From positions 1-41,620 of the forward strand of contig CAIKWU010000483.1 in assembly GCA_903831155.1 (NCBI GenBank): 41,620 nt of DNA. Direction: 5' to 3'. The notes beneath the pieces are model-generated. The model saw nothing but the letters and a program-made list of their open reading frames with translations. It was not told the DNA's origin and made no database searches. This stretch comes from an uncultured Planctomycetaceae bacterium (GTDB lineage: Bacteria; Planctomycetota; Planctomycetia; Pirellulales; UBA1268). Positions 1 through 41,620 of the stretch are shown one piece after another (position 1 is the stretch's first letter; the number at the start of each line of letters is the position of its first letter). The position numbers and the translations under genes were made by a program.

Positions 1-750
1 CTCGCGCATCGGCGCTACGTCCTCGGTGGGCCCAACGTCCGGCGATGCCGCATCGTCGGATGCGTTCAGATCCTTGTCGGCCTCCTCGAAGAGATTGGGC
101 TCGGCGGGCGGCGCGGGCTCGGACGGCGCCGCCTCCGGCCGCGGCGGTTCTGCTTCGTTCGCAGCCGCTTCCTTCGGTTCGAGCTGCATGGGCGGCTCTT
201 CCGGCGCGGACTCCGGCACCGGTTCCGCGGCCGGTTCGGCCTGCTCCATGACGGGTTCATCGATCGCGACCGCCTGCTGGACGCCCTTGCCGGCCGAGGC
301 CTCGGCCGGCTTGAGATCGGGCACCACCGGGGTCACGGCCGCGTGCTGGTCCGCCGCGGACGGATCAGCCAGTGTCGGCTGCGGGGGGGTCACCGTCTCG
401 GACGCGGACGGCGTGGGAGCGACCATCGGCTCGGACATCACAAGCGCACCGTCCGCAGGTGCATCAGCCACCAGCGAGTCGATGGGAGAGAGTGTCTCGA
501 GGTGCGAGACCGTCACCGAGTCCTCGAACTCGATGGCCACCGCGTTGGCGCCCCCATCCCAGCAGCCGCAGCCCACAGGCTCGACCGGACCGCACGCCGG
601 CAGCGCCGCGCACCGCGGCGGCGGACAGGTCACAACCGCCGCGCGATTCCCCCTGCAGCCGTGCCGCAGGAACCAGCAGGCCCGAGCGGCGTCCATCGAG
701 AGTGCGAGCGTGAGAACCCCGACGATGCAGGCATGGAGACAGCGGCGCAC
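1..750 (-). CDS. Secreted Pro/Ala/Glu-rich hypothetical protein, 3' end runs off the window
   Basis: Not in the ORF track because its stop lies outside the window. Manual translation from GTG 750: VRRCLHACIVGVLTLALSMDAARA|CWFLRHGC...; signal-peptide-like N-terminus, Cys-rich stretch, then PEEPP/EPAP low complexity, open to position 1. The + ORF 26..802 is its antisense shadow. Confidence 0.75.
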   Translation of the reverse strand, partial: MRRCLHACIVGVLTLALSMDAARACWFLRHGCRGNRAAVVTCPPPRCAALPACGPVEPVGCGCWDGGANAVAIEFEDSVTVSHLETLSPIDSLVADAPADGALVMSEPMVAPTPSASETVTPPQPTLADPSAADQHAAVTPVVPDLKPAEASAGKGVQQAVAIDEPVMEQAEPAAEPVPESAPEEPPMQLEPKEAAANEAEPPRPEAAPSEPAPPAEPNLFEEADKDLNASDDAASPDVGPTEDVAPMRE

Positions 751-795
751 GGATTCACCTGGAGTGCCAAGAGGGGAAGGATCCCAACCCCCCGT

Positions 796-824
796 ATGCT
801 AATCGCCGGCAGGGGCGGGGCAAA
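796..824 (-). promoter_or_regulatory. Putative sigma-70 promoter for the 1..750 gene
   Basis: Minus strand TTTGCC-N17-TAGCAT, about 45 nt upstream of the start. Confidence 0.4.
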
Positions 825-862
825 CCGCCGGCGACCGCGGCCGCAGGGGCCGGATGCGCCTG

Positions 863-909
863 AAAAACGAGCGGGGCCGGGACAGCGTCTCGCCATCCCG
901 GCCCCTCGT
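863..909 (-). terminator. Rho-independent terminator downstream of nrdJ
   Basis: Minus strand acgaggggccgggatggcg-aga-cgctgtcccggccccgctcg followed by TTTTT. Confidence 0.7.
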
Positions 910-1021
910 GGATCGAACCCGCCAGCCGCCTGCGAACGGGGTAGAACTTTGCGAGACTGACGCGGACCGCGGCCGCGGGCGTAAACGCCACGGGGCCTCA
1001 GGGGATCCGGGTCACCGCTAA

Positions 1022-1171
1022 GGGGTTGGCACCTCCGACGGAACGCGGCAGCGGGTCGAATGTCGTGCCAGAGGTTTCGTCACGCCGACTCGTCGCGGTG
1101 TAGGGATTCCGCGACGGCCGGCGAACCCTCACGACCGCTACGAACCGCCCCCGACGTCCGTGCCCCGGCCC
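1022..1171 (-). ncRNA. Long imperfect RNA hairpin (rod) in the nrdJ downstream region; function unknown
   Basis: Nested complementary blocks ggcac/gtgcc, gtagcgg/ccgctgc, tcgtg/cacga, gagggttcg/cgaaacctc, gccggc-cgtcgcgg/ccgcgacg-a-gtcggc; G-U pairs favour the minus strand. Confidence 0.35.
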
Positions 1172-1238
1172 GCACCGGCCGCCACGGGAAGGCGGTCCGA
1201 TGCGAGCTCGAGGCTCGACCTACCTGTGCCGAGGCGGA

Positions 1239-4274
<3,036 letters not shown>

Positions 4275-4466
4275 GGGGACTGCTCCTGTGGGGGTGCTTT
4301 TCAGGGAAAACGTGGCGGCCGGAGAGCGCCGCTCCAGTGAAGTATACGTCCGTATAGATTTCGTGCCGTCGATCATCGACCGGCGAGTGGCCCCGGCATG
4401 AGCCGGGAGAGGGCCGTCCGGGACCGGGTGGGCGATCTGTGAGACTGCAGCTCCGTCTGCGTGCTA

Positions 4467-4482
4467 TCGCAAGATGTTGTGG
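4467..4482. promoter_or_regulatory. Putative NrdR box
   Basis: tcgCaAgATgTtGtgg matches the NrdR-box consensus acaCwAtATaTwGtg; it lies between the nrdJ promoter and start. No clear second box. Confidence 0.6.
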
Positions 4483-4521
4483 TGGCCGGTCCGAAGACCC
4501 CTTCCTGTGGGCCGGGGCGTG

Positions 4522-4549
4522 AATGTAGCGTGCTCGTTCGACGAGTCAA
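4522..4549 (-). promoter_or_regulatory. Sigma-70 promoter of nrdJ
   Basis: TTGACT-N16-TACATT on the minus strand. Confidence 0.55.
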
Positions 4550-4755
4550 GCGGCATTCCGAGGGGGATCAAAACGCCCGGAAAAACATGCCGCCGCGGCT
4601 GGTCCGGGCACCACCGGCCACCGTGTCAGAAAACACCCATCGTGGGGGTGGTCGAAAATCGGTTCGCCGGGCCGGTCCAAGCCCGCGAAAATGCCCGAGC
4701 CGGGATGCCGTCCCACCGCAAGGTCGCCCCGGCCCCGCCCACTGGAGTTGCCACC

Positions 4756-5322
4756 GTGCCTTCCCCTTCCCGACCCCCCCTGCACCATCCCACCCTCGAC
4801 GGCCTGCGGCTGCTCGCCTTCGTCGGCGACGACTACGAGGATCTCGAGCTCTGGTATCCGAAACTCCGACTCGAAGAGGCCGGGGCGCACGTCACCATCG
4901 CCGGCTTGTCACAGGGCCACACGTACCACGGCAAGCATGGCTATCCATGCACGGCCGACGCCGCGATCGCCGACATGGAAGCCGCCGACTTCCACGGCGT
5001 CGTCCTGCCGGGCGGCTGGATGCCCGACCGTCTTCGCCGGGAGGCGAAGGTGCTCGAGCTCGTCAGAGACATCGCCGCCCGCGGGAAACTCGTCGCGGCC
5101 ATCTGCCACGGCGGCTGGATCGCCGCCTCGGCCGGCGTCTACCGAGGTGTCCGTGTCACCGGCAGCCCGGGAGTCAGGGACGATCTCGTGAACGCCGGGG
5201 CGATCTGGGAGGATGCGGCCGCGGTGGTCGATCGGCACTTCGTCTCGAGCCGCAGACCGGCCGATCTGCCCGCCTTCATGGCCGCCGTCCTCGCAGTGCT
5301 TCCCGCGACCGGCACGTGGTAG
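4756..5322 (+). CDS. DJ-1/PfpI family protein (type 1 glutamine amidotransferase-like)
   Basis: DYEDLELWYP, LPGGWMPD, AAICHGGW nucleophile elbow, SSRRPADL. GTG start with GGAG upstream. Confidence 0.9.
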   Translation: MPSPSRPPLHHPTLDGLRLLAFVGDDYEDLELWYPKLRLEEAGAHVTIAGLSQGHTYHGKHGYPCTADAAIADMEAADFHGVVLPGGWMPDRLRREAKVLELVRDIAARGKLVAAICHGGWIAASAGVYRGVRVTGSPGVRDDLVNAGAIWEDAAAVVDRHFVSSRRPADLPAFMAAVLAVLPATGTW

Positions 5323-5331
5323 ACTGGGGAC

Positions 5332-5814
5332 ATGTCACGAGGACGACCTTCCAACGGCGAAGCCTTGCGAACCCGGATCCGGTCCGCAGGCCTCCGTTGC
5401 ACGGCGGCACGACTGGCGGTGCTCGAGCACCTCGAGTCGTCGACCGGCCCCCGGACGCACGCCGACGTCTCCGCGGCCCTCGCCGGCCGCGGCTTCGACC
5501 GCACCACGATCTATCGGAACCTGACGGAGTTGACCGAGGCGCGGCTCGTGAACCGAGTCGAGCTCGGCGACCACGTCTGGAGGTTCGAGGTCCACCGCGA
5601 GAAGGAACACGGCTCCCACGCCCCGGGCCATCCCCACTTCCTGTGCACCACCTGCGGCGAGGTCTCGTGCCTCGACGACGTCCGCGTGGCGATCACGCCG
5701 ACCGACCGGCCGCGGAGCCGCGGAGCCGCCAAGACGCGAACGGCCGAGGGCCGGAGCGGCATCCACACCGTCACGGAAGTCCTGCTGAAGGGCCGCTGCG
5801 AGGACTGCGGCTGA
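5332..5814 (+). CDS. Fur family transcriptional regulator
   Basis: GLRCTAARLAVL, TTIYRNL, HPHFLCTTCG and terminal CEDC. Confidence 0.92.
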   Translation: MSRGRPSNGEALRTRIRSAGLRCTAARLAVLEHLESSTGPRTHADVSAALAGRGFDRTTIYRNLTELTEARLVNRVELGDHVWRFEVHREKEHGSHAPGHPHFLCTTCGEVSCLDDVRVAITPTDRPRSRGAAKTRTAEGRSGIHTVTEVLLKGRCEDCG

Positions 5815-5826
5815 CAGACCGCGGGC

Positions 5827-6591
5827 TCACTTCGGCAGCAGTTCCTTGAGCCGGGTGGTGGCGGCACGACCGATGGGCAGCGGGGCGACGACTTCCCTGA
5901 AAAAGATCAGTGTCTGGTCCCGCGACTGCCACTGCATCGAGCGGATGGCGGGCAACTGCACGACCAGCGAGCGGCTGATCCGGCCGAAAGCGCCGGGAGG
6001 CAGGATCGATTCCCATTCCGACAGGGTGCGACGGATGATCCAGGGCTTGTGATGCCGTGCCTGGACGCGGGTGTAGTTGCGGAAGGCCTCCACCCAGGCG
6101 ATGTCCGCGTAGGGCACGGTCTCGACGCCACGGCCGCCGGCAAGCGAGAAGGTGACCGCGTCGGCGGTGTCGCCCGTGGCGTCGTGGGCATCCTCGCTGG
6201 GAAGACCGGCCTCACCCCCGGCCGCCGGACGCGCCGCCGGAAACTGCGCTTCGAGGCGGCCGATCGTGATCGCCAGGCGGTCACGGTCGACCGGCTTGAG
6301 CACGTAGTCGATCGCCCCCGACCGGAAGGCATCGACGGCGCGGTCCTCGTGCGCCGTCACGAACACGACGCGGCTGGTCGCCGGCACGCTCGCCACGAGG
6401 TCGAAGCCGAGCCGGCCGGGCATGTTGATGTCGAGGAAGACGACGTCGGGGGTCCGGCCGACGAGAAAGCGCTCCGCGTCCCCCACGTCCCGCGCGGTGC
6501 CGATCACCTCGACGCCGGGAAACGTCTCGAGCAGCGCCGCCAGCCGGTCGATCGCCCGGGGCTCGTCATCCACCAACAGCGCCGTGATCAT
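5827..6591 (-). CDS. LytR/AlgR family response regulator
   Basis: REC motifs VDDE, FLDINMP, FVTAH, DYVLKP; LytTR-like C-terminus (IAWVEA..NYT, FGRISRS). Confidence 0.92.
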   Translation of the reverse strand: MITALLVDDEPRAIDRLAALLETFPGVEVIGTARDVGDAERFLVGRTPDVVFLDINMPGRLGFDLVASVPATSRVVFVTAHEDRAVDAFRSGAIDYVLKPVDRDRLAITIGRLEAQFPAARPAAGGEAGLPSEDAHDATGDTADAVTFSLAGGRGVETVPYADIAWVEAFRNYTRVQARHHKPWIIRRTLSEWESILPPGAFGRISRSLVVQLPAIRSMQWQSRDQTLIFFREVVAPLPIGRAATTRLKELLPK

Positions 6592-7724
6592 CTCTGCTCC
6601 TCAAAGCCGGCGGCAGCCGCGGGCCGCGTGATCGGAACCCGGATGCGGACCCGCACCCATCCGTCGTCCTCATGATGCCCCACCGACGCCCCCGGGCCCA
6701 CCAGCAGCCTCAGGCGGCGTTCGAGCGAGTGGAGCCCGGTGCCGGTCGCGTGCCGCCCCCCCGCCGCGACCCAGCGGCCCGTGTTGGCCACCTCCACCAC
6801 GAGCGCGTCGGCCTCACGGCGGGCCGTGACCTGCACGCGGATCGGCCGCTCCTCCGCCTGGCCGCCGTACTTGATCGCGTTCTCCACGAGCGGCTGCACC
6901 ATCACCGGAGGCACCACCACACCGCGGGCATCGAGCTCGCAGTCGATGCTCGTCACCAGGCCGTCGCCGAACCGCATGCCCTGGACGGTGAGATACTCCT
7001 CGAGGGCGTCGAGTTCCCGCGCCAGCGGTTCGAGCGTGGCGGCGGGCCGGAGCAGGAACCGGAGATAGTTGGCGAGCGCCTGCGTCACCGTGTCGATCGC
7101 CTCGGGATCATCGCGGCACGCCATCACCGTGTTGAGTGCGTTGAAGAGAAAGTGGGGGCTGATCTGGCCCTGGAGGTGCTGGAGTTCGTTCCGCAACGCC
7201 AGCGACTCGGCCTCCATCGCCCGGAACTCGGTCGAGTTTCGCTCGCGGATCAGCTGGTAGCCGAAGTAGAGCGCACACCAGTTGGCCAGCAGGGTGAGGT
7301 TGATCGCCAGACGAGCGACGAGTTCCATCCGCGACGGGGCCGAGGAGGCGATTCCCATCATCCGGTCGACCCACACCATCAGCAGCGTGATCAGGACCGC
7401 GGAGAGGATCGCCCCGCCGGCCATGACGCCGATCTTGGAGACCCCGAGCCGCAGAAGCAGCGGCTCCTGTCGCGACAGCCACCGCATCACGGCCGTCGCC
7501 ACGAAGCAGAGCCCGAGGTGCATCGCGATGGTCGTCAGCGATCCTCCGGCACTCGGGCGAACCACCTCGATCACCACGAGCGACACCGCGAACGCGACGA
7601 GCCAGAACACCGCGTGGGCCACCCAGAAGCCGGCCTCGGCCACCGGCCACCGGGACGCGGCGGACGGGCGGCCAGACGGCGAATCGCCCAGCGGTTCCGC
7701 GAGTTCGGCGGCCATCGATGACAT
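6588..7724 (-). CDS. LytS-type membrane sensor histidine kinase
   Basis: About four TM segments, QISPHFLFNALN H-box, QPLVENAIKYG, GTGL. Start placed at MSSMAAEL; the ORF-track extension overlaps the upstream gene. Confidence 0.88.
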   Translation of the reverse strand: MSSMAAELAEPLGDSPSGRPSAASRWPVAEAGFWVAHAVFWLVAFAVSLVVIEVVRPSAGGSLTTIAMHLGLCFVATAVMRWLSRQEPLLLRLGVSKIGVMAGGAILSAVLITLLMVWVDRMMGIASSAPSRMELVARLAINLTLLANWCALYFGYQLIRERNSTEFRAMEAESLALRNELQHLQGQISPHFLFNALNTVMACRDDPEAIDTVTQALANYLRFLLRPAATLEPLARELDALEEYLTVQGMRFGDGLVTSIDCELDARGVVVPPVMVQPLVENAIKYGGQAEERPIRVQVTARREADALVVEVANTGRWVAAGGRHATGTGLHSLERRLRLLVGPGASVGHHEDDGWVRVRIRVPITRPAAAAGFEEQR

Positions 7725-7870
7725 CGGCGATGCGACCAGAGAACGGGGGGCGGGGCACACGGACCGCCTCCCTACGGTCGCACGCCGCCACCGGCTCGGC
7801 AAGGGTCGGGCTCCCGGGAGCCGACCGGAAAGCAGACCCGCCTGGCTGCCCCGGTGGCGGCCGGCCGGGC

Positions 7871-8917
7871 CTAATACCAGAGGCCGGCACGGACGAGAAA
7901 CGTGTCGTCCGGCCGGTAGTCCGCGGTGTCGGTGAGGTAATACTCCACCAGTCTCCCCGTGACCCACCCGGTCTCCAGCCGCCAGTTCACGCCGAGGTCG
8001 GCCGGCCGCCGCTCCCAGCCGACGAGGAGCCGGTAGTCGTGGTACACGACCACGTCGTTGGCCCCGCCGTCGCGGCGGACCGCCCACTGGTTGCCCCCGA
8101 ACTCGCCCGCCAGATAGATCCACTGCGCGGCCCGCCGGCTCTCCGCCACCCGCCAGGCGAACCGGGGTCGCGGGAAGATGATCTCGTGCCGCTGGTCGTC
8201 GGAGGGTGTCCAGAGCAGGCCGCCCGCCGGCAGCAGATTGACGTCGTAGCGGTCGAGGTAGATCACGCCGGCGACCACCCGCAGGTCCTTTCGCGCCTCC
8301 CAGGCCCCGAAGCCATGGCCGGTGATCCGGAAGGCCTGGGGCGTGTCATTGACGAAGTCGCTGTACCAGCCGGGGGCGACCGCGAGGTCGACGCCGAACC
8401 GCTCGCCGATCTTGGAGAGCCACCGGGCCTGCAGCCACGACTCATAGAGCTGCGACGGCAGCCCGGGATCGGACGGCCCCGCGACCTCGTCGACGAACGT
8501 GGTGCCGAAGCCCGGGGTGACGAGCAGGGGCGACTCGACGGTCGGCGCCGGCATGCCGATCGTCAGGCTCGTCTCGAGGGTGGTGAGGCCGAGTCCGTCG
8601 GTGCCGAGCCGCGGCAACTCGGTGAGCGTGAAGATCGCCTGCTGGAGCGGCCCCGGCTTCGCCCCCGGCGGCAGCTTGCGTCCGGCCGGCGGCTCGAACT
8701 CCTGCCGCGGCTGCCCCGGCGGCGCGACGTCGTCGAGAAGCAGCGGCTCGGTGAGATCCTGCGGATCGCCGAGGGCGGCGAGGCGGATGCGTTCGAAAAA
8801 ACCCTGCTCCACCGGCGGCAGGGGCTTCACCGCCTCGGCGGCCGGCAGCGGCTGCGGCTCCGCGGCGGCCAACACTGACGTGAAACCGATCGCGACCGCC
8901 GCGATGCAGGCACGCAT
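7871..8917 (-). CDS. Putative outer-membrane beta-barrel protein, paralog B (DUF6268-like)
   Basis: Signal peptide MRACIAAVAIGFTSVLAA, alternating aromatic/Gly strands, C-terminal VRAGLWY. The family name is an inference. Confidence 0.7.
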   Translation of the reverse strand: MRACIAAVAIGFTSVLAAAEPQPLPAAEAVKPLPPVEQGFFERIRLAALGDPQDLTEPLLLDDVAPPGQPRQEFEPPAGRKLPPGAKPGPLQQAIFTLTELPRLGTDGLGLTTLETSLTIGMPAPTVESPLLVTPGFGTTFVDEVAGPSDPGLPSQLYESWLQARWLSKIGERFGVDLAVAPGWYSDFVNDTPQAFRITGHGFGAWEARKDLRVVAGVIYLDRYDVNLLPAGGLLWTPSDDQRHEIIFPRPRFAWRVAESRRAAQWIYLAGEFGGNQWAVRRDGGANDVVVYHDYRLLVGWERRPADLGVNWRLETGWVTGRLVEYYLTDTADYRPDDTFLVRAGLWY

Positions 8918-9025
8918 CAGCCTGCGGCGGCGTGGAACAGCTCCCGCGGCGGGCCGGACGGCGGCCCGACGAGCCCCGGAAACCGACCCGCATGGGTGGG
9001 AAGCGGCGAGCATCTCGACGGACGT

Positions 9026-10207
9026 CTAATACGCCAGCCCCAGGCGGAACATGATCGTCTGCGGAAGATCCACGATCTGCGGCGGCCCGTCGACGTAAAA
9101 GAGCTGCCGGTAGAAGACGTAGCCGATCTCGAAGTTGCCCGCGAAGCCCGTCTGTGCCAGCGGCACGAACTCGGTGCCCAGGGCGATGCGGATGTCGTTG
9201 TAGTCGAAGGGCGTGATCATGTTGTATCGCGACGTGTCGCGGCGAAACGTCCACGCGCCGCCGCCGTACTCGCCCGAGAGGTAGAGCCACCAGGCGTGCT
9301 TCTGGGTACCGGCGAACTTCCACGAAGCCCGCGGCGCCGGAAAGAAGATGTCGTATCGCGAGCGGTCGTTGGGGGTCCAGGTGGCGCCGATCGCGGGCAG
9401 GAGCTTCACCTGGTTGCGGTCGAGGTAGATGATGCCCGCCTTGCCCTGCCAGGTGGGCGTGAGCTGCAGCGTGCCGATCGCGCGGCCCATGATGCGCCAG
9501 CTCTCCCACACCAGCACGTCCCAGTTGGTGTAGATCCCGACGCGAATGCCGAGCTCCGCGCCCCAGAGGGGGGAGAACCGGGGATTCCAGGCGGCGTCGA
9601 GGAACACGTCGTAGGTGCTGGGGGGCAGGTCGGCCCACTGGCTGGACGTGGTCTGCGGACCGTCCCAGAGCTGCAGGCCGAAGCCGGGGGTGATCAGCAG
9701 CGGCGCGTGGTTGAGATTGGCGGGCGAGTTGTGGAAGAAAGGCAGCGCGAAGGTCGCCGTCGTGTCGAGTTCGTTGACGCCCACGTTGAGGTCGTTGCCG
9801 TCGCCCATCAGGTAGGCCCAGCTGCCCCGCACGCCCTGAAAGACGTGCATCGTCTGCTGCAGGGTCTCGCTCTGCGCGGGGTAGCCCGCTGGAAAGAGCG
9901 ATGCCTGCTGGGGCGGAGCCTGCGGACCGGCCAGCGACGGGGCGGCGGTGGAGTAGCCCGGATAGCCCGGCTGACCGCCGATCGCCGACGGCGCCCACGT
10001 CGATGCCGAGGGGCCGGGCGCGGGAAACACCTGCCCCGACTGCGGGGCGTAGGGATCCCATGTGGGCGGCGGGGGCGAGATCGGCGCCTGGGCGATCCGG
10101 TCGAGCGACGAGGTCGCCGGCGGCGGCAGGTACGACGTCTGCGCGGCCGCCGGCCAGCCTGCCACGAGCAGGATCACCCAAACGGCGATCGACGCCACCA
10201 TCTTCAT
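9026..10207 (-). CDS. Putative outer-membrane beta-barrel protein, paralog A (DUF6268-like)
   Basis: Signal peptide MKMVASIAVWVILLVAGWPAAA; shares PLLxTPGFG, GxIYLDR..V.LLPA.G, GE[YF]GG..W with 7871..8917; ends FRLGLAY. Confidence 0.7.
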   Translation of the reverse strand: MKMVASIAVWVILLVAGWPAAAQTSYLPPPATSSLDRIAQAPISPPPPTWDPYAPQSGQVFPAPGPSASTWAPSAIGGQPGYPGYSTAAPSLAGPQAPPQQASLFPAGYPAQSETLQQTMHVFQGVRGSWAYLMGDGNDLNVGVNELDTTATFALPFFHNSPANLNHAPLLITPGFGLQLWDGPQTTSSQWADLPPSTYDVFLDAAWNPRFSPLWGAELGIRVGIYTNWDVLVWESWRIMGRAIGTLQLTPTWQGKAGIIYLDRNQVKLLPAIGATWTPNDRSRYDIFFPAPRASWKFAGTQKHAWWLYLSGEYGGGAWTFRRDTSRYNMITPFDYNDIRIALGTEFVPLAQTGFAGNFEIGYVFYRQLFYVDGPPQIVDLPQTIMFRLGLAY

Positions 10208-10485
10208 GCCACGGACGCGCTCCACACCGGCCGCCGGGGCGGCCACGAGCCTGAAAAGTGCCGACCCTTCGGCGCAGAAAGGTCGTGGGGGTACCGCGCC
10301 GCGGTGGCGGGAATCAACGCCAGCCGCGGCGTCAGGCTCGCGGTCATCGCGGCCGCTTCGGCGCGAAGCCACCGCGGGGGCGGTGAAGGGCTCCGCATGG
10401 GACACCGGGGACGTGCCGCCCCGCCTCGGCTTCCCCCGTTCCCCCGGCTTGCCACCGGGAGCCGGGCGGGCACACGGGGGCCCCC

Positions 10486-11337
10486 GTGCATCGCGTACAC
10501 TCCGTGACCTGCGGAGCCCACCCAGTTTTGCGCGGCGACCAGTTGCCTCCGGACCACGATCCGATCGATGTCGAGTGGCTGCGCGCCGCGAGCGGCCTCG
10601 AACTCGTGGAGGTGCTCGCCGAGGCGACCTCCACCATGGATCGTGGCCGCGAGATCGCCACCGCGGTGGACTCACCCCTGCCCGCCGCCGTGATCGCTGA
10701 ACGGCAGACGGCGGGCCGGGGGCGTCGGGGCGCATCGTGGTGGCAGCCGCCCGGCAGTCTCGCGGTGAGCCTGGTGGTCGATGGAGCGGCATGGGGAGGC
10801 TCCCCCCGGCCCATCTGGTCGCTCGCCTGCGGCATCGCGCTGGCCGAAACGATCCGCCTGCTCGAGCCGTCCGTGGCGGCGGTGGTTCGCTGGCCGAACG
10901 ACGTCGAGGTCGGCGGCCGAAAGCTCGCGGGCATCCTCGTTGAGTCCGCGACCGGCGGCCGAAGCGTCTTCGGGATCGGGGTCAACACGACCGGCACGGC
11001 GGCCGAGGCGCCGGAACCGCTGCGGCAACGGGTCGCGACGCTGCCCGACCTCACGGGCCGGCCGCTCGCCCGACAGCGACTGCTGGCCGTGCTCGTGCCT
11101 CGCCTGCTCGACCTGCTCGCCGCCGACGCGGCGGAAACGGCCGGCCGCTACCGGTCGCTCTGCGGCCTGACCGGGAAGTCCGTGCGGGTGTTCGTGGGCG
11201 ACGCCATCCACGAGGGCACCTGCCGTGGCGTGGCCGACGACGGCGGCCTCGTGGTGGCCACCGCCGCGGGCGAGGTCGTGATCCACTCCGGCAGCCTCAC
11301 GCCCCCGGGGAGCGAGTGGCGCGGCGGACAGGGCTAG
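10486..11337 (+). CDS. birA: Biotin--[acetyl-CoA-carboxylase] ligase without N-terminal HTH
   Basis: STMD, AERQTAGRGRRGASW, RWPNDV, KLAGILVE, GIGVN. True start may be later (10504 or 10543). Confidence 0.9.
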   Translation: MHRVHSVTCGAHPVLRGDQLPPDHDPIDVEWLRAASGLELVEVLAEATSTMDRGREIATAVDSPLPAAVIAERQTAGRGRRGASWWQPPGSLAVSLVVDGAAWGGSPRPIWSLACGIALAETIRLLEPSVAAVVRWPNDVEVGGRKLAGILVESATGGRSVFGIGVNTTGTAAEAPEPLRQRVATLPDLTGRPLARQRLLAVLVPRLLDLLAADAAETAGRYRSLCGLTGKSVRVFVGDAIHEGTCRGVADDGGLVVATAAGEVVIHSGSLTPPGSEWRGGQG

Positions 11338-12406
11338 GGCGGCGGCGGGCGGCCGACAGGGCCACCACGCAGAGTTCCCGGCCGCCCGTCGAGAGCTGGC
11401 GGGCCCGGGGCTCGTAGCCCCACGCTCGAAAGGCGTCGAGCCAGCCGGGAAGTTCCGACCCCCGCGACCACTCGGGGAGCTTGAGGGTCGCGATCACGCC
11501 GCGCGGCAGGCACGTCCCGGCTTCGAGCAGGCGGCCGAGGGCGGCCATGGTGCTCGTGGGGTCGATGTTCATGTCGGCGAGCAGCCAGTCGAATCCCCTG
11601 AATCGCCTGAGGGGCACCTCGCGGGCCCGCATCCGCCACTGCTCGAATCGCGCATCCGCCAGGACCGACGCGTCGACGGCCGCGGCGTCGACGCCGACCA
11701 CGTGGAGCCCCGCCTCGAGGAGCCGCTGGCAGGCACCTCCCGGAGCGGCGCCGAGTTCGAGGGCCCGCTGACCAGGCTCGAGCGTCACGCCGAAGGAGGC
11801 GATCGCCTCGTCGAGTTTCAGCCACGCGCGAGAGACGGCGGCCTCGGGCACCCCGCGCGGATAGACACCGCCTGGCCACCTGCTCGCCGGGGCGCCGGCC
11901 CGATGCCAGCCGATCCACCAGCGATCGGGCGAGTCGAGCACGCAGTCGAGCACGAGGTCGCCGGACCGCGTCACCTGGTCGGTGCCCACCGCCACGCCGC
12001 AGGCGGCGGAGACCGCGAGGCGGATGTCGGCGACGGGCGCGTCGACACGCTCATCCCGCCTCCAGACGTGCACCGCATCCCAGGTGCAGCCCGCGACGGT
12101 GTCGGCAGCCTTGGCGGCGAGGTCGGACACCGTAGGACCGGTCACCTGACCGAGCGAGCGAACGACCGTGTGGGCGAAGACAAGGTCGGGCCAGAAGTCG
12201 TCGGGCGGATCGAAGGTCTCCGGCCCGATGCGGAACGTGGCCAGCCCCCGCCGCCAGGCGGCACGCAAGAATGCCGGCAGCACCTCGGCCTGACGGCCGG
12301 CCAGGGCGGCCTCCGCCCCGGGATGGCACGGGCAGAGAATGAAACCGCCCCGGGAGGCTGACGGCCCGCGATTCGAGTGGTGGCGGGGCGGGTGCGACAC
12401 GGGCAT
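11297..12406 (-). CDS. RlmM/FtsJ-like SAM-dependent RNA 2'-O-methyltransferase
   Basis: VSRAWLKLDEA, ALELGAAPGG, VVGVD, WLLADMN, IATLKL; its 3' end overlaps birA convergently by 41 bp. Confidence 0.8.
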   Translation of the reverse strand: MPVSHPPRHHSNRGPSASRGGFILCPCHPGAEAALAGRQAEVLPAFLRAAWRRGLATFRIGPETFDPPDDFWPDLVFAHTVVRSLGQVTGPTVSDLAAKAADTVAGCTWDAVHVWRRDERVDAPVADIRLAVSAACGVAVGTDQVTRSGDLVLDCVLDSPDRWWIGWHRAGAPASRWPGGVYPRGVPEAAVSRAWLKLDEAIASFGVTLEPGQRALELGAAPGGACQRLLEAGLHVVGVDAAAVDASVLADARFEQWRMRAREVPLRRFRGFDWLLADMNIDPTSTMAALGRLLEAGTCLPRGVIATLKLPEWSRGSELPGWLDAFRAWGYEPRARQLSTGGRELCVVALSAARRRPSPVRRATRSPGA

Positions 12407-12413
12407 GCACCGG

Positions 12414-12422
12414 ATCGTACCA
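12414..12422 (-). promoter_or_regulatory. Extended -10 promoter, probably leaderless, for the methyltransferase
   Basis: TG-g-TACGAT, 7 nt before ATG 12406, with no SD. Confidence 0.45.
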
Positions 12423-12434
12423 CCGGAACGAATC

Positions 12435-12470
12435 AGGCCGGCCCGGGCGCCCAAGGGCCCGGGCCGGCCT
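12435..12470 (-). terminator. Perfect 14-bp hairpin, likely the 3' end of the micro-ORF transcript
   Basis: aggccggcccgggc-N8-gcccgggccggcct; only weak U-tracts on either side. Confidence 0.55.
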
Positions 12471-12476
12471 TTCTCG

Positions 12477-12658
12477 TCTGAGCGTGGACGCCCCGGACTT
12501 CCGGATCAGGGGGCGAACCCCCGTCACGCGACAGGCCGGAGCGAAGGGAAGCAGGTCGCCGAGGCGACCCGCCGGATCCCGGAAAGGGATCCCGGCGTCG
12601 AATCCGCGCCGAAGCGACACCCTCGGGGAGACCCCGAGTGCGAAGCCTCGACGTCAGA
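12477..12658 (-). ncRNA. Multi-branched structured RNA region 3' of the Lys-rich micro-ORF
   Basis: Consecutive hairpins on the minus strand, including cgcUUCGgcg and gggggUUCGccccc, closed by tctga/tcaga. Confidence 0.5.
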
Positions 12659-12659
12659 T

Positions 12660-12722
12660 TCAGCCGTGGCCCTTCTTCTTCTTGGCGACCTTCTTGGCAG
12701 CCTTCTTCTTCTTCTTGGCCAT
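12660..12722 (-). CDS. 20-aa lysine-rich microprotein MAKKKKKAAKKVAKKKKGHG
   Basis: ATG with TAGGAG SD 7 nt upstream; all 11 Lys codons are AAG and the other codons are mostly GC3; TGA stop. Below the ORF-track size cutoff. Confidence 0.75.
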   Translation of the reverse strand: MAKKKKKAAKKVAKKKKGHG

Positions 12723-12858
12723 GGAAATGGCTCCTATCCACGAGCACCCGAGCATGGTTCTCACATCCGCTCCCCCGGATGCTCTGAGAGGGGAGAGGAC
12801 GACGTTTCGATGTGGTGCAACGGTGATCACTCACCATCGACCCCGCACCGATGAAGGA

Positions 12859-12920
12859 GTTGTGGATGATGGCCGGGAAAACTGTCAAGAGAACTTCCGG
12901 GAAAAATTCCTTTTTTTTCA
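12859..12920 (-). promoter_or_regulatory. Putative strong sigma-70 promoter with UP-element-like A/T tracts
   Basis: AAAAAAAAGGAATTTTT, then a perfect TTGACA (12888-12883), then a weak -10 (CACAAC at 18 nt). Confidence 0.55.
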
Positions 12921-12979
12921 CCGATGGTGCGCGACGACGAAGCCCCGCAGGGGAGCGCCGCGCTGGTGACGGCGCGTGA

Positions 12980-14200
12980 TCAGGTCGCCGCGCGGTCGTC
13001 CGCGAGTCGCCGCGACACCCACTCCATCAGCATCGAGACCTGCGCGGCGAACGACTGTTCCTGCACACCGACGGGGCTCTTGAAGAAGCAGGCGAGCCAC
13101 TCGAGCGCACCGCTTTCGCCCCCGCGCCGGGCCCGCTCCACGAGCCGCACGAGGTCGAGCACCAGCGGCGCCGCAAGGATCGAGTCGCAGCCCTGCCAGG
13201 TGAACTGGAGGGTCATCGGCGTGCCGAGGAAGCCCTTGAAGTGGACGTGGTCCCAGGCCGTCTTCCAGTCGCCGAGGCTCTCGATGTACTCGATCGAGAC
13301 GTGCGTCTGGGGCGGATAGCCGAGGATGGCGGCGAGGAGATGGTCCTTGCTCTTCACCTTCGCGGCCTTGTTCCGGGGATCGTCGAGCACCTTGCCGTCC
13401 ATGTTGCCGAAGATGTTGTGGCCCACCCAGCTCATCACCTGGAGGTTGCGGGCGGCGAACATCGGGGCCAGCACGCTCTTGAGGAGGGTCTCGCCGGTCT
13501 TGCCGTCGCAGCCGGCATGGGCGACGCCGCGGTCGCGGGCCAGGTCCTGCAGGCAGGCGGGCGGCGCCCCGGTGGACGGGGTGAAGTTGATGTAGCTGGC
13601 CCCCGCCTCGGCCGCCGCCAGGAAATAGAGGCTGCTCGAGGGCAGCGGGCAGCGGTCGGCGTCGTCGAGCAGCGGCTCGAGCTCGGCGAAGTCGCGGGGG
13701 ATCGGCAGGGCCGGCGGCGGCTCGGTGGAGGCGACGTTGACGACGACGACGTGGTCGAGCCGCTCGGCAGCGGCGAACGATGCGATGTCGTGCCGAACCC
13801 GCGCGATGGCGGCCCGGGGTGTTTCCACGACCGCCACGGCCGCGGGGTCGGCGAGGCTCCGGATGCGGTCCCCTGATGCGACGAGCGTGCCGGGCCGCAG
13901 CCGCGGCTCGACCTCGGCGAAGAAGGGGGCGGCGGCGTCGATCAGGTCGGGCGGAATCGCGCGGCTCTCGCTCCACATCCGCCGCGCCTCGTCGCCGAGC
14001 CGACCGGCACGGATGTCGTGACCGCCGACCACGAGGTCGTCGAAGCCGACGAGGCCGAGCCGCGCGAACGGCTCCGTCTCGGTGAGAAGCCCGACGGGTT
14101 CGATCGCACCCCGGCGGAGCGCCGCCAGGCCCGTCATCATCGTCGTGGCCACGCCCCCCTTCGCGCCGATGAGCCAGACACCGACGCGACGCGCGGCCAT
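12980..14200 (-). CDS. ino1: Myo-inositol-1-phosphate synthase
   Basis: WLIGAKGGVATT, VVNVASTE, YINFTPS, DGKTGETLLK, NIFGNMDG, DSILAAPLVLDL, FFKSP. Confidence 0.93.
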   Translation of the reverse strand: MAARRVGVWLIGAKGGVATTMMTGLAALRRGAIEPVGLLTETEPFARLGLVGFDDLVVGGHDIRAGRLGDEARRMWSESRAIPPDLIDAAAPFFAEVEPRLRPGTLVASGDRIRSLADPAAVAVVETPRAAIARVRHDIASFAAAERLDHVVVVNVASTEPPPALPIPRDFAELEPLLDDADRCPLPSSSLYFLAAAEAGASYINFTPSTGAPPACLQDLARDRGVAHAGCDGKTGETLLKSVLAPMFAARNLQVMSWVGHNIFGNMDGKVLDDPRNKAAKVKSKDHLLAAILGYPPQTHVSIEYIESLGDWKTAWDHVHFKGFLGTPMTLQFTWQGCDSILAAPLVLDLVRLVERARRGGESGALEWLACFFKSPVGVQEQSFAAQVSMLMEWVSRRLADDRAAT

Positions 14201-14250
14201 GGAAGAACTCCGGAAGGAGGGATGCGTCGGCTGGGAAACGACCGAACGGG

Positions 14251-14283
14251 TGGTATCATTCGATGCCCTCAGATGGGCGTCAA
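14251..14283. promoter_or_regulatory. Overlapping divergent promoters for ino1 and the aminotransferase
   Basis: Plus strand TG-g-TATCAT (14251-14259); minus strand TTGACG-N17-AATGAT (14283-14255). Confidence 0.4.
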
Positions 14284-14361
14284 GCGACCGCGATTCAACG
14301 GGTTCCTCCGCGGCGCCACCCCACCTTTCCCGAGAACCCGCAGCGGAGAGTTTCGGCCGCC

Positions 14362-15564
14362 ATGGAGTCGAAGAGCCTCGCCACCGCCCGCCGCATGCGG
14401 GCCCTCGAGCCGTCCGCCACGCTGGCGATGGCCGCCCGTGCGTCCGCGATGACCGCGTCGGGCATCGACGTCATCGACCTCTCGGTCGGCGAGCCCGACT
14501 TCCCCACGCCCGCCCACATCTGCCGGGCGGCCGAGGAGGCGATCCGCGCCGGCAAGACGAAGTACACGCCCGCCGCCGGCATCCCCCAGCTGAAGAAGGC
14601 CGTGGCCGACGACTATTCCCGCCGCACCGGTCTCGCGATCACGCCGGCACAGGTGGTGGTTTCCAACGGCGCCAAGCATTCGCTGCACAACGTCTTCACC
14701 GCCGTCCTCGACGAGGGGGACGAGGTGATCGTGCCCACACCCTACTGGGTCAGCTACGCCGAGCTGATCAAGCTCGCCGGGGCGAAGCCGGTGCTCCTCG
14801 AGACCCGCATCGAGGACGACTTCAAGCTCCACGCCGACGCCCTCCGGGCGGCGGTCACCCCCAAGACGCGGATGCTCCTGCTCTGCTCGCCGAGCAATCC
14901 CACCGGCGTGGTCTACACGGCCGCCGAACTCGGGGCCCTCGCCGACGTGGCGATCGAGCGGGACCTCGCCGTGGTGGCCGACGAGATCTACGACCAGCTC
15001 GTCTTCGACGGGCGGCCCAGCGTCTCGTTTCCCACGCTGCGGCCCGGGCTCGCCGACCGCACGGTCGTGGTGGCGGGCGTGAGCAAGACCTACTCCATGA
15101 CCGGCTGGCGGATCGGCTGGACGATCGCGCCGGAGCCGCTCTCCAAGGCGATCGGCAACCTCCAGAGCCAGGAGACGAGCAACCCCTGCAGCGTGAGCCA
15201 GCACGCGGCGGTGGCGGCCCTCACGGGCCCCCAGGAGTGCGTGGCCGAGATGCTGCGGGCGTTCGAGAAGCGTCGCGACCTCGTCGCGGGCCGGCTGAAG
15301 GCCATGTCCGGCGTGCGGATTCCCGAGATCGGCGGGGCGTTCTACGCCTTCTTCGACATCCGCGAGCCCCTGAAGCGGATGGCAGGAAAGGGCATCGCCA
15401 CGAGCATGCAGTGGAGCGAGACGCTCCTGGAGAAGCACCACGTCGCGCTCGTGGCCGGCAGCGCGTTCGGTGCCGAGGGCTTCGTGCGGATGTCGTTCGC
15501 GGCTTCCGAGGAGAAGCTCTCGGCGGGACTCGACCGCATCGCGGCCTTCCTCGACGCCGGCTGA
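14362..15564 (+). CDS. PLP-dependent aminotransferase class I/II (aspartate aminotransferase-like)
   Basis: VGEPDFPTP, SNGAKHSL, SPSNPTG, DEIY, SKTYSMTGWRIG. Confidence 0.93.
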   Translation: MESKSLATARRMRALEPSATLAMAARASAMTASGIDVIDLSVGEPDFPTPAHICRAAEEAIRAGKTKYTPAAGIPQLKKAVADDYSRRTGLAITPAQVVVSNGAKHSLHNVFTAVLDEGDEVIVPTPYWVSYAELIKLAGAKPVLLETRIEDDFKLHADALRAAVTPKTRMLLLCSPSNPTGVVYTAAELGALADVAIERDLAVVADEIYDQLVFDGRPSVSFPTLRPGLADRTVVVAGVSKTYSMTGWRIGWTIAPEPLSKAIGNLQSQETSNPCSVSQHAAVAALTGPQECVAEMLRAFEKRRDLVAGRLKAMSGVRIPEIGGAFYAFFDIREPLKRMAGKGIATSMQWSETLLEKHHVALVAGSAFGAEGFVRMSFAASEEKLSAGLDRIAAFLDAG

Positions 15565-15586
15565 CGATCCACGAGGCCCGCACGCC

Positions 15587-16792
15587 ATGGCCGAGTCGTC
15601 GCGAGCGGACGGCGGGATCTACCTCGACCATGCTGCCGCCACACCGCTTCGCCCGGACGTGGACGACGCGATGCGCGAGGCGGCACGAACGGCCTTCGCC
15701 AACGCCTCGAGCCCGCACGCCCTCGGACGCCGGGCTCGGCAGCTGCTGGAGGACTCCCGGGAACGGATCCTCGCCGCTCTCGGGGGTCTCGCGACCGGCC
15801 GGCACCGTGACCGGCTGGTGTTCACGAGCGGAGCCACGGAGGCCAACCGGCTGGGCGTGCTGGGCCGCAGCGGCCCTCCCGGCGTCATCGCCTGGTCCGC
15901 CCGTGACCATGCCGGCGTGGCCACCGCCGCGGAGGAGCTCGTCCGCCGGGGCTGGCGGCCGCGGCGACTCGAGGTGGACCGTCTGGGCTCGGTGGCTGAT
16001 GCCGCGGACGCCCTGGCCGCCGGACTGCCCGCCGACACGACGGCGGTGATCTGCCTCACGACCGCCTGTGGCCAGACGGGCACGGTCGATCCACCCTGCC
16101 CAGCGGTCGCGCGCCACCCGCAGATCGATCTCCACATCGACCACACGCAGGCCTTCGCCTGGGACGATCCTCCCATCCGCGACGTGCGTGCCGCGACGCT
16201 CACCATCGCCCCGCACAAGTTCGGCGGGCCCAGGGGCATCGCAGGGCTGGTGGTTCGGGGTGTTATGGCCCTCGAACCCCTGCAGCCGGGACCGCAGGAG
16301 CTCGGGATACGCGGAGGCACCGAGTCGGTCGCCCTGGCGGTCGGATTCGCGCGAGCTGTCGAGGCCACCGTCGCTGAACGGGCCGCGGCCGTCGCCACGG
16401 TGACCAGGCTGCGGAACCGCCTTGAAGTCGGCCTCCTCGCGGCGGCCTCGGCCGCAGGACTCGAGGGGCTGATCGTCGGCGGCGAGGCTCCGCGGGCGCC
16501 GCACGTCACGACGATCGCCATCGCCGGCATCGACCGGCAGTCGCTCGTGATGGCAGCCGATCTCGAGGGCGTCTGCCTGGCGACAGGCACCGCCTGTGCC
16601 AGCGGTTCCAGCGAGCCGGCGGCGGCCGTCGAGGCACTCGGCCTTCCGGCCTGGGTCGCCCGCTCCGCCTTTCGCGCGAGCCTCGCCACGACGACGACCG
16701 ATGACGACGTCGATGAGGCGGTGCGGAGAATGGCCTTCGTCTTTCGCGGCATCGCCGGGGGCGGTCTTCAACGATCCGCGGGGCCGCGTTAG
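15587..16792 (+). CDS. Cysteine desulfurase (IscS/NifS-like, class V PLP)
   Basis: IYLDHAAATP, ANASSPH, FTSGATEAN, HKFGGPRG, RGGT, GTACASGS with the catalytic Cys. Confidence 0.88.
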   Translation: MAESSRADGGIYLDHAAATPLRPDVDDAMREAARTAFANASSPHALGRRARQLLEDSRERILAALGGLATGRHRDRLVFTSGATEANRLGVLGRSGPPGVIAWSARDHAGVATAAEELVRRGWRPRRLEVDRLGSVADAADALAAGLPADTTAVICLTTACGQTGTVDPPCPAVARHPQIDLHIDHTQAFAWDDPPIRDVRAATLTIAPHKFGGPRGIAGLVVRGVMALEPLQPGPQELGIRGGTESVALAVGFARAVEATVAERAAAVATVTRLRNRLEVGLLAAASAAGLEGLIVGGEAPRAPHVTTIAIAGIDRQSLVMAADLEGVCLATGTACASGSSEPAAAVEALGLPAWVARSAFRASLATTTTDDDVDEAVRRMAFVFRGIAGGGLQRSAGPR

Positions 16793-16864
16793 CCTGACCC
16801 GTGGGAGTCGTCGCGGCAGGGACGCCGGGGGCCGTTCGCACCTCTGGTCGGTCACTCCGTTTCC

Positions 16865-17659
16865 ATGCCACCGCCACGTCGCCCGCACCCGAACAACGCC
16901 GTCCCGGCGGCGAGCCTGGCCCGGGCCGCCCTGACCGCGGTCCTCTCCGGAAAAAGCCCCACCCCGGCGGCACGACTCGTCGTCATCGTGTCCGCCGGCG
17001 GCGAGCGGCTCCTGCACGACCTCGGTCGGGACGTGCACGAGGCCAGGCACCTCGCCCGGCGTCTCGCGCTGGCCGAGGCTCGGGGCACGCTGGATCGGCT
17101 GCGGCACGACCTCACGGCGGCTGGTTGGCTGATGATCGCCGCCGTCGACAGGATCGGCCGGCCGGCCCGCCAGCGGGTCATCGCCGCCCTTCTCGACGCC
17201 GTGGTCGATCAGGGAGGCATGGCATGTGTCACGCTCACAGTCCCACCCACCGCCGCGGGTCTCCACCCTGCGCTTGAATCCCGGCTGGTGTCGGGGCTCG
17301 TGGTGACGGTGCCCACGGGACCAAAGCCGATGGCGGCCGGTGGCGGCCGGTGCTCACTGCAGGCCGTGATCCGCACGACCGCACGGCTCCAGGGCGTGCC
17401 CGTCGCCCAGTTGGTCGGCCATGACCGGCATCGCAGCCTCGCCCGCAGCCGGGGGATCGCTATGTACGTGGCCCGTGCCTGCACGGGCACGAGCCTCGCG
17501 GCAATCGGGCTGGCCTTCGGGGGACGTGATCACACCACGGCGATGCGGAGCGTGCGGGCCGTCGAGACACATCTTGCCACCGACCCCACCCTTGCCACCG
17601 ACGTTCGCGACGTCCTCACGGCCCTCGGACTGACCACGCACGAGGCCAGGCCTGCATGA
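16865..17659 (+). CDS. dnaA: Degenerate DnaA homologue: intact domain IV, ATPase-dead partial domain III
   Basis: RSLARSRGIAMYVAR, IGLAFGGRDHTT, LESRLVSGLVV; located directly upstream of dnaN; no Walker A/B. Confidence 0.8.
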   Translation: MPPPRRPHPNNAVPAASLARAALTAVLSGKSPTPAARLVVIVSAGGERLLHDLGRDVHEARHLARRLALAEARGTLDRLRHDLTAAGWLMIAAVDRIGRPARQRVIAALLDAVVDQGGMACVTLTVPPTAAGLHPALESRLVSGLVVTVPTGPKPMAAGGGRCSLQAVIRTTARLQGVPVAQLVGHDRHRSLARSRGIAMYVARACTGTSLAAIGLAFGGRDHTTAMRSVRAVETHLATDPTLATDVRDVLTALGLTTHEARPA

Positions 17660-18138
17660 CCGGGCGCATGTCAACTCGTTGTCGGCTCAGCGGCGGCGAA
17701 CCGCCATCCGCTCCGGCGACGGTTCCGTGGCCCGCCACCCGACTGCGCCTGACGCCCGGTACGACCCTTCGCATCCTCGTCTCCCACCCATCTCCATGAC
17801 TGCAGCGGCATGATCTCGACGACGAACCCACATTCGCCCGTCAGGTTGTGCACCATGCCAGACTGCTGCCAGACACACCTTGCAACCCATGTTTTCAGGT
17901 CCGTGATCACCGCAGACCTGCCGCGCACCACGCCAACGCGTGCGTGCGTTATTCCTCATACCGCTTCCTGGTTTCTGGTGCTGGATTCCCTTTTTCCATA
18001 AAGAACGGAAGCAGCCAAGAAACCCGGTCGCGAGGGGGCACTTCACGGGGTTGCGGGGGCATTCCAGCGAGGCGTTTTTCGGGTACATTAAAGGGTTTCC
18101 CAGCCAGGCTCATCGGGTTTCCAGGAACGCAGTTGCCG
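17660..18138. other. dnaA-dnaN intergenic region, candidate (degenerate) oriC
   Basis: About 480 nt with lower GC; one near-consensus box TTTTCCATA (17992-18000); canonical position. Confidence 0.3.
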
Positions 18139-19251
18139 ATGAAGATTCGCTGCCCCAAGGAATCGCTGCTCGCAGCCCTGCAAAGCGCGTCGGCGGTGGT
18201 GCCCTCGAGGTCCCCAAAACCGGTTCTCACCAACGTCAAGATCGAGGCCACGAACGAGGGTGTCGTGCTCTCCGCGACCGACCTCGAGGTCGGGATCCGA
18301 GTCGAGGTCGACGGGGTCGAGGTGGCATCGCCGGGAGCGGTGCTCCTGCCGAGCGGGCGGCTGATGGCGATCGTTCGCGAAACGCCGGCCGGGACCACCT
18401 TCGAGATCGCCACCGACGGCACCGCCGCGATGGTGAAGGCACCCCGAAGCGAGTTCCGCCTGCCTGCCGAGGATGCGGTCGAGTTCCCGGCGATCCCGAC
18501 GTTTCCGGAAGGCGGGGTGTTCGAGGTTGCCACGCCGCTGATGAGGGAACTCGTCCGCCGAACCGTGTTTGCCACGGACAACGAGTCGAGTCGCTACGCG
18601 CTCGGCGGCGTGCTCCTGGAGTTCACGCCGAACAGCGTGATCGCCGTGGGGACCGACGGCCGCCGGCTGGCGAAGATGCAGGGGCCGGCCGAGTCCCGGT
18701 CCGGGGCGTCGGCCGATGTGCCCCCCATCGTGCCGTCTCGGGCCATGCAACTCATCGAGCGGTGTCTTGGGGGTGCCGACCAGCCGGTGCACGTCGCCGT
18801 CCGCGGCAGTGAGATCCTCGTCAGGACTGCCGGCACGACGATCTCCGCGCGGCTCGTCGATGGGCGGTTTCCCCGGTGGCGAGACGTGTTTCCGGAGCGT
18901 CCTGACGCGGTCCGCATTCAGAGCGTCGCCGGCCCGCTGCTGGCGGCCGTCCGTCAGGCGGCGATCGTCACCAGTGAGCAGTCGAAGGGGGTCGATTTCT
19001 CGTTCGAACCCGGGCAACTGGTGCTGGCCGGGAGGTCGGCGGAGAGCGGCGAGAGCCGGGTCGAACTCCCGATCGACCACTCGGGTGCCACGGTCCGCAT
19101 CAAACTCGATCCCCGGTTCATGTCCGACTTTCTCAGGGTGCTCGATCCGGCGGCCGCGGTGACCGTGGAGCTGACCGATGCCCAGAGCGCCTGCGTCTGC
19201 AGCACGGACGACGGCTACGGCTATGTCATCATGCCGCTGGCGGCCGATTAG
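18139..19251 (+). CDS. dnaN: DNA polymerase III beta sliding clamp
   Basis: SPKPVL, SATDLEVG, VFATDNESSRYALGG, VGTDGRRLA, RLVDGRFP, YVIMPL. Confidence 0.97.
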   Translation: MKIRCPKESLLAALQSASAVVPSRSPKPVLTNVKIEATNEGVVLSATDLEVGIRVEVDGVEVASPGAVLLPSGRLMAIVRETPAGTTFEIATDGTAAMVKAPRSEFRLPAEDAVEFPAIPTFPEGGVFEVATPLMRELVRRTVFATDNESSRYALGGVLLEFTPNSVIAVGTDGRRLAKMQGPAESRSGASADVPPIVPSRAMQLIERCLGGADQPVHVAVRGSEILVRTAGTTISARLVDGRFPRWRDVFPERPDAVRIQSVAGPLLAAVRQAAIVTSEQSKGVDFSFEPGQLVLAGRSAESGESRVELPIDHSGATVRIKLDPRFMSDFLRVLDPAAAVTVELTDAQSACVCSTDDGYGYVIMPLAAD

Positions 19252-19270
19252 CGTGGGCGGCGGCGTTCTC

Positions 19271-22119
<2,849 letters not shown>

Positions 22120-22356
22120 GACGGGTTTTCCATGAGCCCCGAGCGGCTGGGTGTCCAAGCCCACCGCCGTGAGGCGTGGGGCGAATCACCACCAGGCGAT
22201 GTGTTGTGCGTGGCGCGCCCCCGGCCTCGCGGCCGGTCGGCTGGCATGTGCCCCGCACTCCAACGCGAGGATGCTGCGCGGGACTGCCGGAGCCCGTAGC
22301 GAGCGTCCGGCGCAGGGCTTTGGCAGCCCCTCGTCACACGCAGGAGTCTGGAGAAC

Positions 22357-22605
22357 TCAGGCGCCCGGGCGGCGGAAGTGGCGGTAGGCCTGGAGCACGT
22401 CGTGGAGATCCGACGAGATCGTGATCTCGTCGTCGGCGAAGTCGGAGAGCCAGGTCCGGTTGCTGGCGACGGCGTCGGCCAGCAGCGGCAGGATCTCGCC
22501 GAGCGTCACCCGCACGCCCTCGTCGGCCCGCTCCTCGACCGCCGCGAACTCGCTGCGGACCTTGAGATCGGGCTCGGTGTAGACCCGCAACTGTCGCATC
22601 GCCAT
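22357..22605 (-). CDS. Small hypothetical protein
   Basis: AAGGGAG SD, typical GC3 codon usage, 82 aa (VRVTLGEILPLLADA..SNRTWLSDFADD). Confidence 0.75.
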   Translation of the reverse strand: MAMRQLRVYTEPDLKVRSEFAAVEERADEGVRVTLGEILPLLADAVASNRTWLSDFADDEITISSDLHDVLQAYRHFRRPGA

Positions 22606-22810
22606 GGGCACTCTCCCTTGCCGTGGGCATCGCGAAGGCGGCGAACGGGCACGGGCCCGACCGTCATCCTGACGGGCAACCGCTCTTCACCCCTTTCATC
22701 GGCAGGTGGGGCCGTCAGGGTTTGGCCGATTTCCCTGCCTGCACGGAATGAGAGGCTCAAGGCCGGGGGGCGATGAGAAACTGGAGCGGCTGGGAAAAGA
22801 TGGCGGGGGT

Positions 22811-23776
22811 CTACGCCTTCGCTGCGGACTGGTGCCCTGCCACCCGGCCGGCCCGGAACGCCTCGCCAATGCTCTTGGGCACGAGGGCCTCGGCCTGGAG
22901 CAGCCGCGCCCGGTTCTCGGCCGTCGAGGCCTTCATCTCCTGCTCGCGGGCGATCGCCACGCTCCGCCGCTCCTCGGCTTTCGCCCGGGCCACGCGGGTG
23001 TCGGCCTCGGCCTGGTCGGCCTGGAGGCGGGCACCGATGTTCTCCCCCACCTCGATGTCGGCGATGTCGATCGACACGATCTGAAACGCCGTCTGGGCGT
23101 CGAGGCCGCGCTGCAGCACAGCCTTCGAGATCGTGTCGGGATGCTCCATCACCTCGAAGTGGCTCTCGGATGAGCCGATCGACGTGATGATGCCCTCGCC
23201 GACCCGCGCGATGATCGTCTCCTCGGTCGCGCCGCCAATGAGCTGCTGGAGATTCGTCCGCACCGTCACGCGGGCCTTGATCTTGAGCTCGACGCCGTTC
23301 TTGGCGACGGCCGAGAGGGTCGACTTTCCGCTGGCGCTGTCGGGGCAGTCGATCACCTTGGGGTTGACGCTCGTCTGCACCGCGTCGAGCACGTCGCGGC
23401 CGGCGATGTCGATCGCGCAGGCCCGGTCGAAGTCGAGGTCGAGATCGGCCCGCTGGGCCGCGATCAGCGCGCGGATCACGCGGGGCACGTCGCCGCCGGC
23501 GAGGTAGTGGGCTTCGAGCCGCCGGGCCGTGATGTCGGGCCCGAGGCCGGCCTGCGTCGCCATGATCCTGGCCTGCACGATCGTCCTCGCATTGACCTTG
23601 CGGAGGCTCATGCCGAGCAGCTCCATGAAGGTCACGCGGGCCTTCGACCAGTAGGCCTGGAACCAGAGTTGGCCGTAGTTGAAGACGAGCAGCAGCATCG
23701 TCAGCACGACGATGCCCAGGAGGATCGAGGCGCCCACGAGCAGTTCGGCGGGCGTGCCGGCGGGACGGGGGTTCAC
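22811..23776 (-). CDS. floA: Flotillin-like protein FloA (YqfA/UPF0365)
   Basis: N-terminal [58 protein letters not shown]. Confidence 0.92.
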
Positions 23777-23867
23777 GGTCGGGCGCTCCTGGCGGTGAAG
23801 GTCTTCGGAAAGCCGCTCAAGCCTAGTTCGCCGTTTCGGCCCGGCAAAAACCCCCACGATTTGCCGC

Positions 23868-24977
23868 CTACGCGTCGATCCAGCCGCCCCCGAGGAGGCG
23901 GTCGCCGGCGTAGCAGACCGCCGGCTGGCCCGGGGAGATCGGCCTCGGGGAGCATTCCGGCCCGGCCGTGAATCGGGCTGTGAAGCGGTCGGGACCCAGC
24001 GGCGTGACCACCGCCGGGGCGGCGGCCCGCTGGGCGCGGCACTGCACGAGGCACTCGAAGGGCTCCGTCGGCAGCGGCACGAGCCACGTCGCCTGCCCGG
24101 CGACGAGGTGGGTCTGTGGCACCTCCGCTCGCGGCCCCACCACCACCCGGCAGGTGTCGGGCTCGATGCGGATCACGTACAGCGGCGTGCCGACGGCGAT
24201 GCCGAGGCCCTGCCGCTGGCCGACCGTGAAGTGCTCGATGCCGGGATGACGGCCGAGCACCCGCCCGGAGGAATCGACGATCTCGCCGGCGCGCGAGCCC
24301 CCGAGCAGGTGGGCGACGAGCCGGGCGTGCTCTCCGGGGGCGACGAAGCAGATCTCCTGGCTGTCGGGCTTGTCGGCCGTGACGAGGCCGAGCCCGCCCG
24401 CCCGCCTGCGGACGTCGGCCTTCTCGAGATCGCCGACCGGCAGCAGCATCCGCCGCAGCCGCTCCGGCCGCACGTCGAAGAGCACGTACGACTGGTCGCG
24501 GGCCGCGTCGCGGCCTCGGCGGAGCACGGGGCCGGCGGCCGACTGCCCGAGTCGGGCATAGTGGCCGGTGGCCACCCATTCCGCGCCGATCGCGTCGGCG
24601 TGCTCGAAGAGCCTCCCGAACTTGATCCAGGCGTTGCAGCGCACGCAGGGATTCGGAGTCCGGCCGCGGCCGTAGCCCGTTGCGAACTCCTCGATCACCC
24701 GCCCGAAGTCGGCCGTGAGATCGAGGGCGTAGAGCGGGATGCCGAGCCGATCGGCCACCCGGCGGGCGTCGAGGGCGTCGGTGGGGCTGCAGCAGCCCTG
24801 ATGGCCAGTCCGTGGCGCGACGATCGCCAGCGGATCATCCGTGGCTGCCGGCGGGAGCGCCGGGGCGGTGTGCCGCATGAACACGCCGACGCAATCGTAG
24901 CCGGCCTCGACGAGCAGCGCTGCGGCGACGCTCGAATCGACGCCCCCCGACATCGCCACGATGACGCGGCGGCCCAT
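23868..24977 (-). CDS. mnmA: tRNA-specific 2-thiouridylase
   Basis: [51 protein letters not shown]. Confidence 0.96.
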
Positions 24978-24978
24978 C

Positions 24979-25497
24979 TCAGTAGACGATCACGCTCTCG
25001 ACCCGGTGCGGCGCGAGTCGCTCGCGGCCCCCGAGCGGCGCGATCTCCACCAGGAACGACGCCCCCACCACGTGGCCTCCGCCCGCCTCGATGAGCTTCA
25101 TGCAGGCGGCGGCCGTGCCACCGGTCGCGAGCACGTCGTCCACCACCAGCACCCGCGATCCCTCGGCCAGCACCCCCTTGTGCATCTCCAGGCGGTCGCG
25201 GCCGTATTCGAGATCGTATTCGTGCGAGATCGTGTCGGCCGGAAGTTTGCCCGGCTTTCGCACCGGGATCACGCCCACGCCCAGTTCGAGGGCCAGGGGG
25301 CCGGCGAACAGGAAGCCGCGGGCCTCGACCGCCGCGATCGCCGTCACCCCGGCCGACCGCCATGGTTCGGCCAGCGCCAGGATCGACGCCGCCAACGCCG
25401 CCGCATCGGCGAGCAGGGGCGTGATGTCGCGGAACAGGATCCCGGGCTTCGGGAAGTCGGGAATCGGGCGGATGTGGCGGGCGAGGTCCATGCGCAC
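24979..25497 (-). CDS. apt: Adenine phosphoribosyltransferase
   Basis: PDFPKPGILFRDI, EARGF, RKPGKLP, YDLEYG, VDDVLATGGT. Confidence 0.96.
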   Translation of the reverse strand: MRMDLARHIRPIPDFPKPGILFRDITPLLADAAALAASILALAEPWRSAGVTAIAAVEARGFLFAGPLALELGVGVIPVRKPGKLPADTISHEYDLEYGRDRLEMHKGVLAEGSRVLVVDDVLATGGTAAACMKLIEAGGGHVVGASFLVEIAPLGGRERLAPHRVESVIVY

Positions 25498-25508
25498 AGT
25501 CTCCGGCC

Positions 25509-26381
25509 TCAGGCACCGTGACGCAACTGGATCTTCGCCCGCGGGGCTCCGTCGATCTCCATCGCGAGGGAGGCGAGCGTCTCCGACTCGATCTGCCGGA
25601 CCCGCTCCCGGGTCAGCCCCAGCACGGCGCCGATCTCCTTGAGCGTCATCGGCTCGCCGCCGTTGAGGCCGAAGCGGAGCTTGATGATCGTGCCGGCACG
25701 CTGGTCCAGTTCGTCGATCCTGCGGAGGACGTGCCGGAGCGTGTCGTGGTCGAGCAGCACCTCGGCCGGACAGCGGGCGTTGTCGTCACGGACGAGCTCG
25801 CCGAGCGACCAGCCCCCTTCCGTCGGTTCGGTGTGGGCGGAGGACTGGTGGACGTGGATCGCCTTTTTGATGATCGGCAGCTTCTTGCGGGCGAGGCCGA
25901 GGCTCCTCGCCACCTCCTCGGGGGTCGGCACGCGGCCGAGGGTGTCGCTGAGCCGGGCCGTCGCCCGGCGCCACTTGGAGAGGATCTCGACCATGTACGC
26001 GGGGATGCGGATCGTCTTGCCGGAGTTGATCAGCGCCCGCTTGATCGACTGCTTGATCCAGTAGCTGGCGTAGGTGCTGAACCGGGTGCCGATCGTCGGG
26101 TCGAAGCCCTCCACGGCCCGCAGCAGGCCGAGGTTGCCCTCCTCGATGAGGTCGGGGAGCGGCAGGCCACGGTTGGCGTAGCCCCGGGCGATGTTGACCA
26201 CCAGCCGGAGATTGGCCCGCACCATGTGGTCACGGGCGAGTGCGTCGCCGTTGGCGATGGCCGTCGCGAGCCGCTTCTCGTCATCCGCCGTGAGGAGCGG
26301 CGTCTCGTTGATGTCGCGCAGGTACGTCTCCAGCGGGTTTTGGACGGCGGTGGAGGGCGACTTGCGGCGTGGGGACGGCAT
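25509..26381 (-). CDS. RpoD/SigA-family sigma factor lacking region 1.1 (group 2-like)
   Basis: ANLRLVV, DLIEEGNLGL, RFSTYASYWI, TIRIP, TRERVRQIE. Confidence 0.92.
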   Translation of the reverse strand: MPSPRRKSPSTAVQNPLETYLRDINETPLLTADDEKRLATAIANGDALARDHMVRANLRLVVNIARGYANRGLPLPDLIEEGNLGLLRAVEGFDPTIGTRFSTYASYWIKQSIKRALINSGKTIRIPAYMVEILSKWRRATARLSDTLGRVPTPEEVARSLGLARKKLPIIKKAIHVHQSSAHTEPTEGGWSLGELVRDDNARCPAEVLLDHDTLRHVLRRIDELDQRAGTIIKLRFGLNGGEPMTLKEIGAVLGLTRERVRQIESETLASLAMEIDGAPRAKIQLRHGA

Positions 26382-26586
26382 GGGCGGAGTGGGTTCGTTG
26401 AGTTGGCGGTGAAGACTGCGCCGCGGACGAGGCGGGACTCGTGCCCGCGACGGCGATGCCGGAGACGACCGGCACAGCGAAAGGTATCGGCGGCGGTCGG
26501 CGACAACTGCACAAGCCTGACGGTCCGGGCGCACCGTGCGGCTCGTGCCGATCTCGCCGGAGATGCCGTCGGCGACGCCTCGCGAA

Positions 26587-27723
26587 TCAATCCTCGTGTC
26601 GCCGCGTCACCGGGCCGAGCGTCCGGTCGAGGAACTCCACGAGTGCTCCGCCTGACGGCGTCCCCCGGGCCGGCGCGAGCCCGTCGGCCGTGGCGTCGAG
26701 CACGACGAACGCCGAGTCGACCCCGGCGACCTGGAGGGCCGCATCGAGACGCCTCCCCTGCTCCGCGGAGATGCCGTCGCCGCGGGAGCCATGCACGATC
26801 AGGGCGGGAGGGTCGTCGGGCGTCACGTGCACGAGCGGGCTCGCCTTCTGCGCAGCCTCGCGAAACTCGGGCAGCGGCCCGCCGACGAGACGGCTTGCGG
26901 CGGATCCTGCGCGGTCGTGCGAGCCGCCGAGCGAGGGCAGGTGCGTCGGGGCGTCGAACACCGCGACCGCCGCCACGTCATTGGCGTCGGTGTCCGCATC
27001 GTCGGTGCTCGCCTCGCGGATCGGACCGTGGTCCGATGGATCGAAGGCCACCAGCGCCGCGAGCTGGCCGCCGGCACCCAGGCCCGCCACGCAGACCCGT
27101 GACGGATCGATGCCCCAGGTGGCCGCGTCGGTGGCGATCGACACGATCGCCGCCCGGCAGTCGTCGAGCTGCGCCGGAAAGACGGCCGCGTCGCTCAGGC
27201 GGTAGTCGATGCTCGCGACGGCGAACCCCTGTTCGACCAGCCAGGTGATCGGACAGTCGGCCTTGCTGCCGGTCCGCCAGTCGGGTCCGTGAATCCAGAC
27301 GACCAGCGGAAGCCCGCCGCCGCTGCAGCCTTCGGGAAGGTAGAGGTCGAACCGCTGCCATGGCTGTGCACCGTAGGGCTGGTCGCGATGCGCAATCGCC
27401 CTGACCGCGGGGGCCGGCTCGCCGGCAACCGGCTCGGGCGCCGGCTCCACGATCGGCTCGGTGGTCGGCCCGGTGGTCGGCCCGGTGGGCCTGGGTGCCG
27501 TCGGCTCCATCTCGACGCGTCGCAGGCTCCGCCGGAGAGCTCTTCGGCTGGTGCGACGCGACGCGGACGGCTCGACCGGCAGCGGCTCATCGGCCGCCGG
27601 CCGGGGGTCGTTCCGCCAGGCGACTTCCACGCCGGACCAGTCGGCGGCATGGCCACCCGACTGGGGCAGGGCGAGCAGCACGAGCAAGGCGCCGGCGGCG
27701 AAGTCGACGAGACGGGGCTGCAT
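26587..27723 (-). CDS. Exported alpha/beta hydrolase (HSL/BD-FAE-like), catalytic residues apparently lost
   Basis: Signal peptide; FDLYLP, PLVVWIHG, VASIDYRLS..A.FPAQLDD, ASP..HVT.DDPP; nucleophile elbow reads GLGAGG. Confidence 0.85.
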   Translation of the reverse strand: MQPRLVDFAAGALLVLLALPQSGGHAADWSGVEVAWRNDPRPAADEPLPVEPSASRRTSRRALRRSLRRVEMEPTAPRPTGPTTGPTTEPIVEPAPEPVAGEPAPAVRAIAHRDQPYGAQPWQRFDLYLPEGCSGGGLPLVVWIHGPDWRTGSKADCPITWLVEQGFAVASIDYRLSDAAVFPAQLDDCRAAIVSIATDAATWGIDPSRVCVAGLGAGGQLAALVAFDPSDHGPIREASTDDADTDANDVAAVAVFDAPTHLPSLGGSHDRAGSAASRLVGGPLPEFREAAQKASPLVHVTPDDPPALIVHGSRGDGISAEQGRRLDAALQVAGVDSAFVVLDATADGLAPARGTPSGGALVEFLDRTLGPVTRRHED

Positions 27724-27782
27724 GGACGGCTCCGGAGGGACCGCCCAGTATACCTCCGCCCGGAGAGCCCCTCCGCCGCGGT

Positions 27783-28214
27783 TCAGCGGCGGACCGGCAT
27801 CTGCCCCTGAGGCGTCAGCTCGTCGATGATCCGCGGGATGTATTTGGCCAGCACTTCCGCGAGCTGATCGCGGTCGAGCCCCTTCGAGCGGGCGAGATGG
27901 TCGAGCTCCCGTTCGCCGAAGGCGTCCTCGATCTGCCGCCGATCGACCGGCTTGTTGGGTCCGGTGCGGACCCACGAGTCGACCTGGTCCCGCATCCCCT
28001 TCTCCTCGAACTGCTTGACCACGTCGGGGAGCTTCTGGGCGCCGCCGCCGCCAAAGATCTGAGAGAGGATGTCGGTGAGATCGTTGGAAGAGGGCATGCC
28101 CTGCGGCGGCTGCTGCGGACGAGGCTGCGGCTGGGGCTGCCGCTGCGGCTGCTGGGCCTGCTGCTGCGCCGCGCCCTCGAGGACCTGCTTCAGGATCTCG
28201 CCGAGAATGTCCAT
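27783..28214 (-). CDS. YidB/DUF937 family protein with a Gln/Pro-rich linker
   Basis: QVDSWVRTGPNKPV, LAKYIPRIIDELTPQG. Confidence 0.85.
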   Translation of the reverse strand: MDILGEILKQVLEGAAQQQAQQPQRQPQPQPRPQQPPQGMPSSNDLTDILSQIFGGGGAQKLPDVVKQFEEKGMRDQVDSWVRTGPNKPVDRRQIEDAFGERELDHLARSKGLDRDQLAEVLAKYIPRIIDELTPQGQMPVRR

Positions 28215-28311
28215 GATGACCCTTTTATCGCTGGTGAATCGACCCATGCCGGCGTCGCCGACCCGGCACGGCAGTCTACGGCCGGCCGGGGTCCGGGAAA
28301 AGCAGCCGGTG

Positions 28312-29391
28312 TCAGTCGAGCGAAACCGGCTCGCCGCCCGCCCGGGTTGCGAGCTGGCCGAGGACCTGGACCGACGTGCCCTCACCCACGAACCGCACCG
28401 CGCCATCGGCGAAGGCGACACTCGCGCCGCCGGCGTGGCAGGCATAGACGAGCCAGCCCCACTCGTTGGATCCGTTCACCCGCATCAGCTCCGGCGGGAT
28501 CGCCCCCGCCGTCGGCCCCGAGGTGCACCAGCCGGTGGCTCGCTCGCCAAAGCCATACGGATTGTCGTTCGTCGCCCACGCTCCCCCTTGCGCCCTGGCG
28601 CAGCTGGCGCCGGCGGCATTGTCCGCGTTGGCCGTGGTCCGCGTGCCGGCCCGCCAGACGTCCTCGCGACCTGCGGATTCGGCGAGCAGAATCGTCTTCG
28701 AGAGCCCGTCGGTGATTTTTCCGAAGGTGCTCCTCGGGCGTTTGGCGGACGTTCCGCACCCGGACCACGTTTCCGTCGGCCCCGGCCCCGGGGTCACCGC
28801 ACCGGCAGGCACGCCGGCGACCGTGGTGAAGTTCGTCCCGGTCCCGGCCACGAGGAAGTAATCGGTGCATGCCCCGGTCTTGCGAGGGCTGTCGATCTTG
28901 TCCTGAATCCGATTCGAGATCGGGCTCGAGGGGCACTGCAGCATCGGTAGATGCGTCCGCACGATGGCACGGTTTCCGGAGGGGTTCTCGTCGAGGATTC
29001 CCGCCGTGCCGCCGTTGACCGCCGAGCCGTCCGCGTTCGCCCACCAGTCCTGGGACAGGTCATAGCCGGCCATCAGGTTTGCCTCTTCGAGGTAGGACAG
29101 CACGTCGCAGGCCCAGCCCCGCTGCGCCATCGTCGGCTCGTTGTTCGGAGGCGCCGTGCAGTTGCTGGTCCGCTTCAGGGGTGGCAGGAGGCTGCGGGCG
29201 TTTTCGTAGTTGTGGAAGGCGATGGGGAGCTGCCGCAGGTTGTTGCCGCACGACGTTCGCCGCGCCGATTCCCGGGCGGCCTGCACCGCGGGCAGCAGCA
29301 GCCCGATGAGGACCGCGATGATCGCGATCACGACGAGCAGCTCCACGAGCGTGAAGCCATGTGGCGGTCGTGCCGGGCTGGAGAGGCGCAT
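28312..29391 (-). CDS. DUF1559 prepilin-type N-methylation protein with H-X9-DG motif
   Basis: [56 protein letters not shown]. Confidence 0.95.
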
Positions 29392-29433
29392 GCATTCCTC
29401 GACGCCGGGCCGATCCTGCGCGGCCCTGTCGCG

Positions 29434-29499
29434 ATGCTATCGGCGGCACGTGCGGTGCGGCACGGGGAATCGGTCGCCGGAGCCGGGGAACTTTTCACC
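29434..29499 (-). promoter_or_regulatory. Two 15-bp operator-like palindromes plus a sigma-70-like promoter upstream of the DUF1559 gene
   Basis: GGTGAAAAGTTCCCC and GGCGACCGATTCCCC at a 21-bp period, followed by GTGCCG-N18-TAGCAT. Confidence 0.45.
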
Positions 29500-29516
29500 G
29501 GTCACCGCCGCCGGCG

Positions 29517-30872
29517 TCAGTCGTCGATGCCGAGCTGCCGGAGCTTGGTTCGCAGGGTCGCCCGGTCGAGGCCCAGGAGCCTCGCGGCGGCCGTGCGGTT
29601 GCCGCCGGTGTGGGCGAGGGCCTCGCGGAGGAGCGTGGCTTCGACGAGCCGGACCGTGCGGTCGTGGAGGTCGGGCTCCGGCAGCCGTCCGAAGGCGGCG
29701 CGGGCGGCGGCGGCCCATTCGCGGATGGCGGCCCCGACCTGCCGCGTGGCGGCGTCGACCGTCCCGCCTGCGCCGCGATCGTCCGAGGGCAGGTGCTCCG
29801 GCCGCAGGGTCGAGCCCCGGGCGACGACGGCGGCGTGTTCCACGGCTGCCCGGAGCTCGCGGACATCGCCGGGCCACGCCCGCGCCCGCGCCGCCGCGAG
29901 GAACTCCGGCGACACGCCCGTGGGCCGGGTCCGCGTGGTCGCGGCATGACGCGCGAGGAACGTGCGGACGAGCGATTCGACGTCCTCCAGCCGGGCGGCG
30001 AGCGGCGGCAGCGCGATCGTCAGCGGCTGCCGAGTTGGGGCGAGCCCGTGCCAGGGCCCCGTTGCAGTGGCCGGCCGGGAGGTGGTGACGATCAGGCGCG
30101 CCGGTGGCGCCGCTTCCTGCCCGGGGGCGGTGCCGTGGCCGGAGTCGACGAGCCCGGCCAGCCGCTCCTGCACCTCCGAAGTCGCCGCCTCGATGTCCTT
30201 CACGAGAAGCGTGCCGCCGGCAGCGCGGGCCACCAGTCCGGTCGAGTCGCCCCCGAAGAGTTCGGTGGCGATCGTGCCGGGCGCCAGTGCCGACAGGCTC
30301 GTGACCAGGAGCGGGCCGTCGTGTCTTCGAGAGTGCGCGTGGATCGCGCGGGCGGCCAGCTCCCTGCCGCTGCCGGCCGGACCCGAGACCAGCACGGGCA
30401 GGTCGCTGCCGGCAGCGACCGCGATCGCCCGGAAGACCTCCTGCATCGCCGGTGAACTGCCGACGAGCGTGGGAGGGGCGGCATCGGCCGCGCCCACGGA
30501 GGCACCGCCGCCGCGTTCGGCAACCGCCCGCGCCACGACCGCCGACACGTGTTCGAGGTCGAACGGCTTGACGAGATAGTCGCAGGCCCCGGCCCTGACG
30601 GCCCGCACGGCGGTGTCGAGGTCGCCGAACGCGGTCATCACCACGATCGCCGCGTCGCCGGCGACGGCCCGCAGGTCGGGGATCGCCTCGATGCCGTCCC
30701 GGCCGGGCAGGCGGACGTCGAGCAGGATCGCGTCGGGAGCGTGCCGCGTGGTGGCGGCAAGGGCCTCGCCGACGTTCGCCGCCAGGTCGACGTCGTGCCC
30801 CTCGTCGGAGAGCATCTCCTTGAGGCTCCAGCCGATCGCAGGCTCGTCGTCCACGACCAGCACGCGGCTCAT
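29517..30872 (-). CDS. NtrC-family response regulator (REC-AAA+-Fis HTH) with degenerate AAA+ domain
   Basis: REC intact (VVDDE, LLDVRLP, MTA, KPFD); WPGDVREL; GNRTAAARLLGL; GAFTGA absent. Confidence 0.9.
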   Translation of the reverse strand: MSRVLVVDDEPAIGWSLKEMLSDEGHDVDLAANVGEALAATTRHAPDAILLDVRLPGRDGIEAIPDLRAVAGDAAIVVMTAFGDLDTAVRAVRAGACDYLVKPFDLEHVSAVVARAVAERGGGASVGAADAAPPTLVGSSPAMQEVFRAIAVAAGSDLPVLVSGPAGSGRELAARAIHAHSRRHDGPLLVTSLSALAPGTIATELFGGDSTGLVARAAGGTLLVKDIEAATSEVQERLAGLVDSGHGTAPGQEAAPPARLIVTTSRPATATGPWHGLAPTRQPLTIALPPLAARLEDVESLVRTFLARHAATTRTRPTGVSPEFLAAARARAWPGDVRELRAAVEHAAVVARGSTLRPEHLPSDDRGAGGTVDAATRQVGAAIREWAAAARAAFGRLPEPDLHDRTVRLVEATLLREALAHTGGNRTAAARLLGLDRATLRTKLRQLGIDD

Positions 30873-32257
30873 GCGACGGTCTCTCCGGTGACGATCTGCG
30901 TGGCGGGCAGCCGGATCTCGAACCGCGTGCGTCCGTCGTCCCGCCGCCACTCGAGCCGGCCGCCGTGCTGCTCGGCCACGGCCCTGGCGACGGTGAGCCC
31001 GAGCCCGACCCCCTCCTGCTTGCCCGTCACGAACGGCTCGTGAAGCGACTCGGCGAGTTCGTCCGGCGGACCCGGACCGTCGTCCTCGACGACGAGCGCG
31101 GGGCCGGCAGGATCGGCCACGGCGGCGACCGTCACGTGCCCACCACCACCGGCCGCGTCGATCGCGTTGAGCGCGAGGTTGACCAGCGCCGCCCGCAGGC
31201 CCTCGCGTCGGCCGATGACGCTGGCGTGGCACGGCGGCCCGCTGGCGAGCGCCACGCCGGCATGGCCGCACCGCGGACCCACGAGGTCTCGAACCTCGGC
31301 GGCGAGGGCGTCGAGATCGACGGCCGCCGGCACGGTCGCCGGCGGTCGGCCCAGGGCGAGCAGGCCGCGAACCTCCTCCTCCACGATCTCCAACTGCCTG
31401 ACGGCCACGGCGAGGCTGTCGTCGGGCCGCCCTGCCGGCGGCGATCCGGCACAGCGGCGGCGGTGAAGGTCGATCGCCAGCCGGGCGCCCGTGATCGCGT
31501 TTCGAAGCTCGTGGGCGAAGCCCGCGGCGAGCTGGCCGAGCAGCCGCTCCCGCTCGCCGGCGACGAGCCGGTCGCGGAGGGTTTCGAGTTCGCCCCGCAT
31601 CCGCTCGACGCCGGCCGCGAGGCGGCCCACCTCGTCGTCGCCGCGACCCGCGCCCCCCTGCTCCGCGGTGAAATCACCCGTCGAGAATCGCTCCACCCGC
31701 CGTTCGATCGCCGCGATCCGCCGCGCGATACTGCCGGTGGTGAGGAGCCCCAGCGGCACGAGCACGGCGAGCGTCGCAGCCGCCACCGCGAGCACGGGCC
31801 AGACGGCGGCCCAGGTCGTGGCCGCGAGATTCCGCACCGGTGTCAGCACCAACGCCCGCTCGGGCCGCACCCCTCCCGCGCGGACGATGCCGACGGCATA
31901 ACGGTTTTCGCCGAGCGTGATCACGTCCCCGTCGTTGGCCTCGCGCAGCAGGGAGGTTGCCGCCGCGAGCCGGTCGGCGCCGAGCGTCGTCGTGCCGGGA
32001 GCGTCGGCCGCTTCGTCCCAGACCACGAGTTCGCTGCCGGTGAGATCGCCGAGGGCATCGACCACCGCCGGCGACAGCGGGATCCGCGAGCGGTCGAGGG
32101 CGGCCACGATCCGCTCGCGGCCCAGCGTGGCGGCCCCGAGGGCGTTGCGGGTGGCCAGCCATGCGGCGAAGGCGACGTTGGCGATCACGGCAGCGAGCAC
32201 GAGCCCGACCACGGGCCAGACGAGCTGCGCGGAGAGCGTGCGACCCGGGAGTGGCAT
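30869..32257 (-). CDS. HAMP-domain sensor histidine kinase
   Basis: Two TMs, DEVGRLA, FAHELRN, NLALNAIDA, DDGPG, PFVTGK..GVGLGL. Confidence 0.92.
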   Translation of the reverse strand: MPLPGRTLSAQLVWPVVGLVLAAVIANVAFAAWLATRNALGAATLGRERIVAALDRSRIPLSPAVVDALGDLTGSELVVWDEAADAPGTTTLGADRLAAATSLLREANDGDVITLGENRYAVGIVRAGGVRPERALVLTPVRNLAATTWAAVWPVLAVAAATLAVLVPLGLLTTGSIARRIAAIERRVERFSTGDFTAEQGGAGRGDDEVGRLAAGVERMRGELETLRDRLVAGERERLLGQLAAGFAHELRNAITGARLAIDLHRRRCAGSPPAGRPDDSLAVAVRQLEIVEEEVRGLLALGRPPATVPAAVDLDALAAEVRDLVGPRCGHAGVALASGPPCHASVIGRREGLRAALVNLALNAIDAAGGGGHVTVAAVADPAGPALVVEDDGPGPPDELAESLHEPFVTGKQEGVGLGLTVARAVAEQHGGRLEWRRDDGRTRFEIRLPATQIVTGETVA

Positions 32258-32324
32258 GGGAGGCTCGGTCGGTGGTCGGTTCGACGACTCCATGGTACCG
32301 GGCCGCGGGCCGTATCATGCCGGC

Positions 32325-33275
32325 ATGCCGCTCCGGACATCGATCGCCTGCCTGCTCGCCGCCGCCACGATGACGCGGGCCGCGGAGCTCGAGTTTCCCC
32401 GCCAGCTGGTCGCATTCGGGCCCCCGTCGGCCGCGGCGCTCTTCTCCGGCGGCGGTCCCGGCGCCTGGGACCGCGACCTGCGGGAGCGGGGCTGGATCCT
32501 CCGGCGCGGCGGCCGCTGGCACCTCTGGTACACGGGCTCGAATCCCGATCGTGATCCCGTGCGTCGCCTCGGCCACGCGACCAGCCCGGACGGGCTCAAC
32601 TGGCGGCGATCATCGGACCGGCCCGCCGTGCCGGACCTTTGGGTGGAGGACGTGTGCGTCGCATCGATGACCGGATCGGGTGGCGACGTGTTTCGCATGG
32701 TGGCCGAGGGAGAGCACGACGTCGCCCACCTGCTCGTCTCACGGGATCTCGCCCGGTGGAGATCGTGCGGCCCGCTCGACATCCGCCTCGCCGCCGGCGG
32801 GCCGATTCCCGCCGGCCCCCGCGGCACGCCCACGCTTCTCCTGCACCGCGGCGCGTGGCACCTTCTCTACGAGCGACGCGACGACGGCGTCTGGCTGGCG
32901 ACGTCGCGGGACGGCCGCACCTTCACGAACGTGCGGGACGAACCGGTGATCGCCTGCGGGCCCGAGGCCTACGACCTCCACGGCGTGGCGGTCGACCAGG
33001 TGGTGTGCTTCGATGGCCGGTGGTACGCCTATTACCACGCGAGCCCCGACCCCGGGCGGAGGACGTGGCAGACCTGCATCGCCGCGAGCGACGATCTCCT
33101 CCACTGGGAGAAGTGGAGCGGCAACCCCCTGCTGCCCGTCGATCCTGATCACCCGAAGCGGTCGAGCGGCACCGTGATCCACGACGGCGAGCGGATCAGG
33201 CTCTACACCACGCACCCGGACGTCCGCGTGCGGTTCTCGGTCGATCCCGTGGCGGCGGACCGGCTCAGGCGGTGA
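32325..33275 (+). CDS. Exported five-bladed beta-propeller glycoside hydrolase-like protein
   Basis: Signal peptide; repeated WHLWYTG..LGHATSPDGLNW, WLATSRDG..F, IAASDDLLHWEK..GNP blades. Confidence 0.75.
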   Translation: MPLRTSIACLLAAATMTRAAELEFPRQLVAFGPPSAAALFSGGGPGAWDRDLRERGWILRRGGRWHLWYTGSNPDRDPVRRLGHATSPDGLNWRRSSDRPAVPDLWVEDVCVASMTGSGGDVFRMVAEGEHDVAHLLVSRDLARWRSCGPLDIRLAAGGPIPAGPRGTPTLLLHRGAWHLLYERRDDGVWLATSRDGRTFTNVRDEPVIACGPEAYDLHGVAVDQVVCFDGRWYAYYHASPDPGRRTWQTCIAASDDLLHWEKWSGNPLLPVDPDHPKRSSGTVIHDGERIRLYTTHPDVRVRFSVDPVAADRLRR

Positions 33276-34674
33276 CCGGGTCGACGAACATCGCCCGGGC
33301 GTTGCCGTGGCAGACGCCCTCGACCACGGCGTCGAGCCAGTCGCGGCGGTCGGGCAGGCGGCCGGTCGCCACGTCGCTGCCGAGCAGGTCGCAGAGGATC
33401 CGCCGGAAGTATTCATGCCGGGGATAGGAGAGGAACGACCGCGAGTCGGTCACCATCCCGACGAACCGTGAGAGGAGGCCGAGGTCCGAAAGCATGTTCA
33501 TCTGGTCGCGCATGCCCCGCTCCTGGTCCATGAACCACCAGCCGCTGCCCCACTGCATCTTGCCGGGGATCACGCCGTCCTGGAACGAGCCCGGCATCGC
33601 GGCGAACAGGGCGTTGTCGGCGGGGTTGATGTTGTAGAGGATCGTGCGGCCGAGGCTGCCCTCGTCGACGAGCCGGCCGAGGAACCGGACGAGGCCCGGG
33701 CCCTGCGACAGGTCGCCGATCGTGTCGCAGCCGGAGTCGGCGCCGAGCCGGCGGGCCATCGGGGCGTTGGGGTCGCGGAAGGCGCCGAGGTGCAGCTGGG
33801 TCACGAAGCCCCGGGCGTGGTTGAGCCGGGCGACGTGGAGCGCGACGTGCGTGGCGAACCGGTCGGCCTCTTCCGCCGTGGCGGGCGTCCCGGCAAGCGT
33901 CCGCTGCCAGATCGCGGCGGCCTCGGCGTCGGTGAGGTGCGTGGCGGCGAGCACGTCGAGGCCGTGGTCGCTCGCCCGGCAGCCGGCGGCGGCGAAGTCG
34001 GCGTGCCGCTTCGTGAGTGCGGCGAGGAGGCCCGAGTGGGTGTCGGTGGCGACGCCGGCGATGTCGGCGAGCCGTCGTGCCCAGGCCTTCACCTTCTCGG
34101 GCTGATGCACCTTGCCGGCGACGTCGGGGCGGAAGGTGGGCACCACCTTCACCGGAAATCCCGAGGCGGTGATCCGTGCATGCCAGTCGAGGGAGTCGGC
34201 CGGGTCGTCGGTGGTGCCGACGAGCACCACGTTCATCTTCCTGAGGATGCCGCGGGCGGTGAGCGGCCCCGTCGTCAGCTGGTGGTTGGCTTCGTTCCAG
34301 ACCTTCTCGGCCGTCGTGCCGTCGAGCAGGTCGTCGATTCCGAAGTGCCGGCGGAGCTCGAGGTGCGTCCAGTGGAAGAGCGGATTGCGGAGCGTGTGCG
34401 GCACCGTCTCGGCCCAGGCCTGGAACTTTTCCCGCGGCGTGGCCGAGCCCGTGATCCGCTCCTCGTTCACGCCGTCGGCCCGCATGGCCCGCCACTTGTA
34501 GTGGTCGCCCTCGAGCCAGGCGGCGTGGAGGCTCTCGAAGCGACGGTCCTCGGCGATGTCCTTCGGGCTCAGGTGGCAGTGGTAGTCGACGATCGGCTGG
34601 GGCGCCGCCACCCGGCGGTAGAGGTCGGCGGCCACCGGAGACGAAAGCAGGAAGTCGTCGCCGCAGAATCCCAT
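33265..34674 (-). CDS. uxaC: Glucuronate (uronate) isomerase
   Basis: DYHCHL, GDHYKWRAMR, NPLFHWTHLEL, TTDDP, GWWFMD, GMVTDSRSFLSYPRHEYFRR. Confidence 0.97.
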   Translation of the reverse strand: MGFCGDDFLLSSPVAADLYRRVAAPQPIVDYHCHLSPKDIAEDRRFESLHAAWLEGDHYKWRAMRADGVNEERITGSATPREKFQAWAETVPHTLRNPLFHWTHLELRRHFGIDDLLDGTTAEKVWNEANHQLTTGPLTARGILRKMNVVLVGTTDDPADSLDWHARITASGFPVKVVPTFRPDVAGKVHQPEKVKAWARRLADIAGVATDTHSGLLAALTKRHADFAAAGCRASDHGLDVLAATHLTDAEAAAIWQRTLAGTPATAEEADRFATHVALHVARLNHARGFVTQLHLGAFRDPNAPMARRLGADSGCDTIGDLSQGPGLVRFLGRLVDEGSLGRTILYNINPADNALFAAMPGSFQDGVIPGKMQWGSGWWFMDQERGMRDQMNMLSDLGLLSRFVGMVTDSRSFLSYPRHEYFRRILCDLLGSDVATGRLPDRRDWLDAVVEGVCHGNARAMFVDPVTA

Positions 34675-34681
34675 GGTCGGC

Positions 34682-35146
34682 TCACTTCTTCACGAGGGCG
34701 TCGCGAATCTCACGCAGCAGCGCGATGTCCTCGGGCGGAGCGGCCGGCGTGTCGTCCTTCTTGGTCTCGAACTTCGCCTTCGCCGTGTTGATCGCCTTGA
34801 TCACCACGAAGATCGCGGCGGCCACCAGCATGAAGTCGACCACCGACTGGATGAAGGGGCCGTAGTTGAGGATCGGGTAGTTCTGGAAGATCATCACCGG
34901 CTTGCCGTCTTCCATCACCATCGTGCCGTCGGCGTTGAGCTTCGGCGCCTCCGTCTTGATCTTGTATGCCAGGTCGGTGAAGTTCACGCCGAACTTGCTC
35001 GTCAGCAGGTTGAGCGGCGGCATGATGATGTTGGCGACGAGCGAGCCGATGATCTTGCCGAAGGCGCTGCCGATCACCACGCCGACGGCGAGGTCGATCA
35101 CGTTGCCCCGCATCGCGAAATCGCGGAACTCCTTGAGAAGGCCCAT
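34682..35146 (-). CDS. mscL: Large-conductance mechanosensitive channel
   Basis: EFRDFAMRGNVIDLAVGVVIG, YGPFIQ..VDF, LLREIRD. Confidence 0.97.
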   Translation of the reverse strand: MGLLKEFRDFAMRGNVIDLAVGVVIGSAFGKIIGSLVANIIMPPLNLLTSKFGVNFTDLAYKIKTEAPKLNADGTMVMEDGKPVMIFQNYPILNYGPFIQSVVDFMLVAAAIFVVIKAINTAKAKFETKKDDTPAAPPEDIALLREIRDALVKK

Positions 35147-35277
35147 GGTGGTCGTGCTCCGGGGGTGGTTGGGGGGCGACAGTATGCCGCGTCGGCGCCG
35201 GCCCGTTCAACGTCGCCGGCTTCCGCCGCCGGCGGGTAGAGTGCTGTCGGACTTCACCTCGACCCTGGACGTGACCC

Positions 35278-37362
35278 ATGTCGACCATCGGGCTGGCCCT
35301 CTCCGGGGGCGGATTCCGAGCCACGCTCTACCACCTCGGCGTGGTCCGCTATTTCCGCGACTGCGGGGCCCTCGAGCGGGTCGGCGACATCGCCTCGGTC
35401 TCGGGGGGCAGCATTCTGGCGGCACACCTGGTGCTCAACTGGGATCGCTACACCGGCGACGACGCGGCCTTCGCGGAGGCGGCGAAGGAGATCGTCCGCT
35501 TCGTGCAGCACGACGTCCGCAACCGGATCGTGCGGCGGCTGCCGCTCCTCTTTCCGATCCGCCTCGTCGGCAAGCTCACCGGCTGGCAGGCGGCCTCCTT
35601 CACGCCCAACGCGCTGCTCGAGAAGGCCTACCGGCAGTTCCTCTACGGCGACCGCCGGCTCTTCGAGCTTCCCGAGAAGCCGAATCTCCACATCCTCTCG
35701 ACCAACGTCAGCGACGGCGTGATGGCCGTGTTCGACCGTGAGGGGCTCCACATCCAGAAGCGGGAGCAGGGCGAGACCGACCCCTTTCGCCACATCGCCG
35801 GGGAGACGGCTTCGATCGCGAAGGTGGTGAGCGCGTCGTCGGCGTTTCCGGGGTTCTTTCCACCGGTCGAGATCACGGCCCACGACCTCGGCGTGCACGA
35901 GGGGCAGTTTCCGGCCGAGTCGTTCACCGACGGCGGCGTCTACGACAACCTCGGCACCCGGGCCTTCGCCTGGCTGACGGCCCACCGGGGCCGTTCCTAC
36001 CATCGCGTCGTCGTCAGCGACGCGGGCAAGCCGTTTCAGATCCTCGGCAACGCGCCGCTGGGATTCATCGCCCAGTCGATCCGGGCGACGGACATCCTCT
36101 GGGACCGCGTCTGGCAGCTCGAGCGGGAGAACTTCGGCGACCAGAACGGATACCACTTCCTTCCGGTCACGCACATCGTCGATCCCCGCGACGACGCCCA
36201 CGCGATGCACCCCGTGGTGCAGGCGGAGGTGTCGTGCATCCGCACCGACCTCGACCGGTTCAGCGACCTGGAGGTCAACGCCCTGGTGGCCCACGGCTAC
36301 GAGGTGGCCCGCAGCCTGCACCGGCGGATCGGCGGGAAGGCGCTCGTGCCCGTGTGCGAAGGCCCCCCCTGGGAGCCGTTGCCGGGGCGGCATTCGGTGG
36401 TGGTGTCGACCCCGCCCGACCCCGGCCACGGAACGGCTCGCAAGGCGGGCACGAGCTCACCGGCGCGACTGGAGGAACAGCTTCGCCGCTCCAGCCAGCG
36501 CAAGGTCTGGTCGACGCTCCTCGACTGGCAGGACTGGCCGAGCTACCTCTATGTCGCGCTCGGGTTCCTGCTGTTCGTCGCCCTGCCGGTGCACGTCTAC
36601 CGGCTGCACCGCCACGCCCAGATGCTCACGAGCATGATCGACTCGATCGCCGAGGGCGATCCCGACATCCGGCTCGTGCTCGACCTCGTGGAGGCCGATC
36701 CGCTCGATTCCTGGCAGAAGCTCGAGGTGGTCGATGCCACCGAGACGACGGCCGACGACTACGAGGGGCTCGAGGTTCTGGCCTACAGCCGGATCACCGA
36801 TCTCCGCACCGCGTGGAGCGGCGGCCTCAGGCCCGACCTCGGCGGCCAGGTGCACTTCCGCGAGCGCGCCGTCCTCAGGGTCACCGACGAGGCCCGCCGC
36901 AAGCGGGGCGTGGTGTTCCGCACGATGCTGCCGGTCCAGGACATCGAGTACCGTCAGCCGAAGGATGGCGCCCCCATGCGGGTCCGCCGGGTTCGCGGTG
37001 GTGAACCCGGCGGCGGCCCGGACCTGCACTACGAGATCCACGTCGACCTGTCGCGGGCGCCGGTCGGACAGCCGGTGCCGTTCGAACTCGCGGCGGTCGT
37101 CAGGTTCGCGTCGCTGCCGGCTGGCCGGATGCCGATGGTGATGCAGTTCGACGCGGACCTGCTCACGGTCTGGATCCTGTTTCCGGACGACCATCCCTAC
37201 AAGTGGTATCAGCTCGTCACCTATCCGCGGGGCGATGCCGCCGCGACGGAGCCGCTCACGTCGCGGTACACGATCGACCATCCCTACGGCCGTCTGATCG
37301 GCTGGTCGGTGATCACGCCCCGCGAGGGCACCGTCTACGAGTGCCGCTGGACGGGCGACTGA
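35278..37362 (+). CDS. Patatin-like phospholipase with a TM helix and an uncharacterised C-terminal domain
   Basis: LSGGGFRA, SVSGGS, ASSAFP, DGGVYDN; TM YLYVALGFLLFVALPVHVY. Confidence 0.88.
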   Translation: MSTIGLALSGGGFRATLYHLGVVRYFRDCGALERVGDIASVSGGSILAAHLVLNWDRYTGDDAAFAEAAKEIVRFVQHDVRNRIVRRLPLLFPIRLVGKLTGWQAASFTPNALLEKAYRQFLYGDRRLFELPEKPNLHILSTNVSDGVMAVFDREGLHIQKREQGETDPFRHIAGETASIAKVVSASSAFPGFFPPVEITAHDLGVHEGQFPAESFTDGGVYDNLGTRAFAWLTAHRGRSYHRVVVSDAGKPFQILGNAPLGFIAQSIRATDILWDRVWQLERENFGDQNGYHFLPVTHIVDPRDDAHAMHPVVQAEVSCIRTDLDRFSDLEVNALVAHGYEVARSLHRRIGGKALVPVCEGPPWEPLPGRHSVVVSTPPDPGHGTARKAGTSSPARLEEQLRRSSQRKVWSTLLDWQDWPSYLYVALGFLLFVALPVHVYRLHRHAQMLTSMIDSIAEGDPDIRLVLDLVEADPLDSWQKLEVVDATETTADDYEGLEVLAYSRITDLRTAWSGGLRPDLGGQVHFRERAVLRVTDEARRKRGVVFRTMLPVQDIEYRQPKDGAPMRVRRVRGGEPGGGPDLHYEIHVDLSRAPVGQPVPFELAAVVRFASLPAGRMPMVMQFDADLLTVWILFPDDHPYKWYQLVTYPRGDAAATEPLTSRYTIDHPYGRLIGWSVITPREGTVYECRWTGD

Positions 37363-37370
37363 CGGGCGTC

Positions 37371-37745
37371 TCAGCGGAAACAGCGCAGCCCGGCCCAGAC
37401 CGCGGCAAGGCCGAGCAGCGTGGTGGCCACCACGTAGGCGGCCGCCGCCGGTCCGCGGCCCGACTCGGCCATCTCGACCGACTGGAAGGCGAAGCTCGAG
37501 TAGGTCGTGAAGCCGCCCAGAAGGCCCACGAGGAGCACGCCGTCGAGTTCGGTGGGGAGGCTGCGGGACCGCACGTAGGAGTAGATCGCCCCGAAGACGA
37601 ACGACCCCGCGACGTTCACGGCGAGCGTGCCCCAGGGGAACGCGGGGCCGAAGAGCCTCACGGCCACCGCCGTGCAGCCGGCCCGGAGAACCGTCCCCAC
37701 CGCGCCGGCGAGCCCGAGGAGCATGAGGTTGGCGATCGAGTTCAC
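37371..37745 (-). CDS. crcB: Fluoride channel Fluc/CrcB
   Basis: GAVGTVLR, FPWGTLAVN..GSF, GLLGGFTTYSSF. Confidence 0.93.
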   Translation of the reverse strand: MNSIANLMLLGLAGAVGTVLRAGCTAVAVRLFGPAFPWGTLAVNVAGSFVFGAIYSYVRSRSLPTELDGVLLVGLLGGFTTYSSFAFQSVEMAESGRGPAAAAYVVATTLLGLAAVWAGLRCFR

Positions 37746-37925
37746 GGCGCGTCTCCGCTTTCACCGCCCTGATTGCCCATGAGGTCGTTCCGCCACAGCA
37801 GGTGCCGCACCCTGGCCGGGGACGAGTGGCGAAGCCTGGTGGACTGGGCAGGCTCGGCGGAACGGGTGATGCCGAACTTCGCCGCCCCACGTGCGTAGTA
37901 TTGGTCAACCACGGAGGGTTTCATC

Positions 37926-38093
37926 ATGGACGCCCACTTCAACGAGTATCTGGCCGCCGTCGCCGGCCTGCAGGATCTCTACGGCCACCCGGCCGAGGAC
38001 CACCCGACCGAGTTCCACGACGAGGTCACGCCTCCCGTCTCGGCGACCGAGCCGGCCCCGGCGGCCACGACCACGATCGCCGCCTCGCTCTGA
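37926..38093 (+). CDS. 55-aa acidic small protein
   Basis: GGAGGG SD 7 nt before ATG; MDAHFNEYLAAVAGLQDLYGHPAEDHPTEFHDEVTPPVSATEPAPAATTTIAASL; GC3-rich codons; fills the gap between two minus-strand genes. Confidence 0.65.
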   Translation: MDAHFNEYLAAVAGLQDLYGHPAEDHPTEFHDEVTPPVSATEPAPAATTTIAASL

Positions 38094-38113
38094 CCCGAAC
38101 GCAGCGGACGTCG

Positions 38114-39064
38114 TCATCGCACGGCGGCAGGCTGGCCGGCCATCGCGGCGGCCTGCCGGGCCTCGCAGGGATGGAACGCCGCCCACACCGGGTTGTGGTC
38201 CGACACCTCGAGCGCCGTGTCGAGCGGCAGTCCGAAGGTGTTCTGGAGATCGAGCACGCCCCACATGCCGAGGTACTCGGCGGTGGCCGGCGAGGCGAAC
38301 ACGAGGTTGTCGTAGGTCTTCGAGCGGCGGGTGTTGGTGGTCACCCCCGACACCGCCCAGCCCACGCCCGGAATGCGGCGAAGCGGGCTGAACTCGGGCG
38401 GACCGGCGTTGAGGTCGCCGAGCAGGATCACGTCGTCCTCGTCAGGCCGCAGCGCCTGCATCGACTGGAAGACGCCGCTCAGGGCGTTGAGCTCCTGCGG
38501 CACCTCGTCGGGATCCGTGTGGATGTCGACGAGCCAGAAGGTGAAGGCCTGATCGGCCGGCGTCACGCGGGTGCGGAAGCGGACGTGCATCGGGGGACGG
38601 TGGAGGGCGTTGCCCGGATTGGGGCAGACGCCGAGCGACGACGCATCGACCTCGATGCGGTTGGTGTCGTAGACGAAGGTGTACTGCTCCTTGCTCACCG
38701 TGCGTCCCTCCCGGGGCCCGATCACGTAGTGGTAGCGGCTGCCGTCGGCGTTCACCGCCCGCACGAAGGAGGGCACGATCTCGTCCGACTTCGCCCGCAC
38801 CTCCTGGATGGCGACGATGTCGAACTTCCGCACCACCCGGGCGAGCACCTCCACCACGTGCTGCTTGGCCATCTTCGATTCGCCGAACACCTGGATGTTG
38901 AAACTGGCGATCAGGACGGCGTCCCACGGCTTGACGACCGGTCCGCCGGGCTGCTGGGCGGCCACCGACCCGGGGAGCAGCAGGCACCAGACGGCGACGA
39001 GGGCCCAGGGCCTCGGGGGCCCGGCCGCGTGCCGCGACGACGATCGTGAACCGTTCCTCCCCAC
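38114..39064 (-). CDS. Exported DNase I-like endonuclease (EEP superfamily)
   Basis: IASFNIQVFG, IAIQEVR-type motif (DIVAIQEVR), EQYTFVY, HTDP, LGDLNA, YDN, SDHNPV; N-terminal signal/anchor. Confidence 0.9.
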   Translation of the reverse strand: MGRNGSRSSSRHAAGPPRPWALVAVWCLLLPGSVAAQQPGGPVVKPWDAVLIASFNIQVFGESKMAKQHVVEVLARVVRKFDIVAIQEVRAKSDEIVPSFVRAVNADGSRYHYVIGPREGRTVSKEQYTFVYDTNRIEVDASSLGVCPNPGNALHRPPMHVRFRTRVTPADQAFTFWLVDIHTDPDEVPQELNALSGVFQSMQALRPDEDDVILLGDLNAGPPEFSPLRRIPGVGWAVSGVTTNTRRSKTYDNLVFASPATAEYLGMWGVLDLQNTFGLPLDTALEVSDHNPVWAAFHPCEARQAAAMAGQPAAVR

Positions 39065-39124
39065 GCCCTTTCTATCGGCCGGAGGCCGTGGGTGCGTGGT
39101 GGCCGGGCGGCTCCGCCGCCATCA

Positions 39125-39631
39125 TCACGCGCCGATTGCCGCGATGGCCTCGGTGGCGAGGTGGGCGAGCCGCTCGTCGCCGCGGGACGTGGCGTTACGG
39201 AGCGCCGGAACCGCCGGGGCTGCCGCCGGCCCGATTCTCCCGAGCGCCCAGGCTGCCCGCTGTGCCACGGCGAGGTCGGCCGACGCGATGCATCGGGTCA
39301 GCGTGTCCACCGCCGTCGCCGCAGACTGCCCGCCTCGCCCAAGAAGCGTGATCGCCCAGTAGCCCACGAGCGGGTTCGATGACGCGGCGAGCGCGGAGAG
39401 GTCGGGGATCATTGCGGCGGCGGGTGGGCCGATCTCCTCGAGTGCCGCCACCGCCCATTCACGGACCGTGTCGTCGGCGTCGCCACAGGCCCGCACGAGC
39501 GGCACGATGGCCGGGCGGGCCTGCTCGCCCGCCTGGCAGAGTCGCTCCGCCGCCGCACCGCGGCGGCCTGGTTCTTCGGCGGCTAGATCCCGAAGGGCCG
39601 CCTGCAGCATCTCGTCGGCCGATTCCGCCAT
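39125..39631 (-). CDS. HEAT/PBS-lyase repeat protein
   Basis: Repeated VR..AV.AL..IG..A...IP.L units; GGAGG SD. Confidence 0.85.
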   Translation of the reverse strand: MAESADEMLQAALRDLAAEEPGRRGAAAERLCQAGEQARPAIVPLVRACGDADDTVREWAVAALEEIGPPAAAMIPDLSALAASSNPLVGYWAITLLGRGGQSAATAVDTLTRCIASADLAVAQRAAWALGRIGPAAAPAVPALRNATSRGDERLAHLATEAIAAIGA

Positions 39632-39673
39632 GGTCGCCTCCGTGTCGGTTCGCGTCTGGTCTGTCGTGCCACC

Positions 39674-40321
39674 TTAACAAACCTGGGCAGTGGGTCGTGC
39701 CGGCTCGATGTGGATGAACGCGTCGGCGATCCGCAGCGGTGAGTTTCGCAGCACGCTCCGCACCCGGCCGCCGATGTCGTGCCCCTCCTGCACCGTCGCC
39801 TGCCCGTCCACCTCGACGTGGAGTTCGACGAAGTAGGCGGTGCCGCTCTTGCGGATGCGGCACTTGTCGAGCGCCCACACGCCTTCCACCGCCGCGGCCA
39901 GATCGCGGACCTTCCGTTCGAACTCCTTGTCCGGGGCGGCATCGAGAAGCTCCCGCACGGCCATGCGGAGGAGGTTCAGGCCGCTGAACACGATCACGAC
40001 GCAGGCGAGCAGGGCCGCCCAGTCGTCGGCCGGCTCGTAGCCGGGGCCCCCGACCAGGCCGATCGCGATGCCGACGAAGGCCGCGATCGAGGTCAGGGCG
40101 TCGGCCCAGTGGTGCCAGGCATCGGCCTGCACCGAGGTGCTCGCGGCCTCCTCGCCGATGTCGCCCATCCAGCGGGCGAGGATCACCTTCGTGGCCACCA
40201 CGATCACCAGGACGAGCAGTGTGGACCAGTGGGGCAGGTGGTGGGGCGTGAGGATCTCGCGAATGCTCTGCGCGGCGATCATGCCCGCCGCCGCCAGGAG
40301 GGCGAGCGAGGGTTCACTCAT
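39674..40321 (-). CDS. Cation diffusion facilitator (FieF-like) lacking the N-terminal TMs; possible pseudogene
   Basis: ADAWHHWADALTS, ADDWAAL, ELLDAAP, C-terminal RIRKSG..YFVELHVEV...EGHDI; only 215 aa. Confidence 0.75.
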   Translation of the reverse strand: MSEPSLALLAAAGMIAAQSIREILTPHHLPHWSTLLVLVIVVATKVILARWMGDIGEEAASTSVQADAWHHWADALTSIAAFVGIAIGLVGGPGYEPADDWAALLACVVIVFSGLNLLRMAVRELLDAAPDKEFERKVRDLAAAVEGVWALDKCRIRKSGTAYFVELHVEVDGQATVQEGHDIGGRVRSVLRNSPLRIADAFIHIEPARPTAQVC

Positions 40322-40351
40322 CGGGGTGTCTCGTCGAGGCGATCGCCCGCG

Positions 40352-41620
40352 TCACCGGGGGCTTGGCGGCGTTCCCGCCTGCCAGCACATTCTGACCTCA
40401 TCCGCCGACAGGGCCCGCGAGAAGAGCCGCACCTCGTCGATGAGCCCGGCGAAGTTCGCCCGGCTGCCGGCCGCGAAGCCGCCGATCACGAGATCGAAGT
40501 GACTCGGATTCACCCTCCCAGGCCGGTCGAGGGCCGCCACCTCGGTGCCGTCCACGAAGAGCCGCATCGTGCGGCCATCGAACGTGCCGGCGAGGTGCAC
40601 CCAGCGGCCGAGTGGAAGCGGTGCGGGGCTCGTGAGGTGGTGGCTCCAGGCCGTCTGCGGCACCTCGAAGCAGGGCCGCCCCTCGAGCAGTCCGAGCCGG
40701 TAGCCCGTGTCGATCCCGCCTCCATGAACACGGTTGACGATCCATCGGTTCGTCTGTGCGGCAGTGTCAGTTCGCACCCAGCAGTCGATCGTGACCGCCT
40801 CGGCCATCGAGAGTCGCGGATCATCCGGGACCAGCACCACGCCGCCCCGGCACTCGATCGCACTCCCGACGACTCCCGGCACCCGCTCGACGCCCTCGAT
40901 CACCTCGCCCCCGAGCCGATGGCCGGAGATGTCGAACGCCACGGGCGTGCCGGCCGGCTCGTCGAACGACCACCAGCCGACGAGCCCGGGCTGATCGCCC
41001 GCGCCGTCGATCCGCCGCGTGAGCAGGGGCTGCAGTTGCTCGTGGCGGGCCAGGGCGGCCCGGGCCGCCGTGTCGTAGGGCCCGAGCCCCACGTCCTCGG
41101 GCAGGAGGTCGACGTGCTCCGGCACTGCCCCGGAATCCCCGAACACGTTCCGCACCGCATCGAGGTAGCCGAAGCCGTGCTCCTGGTGTGGCGCGATGAA
41201 GTGCCCCTCGCCCCATTCGTTCCAGTTGTCGAGGAGGATCATCCGGCTGCCGAGCTGATCCTTGGGCAGGCCCGTCGCGATCGCCTTGGCGTCGCGGAGC
41301 AGCTGCTCGAACCGTGCCGGCGGGATCGACCAGATCGTGCCCTCGTCGTGCCAGCCGCTCCACCCCTGCGACACCGTGACCACCTGCGGGAGCACGGCCC
41401 GGTCCCGCGTGGCCCGGATGAGATCGAGCTGCCGCGCGGCCGCGTCGTCAGCTGCGGGGCTGCCGGGGAGGTGCCAGCAGTAGGCGTAGGAAGCGTCGAG
41501 CCCGAGGGCTGCCATGCGGTCGAGCGTGGCGGGCACGAAGCCGCGGTATTCGCCGAGCAGCGTGAGCCCCGCGAAGCCCGCGGCGCGGCAGGCCGCCCGC
41601 AGGGCGTCGATCGCGCGGGC
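40352..41620 (-). CDS. GH99/WbsX-like domain plus C-terminal LamG (concanavalin-like) domain; 5' end outside the window
   Basis: LDNWNEWGEGHFIAP; LVGWWSFDE, WVHLAGTFDG..MRLFVDG, FAGLIDEVRLF; frame stays open to 41620. Confidence 0.8.
   Translation of the reverse strand, partial: ARAIDALRAACRAAGFAGLTLLGEYRGFVPATLDRMAALGLDASYAYCWHLPGSPAADDAAARQLDLIRATRDRAVLPQVVTVSQGWSGWHDEGTIWSIPPARFEQLLRDAKAIATGLPKDQLGSRMILLDNWNEWGEGHFIAPHQEHGFGYLDAVRNVFGDSGAVPEHVDLLPEDVGLGPYDTAARAALARHEQLQPLLTRRIDGAGDQPGLVGWWSFDEPAGTPVAFDISGHRLGGEVIEGVERVPGVVGSAIECRGGVVLVPDDPRLSMAEAVTIDCWVRTDTAAQTNRWIVNRVHGGGIDTGYRLGLLEGRPCFEVPQTAWSHHLTSPAPLPLGRWVHLAGTFDGRTMRLFVDGTEVAALDRPGRVNPSHFDLVIGGFAAGSRANFAGLIDEVRLFSRALSADEVRMCWQAGTPPSPR

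Follow-up and report, generated by a model that had tools for sequence, protein, structure and literature searches.

A probable lysine-rich micro-gene with a predicted pseudoknot leader, conserved across Pirellulales

We analysed a stretch of 41,620 nucleotides from contig CAIKWU010000483.1 of an uncultured Planctomycetaceae bacterium, referred to here as the window. An earlier note on this DNA had listed an A/T tract with a perfect TTGACA at a very AT-rich spot, a leader, a Shine-Dalgarno (SD) sequence with ATG, a 63-nt ORF with 11 lysines among 20 codons and a hairpin-rich 3' UTR; every one of these elements was located, all on the minus strand, to which the coordinates below refer. The A/T tract GAAAAAAAAGGAATTTTTCC, which resembles an UP element, spans 12900-12919 immediately 5' of the putative -35 hexamer TTGACA (12883-12888), a sequence with two occurrences in the window when both strands are counted. 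The 40-mer at 12879-12918 is the GC minimum of the entire window (0.325 versus 0.706 overall), and an A/T-rich stretch is found at the same place in 12/12 aligned relatives. Around the -35, TCTTGACAGTTTT is unchanged in the 12 aligned loci except for one T/C difference at its first base. An 18-nt spacer separates the -35 from a non-consensus, -10-like CACAAC (12859-12864), which as CCACAAC is unchanged in 12/12 loci; its counterpart in the type-G family described below is TACAAC or TACAGT. Transcription is predicted to start near 12852, the end of the transcript being likewise taken from prediction. Both the promoter and the terminator of the unit escaped a simple promoter/terminator scan.

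The leader is ~130 nt long and starts with a variable hairpin P1 (12814-12849) that carries a GNRA-like loop, followed by an invariant AACGUCG and the stem P2 (12764-12806; 5' arm 12790-12801, 3' arm 12764-12776). The P2 loop holds the 5' strand of a putative pseudoknot, GAGCAUCC (12777-12784), which would pair with the 3' strand GGGUGCUC (12742-12749). The latter ends 6 nt upstream of the SD, so that a conserved, covarying structured element abuts the ribosome-binding site (RBS), as is characteristic of an autogenous operator. The SD itself, AGGAG (12731-12735) within an invariant AGGAGCC, lies 8 nt upstream of the ATG (12720-12722) that opens a 20-codon ORF for MAKKKKKAAKKVAKKKKGHG (12660-12722; 63 nt including the TGA stop). 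The encoded peptide contains 11 Lys in 20 residues and has a pI of 11.0 and a net charge of about +10.6.

The stop codon is followed by a structured, clade-specific 3' UTR of ~185 nt (12478-12659) with hairpins at 12572-12595 and 12552-12570, in which the conserved CCCUUCGCUCCGGCC (12534-12548) pairs with CCGGGGCG (12489-12496). The unit closes with the ACGAGAAAG box (12469-12477), which abuts the terminator stem on its 5' side, a terminator-like GC hairpin (12436-12469) and the tail UGAUUCGUU (12427-12435). The 14-bp closing hairpin reported before was found again: it comprises 13 G-C pairs in a row, which the flanking A-U brings to 14, followed by a 1-nt bulge and two further pairs, and is unchanged, loop included, in 19/19 aligned sequences. 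The coding part amounts to 63 of ~423 nt (15%), in agreement with the earlier figure of about 85% non-coding. When modelled, the 423-nt transcript folds at -236 kcal/mol versus -193 +/- 6.9 kcal/mol for 100 shuffles (z = -6.2).

The block from -35 to terminator is kept in 21/24 same-genus genomes at 70-85% identity, and the peptide is identical in 11 of the 12 aligned species, the twelfth having a single V-to-A change; such conservation goes far beyond chance. Beyond the genus, the proposed micro-ORF proved to be conserved as well, with the SD, its spacing and the start codon maintained across the order. Across Pirellulales, as judged from sequence, there are two paralogous families of such units. 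That of the window belongs to type A, which has an ATG start, AGGAGCC and a pseudoknot leader; type G has a GTG start and GGAGGA. The pattern AGGAGCC ... ATG GCN NNN AAR AAR (type A) was detected in 69/151 Pirellulales genomes with 7 control matches; the looser GGAG-N6-11-RTG GCN AAR AAR AAR (types A and G) was detected in 350/401 genomes and 167/187 genera with 3 control matches. Both types encode Lys/Ala-rich low-complexity polycations and end in a common 3' module of ACGAGAAAG plus hairpin. Over the order and class, such K/A-rich peptides have lengths of 16-103 aa, most family members having 20-31 aa; those of the close clade measure 19-25 aa, in sister clades there are (VAKKK)n forms 53-67 aa long, and the gene of the window is the shortest form of type A. 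The ORFs are open in the Lys frame throughout, and third positions vary in Ala, Val, Thr, Ser and Pro codons. AAG-triplet repeats slip by threes, and an in-frame length change alone is no proof of coding. The tetrapeptide SPKK or SPKR occurs in 17/26 basic type-A peptides of other families; SPKK is a minor-groove DNA-binding unit of histones H1 and H2B. We consider it very likely that the locus represents a real, conserved and self-contained micro-gene unit.

In the genus of the window, an FtsJ/RlmM-like rRNA methyltransferase gene adjoins the unit on its 3' side and is co-directional with it. The extended -10 that the earlier note had assigned to this next gene is indeed present as TGGTACGAT (TGnTACGAT, 12414-12422), 7 nt upstream of the methyltransferase ATG at 12406. 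The genus layout of promoter, short Lys-rich ORF, hairpins, terminator and co-directional gene would also suit a Lys-sensing leader peptide with a transcription attenuator of the methyltransferase gene. This explanation is contradicted by synteny and is so improbable that we consider it ruled out: neighbouring genes vary between families, the methyltransferase is not kept as neighbour elsewhere, and 10/17 type-G loci are followed by an Mrp/ApbC-type gene in convergent orientation, hence there is nothing to attenuate. Moreover, the stop codon lies ~180 nt from the terminator without overlap of alternative hairpins, an ORF of 16-103 aa is too variable for this role, the methyltransferase gene has the TGnTACGAT of its own, and lysine supply bears no logical relation to an rRNA methyltransferase.

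RNA-library contigs with zero differences cover 12473-12663 (X1), 12477-12666 (X3) and 12687-12844 (X2) in three studies, which is no proof of transcription as DNA can occur in such libraries. In four RNA-library runs, no zero-difference contig spans 11954-12430 or 12872-13140, gaps in cover that are uninformative. Depth (~12,000 at most, in the ORF bin of X6) sums many species and cannot rank expression. Among the X6 contigs of relatives, one continues beyond the leader for over 1 kb on the upstream side, and another crosses the terminator to link the 3' UTR with the methyltransferase gene; therefore, read-through or co-transcription is possible. The independence of the unit, as claimed before, thus stands in part: it has its own conserved promoter-like and terminator elements, but contigs of relatives enter both neighbouring genes.

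The flanking RNA had been described as structured, and covariation in both the leader and the 3' UTR bears this out. Among 28 type-A leaders from the clade of the window, 92.7% of cells are paired versus 34-49% with the partners slid; compensatory changes occur in 18/25 pairs, and 0/500 shuffles reach the observed values. For cross-family type-A leaders in a model-fitted alignment, 84.4% of cells are paired versus 41-57% when slid, with compensatory changes in 15/20 pairs and 0/500 shuffles as good. In the closing helix of P1 (alignment columns 40-44 against 117-121), 4/5 pairs show compensatory changes; P2 has 12 pairs, 10 of which change on both sides (94% of cells paired); and the pseudoknot has 8 pairs (94.2% paired), with compensatory changes in 4. 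The pseudoknot call uses this position-specific covariation because a 'longest complementary run' test was non-discriminating in GC-rich sequence (mean 8.4 versus 6.9 in shuffles). We accordingly describe the leader as a stem plus a predicted H-type pseudoknot with strong covariation. A covariance model (R1) identified exactly one copy in each of 10/10 family genomes (E 1e-12 to 1e-23) and five weak matches elsewhere, of which the two inspected (G130, G074) both precede another type-A K-ORF. The architecture of the type-G leader differs from that of type A, and therefore whatever the pseudoknot senses would not be universal to the family. A possible contact between the box and a U-rich element in type-G leaders, looked at by eye, forms no part of our claims.

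Rfam gave a best match of E = 0.24 in the window region 12200-13100 (16-19 bits versus gathering scores of 32-270), and its sole match in nine type-G loci was L20_leader, at 28.4 bits versus a gathering score of 58.7. The Rhodopirellula-1 motif, which is absent from Rfam, was considered and rejected: compared by eye with entries in the supplementary Stockholm files of Weinberg 2010, where 42 copies are given and an overlap with a transposase motif is indicated, its sequences (AACAA..CG.GAU..GAAC...) are unrelated.

At the 3' side, 10 of 32 predicted pairs in the 3' UTR and terminator of 19 sequences have compensatory changes, the 32 including 16 invariant terminator pairs. Where the clade of the window has its long 3' UTR, other families have 16-215 nt and many only 16-65 nt. 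Being confined to this clade, the long structured 3' UTR does not belong to the core of the system; conservation centres on leader, ORF and the combination of ACGAGAAAG box and terminator. The box is found downstream of 62/74 K-ORF loci. The 53 unique 3' ends comprise 40 distinct hairpins; between families the sequence of the terminator stem changes and the box stays constant. An automated terminator rule that asked for a stem of 7 bp or more and then four or more U passed only 22/53 unique 3' ends, because in RNAfold structures the U-rich tail is mostly taken up in pairing with the box; all 53 do fold as hairpins of 12-23 pairs. Within genomes the box is locus-specific: in that of the window, a hairpin follows 1 of 25 ACGAGAAAG sites. 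A role as generic terminator feature was rejected, ACGAGAAAGRSCC having 8 matches versus 9 in the control over five genomes; in these genomes, the hairpin accompanies ACGAGAAAGRSCC only at the 3 K-ORF loci. The obvious reader of ARN repeats followed by a U-tail is Hfq. An Hfq module for ACGAGAAAG and the U-tail was dropped, since Hfq (PF17209) was not found in the genome of the window, which is 89% complete; the control matched in 5/14 named genomes.

These RNA features raise the question of whether the RNA, as a structured or 3'-UTR-derived sRNA, is the functional product, with the Lys ORF being incidental or a purine-rich (AAG)n element. The unit is for the most part non-coding and its transcript fold is strongly non-random by z-score, several 3' UTR hairpins covary, and the terminator hairpin and box are invariant. 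Among genus members the ORF hardly changes, with variation at only two synonymous sites, and an RNA-level constraint would account for this equally well. We nevertheless regard an RNA product as improbable. Order-wide constancy is seen for SD, start codon, Lys-frame ORF and box plus terminator, whereas many families have a 3' UTR of no more than 16-65 nt, and types A and G have leaders of different architecture. The synonymous variation in non-Lys codons and the failure to find Hfq in the window's genome likewise argue against it.

The 20-aa peptide has no Pfam match at E ≤ 0.01 and no NCBIfam match at E ≤ 1, and phmmer searches of the PDB, ribosome structures included, with the 20-aa and 67-aa forms returned 0 matches at E ≤ 10. 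Of six relatives scanned, only two, with 66 and 83 aa, give weak matches, which fall far under the curated cut-offs: HC2 (PF07382) at 10.2-13.3 bits versus 40, and NF038053 (hist_H1_lk_Burk) at 14.4-17 bits versus 80. Apart from the 83-aa form, relatives of 67-86 aa match neither HC2 nor NF038053. Homologs cannot be assigned by sequence because the peptide is a low-complexity polycation. The searches thereby confirmed the expectation that no Rfam or Pfam family covers the unit. That gene callers would miss the ORF was true for the 20-aa product, which is absent from a collection of 15 billion proteins, but the same collection holds an unnamed, 31-aa N-extended version (ATG at 12755). For GTG-start relatives, exact protein look-up is uninformative, as the reference translation begins with V. 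In the openly available literature, neither a Lys-rich micro-protein of planctomycetes nor its leader was found described; the gene, which comes from freshwater planctomycetes, belongs to a widespread and apparently undescribed family.

Tiny polybasic ribosomal proteins of fixed length and sequence, such as bL37, bS22, bTHX and eL41, are often missed by annotation, and several r-protein operators have a pseudoknot beside the SD. A ribosome- or RNA-associated micro-protein of this kind, its leader serving as an r-protein-style autogenous operator, would account for a very small and highly basic product whose single-copy gene is conserved widely and has a strong SD with a leader pseudoknot next to it. 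The adjacency of an rRNA methyltransferase gene in the genus, and the 20-31 aa of most family members, also fit. We hold it to be unlikely all the same: a length of 16-103 aa with repeat numbers that vary among close relatives is unlike a protein that fits a fixed rRNA pocket, neither an NCBIfam ribosomal model nor a PDB chain is matched (the latter at E up to 10), and the methyltransferase neighbour is lost in other families.

The polycation could also serve a polyanion other than nucleic acid, namely polyphosphate granules, as AlgP does, or inositol-phosphate-bearing lipids, given the ino1 neighbour. The composition matches the K/A/P-rich tail of AlgP, and ino1 immediately precedes the type-A unit in the window, in 23/80 ino1 loci (strict pattern) and in four type-A loci of other families (G074, G039, G092 and G059). 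The link to ino1 is positional only, however, as the majority of type-A loci and every type-G locus sampled lie elsewhere, and the SPKK motifs of the orthologs point to DNA instead. We give this explanation low odds.

The reading that we prefer, with a probability of roughly 0.55, is that of a monocistronic gene for a polycationic, histone-H1-tail-like nucleic-acid binder, the translation of which would be gated by the pseudoknot leader; it is drawn from sequence analysis. The strong promoter-like element would produce a ~420-nt transcript whose sole ORF encodes the 20-residue peptide with a charge of about +10. The free peptide would act as a counter-ion in the manner of histone H1 tails, Hc2 or protamines and bind electrostatically to DNA or to nucleic acid generally; in composition, the likeness to H1 tails and Hc proteins suggested by the earlier note holds. 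The leader, with P2 and the pseudoknot near the SD, may set the level of peptide translation, the likeliest mode being feedback in which the polycation or a related cation stabilises the fold at the 5' edge of the RBS. The box, hairpin and U-rich tail would terminate and stabilise the message. The highly expressed dual-function RNA or ribonucleoprotein and the nucleoid binding put forward in the earlier note are hypothetical. A broader proposal, which we find rather doubtful, is a 'charge-stat': unabsorbed poly-Lys would lock the leader pseudoknot, and perhaps ACGAGAAAG and the terminator too, stop its own translation and so titrate the counter-ion against DNA. Such a device, with two circuits (A and G) and possible relatives in the PVC superphylum, might form the lineage-wide basis of the condensed nucleoids of Planctomycetia.

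Planctomycetes have unusually condensed nucleoids. A 2011 review presents the isolation of PVC DNA-condensing factors as an important step still ahead (PMC3177640). A single-copy, order-wide gene for a poly-Lys peptide, invisible to standard annotation and tryptic proteomics, would be a concrete candidate for such a nucleoid-condensing factor. The leader (P2 and pseudoknot) would add a new, well-supported cis-acting RNA, along with the sharply conserved 3' box ACGAGAAAG, to a phylum for which, to our knowledge, almost no regulatory RNAs have been described. The case also illustrates that conserved genes of 20 codons can hide within the 'intergenic' DNA of high-GC genomes.

Among known systems, chlamydial hctA is under tight post-transcriptional control through the sRNA IhtA. 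The present family shares with chlamydial Hc1 (HctA) and Hc2 (HctB, PF07382) the PVC superphylum and the nature of a Lys/Ala-rich low-complexity polycation. As described in PMC2848022, Hc2 varies in size through the number of its Lys-rich pentamers, as do the (VAKKK)n forms of 53-67 aa here; Lys/Ala-rich repeats that vary in number between species are a histone-like trait. Unlike Hc1 and Hc2 (125-237 aa), the window's peptide has 20 aa and corresponds to the 'tail' alone, its gene carries a cis pseudoknot leader of its own instead of relying on a trans sRNA, and DNA binding is here a property that we infer. AlgP of Pseudomonas, a polyP-granule protein (PMC9239181), and the H1-like proteins of Burkholderia and Bordetella (NF038053) are similar in composition, repeats and presumed electrostatic polyanion binding, but they are far longer and have neither a dedicated structured leader nor a conserved 3' box. 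With 20-30 aa and > 50% basic residues, the typical peptide resembles bL37, bS22, bTHX and eL41, from which the family differs by its span of 16-103 aa and by having no NCBIfam or PDB match. In the phage T4 gene 32 operator and in r-protein leaders, e.g., that of S15, a pseudoknot sits just 5' of the RBS in a gene whose product is an abundant protein that binds nucleic acid. Although the leader has no sequence or Rfam relation to these operators and the 3' strand of its knot excludes the SD (6-nt gap), the pseudoknot is similarly positioned 5' of the RBS, which by analogy suggests autogenous translational control.

The minus strand carries the unit, which is flanked by ino1 (12980-14200; PF07994 and PF01658) and a gene for an FtsJ-like rRNA methyltransferase. 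The 5'-most element of the unit is an A/T tract (12900-12919), followed by TTGACA (12883-12888) as the -35 and, after an 18-nt spacer, by CACAAC (12859-12864). A leader of ~130 nt separates CACAAC from the Shine-Dalgarno (SD) sequence AGGAG (12731-12735), and the ORF MAKKKKKAAKKVAKKKKGHG runs from the ATG at 12720-12722 to the TGA at 12660. Hairpins covering ~180 nt follow, then the 9-nt box ACGAGAAAG (12469-12477), a GC hairpin (12436-12469) and the tail UGAUUCGUU. All parts listed in the earlier note (A/T tract with TTGACA, SD with ATG, micro-ORF, hairpins and closing hairpin) are thus present, and the region it ranked among the most AT-rich contains the 40-mer with the lowest GC content of the whole window (12879-12918; 0.325 vs 0.706 overall). 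The fold of the modelled 423-nt RNA has a z-score of -6.2 against shuffles. Promoter and terminator were called from conservation, because a simple consensus scan flagged neither. TTGACA occurs twice in 41.6 kb, both strands counted; the other copy (17669, minus strand) is ~300 nt from 17984-18099, where two 40-mers that rank second and sixth in the window for AT content (GC 0.425 and 0.475) lie near each other; a further strong promoter may be located here.

Among 41 relatives searched, a block spanning the -35 through the terminator (~68-530 of the query) is kept in 21 of the 24 same-genus genomes at 70-85% identity, and the match in families beyond the genus is restricted to the AAG-rich part of the ORF. 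Across 12 aligned species, the peptide is unchanged in 11, with a V-to-A change in one, and two synonymous sites of the ORF vary; TCTTGACAGTTTT, CCACAAC, AGGAGCC, CCCTTCGCTCCGGCC and a stretch of ~65 nt that begins at GGGGCG and takes in the box and hairpin show little or no variation. For the leader, RNAalifold returned stem P2 from 28 leaders of the window's clade. We added a pseudoknot to this result, in which the P2 loop GAGCAUCC (12777-12784) pairs with GGGUGCUC (12742-12749), a strand ending 6 nt before the SD, and the pairs were then counted on the same alignment. Pairing reaches 92.7% of cells, compared to 34-49% with partners slid, 18 of 25 pairs have changed on both sides, and none of 500 shuffles matched these values; taken by itself, the pseudoknot helix has 94.2% of its cells paired and compensatory changes in 4 pairs. 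The ORF and the structured RNA around it, as proposed in the earlier note, are kept in relatives, and leader pairs covary.

The covariance model R1, built on the P2 core, has exactly one match per genome in 10/10 family genomes (E 1e-12 to 1e-23) and weak matches in 5/141 genomes outside the family. Across families, P2 plus pseudoknot is 84.4% paired (41-57% when slid), with 15/20 pairs compensatory, on a model-fitted alignment that is biased towards the structure. Two weak R1 matches, in the relative genomes G130 and G074 (the two inspected out of the five), each precede another Lys-rich ORF. These loci share the AGGAGCC SD, the same box plus hairpin at the 3' end, and the stem-plus-pseudoknot leader design of the window unit, but built from different sequences, and we therefore distinguish two unit types in Pirellulales. 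Type A, which includes the window unit, has an ATG start, an AGGAGCC SD and the pseudoknot leader; its pattern was found in 69/151 genomes and 48/95 genera (7 control hits). Type G has a GTG start, a GGAGGA SD, a U-rich element and a long stem GGYGAG...CUCRCC, with compensatory changes in 5/5 predicted pairs. A looser pattern for both types, which also picks up some ordinary MAKKK- genes, matched 350/401 genomes and 167/187 genera (3 control hits), and both types occur together in many genomes (e.g. G074, G039, G031 and G109). Beyond the order, the GTG-type pattern was found in 10/151 genomes of the phylum, including 4 of the 6 genomes in a single sister family within the class; its 11 places comprise five K-rich ORFs of 23-103 aa and six ordinary proteins. 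In one family (G072, G051; flanks of loci L125 and L129), the type-G unit adjoins a ThiI/tRNA-methyltransferase-like gene with an NFACT-R_2 RNA-binding domain. That the RNA alone is the functional product and the Lys ORF incidental is quite unlikely, as it does not account for an SD, start codon and Lys frame that persist throughout an order in which the UTRs have been remodelled.

The 3' module is common to both types: ACGAGAAAG lies directly 5' of the terminator stem at 62/74 K-ORF loci, with 40 distinct hairpins among 53 unique 3' ends. We rejected it as a general terminator feature, since a hairpin follows only 1/25 sites in the window's genome, namely the window site; an extended box form was no commoner than its reversed control. 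Folding suggests that the box pairs with the U-rich tail, an arrangement seen in bidirectional terminators. At 10/17 type-G loci, in other Pirellulales families, an Mrp/ApbC-type Fe-S carrier gene (PF10609 and PF01883) converges on the K-ORF with a terminator in common (L118, L120, L133, L134, L136, L140, L142, L144, L028 and L029), and the box is kept with the K-ORF even without a convergent gene, e.g. in the window. Elsewhere in the window's genome (contig C527, ~1475-1540, plus strand), ACGAGAAAG is followed 9 nt on by the ATG of an ORF starting MSATATKPAKKKSTLMP, noted by eye, which may be another basic protein gene.

The unit sequence is present in RNA libraries. Over four metatranscriptome runs, zero-difference contigs from three studies cover 12473-12663 (X1), 12477-12666 (X3) and 12687-12844 (X2, stopping 8 nt before the predicted start), which attests presence and leaves transcription, strand and ends unproven. 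In X6, contigs from relatives continue past the leader for >1 kb further upstream, or run from the 3' UTR across the terminator and on into the methyltransferase gene, so there may be read-through between the unit and its neighbours. For the FtsJ/RlmM-like methyltransferase ORF, also on the minus strand, the most probable start codon is the ATG at 12406 (start region 12404-12422). Just 7 nt ahead of this ATG lies TGGTACGAT, which resembles an extended -10, and the mRNA would therefore be leaderless. The TGGTACGAT motif is common only to the closest relatives (L002; 3' flank of L035), and the alternative TTG start from the ORF finder (12454, longer ORF) lies inside the terminator hairpin. A role of the unit as attenuator of this downstream gene fails on synteny and geometry and is highly improbable.

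Peptide length varies between 16 and 103 aa, and Lys plus Arg make up 35-65% of the residues. Peptides of the window's clade (19-25 aa) mostly end in KKKGHG, a sister clade has (VAKKK)n peptides of 53-67 aa ending in KKKGHA, and SPKK or SPKR occurs in 17/26 basic type-A peptides of other families (listing read by eye). A ribosomal-protein identity, weakened by this free length variation, is rather doubtful. No family or chain in Pfam, NCBIfam or PDB sequences matches the peptides; HC2 and a Burkholderia H1-like model scored far below cut-off, from the 66- and 83-aa relatives only. Gene callers were expected to miss the ORF, which holds for the exact 20-aa product, absent from a 15-billion-protein collection, and not for an N-extended 31-aa call, present there without a name. 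At another locus (L013, G027:C94), a K-rich ORF of >160 codons is broken by a long N run, on either side of which it reads (AKKKK)n. In more distant Pirellulales, Lys/Ala/Ser/Pro-rich ORFs of 51-82 aa (e.g. MAKKRKAAKPAAKKSPKKKGAKK...) lie downstream of ino1 (L097 and L107, both at ~3910-4170; L072; L102), and the ACGAGAAAG box was not found within these loci.

We slightly favour (probability about 0.55) a putative free polycation similar to histone H1 tails, Hc2 or AlgP, encoded by a tightly built mRNA of its own in which the leader would most plausibly act as a gate on translation. No description of a Lys-rich planctomycete micro-protein or its leader was found in the openly accessible literature searched. 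The Rhodopirellula-1 motif (Weinberg et al. 2010), compared by eye, appeared unrelated to the unit.

Autogenous feedback through the leader would be an attractive mechanism for such a polycation. T4 gene 32 and the r-protein operators are under autogenous translational feedback, and by analogy they could serve as a model for the unit's leader.
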